NCBI GenBank assembly: GCA_025558095.1
Contig: JAIVFI010000036.1
Location: 372,001 to 436,000 of the forward strand
Direction: 5' to 3'
Origin: Hyaloraphidium curvatum SAG 235-1
Lineage: Eukaryota > Fungi > Monoblepharomycota
DNA length: 64,000 nt
Shown here: one piece after another, positions 1-64,000 of the stretch
How the letters are laid out: each line of letters opens with the position of its first letter
Position numbering within the stretch: position 1 is the first letter of the stretch
The notes under the pieces: model-generated
The model's input: the letters and a program-made list of their open reading frames with translations, nothing else
Told to the model about the DNA's origin: nothing
The model's database searches: none
Translations under genes and position numbers: made by a program

Positions 1-39
1 CAGGAGGTTCTGAGCGTCATACCGTGTGCAATTACCAAA

Positions 40-1980
40 TCAAACGATCACTTTCAAGACATCAATCACCCATGCCAGCCACGTCTGCGTTAGCTTCGGA
101 TCGCAAAGCGCTAGTTTGCCCTCGCACTTCTCCATGAGTGCCTTCTGCGATGCGTAGAACGAATCGAGAGGAACCTTGGCCGCCAGGAGCACAGCGAGTC
201 CGATGTACGCAATGTCCAGTATCGGCGGCAGCTGTGCTCTCGGGAGCTTGCCTTCGGGAAGCAAAGGCGAGGTGACTTTGTAGAACGTGTTGAGCGTTCG
301 CATCCTGGAATCCCACTCGGGGAGTTTGGTTGCGACGTGGGGCAGGTATCTGGACGGATCCAAGGTCGCACCGAAACTGTCCGGAGAGGCAAGGCTCACT
401 GCGAAACCGGGCCGGTGGTCTCCGTAAGCGCCGAGCACGTACGGTCTGCCCAACCCCGCAAGCTGCCTTCTGAACTCCTCTAGCGCGCGCGCACTCTGAA
501 GGACCCGCGAAAGGTAGCTCTGCAGGTGCACCACGTCGCGCTCCGAGTGGATCCAGGGGAACCAGTTCTTCCTCCACATGGCCGGGAGCTGGTGCCGCGA
601 GGATTCGTACGGCACATGATTCCGGATGGTCATGATGAACACGAAAAGCGGCTGGCTCGAGTTGCGGAAAGGAGCAGAGGCGTTGAGGGCCGCCTGGAAG
701 AAGAAACTGTCGTACGGATGGTATCCCTCAGACACGCCTAAGGACGACGAGTCGATGAACTCGTCGAATCCGTAGCTCCGGTAGGCTGAGTCACTGTTCA
801 GCAGTCTGCCATCGGAAGGGTAGATAGCAATGGTGTGGTAGCCGTGGCTCTTGAGGAACCCAGCAAGCGAATGGTGGAGCCGCGGAGCAATGCTAAAGGG
901 CGCGTAGTTGCCGGCTGGGCCGAAGAACCCCGGCAACACGCCGGAATGTGTCGCAAATTCCATCATCCACGTCCCGCCGACTTCGACAGTGGATCTCAAC
1001 CCTCCGATGGCCACGGTCTCTCGATCTGGCATGAACAATGAATTGGGTCGGCAGAGCTCGGTGATGTTGCAGGCCTTCAACGTCCAGGGATCGAAGGTCG
1101 ATTCCTCCATCACGAGGAAGATGTCCGGGAGGTTGGCGGCGCCGACTTTATGGTCCTTGGTCGGCCCATGCTCAACCCGGGTCCAGCCCCATGCCTCCTT
1201 TGCCTCTTCGCCTGAGCTTCTGGACGGAAAAATGATGCGCACGAACTGACACAGGTGGATGAAGTGCGACAGCGCTGTTGTATTCGCGGCCAAGTCGAAC
1301 CAAACTCCGAACTCTGCAGAGTCCCGGCTCGCTTCCCAGATTGTGAGTTTTGCCACGGAGAGGGTGATGAGGGATGCTCCAAGAAGAAATGACAAGACAA
1401 AGCGGAGTCCGATGAGACGCGTTTCGCTTCTCGCCTTGCCCTGTCCCGGAAGCAGGACTTCGACTTCGTTCCATCCACTGCCGTCCATAGCAGATTCCCA
1501 GCCTGTTGCAAGATCCGTTCGGTGTGCAGGTCCCAGCCTCGTAGTTCGTAAGCAATGCCCCGGTGACTCCGCCCAGCGAAGCCAGCAGACAGCAGCCCCG
1601 AATACAGCCAGAACTCCCAATGTGCCGAAGACCACGAAGGGGAAGCTGCGCACGACCAAGAGCGCCTCCGGACCCAGGTACCAGACGTCGTACGGTCGCA
1701 AGGGCTGGTTCATGAGCGAAAGCTTCACGGCAGAAGCGAGCTGGACCGCGCCCGGCAGCGCTCCGCCCACGAAAAGACCAAGCGCTGGCCGCCGACAAAT
1801 CCCCGCGGTGAAGAGGGCGAGGCCGACGGCAAATACCGCCACCCAGAAAGCGTCGCGCACTGTCCGCTCGGCCGACAGCAGCGAGGCCAGGACGCAGAGG
1901 AAGGAAGCTGTCGCGACGGCGAAGGGCAGGCCAGCGGCCCCGAAGCAGCGTATGGAGCGCAGGAGCCATCGCCGTTTCAT
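40..1980 (-). CDS. LtaS/sulfatase-like (alkaline phosphatase superfamily) membrane protein of bacterial type, intronless
   Basis: Several N-terminal TM helices, then motifs IFLVMEESTFDP, GGTWMMEF (catalytic Thr position), TIRNHVPY and AYGDHRP. ATG at 1980 (MKRRWLL) taken as the likely start. Confidence 0.75.
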   Translation of the reverse strand: MKRRWLLRSIRCFGAAGLPFAVATASFLCVLASLLSAERTVRDAFWVAVFAVGLALFTAGICRRPALGLFVGGALPGAVQLASAVKLSLMNQPLRPYDVWYLGPEALLVVRSFPFVVFGTLGVLAVFGAAVCWLRWAESPGHCLRTTRLGPAHRTDLATGWESAMDGSGWNEVEVLLPGQGKARSETRLIGLRFVLSFLLGASLITLSVAKLTIWEASRDSAEFGVWFDLAANTTALSHFIHLCQFVRIIFPSRSSGEEAKEAWGWTRVEHGPTKDHKVGAANLPDIFLVMEESTFDPWTLKACNITELCRPNSLFMPDRETVAIGGLRSTVEVGGTWMMEFATHSGVLPGFFGPAGNYAPFSIAPRLHHSLAGFLKSHGYHTIAIYPSDGRLLNSDSAYRSYGFDEFIDSSSLGVSEGYHPYDSFFFQAALNASAPFRNSSQPLFVFIMTIRNHVPYESSRHQLPAMWRKNWFPWIHSERDVVHLQSYLSRVLQSARALEEFRRQLAGLGRPYVLGAYGDHRPGFAVSLASPDSFGATLDPSRYLPHVATKLPEWDSRMRTLNTFYKVTSPLLPEGKLPRAQLPPILDIAYIGLAVLLAAKVPLDSFYASQKALMEKCEGKLALCDPKLTQTWLAWVIDVLKVIV

Positions 1981-2127
1981 GCTTCGGGCGGTGGGAAACA
2001 ACGAGGGATTGCGACGCGGATCCCAGCGCGACCCGATCACAATCGATCGTCTCGTGGGACGTTGTTGGGGACGCGTTGTTTTCTTCGCGCGCGGACGTCG
2101 GCAACCTGCTCCGAGCAGCATCGGATA

Positions 2128-3642
2128 ATGGCGGCCGAAGAGAAGGATGCCGAGGCCGGCGACGGGATTCGCTTGCGCGTCTCGCCATTCCCGGACCATC
2201 GCGTGCCGGCGTTCCCCGTGACCCCAGCGGAATACTTGGCCGTCGTTCCCTCGTTCCCTCCTCTGAGGCCCTCGCTCGCTGGTGTGGCACCTCCTCCGGA
2301 CCGCGCAGACGAGCTGCGCGCCTCACGTCTCCTCACGCGGCGGACGCTCCTTGAAGGCCTCTCGGCGGAACCGATCCTGCGTTCCATTACGGCCTTGCAG
2401 CTGAGCACGGTACCCGTCGCCGCGAAGGCTCGGGAGCGCGGACTCCTCATGTGGATGTTTAGCATCGCATGTTTTGGGGCCACGTGGGCGTTCCGTGAAC
2501 AGTACTTTGGCAACGACGCCCGCAACTTTGGAGTCGGCTTCGGAACCCTGATGGTTCTGGTCTTCCAGCTTGCCATCGTAAATCCTTCCTTCCATGCTTT
2601 TCAGAAGCCTCTGCTGGGTGGGGGATCGGCTTCGTTGCCTCCAAAGACTGTTTCGGCACCCACGCTGGACTCCTCGCCCCTTGCCGGCCTCGTCCGTTGG
2701 GGTCAGCTTGTCTCGGAAAATGCCGAGGGAAACCTGCTCCTGCACGATCCTCTGGACAAGCTGTGCCCTTGCACGGCCCCCGGTTGCGCCGGCGGCCTCA
2801 TCCGCGGCACTGCGGTGCTCCGGTTCCTTGAGCTAGTGTTTAAAACCTTTTGGCTCGTTTTGTTCTCTTTGAGCTTGTATTGGACGCCGCTAGTTACCAT
2901 GGCGCAGAGCATTTGGTTTACGCCTTGGAGCGCAGTTTTGGGCAGCCTGGCTGTCGTGACCTTGTCACTCTGGATCTTTCCCAACATTATCGCGCGCTTC
3001 AGCGGTAACATTCCGATCTTCCGCCTATCGGAGCGGGTATCACACAGGGCCATGAAGCTCGCCCTGGCCGACCTCTTGCTCCGGCTCGGACAAGGGGTCA
3101 CGAAGGAGCGGACCCCGGTGTCGAACGAACCCTACGCGGAACTCCACGCCGTGTTCACTGCCGTCTGGGAAACAAGAATCTCCAGCTTCCACGTATCAAC
3201 ACCCGTCATATGGGCCTCGTTGGTTGCCTTAGTCATGGCCATCGTCAACATGGGGGCTTGTGCTTGTGTACCTGGACTGTATTTGACGTACTTCGCATAC
3301 TCCTTCTTTGGCCAGATGCTTTTCGACCTGCTTGCACTCGCTGCTTCCAATGCCCAAGTCACTTCCATACGCAACCTGTACCTGGAAGCCCAGCGCGAGA
3401 TAATGGAGCTTCCTATCCCAACGGAGCAGGGTTCTGCGGCGGATCTCCGGAGACACGAAGCAATACTGGGGAGCTACGCCGATTTGGACAGATTCAAGGG
3501 CAGATTTATCGGCTTTGTGGTGGACTACAACGCCTGCCGGACGATCCTGGTGACGCTGGTGACGCTGATTGTGGGCGTGTGGAGCATCTTGCGGGGGCTT
3601 GGGGTGACGGCAACCATGGACTTTGCCTGCCCTGCCACGTAG
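2128..3642 (+). CDS. 7-TM membrane protein, gustatory-receptor-like/7TMIC candidate, intronless
   Basis: About 504 aa ORF from ATG 2128 with seven hydrophobic segments; C-terminus FKGRFIGFVVDYNACRTILVTLVTLIVGVWSIL. Confidence 0.55.
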   Translation: MAAEEKDAEAGDGIRLRVSPFPDHRVPAFPVTPAEYLAVVPSFPPLRPSLAGVAPPPDRADELRASRLLTRRTLLEGLSAEPILRSITALQLSTVPVAAKARERGLLMWMFSIACFGATWAFREQYFGNDARNFGVGFGTLMVLVFQLAIVNPSFHAFQKPLLGGGSASLPPKTVSAPTLDSSPLAGLVRWGQLVSENAEGNLLLHDPLDKLCPCTAPGCAGGLIRGTAVLRFLELVFKTFWLVLFSLSLYWTPLVTMAQSIWFTPWSAVLGSLAVVTLSLWIFPNIIARFSGNIPIFRLSERVSHRAMKLALADLLLRLGQGVTKERTPVSNEPYAELHAVFTAVWETRISSFHVSTPVIWASLVALVMAIVNMGACACVPGLYLTYFAYSFFGQMLFDLLALAASNAQVTSIRNLYLEAQREIMELPIPTEQGSAADLRRHEAILGSYADLDRFKGRFIGFVVDYNACRTILVTLVTLIVGVWSILRGLGVTATMDFACPAT

Positions 3643-3797
3643 TCTTCGCTTCAATACATTCAATTAGGGCGCTAAGGCGTCCATACACTTTCCACACGAT
3701 ATTCATTCCCATGACTCCGCCTCACCAATGCAGAGTCCAGCAACGTAGGCAGGAATCTGACAGCCCCATGAGGCTATACATTCCGGCACGGGAACGG

Positions 3798-4949
3798 TCA
3801 TGAACGAGCCGGAACGGGCAGCCCGAGCGCTTTTGCCACCTCGACAAATATGTTGGTGGCCTGGTGTCCATCCTGGTTTGATGCCTGAGTGAGCGTGTTG
3901 TAAAGGACGACCGTCGCCCCGCCGGCCTCGTTCCTGCCCACAGCTCCGCGCAGGCCCTGAAGCGACGGGTTCGTGAACATGTAGTCTCCCCACCGACCGA
4001 CACCCATGCCGTAGTAGAAAACGGGGCTGATCCCGAGGCCGGTGTCGTAAAGAAGCTGCCGCAGAGACTCTGGCTTGAGGACCCTGCCCCCGGCGAGCGC
4101 CTCGAACCAGGCTCGGAGGTCGTCCATCGAGGAATACATATTCCCGGCCCACGCAATCCACTGGGGATTCCAGAACGTCGCCTCTTCCCACACCCCGCGC
4201 TCGGGCGTGAAGCTGTGCAAGACGGGCTCCTGGATCGCGGGCGTCCAGGGCGAAACCGTGGAGTTGAGGCCGAGCGGCCTGATGAGCCTGGCTGTGATCA
4301 TGTCCTGCACCTTTTGCCCCGTTGCGGATTCGAGCGCGAGGCCGAGGATGACCAGGTTGGTGTCGGAAAAGTGCCAGGCCGTTCCGGGTTCGAAGAGCAG
4401 CGGCTTGGAGAGGCCAAAGGCGACGAGCTCGCGGGGATCCCAGGTGCGGAACGGGTTGGCATACAGGGCCTGCTGGAACGCGTCCATGCCCGGGAAATGC
4501 TCGATGCCGGTGGTGCTGCGGCTCAGCATCTGAAGCGTGATCTTGTCCGCCTTCGGGATGCCGAGATTCGGCAGGTACTTGCCAACGGGGTCATCGAGGG
4601 ACACCACGCCATCCTCGACGAGCAGGAGGAACAGGGAAGTCAGGAAGCCCGCCGCCACGTTTCCCAGACGGTGCTTCATGTCGGGCGACGCCGGGAGTCC
4701 GGGAATCGAGTCACCGAGCGCCCCCACGGCGACCGGCTGACCGCGCTGCCATACTCCAGCAATAAGCGCGCCGAGGTTTCCGTCCTCGAAGCCCTTGTGG
4801 AGCGCCGCGGCCACGGATTGCGCCGCCGGGTGCGTTGGCGAGACGCACAGGCCCCTCCCGTCGAAGGAGGTCCCTTCGGGGCAGCTCCATGCGGCTGCTG
4901 CACCCGCCGCCGCCGTGAGCACGAGGAGAAAAGGGGCGATGGCTCGCAT
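3798..4949 (-). CDS. Secreted beta-lactamase/serine-hydrolase fold protein with degenerate catalytic motifs, intronless
   Basis: Signal peptide MRAIAPFLLVLTAAAGAAAA; family motifs VSLDDPVGKYLP, ITLQMLSRSTTG, LLFEPGTAWHFSDTN, LIRPLGLNST. Confidence 0.8.
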   Translation of the reverse strand: MRAIAPFLLVLTAAAGAAAAWSCPEGTSFDGRGLCVSPTHPAAQSVAAALHKGFEDGNLGALIAGVWQRGQPVAVGALGDSIPGLPASPDMKHRLGNVAAGFLTSLFLLLVEDGVVSLDDPVGKYLPNLGIPKADKITLQMLSRSTTGIEHFPGMDAFQQALYANPFRTWDPRELVAFGLSKPLLFEPGTAWHFSDTNLVILGLALESATGQKVQDMITARLIRPLGLNSTVSPWTPAIQEPVLHSFTPERGVWEEATFWNPQWIAWAGNMYSSMDDLRAWFEALAGGRVLKPESLRQLLYDTGLGISPVFYYGMGVGRWGDYMFTNPSLQGLRGAVGRNEAGGATVVLYNTLTQASNQDGHQATNIFVEVAKALGLPVPARS

Positions 4950-5175
4950 TGTCCCGGAACGATGATGGGGGATAGCAGCTAAGCCCCGCCGCAACTGCGT
5001 TCCGCTACGCTGAGCTGTCCAGCGCCCGCGATTTCGGATTCGCCGCGACGATTTTCTCGTCGTGGAATCGAGCGTCTCCGCAGCTGCGGGACCCTCTGGC
5101 GCGAGATTCCAAGGGCCGGGAGAGGGGATGTATTCAAGCCGACCGCGCCGATCACCTGTAAACAAAGTCCAAACA

Positions 5176-7252
5176 ATGTCGCTTCTGCCCGCCCTCGCGG
5201 CGGGGCAGGTCGAGCTTCTCGCGTCGGCCTCTCCCTCCGTCGCCAAAGAGCTCCGCGAGGCCATCTCGCGGTTCCACGCCGCCGGTAAGCCACCCGCCTG
5301 CCGTTTTCCGGACCCCGCCGACGGACCGACCAGCACGCGAGCACGACCCCAAGATCCCCGCCGTCGAGCTGCCCGATGGCTTCGCGACGGAGCAGCTCTG
5401 GGCGGCGCTGGAGCTGGCGAACGGGAAGGTGGTCGGAAGGCTGGGGAAGCGCGCGGGGAGGGTGAGGGCCGAAGCGGAGGAGGCGAGGAGGGGGATGCTG
5501 GAGGCAATGAGGAGGGAGGCGGAAGAAGGAGGCAGCGAGGAGGATGGGGGGGAGGAGGGGGAGGAGGCGCAAGAAGGGGAAGAGGACTTGGAGGACGGGG
5601 TAGAGGGGTCCGACGACGTGGACGAGCTGAAAGAGGGTTCGGAGGACGATGGCGGGTCCGAAGCGGCCGATGATGCCTCCGAGGAAGCTGCTTCGGACGC
5701 ACCGCAACCCGCATCGCGCCCCCGCCGGGATACCTCGGCCGTCGACGACGATTTCTTCCGCCTGGAGGACATGGAGCGCTTCGCCGCCGAGTTCGAGGAC
5801 CGCGACGTGCGCCGCGCCGACGCGGACGACGATCCGGAGCCCGAGTTCGATTTGGACGCGGATCCGGACGCCGGGAGGGAGGAGCTCGAGGGTCGGTGGC
5901 GGCGTTTTCGCGCGTTTTGCAGGAACTGATTGCCGCTGTCCTTTGCAGACATCATGTACGAGGACTTTTTCGACCCGCTGCCCGGCGGCTCGGCGCCGCG
6001 GCCGTCGGAGCCCTCTCGCCCCTCCGGCAAGAAGAAGGACGCCAAAGGCGTCCGCTTCGCCGATGAGGAGGAGGAGGACGATTACTACGAGGACCGGGAG
6101 GACGAGATCCTCGAGCGGCGGCCGCGGCCCGCGGACCCCGAGCTCCCCTCGGAGCTGGACGAGGGCCTGCGCGCGGACCGCGCGGTGCGGGAGCGGTTCG
6201 GACGGGGCAGGGATCTGCTCGCCGACGACGAGGAGGGGTCCGACGGCGAGGAGGAGGAGCCGTCGACTTTCGAGAAGCAGCAGCGCCGGCTCAAGGAGCA
6301 GATACAGAAGCTCGAGGACGAGGCGATGGCAGATAAGTGCTGGGCGCTCAAGGGCGAGGTGTCTTCGCGGGACAGGCCGCAGAACAGCCTGCTGGAGGAG
6401 GCGCTGGTGGTGGATGTGGGGTCCAAGCCGGCGCCCGTCATCACCGAGGAGAAGACGCATTCGCTCGAGGACTTGATCCGGCAGCGGATCAAGGACGGCG
6501 CATTCGACGACGTCGAGCGGCGCGCGGACGAGCTGGCGCTGCTGCAGGCGCGCGGGGCGTTCGATCCCAACCGCGGCTTCGAGCTCTCGGACGAGAAGAG
6601 CAAGCAGAGCCTCGGGGAGGTCTACGAGTCCGAGTACCTGAAGCAGGTCACGGGCAACCGCCAGACGGAGAAGGACGCCAAGCTGCAGAAGCAGCACGCC
6701 GAGATCGATGGGCTCATGAAGCAGCTCTTTGCTGACCTGGACGCGCTCAGCAACTGGCACTACGTGCCGCGGGCGCCCAAGGCCGAGCTCGAGGTGCGGC
6801 CGCAGACGATGCCGGCGATCGAGATGGAGGAGGTGATCCCGCTCGCGGTGTCGGAGGCGGCGCTGGCTGCGCCTGAGGAGGTGTACGCCAAGCCGCGCAA
6901 CGAGCGGGAGCTCAAGGACGCTTCCGAAATGACGGCCGAGGAGCGCAAGCGTGCGCGGGCGGCGCGCAAGCGCGAGAAGAAGGCCGAGAGGAAGAGCGCC
7001 GAGGAGCTGCGCAAGCTCAAGGACCTCGCGTCGCCCGGCCGGGCCAAGCGGGTGTCGGCGGGCGAGGAGAAGAAGGCGGCGCTGAAGCAGCTGGCCAAGA
7101 ACCGCAACGTGACGATCGTCGCCGACGGCAAGGGTGGGCTGCCGGGCGGCAAGGTCGCCGAGCGGAAGCGCAAGGCGGCCGTGGTGGAAAAGGGCGGGTC
7201 GGCCAAGAAGCAGCGGTTCCAGGTCACGGACGTGAACCATCTCAAGCTGTAG
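5176..7252 (+). CDS. MPP10: U3 snoRNP protein Mpp10
   Basis: Acidic N-terminal half; WALKGEVSSRDRPQNSLLEE, LEDLIRQRIKDGAFDDVERR, LDALSNWHYVP. Introns at about 5285-5333 and 5892-5948. Confidence 0.93.
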
Positions 7253-7494
7253 CCCGGATGTGCACCGGAATTGCAATCCATCCGATGCCTGCGATGCTTG
7301 GGGCTGCGAGTTCCCTCTGCTTCCCAGAGGGATCGGAGCGATCGGGCTTCAGTGCTGGGGCCGGCGTGATGGTTGCCCGAGTTCTGGGCTGCGAGTCTTC
7401 CGTCCCATCGGCCCTTTGGTCACCAAGTTGGGGACACGAGGCCACGCGGCCGCGCTCACGGCACAGCGAGAGAGAGCTGCCGGCGCGCAGAGCG

Positions 7495-9235
7495 ATGCCG
7501 CGCGTGGCGGCCGCGGCGGCGGCGGTTTCGCCGGCGGGCGCGCCCCCTCCGCGGGGCCGCTCCACGAACAACTCGGCCGCGTCCCTGCCGGCCGCCGCGT
7601 TCGACCCGCCGTCGTCGGCGACGTCGGCGCACACGTCGATGTCCGCGTCGCCGCGCACCGCATCGCCGCGCCGCTCGCAGGCCTCGGCGGGCACTCCACG
7701 AGGCGGCCGCAGGGGGAGGCGCGACGTGCCCAAGCAGTGGTGAGCGCCGCCGGAGAGACCGCAGGCTGATTGCCGCGGTCCCGGCCTGCTCGGCCGCGCG
7801 GTGCCGCTCGCGGATCGCTGACCTCCTTCCCCCCGCAGGGCATGTCCCGAACCAGGCTGCGGAAAGGTGCGCCCCCTCCCCGCCCCGCTGCCCCCCGCAC
7901 GCCACAAAATTCATTCGTATCCGTCCTCCATCGCGTAACATTTTGCCGCCCCGCCCCGCCGCCGCCCGCAGGCCTTCGAGCGGCGCTTCGACCTCGAGAG
8001 GCACTCTTGGGTGCACCGCACGGACCGGCCCTTCCAGTGCGAGTGCGGCAAGACCTTCATCAGGAAAGACTACCTCCGAAAGCACATGGTGCAGGTGCAC
8101 CCGGACTGGGAGATCCCGGCCCACCTGCTCGAGGATGAGTGCGTGGGCGCGCCTCGCTCTGCCATCCTCGCATCTGACGCCGTTCTGCAGCCCCCAACCG
8201 CCGGTGGCAAAGCGCAGGAAGCTTACCGCCGACAACGAGGAGGAGATCTCCTCGAGCTCGGGCTCGACCGTGCAGATGACGCCCCCGCCCTCGTCGGACG
8301 CCGGCAACTCCTCGCCCGTCCTCGCCAAACCCAAGCCCTCCCGCGCGAAAGCCGCCAAGCCGCCGCCGAAAACGCCGCCGAGGAAGCCCGCGGCTGCACC
8401 GCCCAAAAAGTCGCCGCCCCGGCCGACACTGATCCGCAAGCCGGGGAAGCTGGCCTTCGGCTCTGGCATCCTCCCGCGCACCGTGCCAGAAGCCGAGCCG
8501 CCAAACTGGCCCTCGGACCACAGCGCCGAGAGCGACGACAACGCGACGCTGCACGTGGAAGAACCCCCGAAGCTCGCCGACGCGCCCCCCGCCCCGTACC
8601 CCGAGCCCTCCCCCGACGTCATGGAAGCATCCGCGGTGCTGGCCACCATGTCTCCCATGCGTTCCTCCAACGCGACCGCCACGGAGCGGGGCGGGTCCTC
8701 CTCCCGGCGCACGCCGACCCGCACCCCGCGCAAGGAAAAGGACAGGGACCGCGCCGCGCCTCCTTCCCCCGGCTCGTCGCGTCGCTCGGGAGGCCGGCTC
8801 CCCTTCTCGCCCCCCTTCAAGGCCAAGCCCTCCCAGGTCAAGGTCTTCATCGACGCGGACTCGATCCCCCCCTCGCCCTCCCGCGGCGGCGGCGCGCAGC
8901 ACGGCTCCCCGCCGCGGGTCATCATGTACCCCCCCTCGATGCCCGTCTCGCCGACCTACCCGTCGCAGGGCCCCGCGCACCACGAGATCATCTCGGCGCT
9001 CAACGGCGCGCGGAGGGATCCGGAGCCGCCGTCGAGCGACGCGGAGCCGGATGCGCGGGAGGGGGACGAGCCGGTGGAGGACGAGGCGGTCGCGGTCGCG
9101 GACATTCTGTGCAGCCTGGGGCCGCAGGGGTCGTCGCCGATCCGCGCTCCCCCGGGCGACGAGGACGGCAAGTCGAAGGAGGGGGAGTGGAGCAGCTTGG
9201 TCGCGTGGTCGAGCCCGATAAGCCCGGGGCGGTGA
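7495..9235 (+). CDS. C2H2 zinc-finger transcription factor with Pro/Ser-rich tail
   Basis: Spliced reading WACPEPGCGK/AFERRFDLERHSWVH-RTDRPFQCECGKTFIRKDYLRKHMVQVH gives two C2H2 fingers. Introns at 7740-7838, about 7868-7970 and about 8139-8190. Confidence 0.8.
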
Positions 9236-9455
9236 GGCGCCGCGTGGGAAGCCTCTTATCCTGCGACTGGGGAGCTTGGTGGTGGTGCGCTTTGGGAAAT
9301 GTTGTGCGCGGCTCCGCGCGGATCCGATACCCGAGAGTCAAAGATGTACACGATGGCACGCTCTGCACGATTCAGTCAAGATACGGCGTTGGCGCCGCAG
9401 TTTTCGCATCGCCGCATCCCTCGATTCCAGTCGTTCCGAACGAACCATATACAAA

Positions 9456-11779
9456 TCATTCCATTTCCACCTCGCCACCCAAAAGATCGCTCAGCTGGAA
9501 AACCGCCTCCTCCCCCGCGTCGTCCCCGGGCTCGTCCCACGCGAGGCCCGAGTCGCCAAAGATCGCCTCGTCCACCGCGCCAAAGTCACCCGTCGGCGGT
9601 GCCGATTCGGCCTTCCTGGCCGCCAGCTCCGCCATCTCCTTCTCGAACCCCTCGAACTCGTAGTCGCCCGGCGCGAGGTCGACAAAGAGCAGCAGCGCCT
9701 CGGCGTCCTCGAGCTTGGGCGGCGGGCCCGACCCGTTGTCCTGCAGGTTGTGCGGGAAGCCCGGGTCGTCCGCTTCGCTGGACAGGAAGAGCGCCTCGAC
9801 GTTAACAGGGACGCCGTTGGCAGGCTTGCGGAGCTTGTGCCGGCTCAGGAACTGCGCGATGTACTCCACGGGGGTCGGCAGGTTCGCAAGCCTCCGCTCT
9901 GCAAGAAAAAGCTGAGTCAGCGACGGATCGGGCGAGGGAGGGGAGGACGAAAGAGCTCACCTTCGTCTTCCACCGATCCGGTGACAGACGGGGAATCCAA
10001 GTTCACGACCGTCACCGGATCGACCGGCGCCGGGCCCTCCTCCCGCGGCCGCTTCGTTCCCGCAACCGGTTTCACGACCCCGGCCGGCGCAGTCTGTCTG
10101 GCCACCATCAGGCTCGCCTGCAGCACCTGCTCCATGCGCGCCGTCTCCTCCGGCGACAGCCGCGCCCGGTAGATCTGCTGCCGCAGCGTTTCCTCCGGGT
10201 ATCCCTGCGCGATCCCGGCATTCAAGATGTCCACGAGGTTCGCCGGCGGCCTCTCCGGGCGTCCCTGCACGGCCATGGCGCGCCCGGCGGCGACCACAGC
10301 GACCGAGGGGCTCGCGCCGGCCTTCCCCTGCGCGGTCTGTTCGCGCACGACCTGCAGATGGTCCGTTACCTGCTTGAAGATGGCCACGAACTGTTCCCGG
10401 ATGGCCGCAAGCGAGCTCTCCGTCACATAGAACTTGTTCTTCGGCAGGCCCTGCTCGAATTGGTACTGCAACATTTGGATCTTGCGATGGGCCAAGGGTC
10501 GTCAGCGTGCGATCGCCAGGACATCCGCCGCACTCACCATGTGCCGCAGAAGCTCCTCGCTCTTCTGCTTGTTCGGAATCTGCACTCTGTTGTTCACCAA
10601 GACGTGAAGCGTCTGCTTCATCTTTTCGAGGATGGCCGCCGGCTTGTAGGCCTCGTAAGCCTGCCTCAGCCTCTTCTTCTCATCCAACGAGAGATTCTGC
10701 ATCTCGTTCAATTTCATGCCCGAAGGCAAGATGACCGTGCCGGCTTCCTCCTGGGCGGAGTTTCCGAATCCCATGCCTCCGGGAGGGCTCCTTCCTTGGC
10801 CCCGCGTGGGATCAGCAGGAGGAGCGGGCCGCTGGCGAACCTGCGGCGTTCCGCCCGTCGCTGCCAACTTCAGCTGCTGCTGCTTTAGCTGCTGCTGCAT
10901 CAGCATCTGTTGCGCGTGCGCCGCCACCCCGGCGCCGCCCGCACCCGGCCGCGCCGCGGCGGCGCTGCCGCCTGCCAGGGCCTTCTGCAGCTCAATCGCT
11001 TGGTTCTTGACTTGCCCCGTAGAAGCCGACTGCGACCAAGCGGACTGCTGCGTCTGCGGTTGGTGCAGTTGTTGAGCTGCTTGGATCGCCGCGACATTCG
11101 CATTGGCCCCTCCAGCCCGGCCTCCCCGCGCAGCGCCCTGTACCGGAAACCCTGCCGCCGGCCTCGCAAAGTTCTGACCGGGTTTGGCGTTGGGAGGCAA
11201 GGTGATTACAAGACCCGGGTCTGAAAAAGTCGAATGAGCGATGGGCGTTGCGAGGGACCGCGTAGCCACGTACTCGACGATCCCGGTACGGGGGTCTTCG
11301 ACACCGGCACCGGAGCGGCTGCTTGGCGACCTTGTGCGGTGCGCGGTGCTGCCGTAAGGACGGTCTTCACCTGGGCCATGTAGTCGTCCCTGTCCGTTGC
11401 ATTCGCGAAGATCCGCGTCTCCAAATTTGGAACGTCGGCCGTTATCCCGTTCGCCGTCAGGGTCTGTTCGCTGCATTGCAATGACCATTAGACCCCTGCC
11501 TTCCCACACCGGCCGAACCACCCACAGAAGGTTTCTGATGCCCAGTCGCTCCTGCTGGTCCGGCTTCGAATTGTCGACATAGGCCTGCTGCTGGGCCAGC
11601 AGTTGCTGGGTTTGTACAGGAATCTGCATGCCGGTCCGCGCAAAAAGCTGCTGCAGCTGCGCCTGGCTGAGGCTGGCCAGGTTTGAGAGGTTGGCGTTGC
11701 CCTGGCCGGCGGGCCGGCTCCCCAGCATCGCCTGCCCCGCCAGAGCGGCCATGTTGGCCGGATAACCAGTGCCGCTCAT
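9456..11779 (-). CDS. Q-rich protein with KIX-like domain, Mediator Med15/Gal11-like
   Basis: Multi-exon and glutamine-rich; segment VPNLETRIFANATDRDDYMAQVKTVL resembles the Med15 KIX domain. Confidence 0.5.
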
Positions 11780-12550
11780 ATAAAGAGCGATGGTCCGATG
11801 CAGAGTTCTGTAGAGGCCACTGTCCCGGAGCGCGAGGACCGAGCCCTGCGAAAGTCCGGCCCCGACTGTCCGCGCTCCCTGCCGTCCACGCGCTCTCCCC
11901 ACGCCCGCTAGGAGCAGCCAAGGATTAATGTAGTCCGCGGCTGCCTCCCAATCGCCGGGCAATCGAGGCCGTCGACGCTGGGAGGCGACGAGGCGATGCG
12001 CAAATGGCAAGGGATCGATCGCGCGGGCGTGCATGCACTGGCCACCCCTGCTTGAGAGCACGCCTGATTTCTCGGATTCAGCTGGCGGGGTATCGTGTTC
12101 GGTCGTTCATCCTCAATCCGGTACATCATCCAAAGCCCAAAGATCGGAATCGAAAGAAAGTACATCGACCGTGAAGGAGCTTCTGTCGCCCATCACATCC
12201 TGCTCCGAGCTTCCCCTAGAGCCTGCTCGAGCGATCCGCACGCAGGCGCAGGAGAAGGGTCGGGGTCGTCGGGTGGGGTCGGGGGGTCGGCGGAAGCGGT
12301 GGCTTCGAAACCTTCTTGCGCGGGGGTGCCGGCGAGGCCGAAGTGAGCAATTTCAGGACATCCCTGACCAACAAGGGTCGCCCCGAGCGGCCCTGCCCGG
12401 ACCACAGGGCCGACGGGTCTGGGGCACGGCGGAACGGGGTGATTGGGGGGAGGTCGGCCTAACAAGCCACACGCGAAACGATTCACTCGTCTCCAAAACC
12501 CAACGACCCACGAATTCGCATTGCTCGCGACGACGAAAGATGACATCCAA

Positions 12551-13636
12551 CTAGTACGTGCCAAAAGATCCCCATCCAAGTCTCCCGCCCGCCGGTCCCC
12601 TTCCCGAATCATGCCGAACCCGATCCCTACCCCCCGCCCCGCTCAGTCCTCGCAATCGTCCAGGCTCGGCGTCTTTGCCCGCTCCTCCACCGGCCGGCTG
12701 TTCCAAGCCGACAGCAGCGCCTCCGCCTTCGGGCTCCCGAGCTTGGGGAGCTCGCCGAAGTAGCGGGTACAGATCGTAGGTGTCGGGCTTCACCAGGACG
12801 CCCGCCGCCGCCGCCTCCCCGCCCTCGCCGAGGCCCCAGTGCTCCGGGTACACTGTTGGATGTAGTAGCCGGCCCTGCGGACGACCCAGGGCTTGCCGAA
12901 GCACTGCTTCCCGGCGCGGGCGCGGAAGCACTGCCACGCCGTTGCTCTCCAGAATCTCGCCGCACCCGCCTTCGCAGAGCTGGAGGATCCCGTTCTTGCC
13001 GAAAGCGCGGGCGGCCGGGTCGACCGTGACGGCGCGCACGTAGCACTCGGGTCCGCAGCACTCAGGCCAGAGGCGCTTTTCCGGGGACGCGCGCCTGCAA
13101 CGCCGGCGGTCAGCTTTGCCGCGAGCGCTTCGGCGCCGCACCCACTCGGTCATCTTCATGCAGTGCTCGCAGGCAATCATGCCCTTCTCGTAGCCCTGCT
13201 CGTACTCGTCCGTCCGGCACGCCGTGAAGTAGTAGAACAGGTCCGACGAGGGCGACGGGGCGCTCAGGAAGTCGACGCGCACCTCGCTGGCCGCGGATGC
13301 ATCGTCAGCCCGCCATTTCCGCGCCGGCCCTCCCGGTACCCACCGCTGGAAAACCGGGATGAAGAAGCCCAGAGACATCGAGCCGGCCGTTGCCCCCGGG
13401 ACGCTGGACGTTGCCTCGCCGCCCGAGCCGTCTGACATCGCATCGTCGTCGGGGCCGCTTGATTCCGATACGTCCGTCGGCCAGAGGTCGCTGTGCTGGG
13501 AGGACACGTCGGTGCCGGCGTCGGACGCCGCGCCCCCGCCGCCCGCGCTCCCGCCGCCCGCAACCCCGCCGCCCGCGCTCGTGCCGGTGCCGGCGCCCTT
13601 TTCCCCGGCCTTCTTGCCGAGGCCGGGCAGCGCCAT
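12551..13636 (-). CDS. Hypothetical protein with Gly/Ser-rich N-terminus and Cys-rich, possibly Zn-binding core
   Basis: ORF with ACEHC, ECCGPEC and LCEGGC clusters. Probable in-frame intron near 13096-13145; 3' end uncertain. Confidence 0.4.
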   Translation of the reverse strand: MALPGLGKKAGEKGAGTGTSAGGGVAGGGSAGGGGAASDAGTDVSSQHSDLWPTDVSESSGPDDDAMSDGSGGEATSSVPGATAGSMSLGFFIPVFQRWVPGGPARKWRADDASAASEVRVDFLSAPSPSSDLFYYFTACRTDEYEQGYEKGMIACEHCMKMTEWVRRRSARGKADRRRCRRASPEKRLWPECCGPECYVRAVTVDPAARAFGKNGILQLCEGGCGEILESNGVAVLPRPRREAVLRQALGRPQGRLLHPTVYPEHWGLGEGGEAAAAGVLVKPDTYDLYPLLRRAPQAREPEGGGAAVGLEQPAGGGAGKDAEPGRLRGLSGAGGRDRVRHDSGRGPAGGRLGWGSFGTY

Positions 13637-13746
13637 CGTCCGGGGGCCGCGGGGAGAAGTCGGTCGAGTCACCGCACCCAAAAGAAAAGCCTCACAAAAC
13701 ATCAAAGAGGACATTGTATTTGCGAGGACCGGCACTCATCAGTACA

Positions 13747-15726
13747 TCAGTACATCACTTGCGGGCGACGAATCGAGATGGTCAGAAGCGAAAACAAGCG
13801 CCGAACAGGCCACCCACGAGGCTCGTCGTGCTCGCTCAGCCGGCTGAGGTGCAGGTACGCATCCGTGCCGTACCCCTCCATCGAAATGAGCTTCAGATCG
13901 CCGCCAAAGTAGCGCGCATAGCAGCGCGAGATTGGCAAGCCGTATCCGAAGCCTGGTCGGCTGTTAGCGGGCCCGCGTCTCAGCCAGCCCGAAAACCCAC
14001 CTGCCATGGGCGCCTTGAAGTCGTTCTTGGCGTAGTTGTCGTCCAGCATCGGAGTCGTTGCGGTGGTGTACATATATGTCCAGCTAAATTTAGGTAGTTG
14101 ACCAATCGCAGTCGAGTAAACCATGGAGGAGCCAAGAGAATCAAAATGGACATCAACATAGCCACAACACCTAAAACTCACACCATGGGCATTCCAGAGC
14201 GGGGGATGCCGCCGCCCTCGTCCGAGATCTTGATGGTGATGTCTTGGACGCCCTCGGCGACGATGACCTTCACCACCGGCCAGTCCCCGATTCCGTCGTC
14301 CGGCTCGAACCCGTAGCGCTCCACCACCGCCCGCAGCGAGTTCTTCAACAGCTCAAAGAGCATGTGGTGAAGATGGGACGGCACGTACATGAACTCGGTG
14401 TCGTCCTTGCCGGCGGGGAAAATCAGCTCCACCCTCGGCCCCTCGTACAGTCCGAAGTAGTCGCGGCAGATGAAGCGGGCATCATCGATGGCCTCGCTGC
14501 AAACGCGCTTCAGAGAAGTCCGTGTGCAAATGATCCCGACATAGTCGGGTTTGTTGGTGGGGGAATTGGAGACGGAGGCTTGTTGGAGGGCAACGTGCTG
14601 TCCAATCAGCATACGAATACCAATCCGAGAAAGATAGAAGCGGTCCAGAAAGCTCTGGATGCTGCGGGGAAGGAGTGCAGGGAGGTTGGTAGGTGCGGTC
14701 GGTGCGGAGCTTTGCCGCCAGTGCTCCTTCAGTTCCAGAATGCCCTGGGCTGAAGACAAATGCCGTTAGGATACGGGCTGAAGACGCGACAAAGCTCAAC
14801 ACCGACCGACGGTGGAAACGACGGGGTCGTGCCGTCGCTTGATGTTCTCCAGGCAATTCGCAAACTGCTGGTTGTACTCAATTACCGCAGGGGGAACGTC
14901 CTTCGGCTCGTCCTTCATTGGCGCAAAGTACTTTCCCGTGACAGAAGGTCCCAAAAGGTCCTGCTGCGGGGCCGAAACGGCAGCAGCCTCCGCCGTCGGT
15001 GGCGGCGGCGGAGTGTTGGGGTTCGCGTTCTCGGAACCCTTCCCTCCGCCGAACAGGCGCCCAAAAAGTCCTCCACCGCCCTGTTGTGTCGTCTTCCGCA
15101 GACTGTTTGGCAAGTAGGGTGACTGGTCCGCAGTGGGAGCTGGGAGTGGCACGGACGACCGCCGTCAGTAACGGCAACCGGCCTTCCCAAGGGCCGGAAA
15201 GCACCTTCCAACAAAGGTGTGACGTCCTTCCGACGGTTGCTGGTGAAATGTGACGGAATTCCGTACACCTCGGCCGACGGGAACTCGACCAGGTCCTGGA
15301 ACGACTTCGAGTACCAGTCCTTGACCTTGATGACCGAAGGCATGCTAGACAGCTCGTACGGGAGGTTGTCGAGCTCCACGACCCGATGTGCCAAGCGAAT
15401 GGGCATCTCCTCCCGGAGGAACTGCGTGGCCCGCAGGATCATGATGGGAGACGGCGTCCTCCCTGTGTTTGACCTCTGGTCAACACCGTGCCCCGTCGGC
15501 ACTCCACGCGGTGCGGATCGGAGCTCACCAAACTCCACCATCTGTTGGTAGGGTCGTGTAGGCCACAGAATGTGCGGCAGCGTGTGGACAGACGAGGTCA
15601 GCAAATCACGTGCGGACGCTGGTCCGTGTCCGTCCCGACCTGGTGGATCGAGACGCCCGTCTGCGGGTACTGCGCCATAAGGCGCACTTTGTCGGCGACC
15701 CATGGGGCCACACGAGATGCACTCAT
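13747..15726 (-). CDS. Mitochondrial pyruvate dehydrogenase kinase (PDK/BCKDK family)
   Basis: FLREEMPIRLAHRV, FLDRFYLSRIGIRMLIGQH, HHMLFELLKNSLRA, KISDEGGGIPR, GFGYGLPISRCYARYFGGDL; multiple introns. Confidence 0.92.
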
Positions 15727-15858
15727 GGTCCCCGGCGGAGGGCCAACCAAAGTTTGCGGTTGAGTGCGGCGCGGCCGCGCGATCGTCCGCTGCCGACTCC
15801 GATCGCTCAAACAGGCCGGGGCGGCGACGGCTTGTTGAGCATTCGACGCCCGCCAACG

Positions 15859-17603
15859 ATGACCACCGGAACTCAACTGCCGCACTTGCTGCCGCGCATC
15901 GAGGCCTACTGCTGGCCCTTGAGCGCGGTCGCGGGCGACAGCATCTCCGTGTATCTTTCGTCTCCCGGCCGACCCGATGCGGCCGTCGCTTACGAGGTCG
16001 TGCGACGGACGCGCACATCGGACCCAGACGGAGAGCTTGTCGCGCGTGAATCGGTCCCGGGAACGGTTCCCAGCTACCCTGTGCCGGAGGACGCGTCGAC
16101 TCACGGCTGTCGGTGGCCCTCGGCTTTCAATCTCACGGTGGAGGAGGGATGGATCAGCTCCTACTACGAGCTGAGGTTCCGCTTCGCTGATGGCACCGCG
16201 TCGAGCCCGCACTCGCGTTGCTTCTTCGTCGTGCGGCCCTCGGGCGCCAAGAGGGCCAAGATCCTCCTTGCGATAGCGTCCAACACCTACTGCGCGTACA
16301 ATGACCATCTCGGGAAGAACGTGTACGAGGGCCCGACACAGTCTTCGTGGCTCCGGCCTTGGGCTGCCGGCTTGCTGTTCAAGCCGCGGGGTCAGCCAGG
16401 GCGGCGAGTCGCCTTGCTGGACCCGAGCGGGACGGACGTCGACATGCGGACGCACGTTCGCTACCTGCGATCGAACGGGCTCACGTCGTGGGGCGGGAGT
16501 GCGGGCTTCCCGAACTACGAGGAGGACTTTACGCAGTGGCTCCACCGAGAGGGGTTCGACGCGGACTTTTGCACCAACGCGGACCTCGAGTTTCACCCGG
16601 AAGTGCTCGAGGGCAAGTCGCTGTATCTATCCGTCGGCCACGATGAGTACTGTGAGTTTGGAAGTGTGCCTATTGATGGGTTACCGTGCTGATCCCCTAG
16701 ACAGGGTCGAAGGGAATGCGAGATACCGTCGAAGGCTTCATTGCCCGGGGCGGTAATGTCGCCTTCTTCTCGGGCAACACGAGCTATTGGCAGGTCCGCT
16801 TGGAGGGCGAGCCGCTGAATGGCGCAGACGGCACCACCATGATCGCATGTGAGCTGTCATTCGCGTGATCTATTGAGCTGGCACTCAAGCGCATGGTGCA
16901 GACAAACAACAGTGGGAGAAGGATCCGATCCTGAAGGAGCCCGGGAAGCAGCACCTCGTCACCTCCATCTGGTCCGACACGCTGATCGGCCGCCCCGAAA
17001 ACCACATGACGGGCGTCAGCTTCGTGCGGGGTGGCTACAGCCGCATCAGGCGGAGGGTGCCGAAAGGCAGTGCCGGCTACAGGATCTATCGACCCGAGCA
17101 TTGGGTTTTTGAGGGCACACGGCTCGAGTATGGCGATGAGCTCGGCGCGGCAGCCACGATCGTGGGCTACGAGTGCGATGGCGTGGCGATGAGGATCGGC
17201 AAGGACGGGCGACCGGAGCCAACTGGCGAAGATGGCACTCCGGCAAGCTTCAAGATCCTCGGCCTTGCGCCTGCGGCACCCTTTACTCACGCTACCGCGG
17301 CGCGGCCCGTGGCGGTCGGAACCAGGGACGAAGTGGAGCACAATTCCTGGAGGACGGGGATTCCCGTCGAGCAGATCTCGTGAGTTGCTCGTGTCCGGCA
17401 TCGTTCGAACCGCTGGACTCACTTGCCGCAGGTACAATCACGCCGTGTTCGGTACGTGGACTCACGCCAGTGGAGGTGTCGTCGTCACCTCGGGGTGCAC
17501 CGATTGGCCGTGCGCCGTTGGCGTTGGCGACGAGACCGTCGATCGCGTGACGCGGAACATCATCGGCAAACTGTCGGGCGCTGGGTCAGGGAGCAAGCTT
17601 TGA
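15859..17603 (+). CDS. N,N-dimethylformamidase beta-subunit family protein
   Basis: IEAYCWPLS, GCRWPSAF, SNTYCAYN, LSVGHDEY(W), spliced to MRDTVEGFIARGGNVAFFSGNTSYWQVR, IVGYECDG, VVVTSGCTDW; about three introns. Confidence 0.8.
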
Positions 17604-17853
17604 AGCTTTCATGACCGGAATAGATTTGTCAGCGTGGAGGCGTGCCATGATCTGAGCCCGCGTCCGAACCAGGGAGCGCGCAGACTGATGAATCGAGCGT
17701 TGGTTAAGACAGGAACCGATTTGTCAATGCAGAGGTGTGCCATGGTCCGAGCCTGCGTCGCAATCCGAGGGACGTGCGCAGAGTCCGAGTGATGAGTCGC
17801 GTTGGGTTGGTCCGGTACAAACAAGCAAAGGCGGACTCGCGGACCGTCCCACG

Positions 17854-19763
17854 ATGGATTCCGTGGCATGTGCGGGGTCTTTCAAAGATGACCTGGATCC
17901 AAAGCTCTCGGAGACAACGTGCGTTGTGCTTTCGGGGCGCTTTCCAGGTCTCCTAAGTGCTCCCGCTCCGCCAGGCTCGAGACGCTGTCGCTCCTGGGTT
18001 TCACGCAAATGACCCCCGTCCAGTCGTCTGCGATACCTTTGTTCATGAAGAAGAAGGACGTTGTGGTCGAGGCAGTGACTGGTTCGGGGAAAACGCTCGC
18101 TTTTGTGATCCCAATCGTGGAGATGCTGCGGCGACGGGAGGTGCCCCTCAAGCGCAATCAGGTCGGGGCCATGATCATTAGCCCGACCCGGGAGCTCGCG
18201 CAGCAGATACATAATGTGGTCACCAAGTTCTGCGAAGGCCACGAGGACGTGCGGCACCTCACGCACGCCCTTTACATTGGAGGCAACGACCTCGAGGAGG
18301 ACATACGGAACTTTGTCCAGAACGGAGCGCACATCATCATTGGGACTCCCGGACGCCTCGAGGATTTGCTGGGAAGGAAAGGAGTCATGGATTTGAGGGA
18401 GTTTGAGGTCGTGGTCCTGGACGAGGCGGACCGTCTCCTCGACATGGGCTTCGAGAAGAAGCTCGCGGCAATCATGGGACACCTTCCGAAGCAGAGGCGT
18501 ACCGGCTTGTTTTCTGCGACCATGACCGACGCCCTTTCCGAGCTAGTCCGCACCGGGCTGCGGAATCCGGTGCGCGTGGTGGTCAAGGTCGCGAGCGCGA
18601 CCAGTGGACAGGAGCAGAGGACGCCCGAGTCGCTCGAGATCCGATACTCGTTCGCGGAACCGAGAGAGCGCCTGCCACGCCTCCTGGAGATGCTGATAGC
18701 GGAGAGGGACAAGAAGCACATCGTCTACATGGCGACGTGCGCCTGCGTGGACTACTTCTTCAAGGTCCTATCCACATTCAAGGAACTGAAGGAGTTTGGT
18801 CGGTTCAGTCTCCACGGGAAGATGGAGCAGAAGCGGCGCGAAGCGGTCTTTGCGAGCTTTCAGTCACACCCCGCCCCGGCCTTTCTGCTTTGCACGGACT
18901 TGGCGGCGCGGGGATTGGACGTTCCGGACGTGGACTCGGTGGTCCAGTTGGATCCGCCACAGGATCCAAAGATGTTCTCTCACCGCTGCGGCCGCACGGC
19001 GCGCTTGGGGAGACAAGGGAGGGCCGTCGTTTTCCTTTCAAAGAAGGAGGAGCCCTACGTGCAGTTTCTCAGGATTCGCAAAGTGCCTCTCGCGGAGTCG
19101 CGGTTCGCGGGTCCGATGGGGGAAAAGGAGCTGTCCGATTTCGAACTCAGGATTCGTTTGGCGGCGTCGAGGGATCGTGATGTTTTTGAGAAGGGGCTTA
19201 AGGCCTTTGTCAGCTACGTTCGGTTCTATCGCGAGCACCAGCTTGCCTACATCTTTGCGTTCAAGGCACTGGACTTCCAGGCCCTTGCCTTGGCTTTCGG
19301 ACTGTTGAGACTGCCGAAGATGCCCGAACTGAAGGCGCTCAAGTCGGCGATTGCTTTACCTGCGCCGCCCATGGACGATCTGGACTCGATTCCGTACGCG
19401 GACAAAGGGAGGGAGAAGCAGCGTCAAGCAAATCTCCAGACGAAACTAGCCGCGGGTGCGGGAGCGTCAAAGAAGCCGCACAGGCAGAAGCAGACTGAGG
19501 CATGGTCGAAGCAGAAGGAGGCGAAGCAACGGAAACAGGATCGCCGGGAGAAGAAGGACAAGAGGAAGGAAGCGATCGAGAAGGCCAAGGCCAGCGGCAC
19601 CTTTGTCGCGAAGGCGAAGCGGAAAGCCGACGAGGCCAGCGACGTGGAACGCGAGTGGAACGAGCTCGCCGCCGAGGAGAGACGAGCAAAGAAGAAGCGA
19701 AAGCAGGGGAAAGGGGCCGTCTCGGACTCGGATGACAGCAGCAGCGATGGAGACAGTGGCTAG
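17854..19763 (+). CDS. SPB4: DEAD-box RNA helicase Spb4/DDX55
   Basis: AVTGSGKT, PTRELA, LDEADRLLDMGF, LFSAT, HRCGRTAR and a basic C-terminal tail; one short 5' intron. Confidence 0.92.
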
Positions 19764-19866
19764 CTTTGTACCGACCAGCAGTACATTGGGCTTCACAACA
19801 TGGCAGTCAACTCCAAAGCATCAGTTGCGTACGCCAGTAGGACTACGTTCTACTGAAGGCGGCCCC

Positions 19867-20676
19867 CTACTCCGTGGCTGCGATTTCGTCCGTATCGCTG
19901 CGTTTGCCCGGGGTGCCGGGGCCCCGCACCGTCACTTTCGGCCTCTTGTTCAGCAAATCCAAGCCAGAATAGCCGTTCGGGTTCCAGTCTTGATTGAACT
20001 CCGGGATGACAGGGCCCTGTATGTTCGCGACCAGGAGCCGAGGACCAGTGAAGGATGACCTCCTTGGGCCAACCACGTTCACGTCCGCGCAATTTGCATA
20101 GAATTCCCTGTTACCTTGGGCGTTTATCCTGCGAATTTTTTGAGTCGAAGGCCTCATACAGCAGGGCAGCGTGGCTTACCAGTTCCAGCTGAAGATGCAG
20201 TTGTTGCAGGCAGGCAAATTCTTCGGAACGCTGAATGTGTACGACAGCGTGTCCAGGAGGCACTTCGTGCGAACCGTATGCAGAACCACAAAGGTCTTGC
20301 CGCCATCGTACGAGATGGCAAACTGGCAGTGACCACCGTGGTGCGTAGCGGACCCTTCAAGGGTGACGGTGAACCGGCGGCCGGAAGTGATGGTCGCCGT
20401 TCGCGGGCCAGCAGGCTTGCCCGCGCAAGGATAAGGCTTGTTCGGGTTGGAAAGGGGAGCCACGAGGTCATAGTCGATCTTGTCCTGCAGGTCGGTGTCA
20501 GGGACCCGTCCCGGAAGCGCATGAAAAAAAGGGAGACCAACCTCGGTCCAAAACTGAGGCGAGCCGTACTTGCTGCCGCGAGGCACGGGCGTCCGCATCA
20601 TCATGTGCCCCTGCACCGCTCCCGTTGCGGACAGGACCAGCGCCCCGAGGAGCGCGACGGCTAGTTTCGCGACCAT
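19867..20676 (-). CDS. Secreted lytic polysaccharide monooxygenase, AA11-like
   Basis: Signal peptide ending VQG followed directly by His (HMMMRTPVPR); GSATHHGGHCQFAISYD; WNW/INAQGNREFYANCADV; two introns. Confidence 0.8.
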
Positions 20677-21201
20677 GCTGCAATTCTGGTCTCTCGTCGG
20701 CAAGTCACGTCCTCGCTTCAGCTCGGCTCGCGATAGACGGGAACTTTCGAAATGCTGCTCTTGCAAGTTAAGTCATTCGTGGCGTCGGGCCGACGTCAGG
20801 GTTTTGGCTGCGGCTGCTGCGGCGGGTCTGCGGGCGCGGAGGATCCTCGTTCCCAAATCGCTGCGCCCAAGGACCCTCGCCGATCACGCGCTGCGGCGAG
20901 GAGCGAGCAAGTTCAAACCGACAATGCATATTATTGCGAGAATGAATTTATGCGCAGATGAGAAGACAGGTTGTCCGGGCACTTTGCAGTGCTGCATGCA
21001 CGCAGTACCGCCAAGGGTCACGGCCAACTTCAGCTGCGGCGGCGACACTCCCCAAGAGGATCCAACAGAACCGAAGGGGAGTGGGGTTCTGGAAGGCAAT
21101 GCATTATGCGCATGTGGTTCCTCAGGCCTTTTAGGACAGACGTCCGCATCACGGGGAGATCATCACGGTCGAGCAAGCGCAGAAGTTGAAAACTCTATAG
21201 A

Positions 21202-22778
21202 CTACCTCCCCTTTCCCTTTCCCTGCATCCGCTTGCTCTTGCCGGGCCTCATCTTCTTCCCTCCCTTCTTCATTCCGGGCTTGCCGACCTTGAACTTGGG
21301 CTTGAACTTGCCCTTCCCGCCACCAAAAGGCTTCTTCATCGACTTCGGGTCGAAACCATCCACCGCGTCCAGCGAGTCCCGCGTGTTGGACTTGGAGAAC
21401 TTCTTCTTGCCTCCGTAAGAGTACTTATCGTCCTTCAGCTTCCGCTTTTTGGACTTGCCGCCGGCATCCTGCCTTGCCTTCTTGCTGGGGCGCTCATCCG
21501 AGAAGGCATTGTCGATCTCCACGTCAAAGTCCTCGCCGTCTCCGGCGCCGGCACCGTCCTGCCGCTTCCGCTTCAGCTTCTGGATCTTCTCAAGGTCCTT
21601 CGACTTCTGCTTCTGCCGCTCCTGGAGCTTCTGCACCTGAACCTGCTTCCCGAACTTCTTGGCTTCCCGGAGGCGCTTCATCTCGTCGGCACGCTTGATG
21701 GCCGCTGCCTCCTCGATCAGGTTCCGGCGCACCTTCTCCATCTGCTCGTCCGACTTGACCATTTCGGCAAAGTAGTCGTCCGGCCGGCTGAACGGCACGC
21801 CAGCGGCTAGAACCATTTGCCGGCCCGCGAGAGCTGATGCGAGAGCCTGGTCGTAGAAGGCTTGCTCGCGCTTCATGTCGTCGTGGACCGCCTCCTCCGC
21901 GATGGAATCACGCAGGGGCTTGGAGGAGGTGACGACCATGGTCTCGATCCAAGGGACCGTGACGCCGGGCTGGTCGAGGCGGATATCGTTGTACCGAGCA
22001 ACAAGAGCGGGCTGCGACGGGGGTCGTTGGCTCCCGCGTGGTGCTGCGACGGAAAGCCACTCACGATGTTGTTGATGTCCTTCTTCGGAACGAAGCCCTT
22101 CTTCCCGGCAACAAGCGGTGCCTCGTCGTCGTCGCTCCCACTGCCGTCATCATCGCTCCCGTCGTCGGCGCTCGCTTCGGAGCCGTCCTCGTCCTCGCTT
22201 TGCGAGCCGTCGGCCCCGGCCTTTTCGGCCACCATAAGGGCGTATGCCGCTTCCTCCTCGTCCATTTCCTCGCTGCTGTCTCCCTCTTCGTCGTCGTCCG
22301 ACTCCTCATCGGTCCTCGGCAAGAGCGCAGCGGCTTTCCTCGAGTCCTTTGCCGGCTGTCCGGGCTTCCCCTTCGGAACTGCAACCGCGCCGGCCTTCTT
22401 CGCGGCGTCTTTCTTGCCATGCTTTGCCGCCGGCGCCTCGTCCGGCGCGCTCCGAGATTGCTTCGCCTTTGATTCCCCGGGTTTCGAGTCTGTTTTGGCC
22501 TTCTTGGCCGACTCGGACTTCGCCGGCGACGCCGTCGAGGATTCCCCGGCCATCATGGCGTTGCCAATGTCCGTACCCTCCAGGCTCTGCGCCCTGATGA
22601 AGGATTCGAGGTCCTCGAAGTCGAAATCATCGCCGTCCTGGCCGAAGTCAAAGTCCGACTCCCCGTCGTCGTCATCGGACGGCGGAGGAGCAACCTTCGC
22701 CGGCTTCTTGTCGAATGACACCTTGGCACCCTTTTGCGGCGCAGGTTTGGCCGGCGCCTGCTTCCGCTGCTTCGCCAT
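21202..22778 (-). CDS. EBP2: rRNA-processing protein Ebp2
   Basis: DDMKREQAFYDQAL, PFSRPDDYFAEMVKSDEQMEKVR, KKFGKQVQ, RPGKSKR; one intron at about 22007-22064. Confidence 0.93.
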
Positions 22779-22884
22779 TGGCAAGTTTTGGTTGTTGATA
22801 CTGCCCGGGCCGGGCGCGCGCTCCCAGCAGCATCGGAGTGATTGCCTTACCAGCTTTCCCCCTCTCTCTGCCGCCGTCCCCGCC

Positions 22885-23911
22885 ATGGACCCGATGGGTA
22901 TCCTCGACGACCGCGGCCCCGCGGTCACCATTCAGAAGCACGACAAGGAGTCGCGCGTCATGAACTTTGTGCTCTCCAACGTGGATCTTTCGTTCGCGAA
23001 CGCTCTGCGGCGCGTCATGATCTCGGACGTGCCGACCGTCGCCATCGACCTCGTTGAGATCGACCAGAACACTTCGGTCCTTGCGGACGAGTTTATCGCG
23101 CACCGCCTCGGCCTGGTGCCGCTGGTCTCGACCGAGGGCCGCGAGCTCAACTACACCGTGGAGTGCACCTGCCAGAAGTACTGCGACCAGTGCTCCGTGG
23201 AGCTGTACCTCAACGTACGCGCGGTCGAGGAGGACTTTCGGACCGTCACGTCGGAGGACATTTCGTCGTCGCACAACTCGGTGAAGCCGGTGCCGCCCAC
23301 GCACTTCGGGCAGCACAAGGTCCGCATGGGGGACCCGGCACCGCCGGCGGCGCCGAAACCCAGCGGGGTGCTCATCGCGAAGCTGAAGAAGAACCAGGCA
23401 CTAAAGATCAAGTGCATCGCAAAGAAGGGGACCGGAAAGGAACACGCCAAGTGGTCCCCCGTCTGCGGGCTCGGTGGGTGGTGCCCGGCGATCGTTTGGT
23501 GTTGCCAAGCGACTGACCTCCTTTGGCATTGATCAAGGAATGGAGTACGACCCCCTGAACAAGCTGAAGCACACGACGTACTGGTACGAAACCAACGCGA
23601 ACGAGGAGTGGCCCCTGTCCGAAAACGGCAAGCGGGAAAAGGCCATGGAGCGCGACGCGGATGCCGGCAAGTTCGACTACAACGCGCAGCCCAACAAGTT
23701 CTACTTTACGCTCGAGACGACCGGTGCGCTGGAGCCCAAGGACGTCGTTGTCTCTGCCCTCTCGGAGCTTGAGGCGAAGCTGGTGATGCTCAAGCAGTCC
23801 TTGACTGAAGGCACACAGGCACCAGCTGGCGCGATGCAGGCACCGGGATCCGTGTGGGGCGGCATGCCGCAGGCTCCGTCGGTTTGGGGAGGTGGTGCTG
23901 GATGGGGCTGA
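22885..23911 (+). CDS. RPB3: RNA polymerase II subunit Rpb3
   Basis: ANALRRVMISDVPTVAID, DEFIAHRLGLVPL, CTCQKYCDQCSV, KKGTGKEHAKWSP; intron at about 23474-23537. Confidence 0.95.
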
Positions 23912-24094
23912 AGATGTATCGGGTCTTCGTGACAGCGGCCAAAGACTTCTCGATCATGGTCGGTAGCCACTAGAACTCGTTGCGATCGTTAGAGATCGTT
24001 CGTTTCGGGCGTGCAGTTGTGGGTGAGTTTCACATGCCTTTAAAGGCACTGCAGGCGTGGAGACAATCTCCTTTGGCCGGAAGGTGTTCCCACA

Positions 24095-26761
24095 ATGTCG
24101 TGGATCCCGCCGGCCGTGGTGGACACGGTCAAGAGCAATGCTGCTTCCGCAACTGCCGCGGCTGCGGCGGCCGGCACGGCATTCCTCGGTCCGCGGAACC
24201 AGCGGACGCGGCGCATCCTGCTGCTGTCCGCCTTTGCTGCTGCCGGGGCCTACTACCTGCAGCAGCAGCGCCGAGGGTTCCCGAAGCAGAAGGACCTTAC
24301 CGTGGACGTGCCCAAGAAGGGCGCGGGCTCGGACCGGAAGAGGGACCGCGGCAAGGTGGACGCGGAGTTCGTGAGGTGCGCGCTTCCCCGGTCGGCACAA
24401 GGTCTCGCGAGCTGAAGGTCTCCCGGCTACGACTTATCAGGCAAATCAAGGTCATCCTTAGCATCTGCATTCCCGGCTGGCATTCGCCCGAGGCCATGGT
24501 GCTTTACACGCACACCTTTTTCCTCGTGCTGCGAACGTACCTCAGCTTGGTGGTCGCGGACCTGGACGGACGAATCGTGAAGGACCTCGTGGGTAATCTG
24601 CGCGGCTGTCGGCGATGCAGGGCTGATTCCGCTGGCCAAGATTCGTGCGGACCTCCGGGAGTTCGTCAAGGGCATTATCTATTGGTTCGCCATCGCAATC
24701 CCGGCGACCTACACCAACAGCATGGTGGGTAGCTGAAGCTGCGAGGCCCGCAGGCATCGTGTCTCCTGACCACGGTCGATTCGGCAGATTCGCTACCTGC
24801 AATCAAAGATCGCCATCGCCTTCCGGACCAAACTGACCCGCTACGTGACGGATCTCTACGTCGACAACAACACGTACTACAAGATCATCCAGCTCGACCG
24901 CAGGATCGAAGGTGCCGATCAGCTCATCACCACGGACGTCAACCGGTTCTGCAACGCCGCGTCGGCGCTCTACTCCAACCTCGGCAAACCGCTTCTGGAC
25001 ATGATCATCTTCAACGTCCAGCTCGCGCGCAACGTCGGCGCTGCGGGTACCGTCGCACTCTTTGCCAACTACCTGCTCACCGCGGCTATCATGCGCGCCG
25101 CTACTCCGTCCTTCGGCAAGATGGCCGCCGAGGAGGCCGAGCTCGAGGGAGATTTCCGCTACGCCCATACCCGCATCATCACCAATGCAGAGGAGATTGC
25201 GTTCTACAACGGCGGAGAACTCGAGCTTTCCGTTTTGGACCGCGCGTACCGCAAGCTCATCCGGCACGTCAACAAGGTCTATCAGATTAGGATCGCGTAC
25301 AATATGGTGAGGCATTTCGTCCAGGCTCCTCAATCGTCTCTAAACGGCGTCTCAGTTTGAGGACTTTGTGATCAAGTATCTCTGGTTCGTTCATCTGAGC
25401 GTGGTTATTTCGAAGGCTGACTGTCGCTGGCAGGTCCGCATTTGGTCTTATGATATCGGCCGTGCCTGTCTTTTACCCCGAATGGGCCGGCTCTCGCACC
25501 AAGAGGGAGGTTTCTGAGGATGCCGCTGCTGCGGGTCTCGATGCCGCCAAGGCCGTGGAACGCAGCACCGGCCAGCGCACGGCGGGCTTCATCACCAACA
25601 AAAGGTCGGTGCTCGCGGACTGTCCGATGGCCCTGTTTGCTTACTCCAGCGCTTTGCAGGCTCATGATCTCGCTGGCCGACGCCGGCGGCCGGTTGATGT
25701 ACTCTTACAAGGACCTTTCCGAGCTTGCCGGCTATACCAGCCGCGTGTACACCCTGATCGAGGCGCTGCAGGATCTGCACAAGGACAAGTTCATGAAGCT
25801 GAAGTCGGCGGCGGCAAAGTTCGATGGGGAGGAGTTCGACATCGCGGACCAGAAGGGCGTCGTCTTTGAAAACGGCAAGAGCATCCGGTTCGAGGGCGTC
25901 CCGGTGGCCGTCCCCGCCGGCGACTCTCTGCTCGTCAAGGACTTGACTTTTGAGATCCAACCTGGAGATCATCTGATCGTCACCGGGCCAAACGGGTCCG
26001 GAAAGACGTCTGTCATGCGGATCCTTGCCCGCCTCTGGCCTCTTTTCCGCGGGGAGCTGGAGAAGCCACCCAAGGGATACGATTCCATCTTCTACATTCC
26101 TCAGCGACCGTACCTCGTCGTGGGCTCCCTCCGCGACCAGGTCATCTACCCGCACTCGCACGCGGAGATGAAGAAGGCCGGGAGGACGGACGAGGAGCTG
26201 GAAGAGATCTTGGGCAAGGTGTACCTGCAGTACCTCGTGGACCGCGAGGGAGGCTGGGATGCCGTCAAGGAGTGGAAGGTGGGAGGAACGCTTCACGGCT
26301 CTTGAGCGCGGTCTGATCGACTTCCGCAGGACGTTTTCTCCGGCGGCGAGAAACAGAGGATCCAGATGGCGCGTCTCTTCTATCACAGCCCCAAGTGGGC
26401 GGTGCTCGACGAAGCGACTTCGGCGGTGTCCCCGGACGTGGAGGGCCTCATGTACGCCCATGCGGCCGATGCCGGCATCACCTTCATCTCCATCTCGCAC
26501 CGGCCGGCGCTCTTCAAATACCACGCATATCTTTTGCGACTCGGCGAGGGCGAGGACGGACACGGGTGGAGCTTCGAGCGGATCTCGTCGCCCGAGGAGA
26601 TCATGCACAGTCTCGAGGGCGAGATCCAGAAGCTGGAGGCACAGCTCGCGGATGTGGACGATTTGAAGCGGCGTCTTGCTGCGATCAACATGGAGCTGCG
26701 GCTGAACATGTCGGCGCCCAAGGACGGCGCTCTGCGGCACGCGCGGAGATCGTTGGTGTAG
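24095..26761 (+). CDS. PXA1: Peroxisomal ABCD half-transporter
   Basis: [38 protein letters not shown], Walker [27 protein letters not shown]; many introns. Confidence 0.88.
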
Positions 26762-26816
26762 ATTCGGAACAGCGGTGTAGACCTGTAGACAAATCTATGG
26801 CAAGAGTCTTAGTTAA

Positions 26817-27328
26817 TCAGCGAAGGAATGGATTGCCGTTGTCTCTCCTAGTTATCGATTCTGTCGAGGACGTCGACGAGCTCTGCCCTGAGGCTACGCG
26901 GGCAGGATCATCGGGAGCCGCATCCCGCTTTCGCGGAAGAGAAGCGAAGTTCGCAGCCACGTAGCCGATTGCTGCTTCTAGACTGTCCATAGCAGCCAGA
27001 ATGTCAGCGAGAGTGTCCTCGTCGAGTTCCGGAAACGCTTTGTAAAGCTGAGCTGTCAAAGGGCTGTTGGACTGGTCCCCGGTTGTATGGCTCCCCAATG
27101 ATTCCAGAGCGTCCTCGTTACTTGGCACAGATCCTTAGCAAAGCGCAGTCAAATGGAGAGCGGGTAGCGGGCTCACCAGGACCACCTGCCTCGCAGAAAC
27201 TGCACAGATTCGAGGAACGTTCTTTCGCGCAATTCTCCGCGGAGGAGCTCAAAAAGGTCCTTTTCCGACAAGGACGGGAACAATGCCAATATCATCTGCA
27301 CGTCCGCGTGGCCCCAAGTTGCTGACAT
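26817..27328 (-). CDS. Small protein with two CUE-like ubiquitin-binding domains
   Basis: Exon 1 MILALFPSLSEKDLFELL; exon 2 LYKAFPELDEDTLADILAAMDSLEAAIGYV (FP motif plus helices). Confidence 0.5.
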
Positions 27329-27479
27329 CACTAAGAATCGTGGGGTGGCGGGAGTGGAGAGAAGCGGAGTTTTAGGGGACAGTCGGACGGCAAACCAAGT
27401 TCGAGCCAACATCTATCACACGCAAGAAACAAGATCAGAAGAATCGTAGCAGGAAAGCTGGAGCTTGCAATCGTCTCGA

Positions 27480-27554
27480 CTGCTCGGCTTGAAGCATCAT
27501 GAAGGACCGGCGGCAGAAGCCTTTCCCGATCCCCAATCATTGCAGCCAAAGCAG
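27480..27554 (-). promoter_or_regulatory. Eukaryotic SECIS element (type II) in the 3' UTR of the DsbA/FrnE gene
   Basis: mRNA sense: CUGCUUUGGCU-GCA-AUGAU-UGGGGAUCGG-GAAA-GGC-UUCU-GCC-G-CCGGUCCUUCA-UGAU-GCUUCA-AGCCGAGCAG. This gives helix I, a UGAU/UGAU quartet, a 10-bp helix II, unpaired AAA 12 nt after AUGA, and an apical mini-stem. Confidence 0.88.
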
Positions 27555-27604
27555 GATACGAAAGCACCCCTCACCCCCGACAATCAAACGATTCATTCAG
27601 GCGC

Positions 27605-28723
27605 TCAGAGCTTCTCCGATACCTCTTCGATGAGCTCCGCAAACAGCTCTGCCGTCCAACGTCAGCCAAAAGGTGCCACCTGACCGGCCATGGTCAACCA
27701 AGACTCACCGCTGTCTTGCGCACCTGAAACGGAGTACTTTTTGTTGAAGATGAAAAAGGGAACTCCGTTGACTGGCGACGGAGTGTCAGCTGATAGCTTC
27801 ATTGCTGCCATGTCATCTGCTCACCGCCGCGGCGCGACCAAGACATGGCCTCCCCCAGGATCCGCTATCAAAAGCCAAAGGCGAACGAGACAGGCACTAG
27901 CGTCAGATAAAGGGCGAGTGCCTTTGCGACGCGTGCTTACGTCGTAGTCCTGTCGTGGAAGGAGGGTGAGCGAAGGGCACAACCACTGGCAAGCATCCAC
28001 TCATACCTTGCCGCTCTTGAGGTAGGTCTCGATCTCCTCCTTGTCGACTCCCACCGAAGTAGCAATGCCCACGAGCACGTCGAGGTCGGAGATGTTCTTT
28101 CCGCAGCGAGTTAGGCACCCCGTTGGCAAAGCAACCACATCCAATACCTTGCACTCGTCAAAGTAGGCCGCAAAGAGCTTGTCCATCAGCTTGTCCGTGA
28201 CCTCTGGCCCGTACTTGGACTGAACAAAGTCGACGAGGCGGTGCGACTCCACGGTTTGCGCAATCACCCCGTCGTAACGCACGGTGAGTCCCTCCTTCTC
28301 GAACACTTGCTGCATGTGCGGGATCATCTGTTTAACGCGAGCCTCGCCGAACTTGGACTTGTAGCGCTCGAGCTTGTTGACACCCTGTGGTTTAATAGCC
28401 ATCAGGCACCGCTCGTCATAAGAGTCCATCGTAATCTCTAGCCCAACCTGCTTCGGCAGCGTCGGATCGAGCAGGAAGGGGTGCCAAGTGATCTTGAACT
28501 CCAGTTCGTCCTTGAACTTGGCCATCGCCCGCTCGAGTCGGCGCTTGCCGACCGTGCACCAAGGTCAGATAGTATCTGTACGAGGAGGAGTGAAGCCGAG
28601 AGAGTTCGAGGGAGTAAGCCGAGAGAGTTGGAGGGAGTGAAGCCGAGAAGCGACTAGCGAACTGCAAGGCTACCGACCAGACACAATGTCGATGGTGAGG
28701 ACCTTCTTCTTGCCGTCGGTCAT
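27605..28723 (-). CDS. DsbA/FrnE-family thioredoxin-fold oxidoreductase, predicted selenoprotein (U19-P-W-C22)
   Basis: Exon 1 (28723-28678) MTDGKKKVLTIDIVS splices to GAT ACT ATC TGA CCT TGG TGC ACG GTC GGC AAG CGC (D-T-I-U-P-W-C-T-V-G-K-R). Later motifs WHPFLLDP, VNGVPFFIFN, VSGAQ. Seven exons; SECIS downstream. Confidence 0.88.
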
Positions 28724-29015
28724 GGTTCCAAAGGTTCTGTACGCAGCAAGCGGCCGGAGACTGGGTGACAGGACAAGTGGGAGGCATGGCCAAAAGGCCG
28801 CGTGGATCGCGTTAGCGGCGCTCGCGGGCGTGCGGCTCTCGCCAATCGTATACCAACGTAGTGGAAGGAGCGACGAGGCGGGTCGGAGCGACGGTGGAGA
28901 GCGCTCCACGAAATCTCATAAGCGGAGCCACGCTGCTATTAGCTCTGCTATGGGCTGGCTGCCGCGGAGTAGCCCCAGGGTGATCACAAACTTGCCCGGA
29001 GCCCAGATATCGCCA

Positions 29016-30199
29016 ATGGAGTTCTTTTCGGACGTGTTGCAGACCCTTGAAGCCGAGAATGAGACACGGGAGGTGCGATGCGCCGGGATTCGGCCCCTGA
29101 ACGCGTCCAACTGGAGCGCGGTGACTTGTGCAGAACATCCGGAACGTCGTTCGGGAGCTGGAGAGGACATGCCGGTCTATCGTGGCGATCATGAGCCAGA
29201 TACATTCGTCGGCTTCTGCAGAAAGTGATTGGAGCTGCTGTTGGGCCCGTGGGAAGCGAGATGGACCGATCGCGCCTCGTTCTCCCGACAGGTGTGACGA
29301 GGATCACGGCGGAGGCCGCGGCCAAGATGGGAGATGTGCGAACGCTCTTGACGAAGCTGGCGCAACAGGTTCCGGCGGATCAATACTATCGGTGAGGGAC
29401 GACACGGCTCACGACCGGTCCTGTCAACTGAACCACTTCGCCATGAACTCGTCAGATACAACGGGATGTGGTCCTTCACTCTGCAATCAGGTGGCTGCAA
29501 CGAACTTCATTCATGGATGAGGGCTGACTTGGATTCCATCATGTGTTGACTCGGACAGCCGTCTTCTTGGCTGCGCTGACGACCTACGTCCAACACGAGC
29601 GATTAATCACCGTTCCCGAGGTGGAACAAGCCCTAGGAGGTGCGCTCGTTATGTGCGGCAGAGAAAGTGCTGGGGTATCTCACCTCCGGGTCAACAGTCC
29701 CGGTTTCGCTAAACGGCGAGTTGCCAAACTTCCATATCGGCGTCGAGGACCTGCTACATGGGATGGTCTCCTTAACAGGCGAGCTGGTGGGTTCGCCGCG
29801 GCGAAAGCTGTGCTCTGGAACCAATTGAAATCTTCATCCTTCGGCTAGTCTCGGTTGGCAGTCAACAGGTGAAGTGATCTCGTCGTTCCGCGGTCGCACC
29901 GCGCCTGAGGCGTCCCGCAGCGTAACCTACGGCGACTTCGACCGCCCCTTGCGGATATCCAAGTTCGTCGGCGACCTGTACAGCGGCTTCCAGCTGCTGA
30001 ACCTGAAGAACGACGCGCTGCGGAAGCGGTTCGATTCCATCAAGTACGACCTCAAGAAGATCGAGGAGGTACGTGGCCGGGCGACCACGCTGGAAAACGC
30101 TGATCGCGTGCGCAGGTCGTGTACGACATTTCCGTCCGCGGGCTGGGGTCCAAGGAACCCGCGGCACCGGCGGCGGACTCGGGCCCGGCACCGGCATGA
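29016..30199 (+). CDS. TSN: Translin
   Basis: FHIGVEDLLHGMVSLTGEL, SVTYGDFDRPLRISKFV, FQLLNLKNDALRKRFDSIKYDLKKIEEVVYDISVRGL; multi-exon. Confidence 0.9.
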
Positions 30200-30354
30200 C
30201 AACCCTCGCACGCGACACCTCTCTCTTCCATACCCTTTCTATTCTTCCGCCACACCCAACCGAGCTCGAGCTGTACAGCTTTGGGTATCGGATCCGATTC
30301 CCCCAAAATGATCGCACCCTGCTAGCTTCCGTCCGCGTCCGCGGCGGCTCCGCT

Positions 30355-32506
<2,152 letters not shown>

Positions 32507-32829
32507 CGCCGCTCGAGCGGACCGTCCCGCGGGCCGCTCGGAGGCTGCGCGGCCGCAAGGGGACCGCCGGCCACGCGGGCCTCCTCAGGTGATCCGAGTC
32601 CGCGGCCCGGGTTCGGGCGAGTCGCGGTGCACAGACTCCTGTTGACTGTCGCCACGTTGCGCAGTCGCGTGCGCGCGCGTGGGCCGCGCGAAACACGCCC
32701 GGAGCGCCCCCCGATTCCGGCCTCGCCTGGCTGCATTCCGGCATCGCATTCCGCGTGCCACGCTATTTGGAGCACACGGAAGGAGAGTCCCGCCCGGAGA
32801 GCCGGCAGACCACCATCCCTCCCACCACC

Positions 32830-33769
32830 ATGCGCGTGCTCGTCACTCCCGTCCTCCTCCCTCTGCTCCTCCTCTCCCTCCTCTACGCCACCTCGGCGCA
32901 GCCCTCCTCCCTCCTGGTCGCCGTACCGACGGACGCGCCCCCCGCCCCAACGCTGCTGCAGCCCTCGCCGCCCGGGGGGCCACGTCCGTCAAAGACCGCG
33001 GCGACGGTGCGGGTCGTGGGGCAGGCGACGGCCACGGCCGCTCCGGATAGGGTCGGTCTCATGCCTAGTGGTCACCAGCTGAGGTTGAGATGCTCCCTTC
33101 GTGCAGGCCGTCGTGGAAATCGCAATCGAGACGCGGGACACGTCGGCCCCCGCCGCGGCGACAAACAACGCCGTGCAGGCCGCGATCGTCGTTGCAGCCG
33201 TCAACGCCACCCTCTCGTCGGCCGAGCGCTCGTCCATCGAGACGGGCGCTTTCTACCTCTACCCCAACTACAACTACTCGGGGAGCGGCCTCCCAATCGT
33301 CGTCGGCTTCCAGGTCACGCAGCTCCTGACGGTCACCATCGACGCCACGGGCGCCGAGCTCGGCCGGCTAGCCTCCGCGGTCGCGGACGCCGCCATCCGC
33401 ACCGAGGCCAGCTCGAGCGTTCGCAGCACCGACTTTGCCCTGCGCGACCCGGAGGCGCTCCGCGCCCGCGCGCTGGCTGCCGCCGCCTCGGTCGGCGTTG
33501 CCAACGCCAAGGCTATCGCCGGGGCACTCGGGAAGGGCGTCGTGGACGTTGTTTCGGTGGAGGAGCCGACCGCGGCTCCTGCGGCGGTGCCCACGTACAA
33601 GGAGGCGCCCATGGCCGGTGCGATGCCGGCTAGCGACTCGTCGTCGCCGGAGATTGGAACGAGGATCGTGCCAGGGTGGGTTGCCCTCCTCTTTTGCCAC
33701 TCCTTCTCATTGGTCCACAGGTCTATCAAGGCAGCTGCACAAGTGATCGTCACGGCGACGGTCGCCTGA
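32830..33769 (+). CDS. Secreted SIMPL/DUF541 (BP26-like) protein
   Basis: Signal peptide; TVRVVGQATATAAPD, LYPNYNY...IVVGFQVTQLLTVTI, LRARALAAAASVGVANAKAIAGALG; two introns. Confidence 0.72.
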
Positions 33770-33987
33770 CTCGAGAAAACCCCCTGCTGGGAAGAAGCTG
33801 TGTCTATCATCCAGGATACCTGTCTGCTATGGCATCCATAATGCATTCTTTATGTGTGGCCGGGAGTGGATTGGGCACTTGACGCCCCGGCCCCCATCGC
33901 CGGGCCTGGCCCGCTCCCATCCCCAGCGAAAGGCTTCCACGCACACCGGCCCACGGCCCGCCCGCGTCCACCGGCACGCCGGCCACG

Positions 33988-35042
33988 ATGCTCGCGACGA
34001 CGACCACCGGCCGCTTCGCGGCGCGCCTCGCCGGCGGTGCGCCCGCCGCCGCCGCCGCGCGCCACGCGCCGCTCACTCCCGCATCCCGCAGGCGCCATCC
34101 GCCCGTCCGCCGCCATCTGGCGCTCCGGCATCCCGCTCGCCTGCGCAAGGTTGGTTGCTGAGACGGTTCGCACGGAGGACGGGAGCAGAGAGCAGACGTC
34201 GGCACGCCCACGCCACCCGCCCCCCGCCCCCCGAGGCACACGATGAAACGGAACTCGTTTCCACAATTCGCAGTTTCCACCGAAGGGGCACTCACCGGCG
34301 CCGCTGCGCAGCCCGGGCCGTGGCCCGCGGCGTGCGCGCGCGCCGGCGCCCCCGTGCTGGCCCAAAACTCTTCCTTGGATGTCTGATGCCTAAAGCCGGC
34401 CATCACGGCCGCGCATGCGTGACGGGGATACTCGAGGGTGCGGAGGACACGAAGCTGACGCCCGATCCCCGTTCCCGCCCCCCGGCAGCCCCTTCCACAC
34501 CTCGGCGGTGCGCAGGGCGGGCGACAAGACGCTGAAGCTCGACAACCCGTTCGAGAGGAGCGAGAAACTGGGCAGGCCGCTGAGCCCGCACACGTCCATC
34601 TACCAGCCGCAGCTGACGTGGGTCATGTCCATCATGAACCGCGTCGCGGGAGTGGGCGTCGGCATCGGTGCGTTTTCCTCGCTCTCGGGAGCAGTCGGGC
34701 TCTCTAACCCTTCGTCTGCCAGTCTTCTACGACTACTTCACCATGTACGCGCTGGCGCCTGGCTCGTTCGGCGGTGCCGCCGCCGTGTCGGCCGCCGCCA
34801 GCGCGCCCGCTCTGCTTTTTGCGGGCAAGGCGCTCGTTGCCACCGGCTTTTGGTACCACTTCTGGGCGGGCGTCCGGCACTGGGTTGGTATTCTTCGCGG
34901 GTGCCTCCTTACGGGACGCTGACAGCTCCCGTTGCAGGTCTGGGACCTGGGCTACTTCCTCGACCTGAAGGGCGTCTACAGCACAGGCTACTTTGCCGCC
35001 GTCGCGACGGCCGTCTGCGCCATCGCCACCCTCGCCCTGTAA
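33988..35042 (+). CDS. SDH3: Succinate dehydrogenase cytochrome b560 subunit
   Basis: Mitochondrial presequence-like MLATTTTGRFAARLAG; RPLSPHTSIYQPQLTWVMSIMNR; YHFWAGVRHW/VWDLG. Confidence 0.88.
34234..34391 (+). ncRNA. U14: U14 (SNORD14/snR128) box C/D snoRNA in an SDH3 intron
   Basis: Terminal stem AGGCA/TGCCT; C-like box CGATGA; domain A-like ATTCGCAGTTTCCAC; domain B-like CTTCCTTGGATGT followed directly by box D CTGA. Confidence 0.88.
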
Positions 35043-35049
35043 CCTTGCG

Positions 35050-36038
35050 TCAGCCCCAATCCATCCATCTCCCCACCTCGGCCGAAAGGAACCCGAACGC
35101 GAAGCCGGCCAGGTGCGCCTCGTGCGCTATGGCCGCCCCGCCCCTGGTCCAGTCCCCGCCCTCGGGCTCGACAAAGACGAGCGAGTTGGAGGCGCCCATC
35201 ACCATCCCGTAAGCTTGCAGGCCCATCCCCACGATCTTCATGTACAGCCCCGCGCGGGCGCGGTCGCGGTCCTCGCGGCGCAGGCCGGCGAGCGCCTTGG
35301 GCGAGCGCAGGCGGTAGAGGACCCGGGAAAGCCCGGCGCCCATGAGCGAGTACACCGCCGCGGAGGAGCCGCAGACCGAGTAGACGGAGCGCGGGACGGT
35401 CCACGCCGCTGTGAACCACGACTTGGGTGGGGCGGCATCAATGGGGACGACGGCGCGGAGCGCGGCAAATCCAAGTGTTCCAGCTGCCCCGCCGGCCAGG
35501 AAGAAGTACAGGGTGCCGAGGAATCCGGCATCCGTGTTGATCGCGTTCCAGAAGAGCCCGTTGGTGTTTCCCAGCAGGTGCGCGAGCGAGTCGTGGTGGA
35601 ACGCGCTGGCAAAGAGCGAGTGCGGCGGGGAGTGCAGGGAAAACACGGCGTCCTGCGGGCCCGCCTCCGTGCGGGGGACGGAGAAGGTGAAGTAGAAGTG
35701 CCGCCGGATCTGGGACCTAGATATGGGGAGGTCGAGGTGGCCGTTGGAGGCGAGGAAGGTGGGGAGGGTGAGGAGGAAGAGGGTCCACACGGCCGCTTTG
35801 GTGCCGAAGCTCGAAGCTCCGGGGTCGATGAGGTCCATATCGGGCCGACTGCATGGAAAGAAGGTCTTGCGTTGCCGGAACAGGCCCCAACCAGGGCCGT
35901 TCTGTTGACTTGTTGTCTTCAGACGCCTTCCCAGCGAGAGCGCGCGGCTGTTAGTCGCCGGGCCATTGCGGCCGTCCTGGAGCCGCGATAAACCGCCCGG
36001 GGCCTTTATCGGACCTTGAGACCACGTGGCCGTTTCAT
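35050..36038 (-). CDS. Rhomboid-family intramembrane protease
   Basis: SAFHHDSLAHLLGN, VCGSSAAVYSL (GxS), IAHEAHLAGFAFG; start codon uncertain. Confidence 0.75.
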
Positions 36039-36088
36039 CGCCGCCCCAGTCGCGTCGGATTGGTCGTTCCGGGACTGGTTCCGAAACG

Positions 36089-38203
36089 ATGTCGCGGCGC
36101 GGACGGGGATCGCGCAACGACGGGGAAGTCCGCGGCCCTCGCTCGGCTCTAACCAGGTGCCATTTTTGAGATGCGCGCCGGTGGTCGGGAGCTGATTCCC
36201 ACGCCGCAGCTTCCTCCGCGAAAAGGGCATCCGCGCCCGTAACGTGGTTCCGGCGTACCAAGCCCAGCAGGAGCCCCTGGAGTTCGAGCGGGTGAACGGG
36301 ACCAACGCGACACGGGACAGCGATGAGGATCTGGTGGAGGACATCGACGGGGAGGTGGAGGGCGTGGACGAGAGGGCGCGGGCGGGATCCGCGGCGGGAA
36401 CCTCGCGCGATACCACCGCCGTGCAGTCGGACGCGGTCGAGACGTCTTCCAACGTCGGAGGGGAGCAGAGTGCGGCAGCAACCAAGAAGCGGACTGCCGA
36501 GGAATTGAGGATCGAGGTCAAGCCGGCCAAGAAGGGCAAAGTTGACAAGGGGAAGGCCGAAAAGGCCAAGAAGAAGAAGGACGACTCGAGCGATTCCGAC
36601 GAGGTACGCCCCATCCATCTTTGTTGCCGAGACCCCGTACCAACTTTCGCGGTAGGGCAATCCGCTGTCGCCTTTCAACGTGCCCAAGAAGGCCCTCTCG
36701 ATCCGGAAGCCCGACCCGCACTCCATCGTCGCATTCTGCACCAAATGCCGACGCCGCTTCGCGCGCTCCCTGCCAGGCACGCTGGACTCGTCCGGCATCG
36801 ACGACCTTTGCGGGGCCTGCCTCGCCGTCTCCAGCGGCGACGCCGCCAAGGCCGCGCTGGCGAGGCGGCGCAAGAACGCCAAGAAGGCCATGGGATCCAA
36901 GGAGGAGCTCTTTGTCTCATCCCACGACGGGATCCGCTACCCCCCGCCGCTGAAGTCCCTGTGCATCAGGCTTATCGCGGACAACATCGACATGGTGGTT
37001 GGCTTCGGGGACATTTCTTCCGAAAGCAAGGTGCGCCTCGCCGAGATCCTGAGCAAGGAGAGGAAGCTTTCGGACGACAACCTTCCCCTGTTCCTGGATT
37101 CCAACGAGGAGCAGGTCAGGCTGTTCGATTGCACCAAAGTCACCGAAAAGGGCCTCCGCATGATCCCGGCATACGCGCAGAACCTGGGCACGCTGGAACT
37201 CGGCTACTGCGGGCACCTGATCGATTCCGTGCTGGACCTGATGACCGAAAAGTGCCGCAACCTCCGCTACGTGAGCATCAGGGGGGCGTACCTCGTCTCG
37301 GACGCGGCGTGGGGCCGGATGCTGGTGGCGAAGCGGAAGCAGCTCAAGCGGTTCGCCATCGAGGATTCTCCGCGGATCGGCCAGGAGGCGATCGATTGCC
37401 TCGTCTACGGTGCCCCGGTGGACGAGGAGGGCGATCCTCCGAGCACCCCGACGGAGGTACCGCTCGCTGAACTGAAGCTGAACAGGTGCCAGCTGCTCGA
37501 TTCGAAAGCGTTGCAGCGGCTTGCTGAGCTGCGAGCAAAGGGGCTGACGACGCTCGGTCTGTCGAATGCGGGTCCCGCTGACATCAAGCCGGAGGACTTC
37601 TCTGCGGTGGTCACTCGTTTGGGCGCCAACATCGCGGAGCTCGACATCTCGTTCAACGCAGCGGCGGAGGATCCCGTGCTGGAATCGATCGGCACTGCGT
37701 GCAAGCGGCTCCGCGTCCTCAACCTGACCCAATTGACCAATGTGACGGCGGAGGGCTTGAAGGTGCTGTTTGGGCGCCTCACCGCGCCCCTTTCCACGTT
37801 GCGGATGTCGCGTCTGCCTCCCGAAGCCGTCTCCATGGACGTGCTCGAGATCATCATGCGCAACTCTGCGTCGTCCCTGACTGAGCTCAGCTTGAACGGC
37901 GCGGACTCGCTCATCCGGCCGCTGTTTTCGACGCCGATGCCGAAACTGCGGAGCTTGGATGTGTCTTGGGTGCGCTGCGTGGACGATTTCGTGCTCAAGT
38001 CCCTGGTGGAGGAAGGACTGGCGCCGGCGATCCAAGAGGTCAAGGTCTTTGGCTGCAACAAGATCACGGAGGTGAGCTGCCTCCTTCTTGAATGGTGGTG
38101 GGCACTTTGTTTAGCGCTTCGGTTTTCGCAGATCGGGGCCAGGAGGCTGTGGAAGTCGGAGGTTGGCGGCGTGGTGAACATTTTGGGCAGTGAATTCGAT
38201 TGA
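36089..38203 (+). CDS. RAD7: Rad7/Rhp7-like LRR nucleotide-excision-repair protein
   Basis: N-terminal VRGPRSALT motif, CTKC...CGAC, PPLKSLCIRLIADNI, RNI-like leucine-rich repeats. Confidence 0.8.
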
Positions 38204-38278
38204 GCGCTTTGGCTCCGTACATCAGATACCCGAGCCGCGCCAAATGATGACCAGAGGACTGCGATTAGAGACCACATT

Positions 38279-41200
38279 TCAGAGCGATACCGTCTGCCCC
38301 CCCGCCACTTTCCAGTTCCCGTCCTCTTTTGGCAGCCACTCGGCATCGTCCAGCAGGAACTTGAACTCCAACGGCTGGCCCGAGTGGTCGATGAAAACCC
38401 AGCGGTTGGGCCCCTCCTCCATCATCCGTTCGCCCTTGTCCCACGAGAGATCGCCGCCGGATCCCCGGATGAAGAGTTTCCGCCCGTGGGTGTCGTGTTG
38501 AAACCGGATCACGGTCTCTGCCCCGCCGCGGCCGTTCGGCTCGCCTTCATCTGCCGGCGCAGTCGACTTTTTGGCGCTCACGACCTTCAGCGCGTCCTTG
38601 AGCAGGGTCTCCGTATCGTCCGGCGCCAGCTGTTCCGTCTCGTTCAACAGCGCGAGGATGTTGTTGACTCTCGTCTCCGAATCGGCAACGCCGCCCAGCG
38701 CATCCTTGAGGGACTTGAGGGCCTCCTCCGTTCCCTCTGTCAGCATCCGAGCGTAGCGGCCCGTCGGCGTCTGCGGAAGCGAGGACTCGCGCGACTCGAA
38801 GGCGATCGAGTCGGTGATCTTCCTGGCCTCGAATTCGGACTTCACGCGTTCGAGCTCGGCCTGCCAGATCTCCTTCTCGGCCTCGTAGTTGGCAGTCACC
38901 TCCGCAAGCTGCTGAAGAGCATCGCTGCCGAGCACGAGAAAGTCTTTAGGAGGATTCTCCCGCAATTGGGAGTAAGCACCCACGACTCCTTCTGCGCCGC
39001 ATCGGCAGCCTCTTTTCTCCGCGCCTCCACCTCTCGCTCGAGAGCGACGACCTTCTCGTCCGCCTTCTTCGCCTCCGATTCGGCCTGAGCCTTGAGCACC
39101 ATCTCCGCGCTGCTCGCCGCCGATTCCGCTTTGCTCAGCTGGTCACGGAGCGCTGCCTGCTCCTTCGCGGCTACTTCTAGTTCCGCCTTGAGCTTTGCAT
39201 GCTCCTTCTCGATCGAAGTCAGCGATGCCCGAGCGTCGCTAAGGGCGGCAGAACCGTGAGCTCCAACCAATTGCTTCTTTCAGATGGAACTCACGATTCC
39301 TTCTGAGAAACCTCGGCAAGCTCCTTTTGCCTGGCCACCAGATCCCGCTCCAGTTCTCCGATCCTCTCGTCCCTCTTCGTCGCCTCCGCTTCGGCCTGGG
39401 CCTTGAGGACCATCTCGGTGCTACTCGCCGCGGATTCCGCCTTGGCCAGGCGATCCTGGAGCGCTTCCCTCTCCTTGGACACGTCCTCCAACTGCGCCTT
39501 GAGCTTCGTGAGCTCCTTTTCAGCCGCCTCGAGCGACGCGCCGGCCTTCCTGGCCTTCTCGAGCTCGGCCTTCAGCTCGTCCCTTTCCCGCTCGGCCGCG
39601 GTCAGGCGCTCCTCCTCGGTTGCGAGCTCCGCCTCGGCCTTCTTGGAGCTCCGCTCGAGGTCCTCGTGCCTCGACCGGAGGAGGTCGTAGTCCGAAGCGA
39701 TCCGCCGGATGTCGTTGAGCTCGCGGACGAACCCTTCGCGCTCTTCTTCGGCCTCCTTGACACGCTCCTTGAGGTCCTGCGGCCCAACTACGCGTCAGAA
39801 TCGCGAGAGCGGACTCGAAAAAGCACGAACCTGGTTCCGGTCGAGGAGATCAGTGACTTTTCGTTCAAGCTCGGCCTTCTCCGTCTCGAGCTTCAGGGCA
39901 TGAGAGATCAGGCCGTCCCGCTCGTCCTTGATTCCCTGAACCTCGACTTCGAGCGCCGACGTCTTTGCAGCCGATTGAGAGAGGTGGTTGGTGAGGTGCG
40001 ACATCTATTGCGGAAGAAACGGAGTGAGCAAAGAATGGTCGGAAGAGGATGGAATGCGAATTCACCTGGCCCTGCAGTTGCTGAACCAGCTGCGCGGTCT
40101 GCCTTGCCGCCGACAGCTCTCCATCCAGTTCCTGCAACTTAAACTCGGCCTCGGCCGCGCGCTTCTCCGCTTCCTGCCTCCTCCCGTCCAGCTGGGGCAA
40201 CCTGCTCCTGGCCTCGTCCGCCTGGCGCTTCAGTCCGGCGACGATCTCCTGGAAATCCTTGGCCTCGGCGACCTTGGCCGCGAGCGCGCCCGTGAGGGCG
40301 ATGTTGGACTCGCGGAGGACGCGGAGTTCCGCCCTGAGGGGCTGCGCCTCGGCCTCGAGGGTCTTGGCGAACTGCTCTTTGAGCCGGGCCACCTCGTCCT
40401 CCTGGTTGGCAACGAGCTCCTGGATTTCTCTCTGCAGGTCGTGCGAATGCCGTTCCGTGTCTCGGAGCTTCTTCTCGAGCTTGGCAAAGTCCTCGGCGGG
40501 CACGGTGGAAGGCGGCACGGGCGAGGGGGCGGCCGGCTGCGGAGTAGGCTGCTTCCGAGCGGGGGAGCGCTCCTTCCTCGTGGGCGAACGAGAAGCCGTG
40601 CGGGTGGTTCCGGCCGGGGATGGGGCGCGCAGCTCCTGCGCCGCTTCCGCGGAGCTGGAGGGCTCCTCCTCGGCGGCGGTTGCGGGTGCCGCATCTGAAT
40701 CCTCGACGATCAAATTGACATCCTCGGAGGTCGAAACGTCCCCCGCGGTCTCATCCGCCTGCGTGGGCTCCGCGGGAGAGGTTTCCGTCACCGCCGGGCT
40801 CGGCTCTTGCGCGCCAGTTGCGACGACGGCCGGCTTCCGCTCCTTCTGCTTCTTCTCCTTAGCCGGTGAGGCTGAACCTGCGGCTGCAGGCGCGACTTTG
40901 GGCTTCGGCGGTGCGGGCTTGGAAATCTGCGAGAGGAAGAGGAGGTCTTCGACGTTGTCCTCGTCGTCCGCCGAGACGCCGGAGTCAGCCGAGTCGGCGA
41001 CGCGGGCTCCCCGTTTGCCGAGTGGCAGGCTCGCGATCTTCCTGGGCTGATCATCCTTCTTCTTCTCCTTGCGCGACTTGGGCTGGGCCGGCATAGCGGA
41101 GCGGGCCGATGAGTCCGATGAGTCGGTGCGAAGTAACGTGGTTACAGGGCGCCGCCCACCTTCCTGCGCAGCTCCTCGTCGATCAGCTGCTGCGCCAGAG

Positions 41201-41327
41201 CGTCGCGCTCCTCCAGCGACTTGTTGTTCCGGAAGCGGGGGCCCTTCCGCCGGTTGTTCCACGCGAAGAACGCGACGGTCAGGACGCCAATCACGGCAAG
41301 CGCGATGACCGCCGGGTCGAGCGCCAT
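38279..41327 (-). CDS. Membrane-anchored coiled-coil protein with C-terminal CBM20-like domain
   Basis: N-terminal TM AVIALAVIGVLTVAFFAW; long heptad-rich region; C-terminus KLFIRGSGGDLSWDKGERM...NRWVF...LEFKFLLDDAEW. Confidence 0.6.
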
Positions 41328-41509
41328 GCTGGCTGCGTGCACGGAGCGTTTCCGGCCCCGTCCAACCCGTGTGACGCGTTGGTGGTACGCGCAGCCGCTG
41401 CCACGTTGCGGCAAGGGAACGGACGCAAAACACGACTTCCGCTTCCGCGCGGGCGGAATCTCGATCGTCACCGCTTCTGTCCACCACCCCAGCGGCAATC
41501 TCTGCGACG

Positions 41510-43680
41510 ATGCTGTCCGCCACGGCTGCTCAGCGTGCCTCGCTGCTCCGGCGCAGCGCCGCGTCCCTCGCGGGCCGGAGGCGAATGGCCACCGCGACCG
41601 CCACCGCCGTGGAGACCAAGTACTCCCCCGTGTCGGACCCGGAGACGAAGCTGTTCATGTGAGCAGCATCGGGCGGCCCTTGCAATCTGGATGTTAACCC
41701 GATGTCGCCCATTCCAGCAACGGGCAGTTCGTGTCGTCGAAGGGGAACAAGTGGTTCGAGGTCCGGAACCCGGTGCGTTTCCGCAATCGCGGCCAACTGG
41801 CGTGCCTTTTGGACCTCATTCTCATAATGTCTCCTCCCGACCCTTGCTTTGCTAGGCCACGCAAGAGCTCGTCACCAAGGTGCCGCAGGCGACGCCCGAC
41901 GAGCTCGTCGAGGCCGTCAAGACGGCCGAGGAGGCCTTCCACTCGTGGAAGAACACGACGGTGCTGACGCGGCAAAAGTACCTGTTTGACCTGAGGCGGC
42001 TGATTGTCGAGAACATGGTGCGTTGCCACGAGTGCGGCTGGCCCGGCTGGATCCTAACGCCACCGTCTCCCACGTGTGACCTCAGGACGATGTGGCCAAG
42101 AACATCGTCACGGAGCAGGGCAAGACGTTCGCTGATGCCAAGGGCGATGTGCTCCGTGGTCTGCAGGTCGTCGAGCACGGTGCGTGTGCCGTGATCCTCC
42201 TTCGCGGTGACATTGTTGTTGACAGTCTTTGCTTCTCCAAACCTACACCTCCAATGACTTTGTCATTCGATTCTGATTTTAGCCTGCTCGGTTACCAGCC
42301 TGCTCCAGGGCGAAACCCTCCCCGTCGCCAAGGACATGGACACCTACTCGTACCGCGAGCCCCTCGGCGTGACCGCCGGCATCGCCCCCTTCAACTTCCC
42401 CGCCATGATTCCCCTGTGGATGTTCCCCATGGCCCTCGCGACGGGCAACACGATGGTGGTCAAGCCCTCGGAGCGCGACCCCGGGGCCACGATGATGTTC
42501 GCGAAGATGCTCAACGACATTGGGCTCCCCAAGGGCGTCGTTAACATCGTCCACGGCGGGGTGGATACCGTCAACTTCATCTGCGACAACCCGACGATCA
42601 AGGCCATCAGCTTCGTTGGGTCGGACGTGGCCGGCAAGCACATCTACTCGCGTGGCGGTGCCACTGGCAAGCGTGTCCAGGTCTGTGTTTTTCGTATGTC
42701 TGGCAAATTGCTCCCTGACTCACGATTTTGCCACGATCAGTCCAACATGGGTGCCAAGAACCACGGCGTCATCATGTCTGACGCCAACAAGAACCACACC
42801 CTCAACCAGCTCGTCGGCGCCGCCTTCGGTGCTGCCGGCCAGCGGTGCATGGCCCTCTCCACCGCCGTCTTTGTCGGCGAAACCCGCGACTGGATCCCCG
42901 AGCTCGTCGACCGCGCCAAGGCGCTCAAGGTCAACGCCGGCTGGGAGGCAGACGCGGACCTGGGCCCCATGATCTCGCCGCAGGCGCTGCAGCGCGCGCA
43001 CAAGCTGATCCAGTCCGGGATCGACGAGGGCGCCGAGATGGTGCTGGACGGCCGCAACATCGTGGTCAAGGGTTACGAGAAGGGCAACTTCCTCGGACCC
43101 ACCATCCTCAGGAAGGTGACCCCGAGCATGCAGTGCTACAAGGAGGAGATCTTCGGCCCCGTTTTGGTCATCCTGGAGGTGGAGACGCTGGACGAGGCGA
43201 TCGCGCTGATCAACAAGAACCCGTTGGTTCCATCTTCGCCCGCGTTGACATGCGAGACCTGACCGAGTCGTCACCAGCTACGGAAACGGCACCGCCATCT
43301 TCACCAACTCGGGCGCCACCGCGCGCAAGTTCCAGAACGAGATCGACGTCGGCCAGGTCGGCATCAACGTCCCGATTCCCGTGCCGCTCCCCATGTTCTC
43401 GTTCACGGGCTCGAGGGGCAGTATGTGGGGCGACCTGAACTTCTACGGTGAGACTGGCTCGACGGAGTTGCCCTTGATATGGTCCTGAACGTCCCGATCT
43501 TCTTAGGCAAGGCCGGGATCCAGTTCTTCACCAAGTGGAAGACGATCACCTCGTTGTGGCGTTCGGTACGTCAAGATCCGTGGCAGTCTGTTGAAAGTGA
43601 GCTGAAGTGCCATCGCCCCGTTTCTGCAGGAGGACGCGACCGGGACCAAGGCCGCAACCACGATGCCGACCATGCGGTAG
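41510..43680 (+). CDS. Methylmalonate-semialdehyde dehydrogenase (ALDH6A1-like), mitochondrial
   Basis: [55 protein letters not shown]; many introns. Confidence 0.92.
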
Positions 43681-43829
43681 AGCTAGGCTGATGATGGAGG
43701 TCAAAACTAATCCGCTGTGATGTGAACATTGTCATTGAGTGAGCAGTGTCAATGCCGATGGAGCTCGTCCGCGACTTGACGAACGTCAGGTCGGGCGGAG
43801 GATGATCGAGCGGATGATCGTCTATCCTG

Positions 43830-44933
43830 GTGCCGAACGTTTCGATGCGATTCACCCTCAGATGGCCAGCTCAACACCTCCATACCAATGCATCACTCGC
43901 TAGTGTTCAATGTGGAAACGGACGGACGGCAACGGGCCGACCGGCATGGCCCAGAACGCGTGCAACCGCGGCCAGATGGGACGCGTGGTTCTCTTTCTCC
44001 GGAACAGGTACTCCAAGGTCGCTGGCCCGGGTAGTCGAGCTCGAAGGATTTGGACGCGGCCTGGTTGCTTCGCGGGACCTGGTACCAGGGGAGCTTGTCT
44101 TTGAAGAGCCAGCTTTACTGAGCTTGCTTCGAACTCGACGGAGCGAAAGATGCCACAACTGTTTTGGGCTCGTCCACGGACCAGGCCTTGTCTTTACTTT
44201 CGAGGAGGATCCGATGCTGCGAAACGATTTCAGCCGCAAGGGAGATTCGGACGGCGAATCGGCTTCCGAGCTGTTCTGCAGCGTGCCTTGCCGCGACGCC
44301 GCCTTGAGCCGCTACAACAAGTTCCTTTCTTCTCCTCGACGGTCGTGGCCCGCATTGTTTTCCGCGTGCCAGACCAGCGGAAGGGTCTATCCCCTTCTTG
44401 TGAGCCGGCTCATGGCCCTCGTCCTTCTGAACCTCTCGCGGACCAGAACGTACAGCGATCCCACCGCGGATTTAGTCTATGATAAGGAGCACTCGAAGGA
44501 TGATTCGGTTGCGGATTATGGTGTTGTCACCAGAACGATCCTTACTGAACAGGGGCAGAGCTCGCTCTTCAACCTCACTTTCTTCTTGCGCAAAGCTTCC
44601 ATGCTGAATCTGAACGCTATCTCGATCACCATGCCTGGACCCGACGGGCTCTGGGAGCGCGTGGGAACTGGCATCTTCATGGAAACCTCGATGATCAATC
44701 ATGCCTGCAATCCGAACCTCGACGTCCAGTTCTCCGCGGGGATGGATGGGCAGCCAGTCATGCTGCACGCGACAGCCAATCGAGACATCAGAGAGGGCGA
44801 CCAGCTGTTCATCAGCTACGTTGATGCAGATACGGGCATCTTCGCGGACGTCGATCAGCGGCAAGCGTTCCTCAGAGCGGCCTACGGGTTCCAGTGTCGT
44901 TGCGAACGATGTACAACGGGCAAAAGAAACTAG
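43830..44933 (+). CDS. SET-domain (SMYD-like) lysine methyltransferase
   Basis: GRGLVASRDLVPGELVFEE, CHNC...FCSVPC, SMINHACNPN, QLFISYVD, post-SET FQCRCERC; start uncertain. Confidence 0.8.
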   Translation: MPNVSMRFTLRWPAQHLHTNASLASVQCGNGRTATGRPAWPRTRATAARWDAWFSFSGTGTPRSLARVVELEGFGRGLVASRDLVPGELVFEEPALLSLLRTRRSERCHNCFGLVHGPGLVFTFEEDPMLRNDFSRKGDSDGESASELFCSVPCRDAALSRYNKFLSSPRRSWPALFSACQTSGRVYPLLVSRLMALVLLNLSRTRTYSDPTADLVYDKEHSKDDSVADYGVVTRTILTEQGQSSLFNLTFFLRKASMLNLNAISITMPGPDGLWERVGTGIFMETSMINHACNPNLDVQFSAGMDGQPVMLHATANRDIREGDQLFISYVDADTGIFADVDQRQAFLRAAYGFQCRCERCTTGKRN

Positions 44934-45144
44934 GTTGGAAGCCTGCAAACGTTGAGTTGGTCGGGGTGGGTGATCATCGAGCAGCTGGAGGCGGGTGCGG
45001 GAGACAGGCACGGCTTCCGTCTCTGTTGGCTTCTGTGCCCCGCGTCGCCGGATTCCGGGAGGGGCCTCGCGGAAGAATAGGTCAAGCGGTGGCCCACGTT
45101 GCACCGTCGCTGTCGCTGGCGACGGCCGCGGTTCCCTACCCAGG

Positions 45145-48100
45145 ATGCAGTGGAACCCGTCAGACGGGACGCGCCCCGTGCCCCTGATGGTCGCGCAGGG
45201 CCTCGCTGCGGCCACTGAGGACGAGGGACAGGGCAAGAAAGAGAAGGTCAAGGGGAAGCGCATCGGCCAGGCCTGCGATAAGTGAGGAGACCCTGAGTCC
45301 CCCTCCGCGAAACCGTCTCACCGTGGGCTGTTCTCACAAGCTGCCACCGGAACAAAAAGAAGTGCTCCGGCGAAAGACCGATCTGCAGCAACTGCGCCCG
45401 CTCGAACCGGGAATGTTCCTATTCGCGGTCGCACAAGAAGAAGGAGACCCGGAGCGCGTACGTGGTGGAGCTCGAAAAGCGGCTCCTGCAGATCGAGGGG
45501 ATGCTATCGGGCGACAGCGTCGTCACGGATGCTGCCTACAGGGACATTCAGAGCCTCGGGAAGCCCGGAAGGAAGAAGACAGCGCTTTCTGGGCCGCATG
45601 CTCGTTCGGCGAGCAACGCGACGACGGACCTGTCGCCGCGTTCGGGACTTTTTCCCATGGCTCGCACTGCTTCTTATGCGGGTAGCGGCGTCGACACCGA
45701 CGGTTACGGTTCCGAGGGAGAGGAGGACGGCGCTGGTTCCGGGGACGACGATTCGTCAGACTCTGGCGAGGAACTGAACCGAATCACGGAGTTGCGGCGA
45801 AGGATTGAGCAGGTCGGACAGCTCGCCGGACTGCGTGTTCAGCAGCAGTTGCAGCAGGAGGCTGCCGCGGGGACCGCGATGGCGGCCGCGATCCAGGCCC
45901 TTCCTCCGGCGCGGCCCATCCTCGACTTGGCAGGCGAGGCTGAACGCGAAGCACGTGAAAGGGAGGAACGCGAGAGACGCAAGCAGGAGATCCGTGAGAT
46001 CAAGAAGCTCGCGGACGATTTGCTGGTGGATTTGGCCGAAGAAGAGGAACTGGAGGATCTCGGGGCGGACGACCAGGCACAAAGCGGAAACTCGAGCCCC
46101 AACCGGTCTCCGACCCGCGGTCCTGTTGCGCAGGGCAAGACTGAGGAAAATCTCGATAGCAAGCAACTGGAGGATCTGTTGAGGCAGCTCTATTCGGGGA
46201 ACCTGCCCATCGAGACTGTCTCGACCAGTTCATCTGCAACGAAGCAGCGAGATCGGCGGCAGAAAAACGCAGTGCCAACAGCAAAAACCACGACATCCAA
46301 CGCTTATGGAGCCTCAGATGCCGACGCTCTCTTTGGGTACGAGTTTCAACCAGCGTTTTTCGGACAGCCTGGGCCCGATCTGGGCGGCGTAGGGAAGCGC
46401 CGGCGGACTGAAGGTACCGCGCCTGGGGCCATTGCGACGACCCTGGCTATGGCGGAGCCTGTCCCTCCCTCTTTGCCATCAGCACACCTGACCTTCGAGC
46501 AGGACTTCACCGACAGCCTGCTCTTCTCCGGTGCCGGCGTCGAGGCGGACCTTGAGACCCCGAAGCCGGCCGATCCCCTCTCGAACGCTCTGCTCGCCCG
46601 GGATCAAACAACCTCGATGAACAGCTCCCTGCGCAGCATCCGACGCGAAGGGAGAGGATTCGGCACCGACGAAGTTGGGCTTGCGGCTGCCGAAATGGGC
46701 CTATTGAGCAACCCGGACGGGAGCAGCATCTTTGGCTCCCCTCAGAGCAGCGAGAATTCGGCAGAGCAGCTCCTCAATGCCATGAGCCAGCTTTCAGTTA
46801 GCCAGCACAACCCTTCGCCCGGCCAGCTGCAGGTGATGGCCCGTCTGGTGCCTCCGGTGCAGTTCAGGCCGGACCTGTTCTTCACCTTTTTCACCCGGGC
46901 CGGGGGCTGGTCACCGTGCGTTTTTCTGCCCGATGCGTTGAGAGAGCTCCATTCTGGAACAATCAGCCCGATTCTCGGATGGGCCGCTTGCGCTGGAGCT
47001 CTCGTTTTCACTGATAATGGCGCGGACCACAAGACGGGCTACAATCCCGAGAGCGAAGTTTACTTCGCACGAGCGAAACGGTACGCGCGCCGATGGCGCT
47101 CATTTGCCTCCCGAGGAGTAATCCCCATTGGTTGCGATCCAGTCTCATTCCGGCTTGCGTCGACGGGCCATGCCTCACCAGCGTTCAAGCTCTGCTGCTC
47201 ATGGCGTTATACGCCACAGGGTCTGGCAGGCCAAGCGCTGCGTGGATGTACAGCGGAATGGTGCGTCATTGCTGGCACGTCGTGGTCACCGATCTCATTC
47301 GTATGCACACAGGCGACAAGGATGGCATACGAGCTGCGCCTGCACCTCAAGCCAGATGCTGCTGCACTCCGGTCGCTGCCAATGGTCGAGCGGGAGGCCA
47401 GATGTCGCACTTGGTGGGCGTGTTTCCTCCTCGATGCGTGCTCGTCCGCGGTCGCGGACCGCCCTCCCTTCCTGAACGTGGACGATGTCACTGCGGATCT
47501 GCCGGACGATGACCTGTGGAACAGCCTGGACGATTGGGGCAATCCGATCCCGGGAACGAAGTCTGCACTCGTTTCTGACCAGCTGCGGAATGACGGGATC
47601 CCGACGGGCGGCAAGGTCGTGGACATTTTCGGCAACGTCATGGGTGACGGCACGAACCTCATCCACAGGCAGTTCCAATCCTACGGTTTCCGCGAGTTTA
47701 CCTCGCTCATGCTGCTGTTCAGCAAAGTCATCCGCTACGTACGGAAGAGCAAGCCCGAGCGTACCCAGATCCTCAAGACCGTTGACCCGGAGCTCGCCAA
47801 GCTGGACAGCCAGCTCTTGGACTGGTACGCCCGGCTGCCGGAAAGCCTCGGCCTGTCGAACCAGCCGCTCGTCGAGCTTGTCACGAACGACGTGGAGCAA
47901 CGCAAGTTCGTGGCCACCAGCTTCATCCATCTGCTCTTCCAGACCACCTGCATCCTCCTCCACCGCCCGGAACTGACCCTCCACAATTTTGCCTGGCCAA
48001 GCGGCTCGTCCTTTGACGCCTGCACGCGGGCGGCAAACGCCATCAACACCATTCTTGAGCGCCTGCTCGCCGTGGACCCAAAGATGGAGTTCATCAACGC

Positions 48101-48617
48101 TTTCGCCGCCTTTTGCGTTTTCGAGAGCGGCGTCATCCACCTCGTCAATTCGATCGTCGGCGACCTGCTCACGCCGGAACAGCTGGAAGCCTACACCTTG
48201 CCGACCACCAGCACAGGCATCGGGTTGGCTGCGGGGGCGCCGTCGCGGAACGCCAAGTCGACCGCCGCGGTCGATCCCCGGCGGCAGCAGCAGGCCTTCA
48301 TCGAGGCCGCCAAGAGGAGCCTCCGCACGCACCTGAACGCCCTCAAGTCCTTGAAGCGGTACTGGGCGTCGGCGGAATGCTACTACGTGACGCTGGGCAG
48401 GCTGGTCGTCGAGAACAACATCCTTCCCGCGGTCGAGGTCTACGAGCAGGCGCCCAACCTGCTTCCCACGGATCCGGTCGAGTACTTCAACTTGGTGAGC
48501 CGACATTCGCCTGCGGTTGCTTCACCAGCTAACGTGGTGTGGCTCCGTCAGCTTCTCTCGGAAGGTGCTCAAGCGCAGATGCGCGACATGGACGCTTTAC
48601 AGCAGTTTGCTAGGTGA
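45145..48617 (+). CDS. Zn(II)2Cys6 fungal transcription factor with middle homology region
   Basis: Spliced ACDN/CHRNKKKCSGERPICSNCARSNRECSY (intron about 45282-45340); RMAYELRLH, EREARCRTWWACFLLD, ILLHRP. Confidence 0.88.
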
Positions 48618-48767
48618 TTTTGGTCTCATCTGTGTAGCGTGGGAGTTTGCGAGGAATGGATCGGTTCTGTGCGAAACGAAAAGCCGTCCACCCCCTCCCG
48701 ACCGATCAAGGAGTTCAAATCGAATCTTTTGCCCGCATAGAATATACACCGAGGACTCAGTAACTGC

Positions 48768-51386
48768 TTAGAGGGACTCCGCATACCTGTCGGAGAAGGT
48801 CAGAGACGGAAAGGATGTGCGGAGGAGGTGCGACTCACATGGCGTCGATCTGGGGGCGGTAGTGCTTGGCGGCGATCTGGCGCTTCAGCTTGAAGGTCGG
48901 GGTCCTGTGGACGGCATCCAATCAGTTCGAAATCCAACGCGAGGTACCCGCGGCGCACGCACAGGAGGTTGTTCTCCACGCTGAAGGGCTCGCTCTCGAG
49001 GTAGAGGTTTTTCAGGCACTCGAAGCCCTTGAGCCCGTTCTGCTTGCCGAACGACTCGAGCTCGCCGACGACGGCCTTGCGCACGGCGGGGTCCTTGGCG
49101 TCCTTGCCGGCGAGCCCCTTCTTCTCGAGGAAGGCCTTGAGCTCCGAGGGCTCGGCGACGAGCACGCCGACCAGGGTGGTCTGGAGCGAGTCGCCGTGGA
49201 CAAAGAGCTGCTGCACGATCGGGTGCTTGCTGAGCGCGATCTCGATCTTCTCGGGCGCGACGTATTCGCCCTGAGCGAGCTTGAACTGTCGGCGGGAGGG
49301 GATCAATAACTGGACTCGAGGATCGGCCGGAGCCACCTACGATGTTCTTGACACGGTCAATGATCTGGAGACGTCCGCCGTCGCCGAACTGGCCGACGTC
49401 GCCGGTGTGCTGCCAGCCGTCCTTGTCGATGGTCTCGGCTGGTTCGAGGTCAGCGCGACGATCGTCGGCAGGACGGGATCAACGCACCGGTCTTCTCCTC
49501 GTCCTTGTAGTAGCCCTGGAAGACGGCGGGTCCGCGGACGCAGATCTCGCCGCGCGGGTAGGGCTTGTCCGTGGAGCGGTAGTTGAGCTCGGGCAGGTCG
49601 ACGAGCTTGATCTCGGAGCAGGGGTCGATGGCCATGCCCACGGCGATGTCGGCGCAGTCGCCGATCGAAATGCCGCAGAAGTTCTCGGTCTGGCCGTAGC
49701 CCTCGACCATGATGGTGCAGAAGACGACGCGGAAGAAGTTGATGACGTCCTGCGACAGGGGCGCGGCGCCGGTGATCATGATCTTGACGCGGCCGCCGAG
49801 CTTCTCCTTGATCTTGCCGAAGACGACGCGGTCCCAGAGCGAGTGGGTGTGGCCCTGGCCCTTCTGGAGGTAGCTGATCTTGCTCTTGTACGCGTACTCG
49901 AAGAGCTGCTTGGCGATGCCGCCCTTCTTGTTGACGGCGGAGAGCACGCCGTCGTAGATCCTGTTGTACAGGCGGGGCACCGACGCGAAGATGGTGGGCT
50001 TCAGGTTGACGAGGTCGTCCATGAGCTTGGTCGCGTCGCCCTGGTAGAAGCCGACCGAGCCGCCGATGGTGTACATGGCCAGCTCCACGGTGCGCTCGAA
50101 CACGTGCGCGAGGGGCAGGTAGCTCTGGAAAACGTCGCCGGGGCCCAGGTCGACGAAGCGGCCCTTCTCCATCAGCGCCAGCAGCACGCCCTGGACGACC
50201 GTGACGAAGTTGCCGTGGCTGAGGACGGCGCCCTACAGGGACGGAAAAAAGGCGTCAGCGGCGGCTGTGGCACCGCACGACGCGTTTGCGGCGCACCTTG
50301 GGGTTGCCGGTGGTGCCCGACGTGTAGCAGATGGTCGCGATGTCCGTGACCTTGGGCCTGTTCTCGGGGGCCGGGTTCTTGGCGCCGGAGGCCTCGATGT
50401 CCGAGAACTTGTGGATGCCGATGCCGGCGGCCTCTGCGGCGGCCTTGAGGTCGTCCTTGATGTTCTCGCCGTCCATGATGATGAGCGTCTTGAGCAGCTT
50501 CAAGTCCTTGGCGTCCTTGATCAGGGCCTTGGCCTTGTCGGACGTGGCGACCACGAGCGACATGCCGGTCTGCTCCATGATGAAGGCAACACCCTGCGAG
50601 CCGAGCGTGTCGTAGATGGGCACGTTCTGGATTTCGGGCGATCGCACCGAGGATGAGATCGCGGGGTCCCGGCGCCGCCCGGCGGTCCACCCACCGTGAG
50701 GCCGTACAGGTACGTGGCGTACTCAGTGATGACCCACTCGGGCCTGTTGACGCTCATCATGCCGATCATGGCGCCGGGCTGGACGCCGAACTCCTTGATG
50801 AGGCCCGAGCCAAAGTCGTGGAAGCGCTTCCACACGGTGGTGTAGTTCTGCCACGAGTAGCCGGGGGCGACGGAGCCATCGGCGTTCCGGTTGCGCACGC
50901 CGAAGCAGTTGCCGTTGGCTGGCGATGGGATGGCGATGCGGAGCCTCGGAGGTCAGCGCGGGAGGGGGGCAGGCAAACGAGCACCCACGGTTCTTCTTCA
51001 GGCCGCCCTTCTCGAAGCAGTCGACTGCGGTCTGGAACTCGGCGGTGGGGCCGCGCAGCGCGTCGAGGAAGAGCGGGTGCCTGCGGGGCTGCGGGCGAGT
51101 TAGAAGGCGATCGAAGGCGGGTGGACGGCGTCCAGACAGCGCCCCCGGCCCGCCGCCGCCGGCTGAAAGAGCGCCTCGGCGGCATCAAAGTGTGCGCGGG
51201 CCCGCGACGCCGTGGCCGTGCGGATCCGGCGGGTGCGGCCGGGGAAGCACTCCAGGGCCCAGGGCCCAGTCTGCCTCCCGTGCCCCCCGCGGGCCGCGCC
51301 GCGCTCCTCACCTTCGATTCGCCGGGGATGTCGGGCGCGCCGGGCACCTCGGCCGAGAAGGCCTTCATGGGCGGTCCAACGGGCAT
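48768..51386 (-). CDS. Long-chain fatty acyl-CoA synthetase (ACSL/Faa type)
   Basis: ICYTSGTTGNPKG, SYLPLAHVFER, EGYGQTE, RGEICVRGP, KLAQGEYVAPEKIE; many introns. Confidence 0.92.
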
Positions 51387-51521
51387 GATTGCAGGGCTGT
51401 GGTGGCCGGGGGAGACGGGTGCGATGCAGAAACCGGTCAGGGCGCCGCGGTCCGGGCGCGTCGCAGGCACCCACGGGTCCTTTAAGGCGACGCGAGACCG
51501 GCGGATAACGCGGGGTGCGCG

Positions 51522-53367
51522 TTATTCGATTGTTGCGGAGCGGGTCGGGCGTTGCGCGCTCGCAGATCGAAGACCGGCGCGCAAGGGCACCAGCCGAGAG
51601 GGGCTCGGGGTCTTCATGTGACGCAGGAGCGCAGGTGGAGACAGTTTTGGTATGAGATCCATACAAAAAGATTGCCAAGGCAAAGAAGATCGTTCCGAGA
51701 AGCTGCACCCTTGTTAGCGCCGACGACGCAGGAACAAGCACCAGGTCTTGGGCTCGCGCGTCGGCTGCTGATCCGACAAGGTCTCCGGATGCTTCCCGGA
51801 CGCCGCCGAACTTCCGCTCCCCTGCCTCCCAACCCCCTTCTGGCCCGGCACGGCCGCTCCAGGCATCTTGGAAGATCCAGAAGGCGATGCAGGCGAGCTG
51901 ATCACGGAGGATGTCGGCGCCGGGCGCCTTCCAATCAGCGGGTCCTTTTTCGGATCGTATGATCCGGTCCTCTCAAGCCTCACGACCGACGCAACCACCG
52001 GCGGCTCCTCGTAACCCGCTCCTTGCGGCTGTTCGCCGTCATTCCGGCGCCAGCAGACGCTCCCGTCGGCCGAGAGCATCGCCCCGATGCTCGTCGTCCT
52101 CTTTGGAACGTCTTCGAGCCATTCGCCCGGATCGGCGGCCTGCGGATCCCCGCCCGGCCTTCCGAGCGACGCTAGGATCGGCTCCTCCTCCTTCTCCACG
52201 GCCTTTGCGGGGCTGGCGGCGGCGGCGGCGAAGGGGAAGCTCCTCGGCCCGCGGGGCGTGGCCGGCGGCTTCTTCAGGCCGCCCCCTCCCGCGCCGGGCT
52301 TGACCGCGGGGGCATCGGGGATCCGGCGGTATAGGCTGTACACCGTGCCCAGCACCGCCGAGATCTCGTCCTCGGGTTCCTCCTCGATCGGGGGGAGGCG
52401 AGGGGACGGGGCCCAGGAGACGTGATCGCCGGCGGTGGGGTAGGTGAAGTCGGCCGATTCGGGCTCGGACGGCTCGGGGGAGGGAGCCTGGCCTTCGGAG
52501 CGGGCCGAGGAAGACGGGAGGGACGGCGTCTGAAGCCGCGGCACGGCGGTGTCCGAGTCGATGGTGAGGAACAGCACGGGGACTGCGATCATTGGTGGAA
52601 GCCGTCAGCTTCCCTCGAGTCACACCTCACGGTCATAGAAGCTTACCTTGCCCACGCCGTGTGCTCAGTTTTCCCAAAGGCGTCGCATCCGCTCTTGGCT
52701 CGGTGCTTTTCGGCGTCTTTGGCGGCGTCGCCAGCCCCCCTTGTCCGATTGGCGCAGAGTCGGGCAGTTTTGGGATTGGGGCATCCAGGGCAAGGCTCGG
52801 AACTTGGCCGGGGTCCGCGAGGGGGCCCAACCGCCCGGACAACTGCGGAGTCTGCGTCGTACGAACGCCGAGCATCGCGGTCGAAGCGGCACGCGAAGAG
52901 AAGGAGTCCCGCTCCAGGCTCTGCTCCTCCGCATCTTTCGGCCCTGCCGGCGGGGCAGGTTCCTGCTCCGGCTCGGGCCGCGCCTCCATCCCCCGATCGG
53001 GTCCGTCCCCTGCGGCCTTCACGCCCTTCAGCTCCGCGAGCACCATCAGCTGCTCGTCCAGCGCCCTGGCCTTGCGCATGATGGTCCTGAGCATCCCCGC
53101 CCTCCTCGCAACCGCCGCCGCGCGGTCCTCGTCCGGGCCGTCCGAGAGGTCCGAGATCTCGCTCAGGGCGTCCGAGGCCGGCTCGAGGTCCAGGTGCAGC
53201 TGCGCCGCGGTGTCGGCGTATTTGGCGACGAGGCCGGGTTTGGCGGCCGGGCGCGCGGGGGAGGCATCTGGCTGCGCGGGGAGGTGCACCGCGGTGAGCG
53301 CGCCCGAGGCCGTCGAGTGGCTCGAGAGGCTGAAGCGGGGGGCATCGGGCACGACCACGTCCATCAT
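51522..53367 (-). CDS. Hypothetical low-complexity Pro/Ser-rich protein
   Basis: Consecutive same-strand ORFs (52633-53511, 51714-52592) that can be joined by GT-AG introns; no recognisable domain. Confidence 0.4.
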
Positions 53368-53711
53368 GAAGGCGCCGCGCCTGGCGAAGGGCAGCGAGGG
53401 AAGGGGAACGTGCAGGATGGCCGGTGATGATGTGGCGGTCGACTCGGCCGTCCAACTCCGCTTCTGCTGGTCGCACCAGCTGACCATCTTTCGTCGAACG
53501 CACCCGAACAATCACAATTCGACTTGGCCGCAACGACGGACGAATGTAATGCCTGTCTTGCGCATAGCTTTTGTTTCTTCGACGCGGGACAACGCATGAC
53601 ACAGCTCTGCATGACTGGCCGACAAGTCACAGCACCCGTTCCTCATCAATGCAACGAACTACAAACACTAGTCAACCATGCACGACTTCAAACGAACACC
53701 TTGCATTAGAA

Positions 53712-56700
53712 TCAGCGCACCTCCAGCGCAAACGTGTCCTCGACGTCGAGGCCCAGGTACCCGTCGCTGACCATGAGCACCGAGTAGACGAACCGACCCC
53801 GCTCCTCCGGGGCGACAAAAGTCACGGTGGCAGACAGCGGGGCCGACGAAGCAGCGCGCGAGTTCCCGCCGGACGCAACGTTGACGGGCGAGACCCTCGT
53901 CAGAGCCAGCAGGTCGTCGGCCTCCCTGTCCGCGAGCACAAGCCACCATCCCTCGTGCTGCGGCTTGGGATAGAACGGGGCGTGCACGCGGAAATCCTTC
54001 CCGCGGAACGGCTTGCGGCGCCGGGCCTCGATCTTGAGCTCGTACGTCCTGCCGGCTTCCACGCGGACCGACTCGAGCGGCTCGTCCTTTTCCTTTTGGA
54101 AAGCGAGCTCCCGCGGCCCGCCCTCCTTGCTCTTGGTCTCGACCACGCGCCGCCGAATGTCCAGCACCGGCATGTTGGAAAGCACGCCGACGATCTCCTG
54201 CGCCTCGCTGCGGCTGATGCCGGGCACTTTGAGCAAGGTTTCGAGGGCGGCGTCGTTGGGCAGGGCTGCCAAGGCGAAGAGCGACTCCAGGGGCTTTCCC
54301 CGGTGGGCCACGGCCCCGAGCATGTCCTTCTTGAAGTGCGGCAGCGTGAGCAGGGGCGAGTCCGTGGGCCAGCGAGCCTGCTTGATGCACTGCATGGAGC
54401 GCATGATGCCCAGCGCCGTCGAGAGGTAGCCCTGGTCGGCGGCCACGTCCACCATTGCCTGAATGATACGAATTGCCTGATCAAGAACCGACTTGGTGTC
54501 CGTGTAGTAGTCGCTGCAGGGGAGCGTCCTGAGCCGCGAGAGGTGGGCTTCGATGAGCAGGAAGGCCTTGGTGTTGGAGTCGTCATAGCCGCGGTCCCTC
54601 GTGAAGGCCGCGCGACCACCGCCGAATCGAGAGCTTGAGACATCCATCGCGGGAAGCGGGAGCTGCTTCTCCAGGTCCATGTTCATGAGATCTAGGCAAG
54701 AAGTTACTTTCATGTTCGGGAAAGTCACGAAGTCAAGGCGAACCTTCGTTGTGGCGGACCGGCAGCTCCGAGTACTCGACCGAGTCGCACAAGATTCGGA
54801 GCAAGCGGGGAAAGTCGCCCAGCAGGTCCTCGGAACTCGGGGCAGACCTGTAATCGGGAGTGATTCGGTCCTTGAAGATCTTCATCCTTTCGACCATCCC
54901 AAATCAGAACCTGCGCGACACACCCGACGATTGACCCACGTTCGATGGCTCAGGTAGTAGTAAGAAGCGATGCGGCCCAACGTGGTCGGCACGAGGTCCA
55001 TTTCGCCGACCTCCTCGACGCAATAGGAAGCAGCAAGGTCGTGCACCGTACTGGACACCAGCTCCGAGAGGTACATGGCTACGCTCGCTGGCGACGAGTC
55101 GTCGAGTCCGTAGTAAGTCGGGTTCATCTGGAGCCGGCGGAAGAGGTACGTCCACGAGAGGTAGTCGATCGTGTCCTGCTTGCTCTGCACGGTACCGGCG
55201 ACGATCTCCGCGTTCAGATGATCGTGCAAGGCGAGGTGAAGAGACGATTCGACGGGGAAAGGTTCGAAGAGGAACTTCTTGTAGCTGTGCGCGGCGCGTC
55301 AGAACAGAGCACGACCGCGAACGCGCCACACTCACAAGTTCTTCTTGACGTCCTGGACGAATACAAAGGCGACAGCCGAGTTGTCGTACTGAGGCCGCCC
55401 CGCACGTCCAACCATCTGCAGAACGTCCGTGATGGGGAAATCGACGTAGCCTTTCTGAGCAGCATCAAAGTATTCCGTGCCCTTGACGACGACGAGATGG
55501 GCGGGGGTGTTGATACCTGTCGGACGCCTGATCAGCTCGACGAGCCACACGGTGAACCGCGACAACCAACCCCAGGCAAGCGTCGAAGTAGCAACGAGCA
55601 CCTGAATCTTGTTGTTCACGAAAAGCTCCTCGACCAGACGCCGATCGCTTTCGACGAGACCGGCATGGTGCAGGCCGATCCCGAAGCCAAGGGAGTAGCG
55701 CAATGCCGCGTCCTTGACCTGGGTGACGATCATGTCCATCTCTTCCTCGGGCATGTTGAGGAACATCTTGGGGTTGTCGTCGTTGGCGCAGAGGCTGACG
55801 AGGTCCTGCGCCGTCAGGCGCGTCTGCCGCCGAGACGAGACAAAGACGATGACGGGCTTCTTGGGTGAGTGGCTCCTAATGGCTTGGTACGTCGGCTTGT
55901 TCATGGACTGCATCCGAGGGCAGTAGAACTTGCCCGGAAAGGCGTCGATGTGGATTTCGAGCGGAACAGGCCGGACAGAGTGCTTGAAGTTGAAGAGACC
56001 CTGGTCCGTGATCCCGAGCCAGTCGGCGAGGTCCCCGGCATTGGCCAAAGCCGTGCTGAGCCCAACGATTCTGATGGAACGGTCCGTGTTGGAGGCGATG
56101 TAGTTCATCCGGCTGACGATGACCTCGAGGATCGGCCCGCGGTCGCCGCCGAGAAGGTGGATCTCGTCGATGATGACGAGCGACACGTCCTGCACGTAGC
56201 TACGGCTGCTCCACGATCGACTGATGCCGTCCCACTTTTCGGGCGTGGTGATGATGACGTCGGCGTTTTGGATCGTCCGCGTGTCGGGCGTGACGTCGCC
56301 CGTAAGCTCGACCAACCGGCGGCCCATTCGGTGCATAAGCCGCGCGTTCCAGTCCAGCACCCTCTCGCGGACGAGGGCCTTGAGCGGAGCAATGTAGACG
56401 ACCTTGGACTTTAGCATGTCCCGGAAAGCGGCCCTGCGCGGAGCGACAAACTTGAGCTTCGCAGCTCTTTCCGAGCGGGATAGTGCCTACCACATGGCGA
56501 GCTCGGCGGCGACCGTTTTGCCTGAGCCCGTCGGGGCACCGAGCAGCACGTTGTGGTGCGTCCGGTAAAGAGTGTGGAAGACCTGGGTCTGGATCGGATT
56601 GAAATACTGGAAACGCTCGCGACAGATCTCCTCCAGAATCTCGTCCTGTAGCGCAGAGACTGGCAGCGGCTGGAGGTCAAGCAGCTCCGTGTGTTGGGTG

Positions 56701-59700
56701 CGGTTCATGCTCGGCAGAATTAGGTGCTGGCGCACTTGTCAGCCGATACGAGAAACAAGCAGCTTTGACCTTACCTTGAACGACACCGGAATGACCGTCT
56801 CCGAGCCCAGCCAGCGGTCCGACACCGCCCGAATGTAGATCTGCGGGGGCAGCTGGTCCGTCGTGCTGTCGGTCGTGGGCACCGGGATCGTGAAGCCGAG
56901 CTTGATGGTCTGCCGGCTCTGCTTCTTCTGGATCACGAGGTACTCCGAATGAAGCAGGGAAACCTGCTCGCCGTCCTCGACCCAAATCCAGAACGGCTCG
57001 GCGCCGCCGTGGACCCGGTCGTTCCACAGAAAGTCCGGAGTCACGTCGAGGCTAATGCGGAGCACGGTCCGGGTGATGGGAGCCACTGACACCTCAAGAT
57101 CCAGCCGCGGAAACTCGGAAACCATGCGCTTCAACGTCCCGGCGTACTTCTTGTGCCTGATCCAGGCGCCGAGCTCCGCCGTATCCATGTCCCTCAGCGC
57201 TTCGAGCTGCGACCCCTGCGGCTTCTCCTCGAGCTTGGTGATAATCTCGTACGGAACGTCAAACTGCGCGAGGAAGTTCTCGAACCGCCACATGCGCTTG
57301 TCCACGCTCTTGCACAGCGCCAGGATGGTGTAGGCCGTCGGGCCCCAGTTGCGGCTCAGCGCGATTTCGAACAGCGCCCTCAGGATCCTGCCCGAGTTCT
57401 GGGCCACGTAGTTGGTGTCCGACTGGAGCGCAAAGTCCTCGACCCATTCGCGGCTGATGTAGCTCTGTAGCAGGATGTTGACCTTGCCGTGCACATTCTC
57501 GGCGCCGCCAAAGGCCTCGCAGACCGCGTTCCGCTCCAGGCTCTTGAGCTCCGACTGCTCCTCGTCCCGCACCTTCATCTGGTCAAACTCGGAGCTCATG
57601 GCCACCATCTTGAGCACGTCTGCCTCGGTCATCTGCGCGTGCATCATTTCGTTGAAGATCTCCACCGTCGCGTGGCGGATGTAGTAGTTGGACGCGATGC
57701 GGCCCAGGTTCTTGGCCGTGAAGTAGCCCACGTTCTCGTCGAACACGATCATCTGCGCCTTGGCCAGCTTTTTGGCCGCCAGCACCACGAGGTCCCTCCG
57801 CCGCTTGCCCAGGAGCGGGTCGTCCTCGAGCTCCTTGCGGTCGACCCCGTACGCGAGCGGGTTCTTGCGCATGCGGATGTACAGGAACGTGTAGCCCAGC
57901 CACGAGACGGCCTCGTCGACGTTGGTCACCGTGCCCAGCGAGATCTCGGCGTTGAGGTTGTCCTCGAGGTTGGTCACGAACTGCGACTCGATCGGGAACT
58001 GCTGCGTCATGGCCGAGACGTAGTGCTGCAGCTTGTCGTGCGAGGTGAGGATGAAGCCCAGCCCGTGGTCCTCGTACTGCGGCCGCCCGGCACGGCCAAA
58101 GATCTGCAGCACGTCCAGGATGGAGAGGTCAACGAATGTGCCCTTTTGCGAGTCGTAGATCTGGGTCCCCTTGATGATCACGGCGTAGGCCGGCAGGTTG
58201 ACGCCCCACGCGAGCGTGGAGGTGCAGCACAGGACCCGGATGAGGCCGTCGGCGAACATCTTCTCGACCATGTTCCGGTCCGACCGCAGCATCCCGGCGT
58301 GGTGGATCCCGAAGCCGTGGTTGAACAGCTCGCGCAGCTCCTTGTTCTTGCTGCGCTGCATGTCCTTGGCGGCAAGCCCGAAACGCGGATCGTCCTTTGC
58401 CGAGAAGACGTCCATGGTGCCCTCCTGCGCCGCCATGTCGCGCAGGCTCATGGCGCTCTTGACGGTCGCTTTGCGCGCGTGTACAAAGATCATGACCTGC
58501 TTGCCCTGCCGGACGAACTCGAGCGCCTTTTCGTAGGCGTAGCGGTCCTGTATGACCGTGTGGGCGCGCACGCCGGCGGGAGCCTTGATGCCGACGAAGG
58601 TCTGGCCCAGCGGCACGGGCCGGTACGAGGCGTCAAAGAAGAAGAGCCCCTTGTACAGGTTGACGCGGAGGAACTGCGCCACGTCGGCGTAGTTGGGCAG
58701 CGTAGCCGAGAGCCCCAGCAGCCGGATGGGCAGCTGGCTCGACTCGACCTGCCGCAGCGTCCTGGCGACCAGCGTCTCGAGCACCGCGCCGCGGTCGTCG
58801 TGGAGCAGGTGCACCTCGTCCACGATCAGCAGGCGGACCTTCTGCACCAGCTCCGTGTCGCCAGTGGACTTGCGCGTCACCACGTCCCACTTTTCCGGCG
58901 TGGTCACGATGATGTTGGTCTCTTGGATCTCGCGCTTGGTGAGTTGCATGTCTCCCGTGAGCTCCCGGGCCACGATGCCCAGGTAACCCAGCCGTTTAGC
59001 GAACTTGCCTGTGATTTCGGCCGCCAGCGCCTTCATCGGCGCCACGTAGACCACCTTGAACTCGTCCCCCTTGACCGCGCCCCGCTCGTCCAGGTACGAC
59101 GCCACAGTGTTGAGCACCGTCATGACGGCCACGTCCGTCTTGCCCGCGCCCGTGGGGGCGCACACGAGCATGTTCTCCAGCGATCCCCACGCGGTCTGGA
59201 AGACGCGGGACTGCATCCGGTTGAGCGAGGCGTACCCCGCGAACGCGCGGCGGGCCCATTCCGGGAAAGCCGAGATCGGCACCAGCGGCGGCTCGTCCGC
59301 GTGGGACTTGGGCGGGGGTATGGGGATCTCCACCTGCTCGTACTCCTTGAGGTCCGTGCGGGTGGTGCCGGGCGGGAGCGAGTACTTGGTCCCGAAGACG
59401 GAGAGGATGGAACCCCCCGTGTTGCTGCCGTAGACGTGCGGGTACTGCGGGCCGGCCAGCGCCTCGGAAAGCTTGACGTCCGACGAGAACAGCGGGCGGG
59501 CGGCATTCTCGAGCAGCTGCTGCTCGCGGGCCTGTCGCATGGCCGAGAAGTCGAGGCCGAGGAGGGAGGCGGATTCGGCGGCGGCCTGGTCGCCCTGGGC
59601 GGCCTGGTGCTTCTCGCGGGCGGCCTTCTTGGCGTCCTTGCGCGCGGCCTTCTGGGCGGCGCGCTCGGAGGCGGTGGTGATCGTGACCCCGGGTCCGTAG

Positions 59701-60786
59701 ACGGGGGCAACGGGGACGGCAGGCTGGGCGCCAGGACGGGGAGGGAGCGCGGGGGCGGTCAGGGGGTGCGGAGAGGGCGAGCGGCGGTCTCGAGAGGCCT
59801 GGAAGAGGAAAAGGTTCGTGAGATGGAAGAAACGTCCGCATGGAATGGACTGCACCTCTTCCGTGATCTTCTCGACGATCTCCTTGCGATGCGTCGCCAA
59901 GTCCGAGACGAACGATATGTTCTCGAAGCCTAGAAGGTCCAACAACGCATTCTGCACATCATCGTCTGCAAGTCGTTGTCGTCAGTTGATGTGTCCGAGA
60001 ATAACAAGTCGGGCTCAACCCACCAGTGCGGTCTCCCTTTAGGAGCAACAGCAGGTCCGTTGCCAGCTGCTCCGGCGTCAGGAACCCGACCCCATCATCG
60101 CCGCCACCCTGGAGGAACTGGTCGACGTGCTTGCGAGATTGTTCCAGCAGCCAAGACCGGCCGAACTGGGCGTCGGATGCCGGTGGAACCGGGGCCTCGG
60201 CAACGGCCGGCCGCACTGGCACTGGCCTCACGAGATCCGCCTGCTTTGCGGCCTCGGCCTGCTTCCCCGCATCCTCCTGGCTCACAGCGTCCGCATCGTC
60301 GATGGTGAGGCCGACCGCGGGCACGCCGACGCGAGCCGCGTTCTCCTCGTCCGAGTCGACGACCGTCGACGTGTCCCCCGCGTCAGCCTCTGCGGACGGC
60401 GCCGGCGAGCCCCCGCGGAAGCGCACGCGCGCGCCCCACAGCGAGTCGCTCGAGTCGGACGCGGCGTCGGGCACGTCGAACGGGTCGTTGTACGCGGCGG
60501 TGAATGCCGACTCGGCGTCCGAGTCGTCGGGCGGCGGCGCCGCCAGCGCGGGCGCGGACCGCAGCGCGAGCAGCTGCGACCACGCGGACGCGCGGAGCTG
60601 CGCGAACGACGCCGGCGCGCGGCCTTTGGCCACTCCCTCGGCAGCCGGCGAAGTGTCGCCATTCTCGCCCTCCGATTCGCCGTCCGAGGGCGCATCGCCG
60701 CGCCGCAACCGTTCGAGCTCGTCAAAGAGGTCGAGGAAACGCGTCGCCGTCGGCGTGACCGCGGGAAACGTCGCGTCGGACGCCAT
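53712..60786 (-). CDS. SLH1: Ski2-like tandem helicase/Sec63 protein Slh1/ASCC3 (RQT complex)
   Basis: Two helicase cassettes (APTGAGKT...DEVHLL; APTGSGKT...DEIHLL) plus two Sec63 regions. Confidence 0.9.
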
Positions 60787-61252
60787 GGTTGGCTTGAATG
60801 TTGACGAGACACCAGATCGACGCCGGGTGCAGATCGCGGACCTCGACTTCAGCAGTCTAGTGCAGATCTGCATAAAGCAACATGGTTTCCTTCAAGCCAA
60901 GCACGATCTGCATTCCATTTTCGTCTGGTGGTGGACGCCAAGGAGGAGTGTTGGTCTCACCGGTCCAGATGGAGTACGAGGCACCGTGCACTCGGAAGGC
61001 ACGATCGGCCGCCGAATGTGGATTGCGAAGTTCTGAAAGCTACATCCCTGGCGGATTGGTTGTTTTGCGAGGCGTGACACCGACGTCCTGCCGACTTCCA
61101 TGTCATGAGTTGGCGCTTGCAGACACTGGAGCCTGCACCACTGGTGCCCGCGTCGGTCCACCAACAGTTCCCCAAACACGCCGCATGGCGCCTCCGCCGC
61201 CGCAATTAAATTTCCTGCCGCGATAGTTGAGAGCCTGGCGGACCGCGGCACC

Positions 61253-64000
61253 ATGGAGGCGGTCACCGCGTCGCCCGGGGGCGCCGAGTGGGCGCACCTC
61301 GTCCACGCCGAGGTCGTCAACGTCGTGGGCGCCATGCGCCGCAACCAGCGCTGGTCGGTCGCCGCGCGGCCGCCGTTCGCGCCCGCCGACGACGGCTTCC
61401 GCATGTCGTGGCGGGAGTACGCGCGCGTGCTCGCCGACCTGCTGGGCAAAGAGGGCGTCGCGCAGGGCGCGGACGCCCCCGAGCCGGAGCAGGAGGACGA
61501 GGGCGGCGACCTGCTGGCCGAGTTTGCTCGCCTGCGGGTCTACTTGGAGGGCGTCAAGGGTGGGTGGCCCATTGCCCGTGCCAGTCCCGGCATGGTAACG
61601 CCCTCCCCGCAGAGCTCGAGTCGCTGGACCCCATTCTGCTCCTGCACCCCTTCCTGCTCGTCATCCGCTCGGGCGACACCTCGGGCCCCATCACCGGGGC
61701 CGCCCTTTCCTCCGTGGAGCGCTTCGTGTTCTCCGGGATCCTCACGCCCCCCGCGCCGCACCCCAACCTCCCCCGCGCCGTCGCCAACCTCATTTCGGCC
61801 GTCACCCGGTGCAAATTCGAGGCCACAGACGCGGTGTCGGACGAGGTTGTGCTCGGGAGGATACTCAAACTTTTGAGGACGGTGGCTGCGGGCCTGGGGC
61901 AGTGGGTCGACGACAGGGGCATGTGCGAGATGGTCGAGGCTGGGCTCGGGATGTGCTTCCAGGGCAGGGTGTCCGGTGGGTACCTTTCTGTGCCGGATCG
62001 TTGCTCGTCTCACCATAGGCTGCCCCGTTTCCCCCTATAGAGCTCCTTCGACGGAGCGCGGAGGACACACTGGTCCTGCTCATCCGCTCGCTCGCCGACC
62101 GCCTCCCCTCCGCCCTCGACGAAGCCGAATCCCCTTCCTCCTCCACCCCCACCGCCTTCCGCCCCTTCTCCCTCCCCTCGATCCTCGAATCCCTCCGCGT
62201 GCTCGTCTCCATCATCGACCCCCGGAACCGGCACACGCACACCGACTCTGTGCACCGCGTCGTCGCCCTGGGCCTCCTCTGTACGTTCGTGGAGAACGCG
62301 GGCGGAAGCGTGGGGCGGTGGGTGAGAATCGGGAGGGGGGTGCTGGAGAAGGGGAGGGAGAGGGAGAGGATCAAGAGGATCGAGAAGGCCGCTGGAAAGG
62401 GCCCGGTGGTAGAGGCGGCCAAGGAGGAAGGGACGGGAGAGAGCGACGAGGAGCGAGGGAGGACAAGGGAGGTCAAGGAGACGGTGAACACCGATCCGGC
62501 GGCCGTGGACGGGGCCCCGGAAGGCGCCCCGGCCGAGTCGGCAGGGGAAGCTGCTGAGGACGGTACGGCGCCCGCCGCGGACGCGGACAAGGAAAAGTCG
62601 AAGGATTCGGCGCCGCTCGAGATCCATCTGGATACGGGACCGGCGCCGGACGCGGAGCCTTCCCCCGAGCTCGGGGAAGAGCTGCAGCCTTCGGCCGAAA
62701 TGCCGCCTCCTTACGAAGGCGACGACGCGGTGCACGCTCCGGCGGCGCAGCTCCTCTCGGACGACATGCCCCGCTTCCTTTTCTATCTCCTGCGGACGGA
62801 TCACCTGACTTTTGCCAGCCCGCCGACGCCGGTGCACCTCACCGTGCTCCAGCTCACGCTGCGCTGCCTCGCCGGGCTGTTTGCCACCGCGCGCGGGGAG
62901 CTCAAGGGGCAGTACGGCTGGCTCGTGACCAGCGTCATCAGCCGCGGAGACCAGGGGGTGGTGGCATGGGACGTGGAGGGCGGCACGGGTTCGAGCGAGC
63001 CCGAGGAGGCCAAGGCCTCCGGGTCTGGACCGGTTCCCATCCGGGCCAGCCACACCGTGTTCCCCGTCACGGGGGAGGTGCGCGAGCTGCTGCTGGAAAC
63101 GCTGCTGCAATTTGCGCGCGTGCCGAGCTTCGCCGCGGAGCTGTGGGTCAACTTTGACGGGGACCCGTCGTCGCCGGGGCACCTCTTCGAAGATGCATTC
63201 AAGTTCCTCAGCCGGCACGGGTTCCCGGACGTGACCCCCGGCGGTCCCGTGACGACGCCGATCCACCAGAGCCTGTGCCTCGACAGCCTGCTCCTCTTCC
63301 TGAAGCACATGGTGGAGCGGCGCGGCGACGCGTCGGCGACCGCGACCGACGGTTCGGCGCTCCCCACGCCCGATCAGCTCCGCGAGAACAAGCTCAGGAA
63401 GAAGCAGCTCGCCGAGGGCGCCGAAAAGTTCAACGTGGACCCCAAGGAGGGCATCGCGCACCTGCAAGTCCACGGCTTCGTCCCCACCCCACCGACCCCG
63501 GAATCCATCGCCGCGTTCCTCCTCACCACCCCGGGCGTGAGCAAAAAACTGATCGGCGACTACATCTCCAAGCCGTCCAACGTGGACGTGCTCAAAGCCT
63601 TCATCGGGCAGTACGACTTTTCGGGCCGGAGGATCGACGAGGCGCTGCGGCTGATGCTGGAGGGGTTCAGGCTCCCCGGCGAGGCGCAGCAGATCGAGAG
63701 AATCATGGAGAACTTCGCCGAAAGGTACTTTTCCTCGCTGGAGAACGCCGAAGGGAAGGAGATCGAGACGCAGGACGCGACGTTCGTGCTCGCTTATTCG
63801 GTTATTATGCTCAACACGGACCAGCACAACCCGCAAGTCAGGGTGAGTGATCCGTACCCGCCGTGATCGACTCTTTCGAGCTGAGTTTCTTGGCAGCGCC
63901 GGATGACGCTCGAGGACTTCCAGCGCAACACCCGCGGCGTCAACAACGGCAAGAACTTCTCCCCCGACTACCTCTCGCAGATCTACGACGCCATCCGCGA
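61253..64000 (+). CDS. Large Arf-GEF (GBF1/Gea family), truncated at the window end
   Basis: PFLLVIRSGDTSGPITGAAL, CKFEATDAVSDEVV, LWVNFDGD, Sec7 motif FRLPGEAQQIERIME, YSVIMLNTDQHN. Confidence 0.9.

What the first reader, a model, noticed from the sequence alone, without database searches (positions are those of the whole stretch)
27480..28723. Hidden fungal selenoprotein: DsbA/FrnE oxidoreductase with UxxC active site and a 3' UTR SECIS
Seen in sequence: after removing intron 28677-28576 (GT...AG), the frame reads IDIVS-D-T-I-TGA-P-W-C-T-V-G-K-R-R-L. The TGA (28567-28565) sits exactly at the first Cys of the family CPWC motif. The rest of the protein is intact across six introns (WHPFLLDP, cis-Pro GVPFF, SGAQ), and a SECIS-shaped hairpin starts 51 nt after the stop. 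Established: Sec typically replaces the nucleophilic Cys of CxxC in thioredoxin-fold enzymes; most fungi lack Sec, but its use has been reported in a few early-branching fungi. Inference: this is a real selenoprotein. I recall Sec-DsbA from algae and bacteria but not among reported fungal selenoproteins, so it may be new for fungi. The ORF track truncates it by starting at M28525.
Basis: partly seen in the sequence, partly recalled or inferred. Interest (0 to 1): 0.95.

Follow-up and report, generated by a model that had tools for sequence, protein, structure and literature searches.

The report
Selenocysteine DsbA/FrnE oxidoreductase in a chytrid
This is very probably a real selenoprotein gene of the early-branching fungus Hyaloraphidium curvatum, a DsbA/FrnE-type thiol oxidoreductase whose first active-site cysteine is replaced by UGA-encoded selenocysteine; the public annotation cuts it short, and the family, known from bacteria, algae and sea squirts, has not been reported from fungi in the literature I could search.

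Summary

- **Transcript:** a spliced contig from a public run joins every exon of the model, including intron 1 (28576-28677) and a 9-nt micro-exon. It keeps TGA 28565-28567 unchanged.
- **Active site:** the TGA lies opposite the first Cys of CP[WF]C in every full-length relative with the anchoring motif.
- **Conservation:** two related genomes (L040, L041) keep the same TGA. The 14 codons upstream change mostly synonymously.
- **SECIS:** a form-II SECIS sits at 27484-27549(-). Rfam SECIS_1 gives 29.3 bits, E = 7e-4, below the gathering score of 35. Its shape recurs in both relatives, with 13 of 23 pairs changed on both sides.
- **Machinery:** the genome has tRNA-Sec, SepSecS, Sec-containing SPS2, a PSTK-like gene, EFSec and an SBP2 homologue. 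It also has a deiodinase-like selenoprotein with its own SECIS.
- **Organism:** Hyaloraphidium curvatum (Monoblepharomycota). NCBI lists only the 186-aa part after the TGA.
- **Relatives:** the closest named ones, from Gonapodya, have Cys.
- **Correction:** translation probably starts at 28919, adding a presequence-like N-terminus of 33 residues.

It is a new fungal member of a known selenoprotein family. Selenium incorporation itself is untested.

The parts
28858..28949 (-). First exon seen in the transcript. It holds the probable true start codon ATG 28919-28917 and 21 codons of a presequence-like N-terminus. The 5' limit is not determined; the contig runs 49 nt beyond 28900.
28761..28857 (-).
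   Evidence: joint 28760|28858
28678..28760 (-). It encodes ...MTDGKKKVLTIDIVS and the first base of the Asp codon.
28576..28677 (-). Intron 1 (GT..AG). Its removal puts the TGA in frame with the upstream exon.
   Evidence: joint 28575|28678
28448..28575 (-). Exon with the active site D-T-I-U-P-W-C and helix alpha-1 (TVGKRRLERA...WHPFLLDP).
28565..28567 (-). In-frame TGA read as selenocysteine, opposite the first Cys of the family's CP[WF]C motif.
28385..28447 (-). Intron 2.
28148..28384 (-). Exon 3 (79 codons, helical insert of the DsbA fold).
28097..28147 (-). Intron 3.
28007..28096 (-). Exon 4 (30 codons).
27950..28006 (-). Intron 4.
27941..27949 (-). 9-nt micro-exon (D-Y-D).
   Evidence: the letters lying between the two sides of joint 27864|28006; also present in P0001
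27865..27940 (-). Intron 5.
27825..27864 (-). Exon 6.
27772..27824 (-). Intron 6.
27709..27771 (-). Exon 7 with the cis-Pro loop (NGVPFF) and SGAQ.
27649..27708 (-). Intron 7.
27605..27648 (-). Last coding exon; the stop codon is TGA 27607-27605.
27484..27549 (-). Form-II SECIS element in the 3' UTR: AUGA, a 10-bp helix II, an AAA loop with a GGC/GCC mini-stem, UGA on the 3' side, and helix I.

Best explanation
The locus is an expressed, eight-intron gene of Hyaloraphidium curvatum. It encodes a DsbA/FrnE-type thioredoxin-fold thiol-disulfide oxidoreductase whose redox motif is U-P-W-C. UGA 28567-28565 is recoded to selenocysteine through the form-II SECIS at 27484-27549 in the 3' UTR, read by the genome's SBP2, EFSec and tRNA-Sec. 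Sec replaces the exposed, nucleophilic first Cys of CxxC and would form a selenenylsulfide with the second Cys during catalysis. The full product is about 218 residues from the ATG at 28723. More probably it is 251 residues from the ATG at 28919, with a basic N-terminal extension free of acidic residues that looks like a mitochondrial presequence. Shown here: the gene structure, the TGA in the mRNA, conservation of the TGA, its flanks and the SECIS shape, and the presence of the machinery. Inferred: actual Sec insertion, the redox chemistry and the targeting.
For: Splicing and TGA in the RNA: one search shows all eight joints with no base differences. The deposited protein P0001 equals the model from Met 28525 onward. 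Cys is opposite the TGA: every full-length relative with the anchoring motif reads ...SDxxCP[WF]C.[IV]GKRRLE..., and tblastn puts the Gonapodya CPWC over TGA-PWC. The TGA is conserved in L041 and L040, with introns at three different positions around it. The 14 codons upstream of the TGA score 8/4/2, 9/3/2 and 7/5/2 identical/synonymous/non-synonymous in the three pairs. SECIS: 29.3 bits over the full model length. The RNAalifold consensus of the three orthologous 3' UTR elements has 13 of 23 pairs with double changes. It is 87% paired against 39-47% for slid controls, and 0 of 500 shuffles reach it. Machinery: tRNA-Sec at 78 bits with anticodon TCA; SepSecS at 199 bits; SPS with the G-U-GCKV site; eEFSec domain IV at 41 bits plus GTPase and domain II pieces; a PSTK-like gene; an SBP2 L7Ae domain whose best PDB hit is 7zjw_B (77-78). 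A second selenoprotein, deiodinase-like with S-U-PPF, has a 32.8-bit SECIS. In the tree, the Sec clade is sister to the Gonapodya Cys proteins, with SH-aLRT 97.
Against: Nothing here shows selenium in the protein. The SECIS score is below Rfam's gathering threshold. The locus was not among the candidates listed by the genome-wide SECIS scan, which scored only 121 of 229 first-look candidates. Rfam finds no SECIS in the two relatives, so their elements rest on my own scan and a three-sequence consensus derived from those same sequences. The transcript contig stops at 27576 and does not cover the SECIS. Run X1 is recorded as RNA only by a guess, although a contig spliced at eight GT..AG introns can hardly be DNA. 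It may also come from the strain that was assembled, so it is not independent for the TGA base itself. The organisms behind L040 and L041 are unknown.
Confidence: 0.9

Rival explanations
1. The TGA is a true stop. The gene makes only the 186-residue protein from Met 28525, as annotated at NCBI, and the upstream exons form a 5' leader or a regulatory upstream ORF.
For: The deposited annotation P0001 starts at that Met. An upstream ORF ending in TGA would look the same in a single genome.
Against: The truncated product lacks strand beta-1 and the whole CxxC motif that defines the fold's activity. The leader is conserved as protein, with mostly synonymous changes, in three genomes. It aligns residue for residue with the N-termini of Cys homologues. 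A SECIS-shaped element is conserved downstream.
Confidence: 0.04
2. It is a pseudogene or nonsense allele of a Cys-type DsbA.
For: TGA is one base away from TGC or TGT.
Against: The same TGA occurs in three diverged genomes (60-82% protein identity), with every other exon intact and all splice sites kept. The gene is transcribed and correctly spliced. No other frame disruption is present.
Confidence: 0.02
3. The UGA is read through, but mainly by a near-cognate tRNA that inserts Cys, Trp or Arg rather than Sec.
For: Cys insertion at Sec codons is known for some selenoproteins under selenium shortage (my own knowledge, not tested here).
Against: A complete Sec pathway and a SECIS are present, and the position is the classic Sec site of this family (PMC2874816). 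Nothing suggests general UGA reassignment, since the gene's own stop codon is UGA.
Confidence: 0.03
4. A sequencing or assembly error created the TGA.
For: None.
Against: The genome and the transcript contig agree, and two other assemblies have TGA at the same codon.
Confidence: 0.01

Closest known systems
DsbA-like selenoproteins of bacteria, green and other algae, Ciona and amphioxus (PMC2874816; PMC7539508)
   Same: The fold family is the same. Sec replaces the first residue of the UxxC motif. The SECIS is form II with a mini-stem in the apical loop. The annotation error is also the same, with the upstream part holding the TGA taken for UTR.
   Different: The host is a fungus, for which this family is not listed among the seven families of the fungal selenoproteome preprint (bioRxiv 10.1101/314781). 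I did not align it with the published algal or chordate sequences, which were not at hand, so orthology with them is untested.
Gonapodya prolifera thioredoxin-like proteins KXS20988.1 (P0003) and KXS18916.1 (P0004)
   Same: These are the closest named relatives, at 51% and 43% identity, from the same phylum. They are the sister clade in the tree and have the same N-terminal IDIVSDTI-x-P-W/F-C-x-x-GKRRLEKA block.
   Different: They carry Cys (CPWC, CPFC) where this gene has TGA. As annotated they lack the N-terminal extension.
FrnE of Deinococcus radiodurans (PDB 5cnw, 5cp1, 5e59)
   Same: It is the best solved relative of the clade, matching Gonapodya P0003 at E 8e-31 over residues 5-212. It has a DsbA-like thioredoxin fold with a CxxC motif at the start of helix alpha-1.
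   Different: FrnE is bacterial, about 260 residues long and all-Cys. Its extra C-terminal Cys-containing tail (my own knowledge) has no counterpart here, since this protein ends at ...EEVSEKL with no Cys.
Published fungal selenoproteins: SPS, AhpC, MsrA, DI-like, TR, SelenoU and SelenoH (bioRxiv 10.1101/314781)
   Same: The recoding system and the lineage are the same. This genome also has Sec-SPS and a DI-like selenoprotein.
   Different: The protein family is different. That study also noted that many fungal genes lacked a SECIS detectable by standard tools, which fits the Rfam misses in L040 and L041.

Membership tests
Eukaryotic selenoprotein gene (UGA recoded to Sec) | In-frame UGA at a position where homologues have Cys or Sec | tested here: met
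   Cys of CP[WF]C lies opposite TGA 28567-28565
Eukaryotic selenoprotein gene (UGA recoded to Sec) | Protein-level conservation on both sides of the UGA across species, with the UGA itself conserved | tested here: met
   TGA is kept in L040 and L041, and the upstream 14 codons change mostly synonymously
Eukaryotic selenoprotein gene (UGA recoded to Sec) | SECIS element in the 3' UTR (AUGA, unpaired AA, GA quartet, helices I and II) | tested here: met
   full-length SECIS_1 match at 29.3 bits, E 7e-4, but below the gathering score of 35; the shape is conserved with compensatory changes in two orthologues
Eukaryotic selenoprotein gene (UGA recoded to Sec) | UGA present in the mature, correctly spliced mRNA | tested here: met
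Eukaryotic selenoprotein gene (UGA recoded to Sec) | Sec machinery in the genome (tRNA-Sec, PSTK, SepSecS, SPS, EFSec, SBP2) | tested here: met
   PSTK and SBP2 rest on weaker matches than the others
Eukaryotic selenoprotein gene (UGA recoded to Sec) | Selenium shown in the protein (75Se labelling or mass spectrometry) | not testable with these tools
   an experiment is needed
DSBA-like thioredoxin domain, Pfam PF01323 (FrnE-like branch) | Match to the family profile | tested here: met
   the six-frame match at this locus scores 30.9 bits against a cut-off of 25.6, and P0001 carries PF01323. Single exon pieces score below the cut-off, at 23.2 and 12.6 bits
DSBA-like thioredoxin domain, Pfam PF01323 (FrnE-like branch) | CxxC redox motif at the N-terminus of helix alpha-1 | tested here: met
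   U-P-W-C is at the aligned position, with Sec in place of the first Cys
DSBA-like thioredoxin domain, Pfam PF01323 (FrnE-like branch) | cis-Pro loop near the C-terminus | tested here: inconclusive
   G-V-P-F-F is present in exon 7. The cis conformation can only be inferred, as no structure was predicted
FrnE proper (Deinococcus type) | C-terminal Cys-containing tail beyond the DsbA domain | tested here: not met
   The protein ends right after the domain with no Cys. The tail as a defining feature is from my own knowledge

The most novel reading that the evidence does not exclude
The gene encodes the first organelle-targeted, probably mitochondrial, selenoprotein of a fungus and adds a new family to the fungal selenoproteome. 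The conserved upstream exon is a cleavable presequence. The two in-frame AUGs, the second in the better context, could give mitochondrial and cytosolic forms. The split between Sec in the Hyaloraphidium lineage and Cys in Gonapodya records a recent Sec/Cys exchange inside one fungal phylum.
Probability: 0.4. Interest if true: 0.6.

Novelty: new member of a known kind. Interest (0 to 1): 0.5.

Why it matters
Fungi were long held to lack selenoproteins, and only a handful of early-branching species and seven protein families have been described. This adds a further family and a further species. It corrects a truncated public protein record, which lacks its active site. It also gives a natural Sec/Cys pair within one phylum (Hyaloraphidium lineage against Gonapodya) for asking what selenium buys a thiol oxidoreductase. 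The three orthologous SECIS elements, two of which Rfam's model misses, are useful training cases, because standard tools were reported to miss many fungal SECIS elements.

Tried and rejected
- **SelB model:** the top match to the bacterial model TIGR00475 turned out to be mitochondrial IF-2. EFSec was found instead with the eukaryote-specific domain-IV model.
- **KTI12/PSTK Pfam model:** it hit a single locus that may be KTI12 itself. The PSTK candidate came from TIGR03574, at only 30.5 bits against a cut-off meant for archaeal full-length proteins.
- **L7Ae hits:** the one in a 437-aa frame is RPL7A, and two others are NHP2 and RPL30.
- **Rfam on the relatives:** no SECIS was found in L040 or L041, whether scanning whole loci or only the 3' UTRs.
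- **Genome-wide SECIS scan:** it did not list this locus, and only part of the candidates were scored.
- **Truncated relatives:** I first took those starting just after the CxxC motif as hidden Sec forms. L042 shows that at least one is simply an intron-split Cys gene, so no count of Sec forms is claimed.
- **First L041 codon comparison:** it used a wrong exon boundary and was redone.
- **Literature gaps:** the supplements of PMC9457484 and the final Nature Microbiology paper (PMC6551623) are not held. I therefore could not check whether Hyaloraphidium is among the 11 Sec-encoding genomes, or what the final family list is.
- **Earlier scan notes:** The search of earlier findings returned nothing.
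- **Joined model:** Searches used single exons by reference, the continuous ORF 28004-28525(-) and database proteins. Exons were concatenated only inside scripts to count codon changes.

Full report
**Observation.**
- ATG is at 28723-28721.
- A GT..AG intron spans 28677-28576.
- The frame then reads D-T-I-TGA-P-W-C-T-V-G-K-R-R-L-E-R-A, with the TGA at 28567-28565.
- The mechanical ORF list starts the gene only at Met 28525.

My exon model has exons at 28723-28678, 28575-28448, 28384-28148, 28096-28007, 27949-27941, 27864-27825, 27771-27709 and 27648-27605. It gives 218 codons and ends in TGA at 27607-27605.

**Organism and annotation.** The continuous ORF 28004-28525(-) found a 186-residue NCBI protein, 'thioredoxin-like protein [Hyaloraphidium curvatum]'. 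Its sequence equals my spliced model from Met 28525 to the end, including the 9-nt micro-exon. Its recorded contig length, 535027, equals that of the window's contig C36. Hyaloraphidium is a member of Monoblepharomycota. So the deposited model supports introns 2-7 but is cut off just after the TGA and lacks the active site.

**Expression and splicing.** One public run holds the locus. Its 815-nt contig lies on the window in eight pieces, and all seven joints shown are CT..AC on the plus strand, which is GT..AG on the gene's strand.
- The joints include 28575|28678, which is intron 1.
- At the 27864|28006 joint the contig carries eight extra letters, which are the micro-exon.
- No base differs from the window, so the TGA is in the mature mRNA.
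- The run is labelled RNA only by a guess, but a contig lacking eight introns cannot be genomic.
- The contig ends at 27576, so it does not reach the SECIS.

**Homology at the TGA.** An exhaustive HMMER search with P0001 gave 5520 relatives. Every full-length one in which the downstream anchor motif was found reads ...(I/V)-x-S-D-x-x-C-P-(W/F)-C-x-(I/V)-G-K-R-R-L-E.... tblastn of the Gonapodya protein P0003 puts its CPWC over TGA-P-W-C. The closest solved relative of that protein is Deinococcus FrnE, with E = 8e-31. The locus passes the Pfam DSBA cut-off in the six-frame genome search, at 30.9 bits. Single exons fall just below it.

**Conservation of the TGA.** Two Logan contigs encode the closest relatives, at 60-82% protein identity. 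Both have TGA at the same codon.
- The neighbouring intron sits at a different place in each of the three genomes: before the Asp codon, inside the Thr codon, or inside the Pro codon.
- The 14 codons upstream of the TGA differ mostly synonymously. The counts of identical/synonymous/non-synonymous codons are 8/4/2, 9/3/2 and 7/5/2.
- That pattern is expected only if this stretch is translated.
- A metagenomic relative, L042, has Cys with an intron inside the motif. So truncated database entries are not all Sec forms.

**SECIS.** Rfam SECIS_1 matches 27484-27549(-) over the whole model, with AUGA, AAA and UGAU in place. The score is 29.3 bits with E = 7e-4 for the 401 bases searched, below the gathering score of 35.
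- Rfam reports nothing in the relatives.
- A simple structural scan finds an AUGA ... AAA-plus-mini-stem ... UGA element 65, 99 and 72 nt after the three stop codons.
- RNAalifold folds the three into one SECIS-shaped consensus, with 13 of 23 pairs changed on both sides.
- On that structure 87% of cells pair, against 39-47% when partners are slid, and no shuffle out of 500 reaches it.
- The caveat is that only three sequences were used and the structure was derived from them.
- Other SECIS candidates in the genome have the same form-II layout.

**Sec machinery and other selenoproteins in this genome.**
- tRNA-Sec scores 78 bits and ARAGORN calls anticodon TCA.
- SepSecS scores 199 bits.
- SPS carries the canonical G-U-GCKV site.
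- eEFSec domain IV scores 41 bits with no hits in the control genomes. NKVD, domain II and G-S-F-G-Q-S-G-K pieces lie alongside it.
- A PSTK-like P-loop kinase is present, separate from the KTI12 locus.
- An L7Ae domain has human SECISBP2 as its best PDB match in both exon pieces, at adjacent residues.
- A deiodinase-like gene with S-U-PPF lies just upstream of a 32.8-bit SECIS.

**Start codon.** The 5' part of the transcript contains one more ATG, at 28919-28917. It is in frame through the 5' intron, with no stop before 28723. This assumes the 49 contig letters beyond 28900 are colinear with the window.
- It adds 33 residues with five Arg, many Ala, Ser and Thr, and no Asp or Glu.
- L040 and L041 have a matching upstream exon of 21-22 codons beginning with Met. 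It has the same composition and an intron in the same phase, followed by 9 further codons leading into the internal Met.
- I read this as a targeting presequence, probably mitochondrial, with about 0.6 confidence. No predictor was available to test it.

**Evolution.** The closest named relatives are two Gonapodya prolifera proteins with Cys. In a quick maximum-likelihood tree the three Sec sequences form a clade (SH-aLRT 98). That clade is sister to the Gonapodya pair plus one metagenomic protein (SH-aLRT 97).
- The careful tree search did not finish, and the three Sec rows are truncated or fragmentary.
- The topology fits vertical inheritance with a Sec/Cys exchange inside the phylum. Its direction is open.
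- The nearest paralogue in this genome is only 32% identical.
- A divergent neighbour gene starting at 29016(+) is recognisable beside L040 and L041 as well.

**Comparison with the literature.**
- The fungal Sec study lists SPS, AhpC, MsrA, DI-like, TR, SelenoU and SelenoH, and never mentions DsbA (bioRxiv 10.1101/314781). Gonapodya is among its Sec users.
- Amses et al. mapped Sec use to 11 early-diverging genomes without gene lists in the text I could read (PMC9457484).
- DsbA-like UxxC selenoproteins with form-II SECIS, and the same misannotation, are documented in bacteria, algae, Ciona and amphioxus (PMC2874816, PMC7539508).
- No held paper links this family to fungi.

**Verdict.** This is very probably a genuine selenoprotein gene (0.9), and a new fungal member of a known selenoprotein family. 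Selenium incorporation, the enzyme's substrates and its location remain to be shown.

Noticed in passing
window 28858-28949 and 28761-28857 (minus strand): There is an extra 5' exon and intron. The in-frame ATG at 28919 adds a 33-residue basic N-terminus with no acidic residues. A matching exon is present in L040 and L041. It is probably a mitochondrial presequence. The second ATG (28723) has the better context, with A at -3.
   Followed up: partly
L046 = G000:C31:196500-200500, about locus 1845-3100 (+): The SBP2-like L7Ae domain (best PDB hit human SECISBP2) is followed in the same open frame by ankyrin repeats. That would be an unusual architecture for SBP2.
   Followed up: partly
L034 = G000:C3:1121810-1124873; SECIS at C3:1123310-1123373 (+): A deiodinase-like selenoprotein gene (…GSHS-U-PPF…, …EAHASDEWP…) lies directly upstream of a 32.8-bit SECIS.
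   Followed up: partly
L006 = G000:C2:989966-993439 (minus strand): The selenophosphate synthetase gene has an in-frame TGA at the canonical …LKG-U-GCKV site, so it is itself a selenoprotein.
   Followed up: partly
L033 (G000:C30:527668-527729, minus) and L035 (G000:C3:598032-598093, minus): These are two more SECIS_1 candidates, at 36.2 and 28.7 bits, with the same form-II shape. The genes upstream were not identified from the very GC-rich frames. They may be further selenoproteins.
   Followed up: no
window 27941-27949 (minus strand): This 9-nt micro-exon encoding D-Y-D is confirmed by the transcript contig and by the deposited protein. In L040 and L041 the same residues lie in ordinary exons.
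   Followed up: yes
window 29016 onward (plus strand): A head-to-head neighbour gene begins MEFFSDVLQTLEAENETREV…, at most 67 bp from the known 5' end of the DsbA transcript. The arrangement appears conserved next to L040 and L041.
   Followed up: partly
proteins P0007, P0027, P0054 and about 40 others: Many database relatives begin just after the CxxC motif, among them a Paramoeba atlantica transcript. Some may be unrecognised Sec forms. At least one (L042) is only an intron-split Cys gene.
   Followed up: partly
L040:16-108 (+): A tRNA gene with a 22-nt insertion at the anticodon loop, presumably an intron, lies on the relative's contig.
   Followed up: no

Follow-up and report, generated by a model that had tools for sequence, protein, structure and literature searches.

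Does the hairpin that follows a thiol-disulfide oxidoreductase-like gene in Hyaloraphidium curvatum SAG 235-1 direct the reading of an in-frame UGA as selenocysteine (Sec)? Recognition that fungi use Sec dates only from 2018-2019 and concerns about a dozen early-diverging genomes. The hairpin lies on the minus strand of a 64,000-nt stretch of contig JAIVFI010000036.1 (hereafter the window), and a sequence-only reading had described it as a canonical type II SECIS that supports recoding of a TGA codon. We consider it very probable that the hairpin functions as a eukaryotic form II SECIS element, predicted to lie in the 3′ UTR of the mRNA of a DsbA/FrnE-like thiol-disulfide oxidoreductase. The structure of the hairpin, the TGA-containing gene 5′ of it, two relatives and the Sec machinery of the genome all support the earlier description.

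The structure of the gene is defined by a spliced contig of 815 nt from a public RNA assembly (depth 2945), which shows zero differences from the genome, leaves the TGA codon unchanged and has seven joints, including those of a 5′ UTR intron and a 9-nt microexon; all introns were placed from it (Table 1). The microexon (27941-27949, minus strand) reads GACTACGAC, encoding Asp-Tyr-Asp, and is backed both by the RNA contig, in which eight letters and one shared G lie between joints, and by the public protein P0271 (..SGKDYDRIL..). The 5′ UTR intron occupies 28761-28857 on the minus strand, and the 5′ end of the RNA contig, at 28927, continues into Illumina adapter sequence. Elsewhere in the window, a fungal-specific transcription factor domain is also encoded, together with an SPB4 helicase that is nearest to chytrid proteins among the named matches.

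Alignment with full-length homologs identifies the in-frame TGA as a replacement of the first Cys in a CPWC motif. The second exon reads TI-TGA-PWCTVGKRRLE, and a search with the largest exon against 1.8 billion representatives returned homologs with IDIVSDTICPWCFIGKRRLEKA in the position of window IDIVSDTI-TGA-PWCTVGKRRLERA; many homologs, those of Gonapodya and Umbelopsis among them, read DTICPWC, against DTI-TGA-PWC in H. curvatum. Many of the homolog representatives begin at [MV]GKRRLE, just past the point of the TGA, and two carry W there, from which we infer that such starts and substitutions are gene-caller products on Sec-containing genes. For domain searches the exons were run one by one, with pieces split at the TGA, and for the spliced protein from Met33 on P0271 was taken as reference. 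The match to the Pfam family DSBA (PF01323) begins immediately past the TGA, at profile position 11; its matches to single exon pieces were weak and each under the cut-off, while PF01323 is recorded for P0271 itself. This public record of 186 aa bears the name 'thioredoxin-like protein [Hyaloraphidium curvatum]' and matches the present gene model without a difference from Met33 to the end, including the C-terminus ...EEVSEKL. The public annotation is therefore truncated, starting after the Sec codon and omitting the redox centre.

Read from the minus strand, the hairpin consists of a lower helix I, a small internal loop, a core of AUGA and UGAU, an upper helix II and a structured apex. The sequence-only reading had drawn helix I, the AUGA/UGA core, helix II with its bulge, an AAA 12 nt after the AUGA and a GGC-UUCU-GCC cap, and each of these was recovered at the positions it had given (Table 1); at the apex, one unpaired G precedes the AAA. 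An unconstrained minimum free energy fold returns helix I, helix II and the mini-stem at -37.3 kcal/mol (z -2.04; 7 of 200 shuffles fold as well), and a fold with the core forced open has the same three helices. Features of form II SECIS elements that are present include an AUGA opposite GA, flanking helix II, a helix II of 10 bp (about 9-12 expected) and the AAA at 12 nt (10-13 expected). The extra short helix after the adenines assigns the hairpin to form II and not form I.

Table 1. Coordinates of the hairpin, the selenoprotein gene and related features. Plain numbers are positions in the window; prefixed numbers refer to other loci or to the genome.
Feature	Coordinates	Strand	Details or basis
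Whole type II SECIS hairpin, including extended helix I	27480..27554	minus	Minus-strand reading, Rfam SECIS_1 alignment, folds
Helix I	27554-27544 with 27489-27480	minus	One bulged U
5′ AUGA of non-Watson-Crick (kink-turn) core	27537..27540	minus	
3′ UGAU of core	27496..27499	minus	Tandem G.A partner
Helix II, 5′ strand	27526..27535	minus	10 nt; cmscan alignment and covariation
Helix II, 3′ strand	27500..27510	minus	Bulged U27503; 10 bp in all
Unpaired AAA	27522..27524	minus	12 nt 3′ of AUGA
Apical mini-stem	27512..27521	minus	GGC 27521-27519, loop UUCU, GCC 27514-27512
Coding region, DsbA/FrnE-like selenoprotein	27605..28723	minus	8 coding exons, 218 codons, ATG 28723-28721
Introns in coding region	28576-28677, 28385-28447, 28097-28147, 27950-28006, 27865-27940, 27772-27824, 27649-27708	minus	Spliced RNA contig
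In-frame TGA read as selenocysteine, DTI-U-PWC (predicted)	28565..28567	minus	Genome, RNA, homologs, two relatives
Stop codon TGA	27605..27607	minus	50 nt before hairpin, 64 nt before AUGA
Intron adjoining Sec codon	L016:3623-3712; L017:3555-3629; window 28576-28677		
SPS hairpin	L013:601-661 = G000:C2:990566-990626	minus	16.3 bits with R1; 45.6 bits with R2 (trained on it)
Deiodinase-like gene, GSHS-TGA-PPF	L002:1029-1564 = G000:C3, SECIS 1123310-1123373	plus	SECIS 32.8 bits
Only SECIS_1 match above cut-off	L001:1501-1562 = G000:C30:527668-527729	minus	36.2 bits, 82% GC
SECIS-like hairpin	L005:1503-1559 = G000:C22:279584-279640	minus	
SECIS-like hairpins	L003 C3:598032-598093; L004 C41:19436-19496		

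A search with Infernal and the Rfam SECIS models had been suggested as a check on the hairpin, and its outcome was divided. The SECIS_1 family (RF00031) aligns end to end (model 1-64) at 27549-27484, with an E-value of 4.9e-4 when a 281-nt stretch was scanned against all 4227 Rfam families, but the score of 29.3 bits falls below the gathering score of 35, which is an operational cut-off rather than a biological feature. In a genome-wide SECIS_1 run (31.9 Mb), scores of 28.7 and 32.8 bits had E-values of 0.019 and 0.0015, respectively, so that by interpolation 29.3 bits would amount to about E 0.01. Scans of the whole window did not list the hairpin in either mode: at gathering scores because 29.3 bits lie below the curated 35, and by E-value because the speed filters act more strictly on long input than on the short stretch in which it was reported. 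On the plus strand of the window, a match to SNORD14 (U14) was also found at 34235-34390 (52.2 bits, E 3.6e-8; gathering score of 64 not reached).

A crude scan by pattern plus energy was non-specific, passing 14 hairpins in the 64-kb window, three of them with lower energy than the hairpin studied here, and it did not pick up the hairpin of the selenophosphate synthetase (SPS) gene; the significance of the window hairpin therefore rests on the covariance model, on its position behind a TGA-containing gene and on its conservation in relatives. The score under the Rfam cut-off and the 14 loosely similar hairpins could be taken to mean that GC-rich DNA has produced a SECIS-like fold by chance, and that the TGA reflects an error in sequencing, a lesion in a pseudogene or simply an ordinary stop codon. 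This explanation, the least probable of those considered and scarcely credible, is already contradicted: two other species share the TGA, as does an independent RNA assembly, only about seven such hairpins exist in 31.9 Mb, two of the others stand behind genes with an in-frame TGA, and the orthologous hairpins covary, whereas no such hairpin follows a Cys-form gene.

The genome-wide count comes from models seeded with the window hairpin, a use that the sequence-only reading had foreseen and that proved productive. Model R1 was built from the window element and the three other Rfam matches in the genome (36.2, 32.8 and 28.7 bits), and the training set of the refined model R2 included the window and SPS elements. 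R1 added the SPS 3′ hairpin, which Rfam had overlooked, and two further elements, and R2 returned seven SECIS-like elements and one weak extra. All seven carry the AUGA, the AAA and the mini-stem, and the window hairpin, on which R2 was trained, scores 54.1 bits with it. Among the other six, one of the five scored by Rfam passes 35, and the SPS hairpin, located about 170-230 nt past the point where the SPS gene is estimated to end, has no SECIS_1 match at E ≤ 1. Besides that of the window, two of the seven hairpins sit behind genes shown to have an in-frame TGA, namely SPS and a deiodinase-like (DI-like) gene. In the latter, the sequence that follows the TGA has a match to Pfam T4_deiodinase (E 1e-16), and as its SECIS reaches only 32.8 bits, matches below the cut-off can be real in this genome. 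The gene before the L005 hairpin appears SelenoH-like by eye (..NS-TGA-GTYRGRA..KPRRGAFNFIV..), and Pfam gave no match for the genes upstream of the L001, L003, L004 and L005 hairpins.

Comparison with two relatives, L016 (Logan assembly SRR26194948) and L017 (Logan assembly SRR23967301), reveals conservation of both the TGA and the hairpin. The orthologs share about 70% protein identity with the H. curvatum gene and both keep the TGA in DTI-TGA-PWC, while across the three species the 16-19 codons that precede it encode conserved residues and differ at synonymous sites. Approximately 75-100 nt past the stop, the 3′ regions of L016 and L017 contain an AUGA, 12 nt, an AAA, a 3-bp mini-stem and a UGA. 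The AUGA, UGA and AAA are invariant across the three orthologous elements, and helix I around the L016 and L017 hairpins is of unrelated sequence. When the three elements were aligned, 87.7% of cells were paired in the whole structure, against 34-46% with the partners slid, and ten pairs were changed on both sides, with 0-1 of 500 shuffles reaching the observed values (three sequences only). Covariation is also seen within helix II, where 96.7% of cells are paired and six of the ten pairs are changed on both sides, again among three sequences only, and in L017 an A bulges at the position equivalent to U27503 of the window.

Rfam SECIS_1 had no match in the L016 or L017 loci. However, a model of four H. 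curvatum elements, with L016 not included, found the L016 element at E 0.003, and the best match of R2 in the L017 locus, at only 11.8 bits and with filters off, falls exactly on the L017 element. The Cys form served as a control: KXS20988.1 of Gonapodya prolifera, an ortholog of 218 aa with 51% identity, has CPWC, and on the gene strand of the 700 nt past its stop nothing exceeded 3.2 bits. The intron near the Sec codon also differs in position among the three species, falling ahead of the D codon, inside the T codon or inside the P codon that follows the TGA (Table 1), which points to turnover or sliding of introns about a TGA that is itself conserved.

The public RNA contig ends at approximately 27576, 27 nt before the Rfam start of the hairpin, and in the same assembly, the single one found, no contig covers 27409-27575. 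The hairpin is therefore a predicted rather than an observed part of the 3′ UTR of the mRNA. The uncovered interval would also fit an mRNA that ends before the hairpin, in which case only the protein from Met33 would be made, as in the 186-residue public record, and the hairpin would be irrelevant or vestigial. This is very unlikely: translation from Met33 would leave the DSBA fold with no part of its CxxC redox centre, three species keep both the TGA and the 18 codons that lead up to it while differing at synonymous sites, and compensatory changes conserve the hairpin. Moreover, neither poly(A) letters nor a loose poly(A) end were reported where the contig stops, though adapter was reported at its other end, and assembled contigs are unable to show RNA ends; position ~27576 is therefore no demonstrated mRNA end. 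Downstream of the SECIS, between two genes, a further RNA contig of low depth (4.8) spans 26995-27311 and contains a 56-nt skip with non-canonical splice ends (CC..TG).

The one genomic hairpin that passes the Rfam cut-off (L001) lies about 40 nt past the stop of a gene that reads by eye as PRXL2/SelenoU-like, with a Cys codon, TGC, where Sec would be expected (GRCCLCRED), and the hairpin may be a SECIS left over after a Sec-to-Cys change, or the gene may have been misread. Because this 36.2-bit element stands behind an apparent Cys gene, leftover elements may exist in this genome, and the window hairpin could likewise be a real but decaying SECIS in a gene that is moving from Sec to Cys or towards loss. 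Such decay is extremely unlikely for the window gene, which keeps TGA rather than TGC or TGT and reaches a high depth in RNA (2945), and whose hairpin has all core motifs intact and a helix II maintained by compensatory changes across species.

Most of the machinery for decoding UGA as Sec is encoded in the H. curvatum genome. A tRNA-Sec was found at 78.2 bits and called by ARAGORN as tRNA-SeC with anticodon TCA, SepSecS and an SPS gene with an in-frame TGA are present, and the eEFSec-specific domain IV was detected via its domain family. The best match of a selB model was rejected as eEFSec, being an IF-2 type GTPase, and a search of the genome for KTI12/PSTK gave one locus that was not assignable.

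By analogy with other eukaryotic SECIS elements, the mRNA of the DsbA/FrnE-like gene would extend through the hairpin, where the tandem G.A core of AUGA and UGA would form a kink-turn bound by a SECIS-binding protein. This protein would recruit eEFSec carrying Sec-tRNA(Sec), allowing the UGA that lies about 660 nt before the core in the spliced mRNA to be read as Sec. The predicted product would be a 218-residue enzyme with the redox centre U-P-W-C instead of C-P-W-C, and the terminal UGA, only 64 nt before the core, would be read as a stop. Two further in-frame TGA codons occur 12 and 21 nt past the stop (27584-27607, minus strand), all within about 65 nt of the core, and might, speculatively, secure termination should the first be partly recoded.

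The hairpin closely resembles known eukaryotic form II SECIS elements (RF00031), sharing the AUGA...GA tandem G.A core, helix I under an internal loop, a 10-bp helix II, the AAA 12 nt past the AUGA with a short helix after it and a location 3′ of a gene with an in-frame UGA; it differs in scoring 29.3 bits against the cut-off of 35, and no difference in architecture was seen. DsbA selenoproteins are known in bacteria (marine bacteria among them), green algae, Ciona and amphioxus, with Sec replacing the first Cys of CxxC (PMC2874816, PMC7539508). The Ciona DsbA genes use form II SECIS elements (PMC2874816). The H. curvatum gene shares with these proteins the DSBA fold and the predicted replacement of the first Cys by Sec, but its host is a fungus of the Monoblepharidomycetes. 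It also has the DSBA/FrnE subfamily layout of FrnE from Deinococcus radiodurans (PDB 5cp1, 5cnw), which, among solved structures, comes closest in sequence to the helical-insert exon, in a weak match (E 0.15) limited to that one exon; in contrast to the H. curvatum gene, FrnE is a bacterial Cys form without a SECIS.

Within fungi, Sec has been described in five early-diverging species and seven families (SPS, AhpC, MsrA, DI-like, TR, SelenoU and SelenoH), from which DsbA is absent (10.1101/314781). In the same work SECIS elements were found for 5 of 16 fungal selenoprotein genes, fitting the eukaryotic consensus and starting approximately 40-420 nt past the stop (10.1101/314781). The H. curvatum hairpin, 50 nt past the stop, is similar to these elements in its position, whereas, compared with 5 of 16, the SPS, DI-like and DsbA-like genes of H. 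curvatum all have a SECIS when a genome-trained model is used. A later survey counts 11 Sec-encoding early-diverging fungal genomes and has Hyaloraphidium in its taxon set (PMC9457484), and no report of the DsbA family as a selenoprotein in fungi was found in the literature searched.

On balance, it appears that this is the first DsbA-family selenoprotein to be recognised in Fungi, hidden by a truncated annotation, and that Sec (Hyaloraphidium and two relatives) and Cys (Gonapodya) forms occur within one class, with SECIS elements that are canonical form II and, in at least H. curvatum, where the hairpin has six sisters, merely under the Rfam cut-off. A DsbA/FrnE-like redox enzyme family would thereby be added to the fungal selenoproteome, and the hairpin helps to build a fungal SECIS model that detects the SPS hairpin beyond the reach of the standard Rfam model. 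The recoding mechanism, the type of RNA element and the selenoprotein family are already known, and relative to these known systems the fungal host, the mis-annotation and a usable set of SECIS elements are modest additions.
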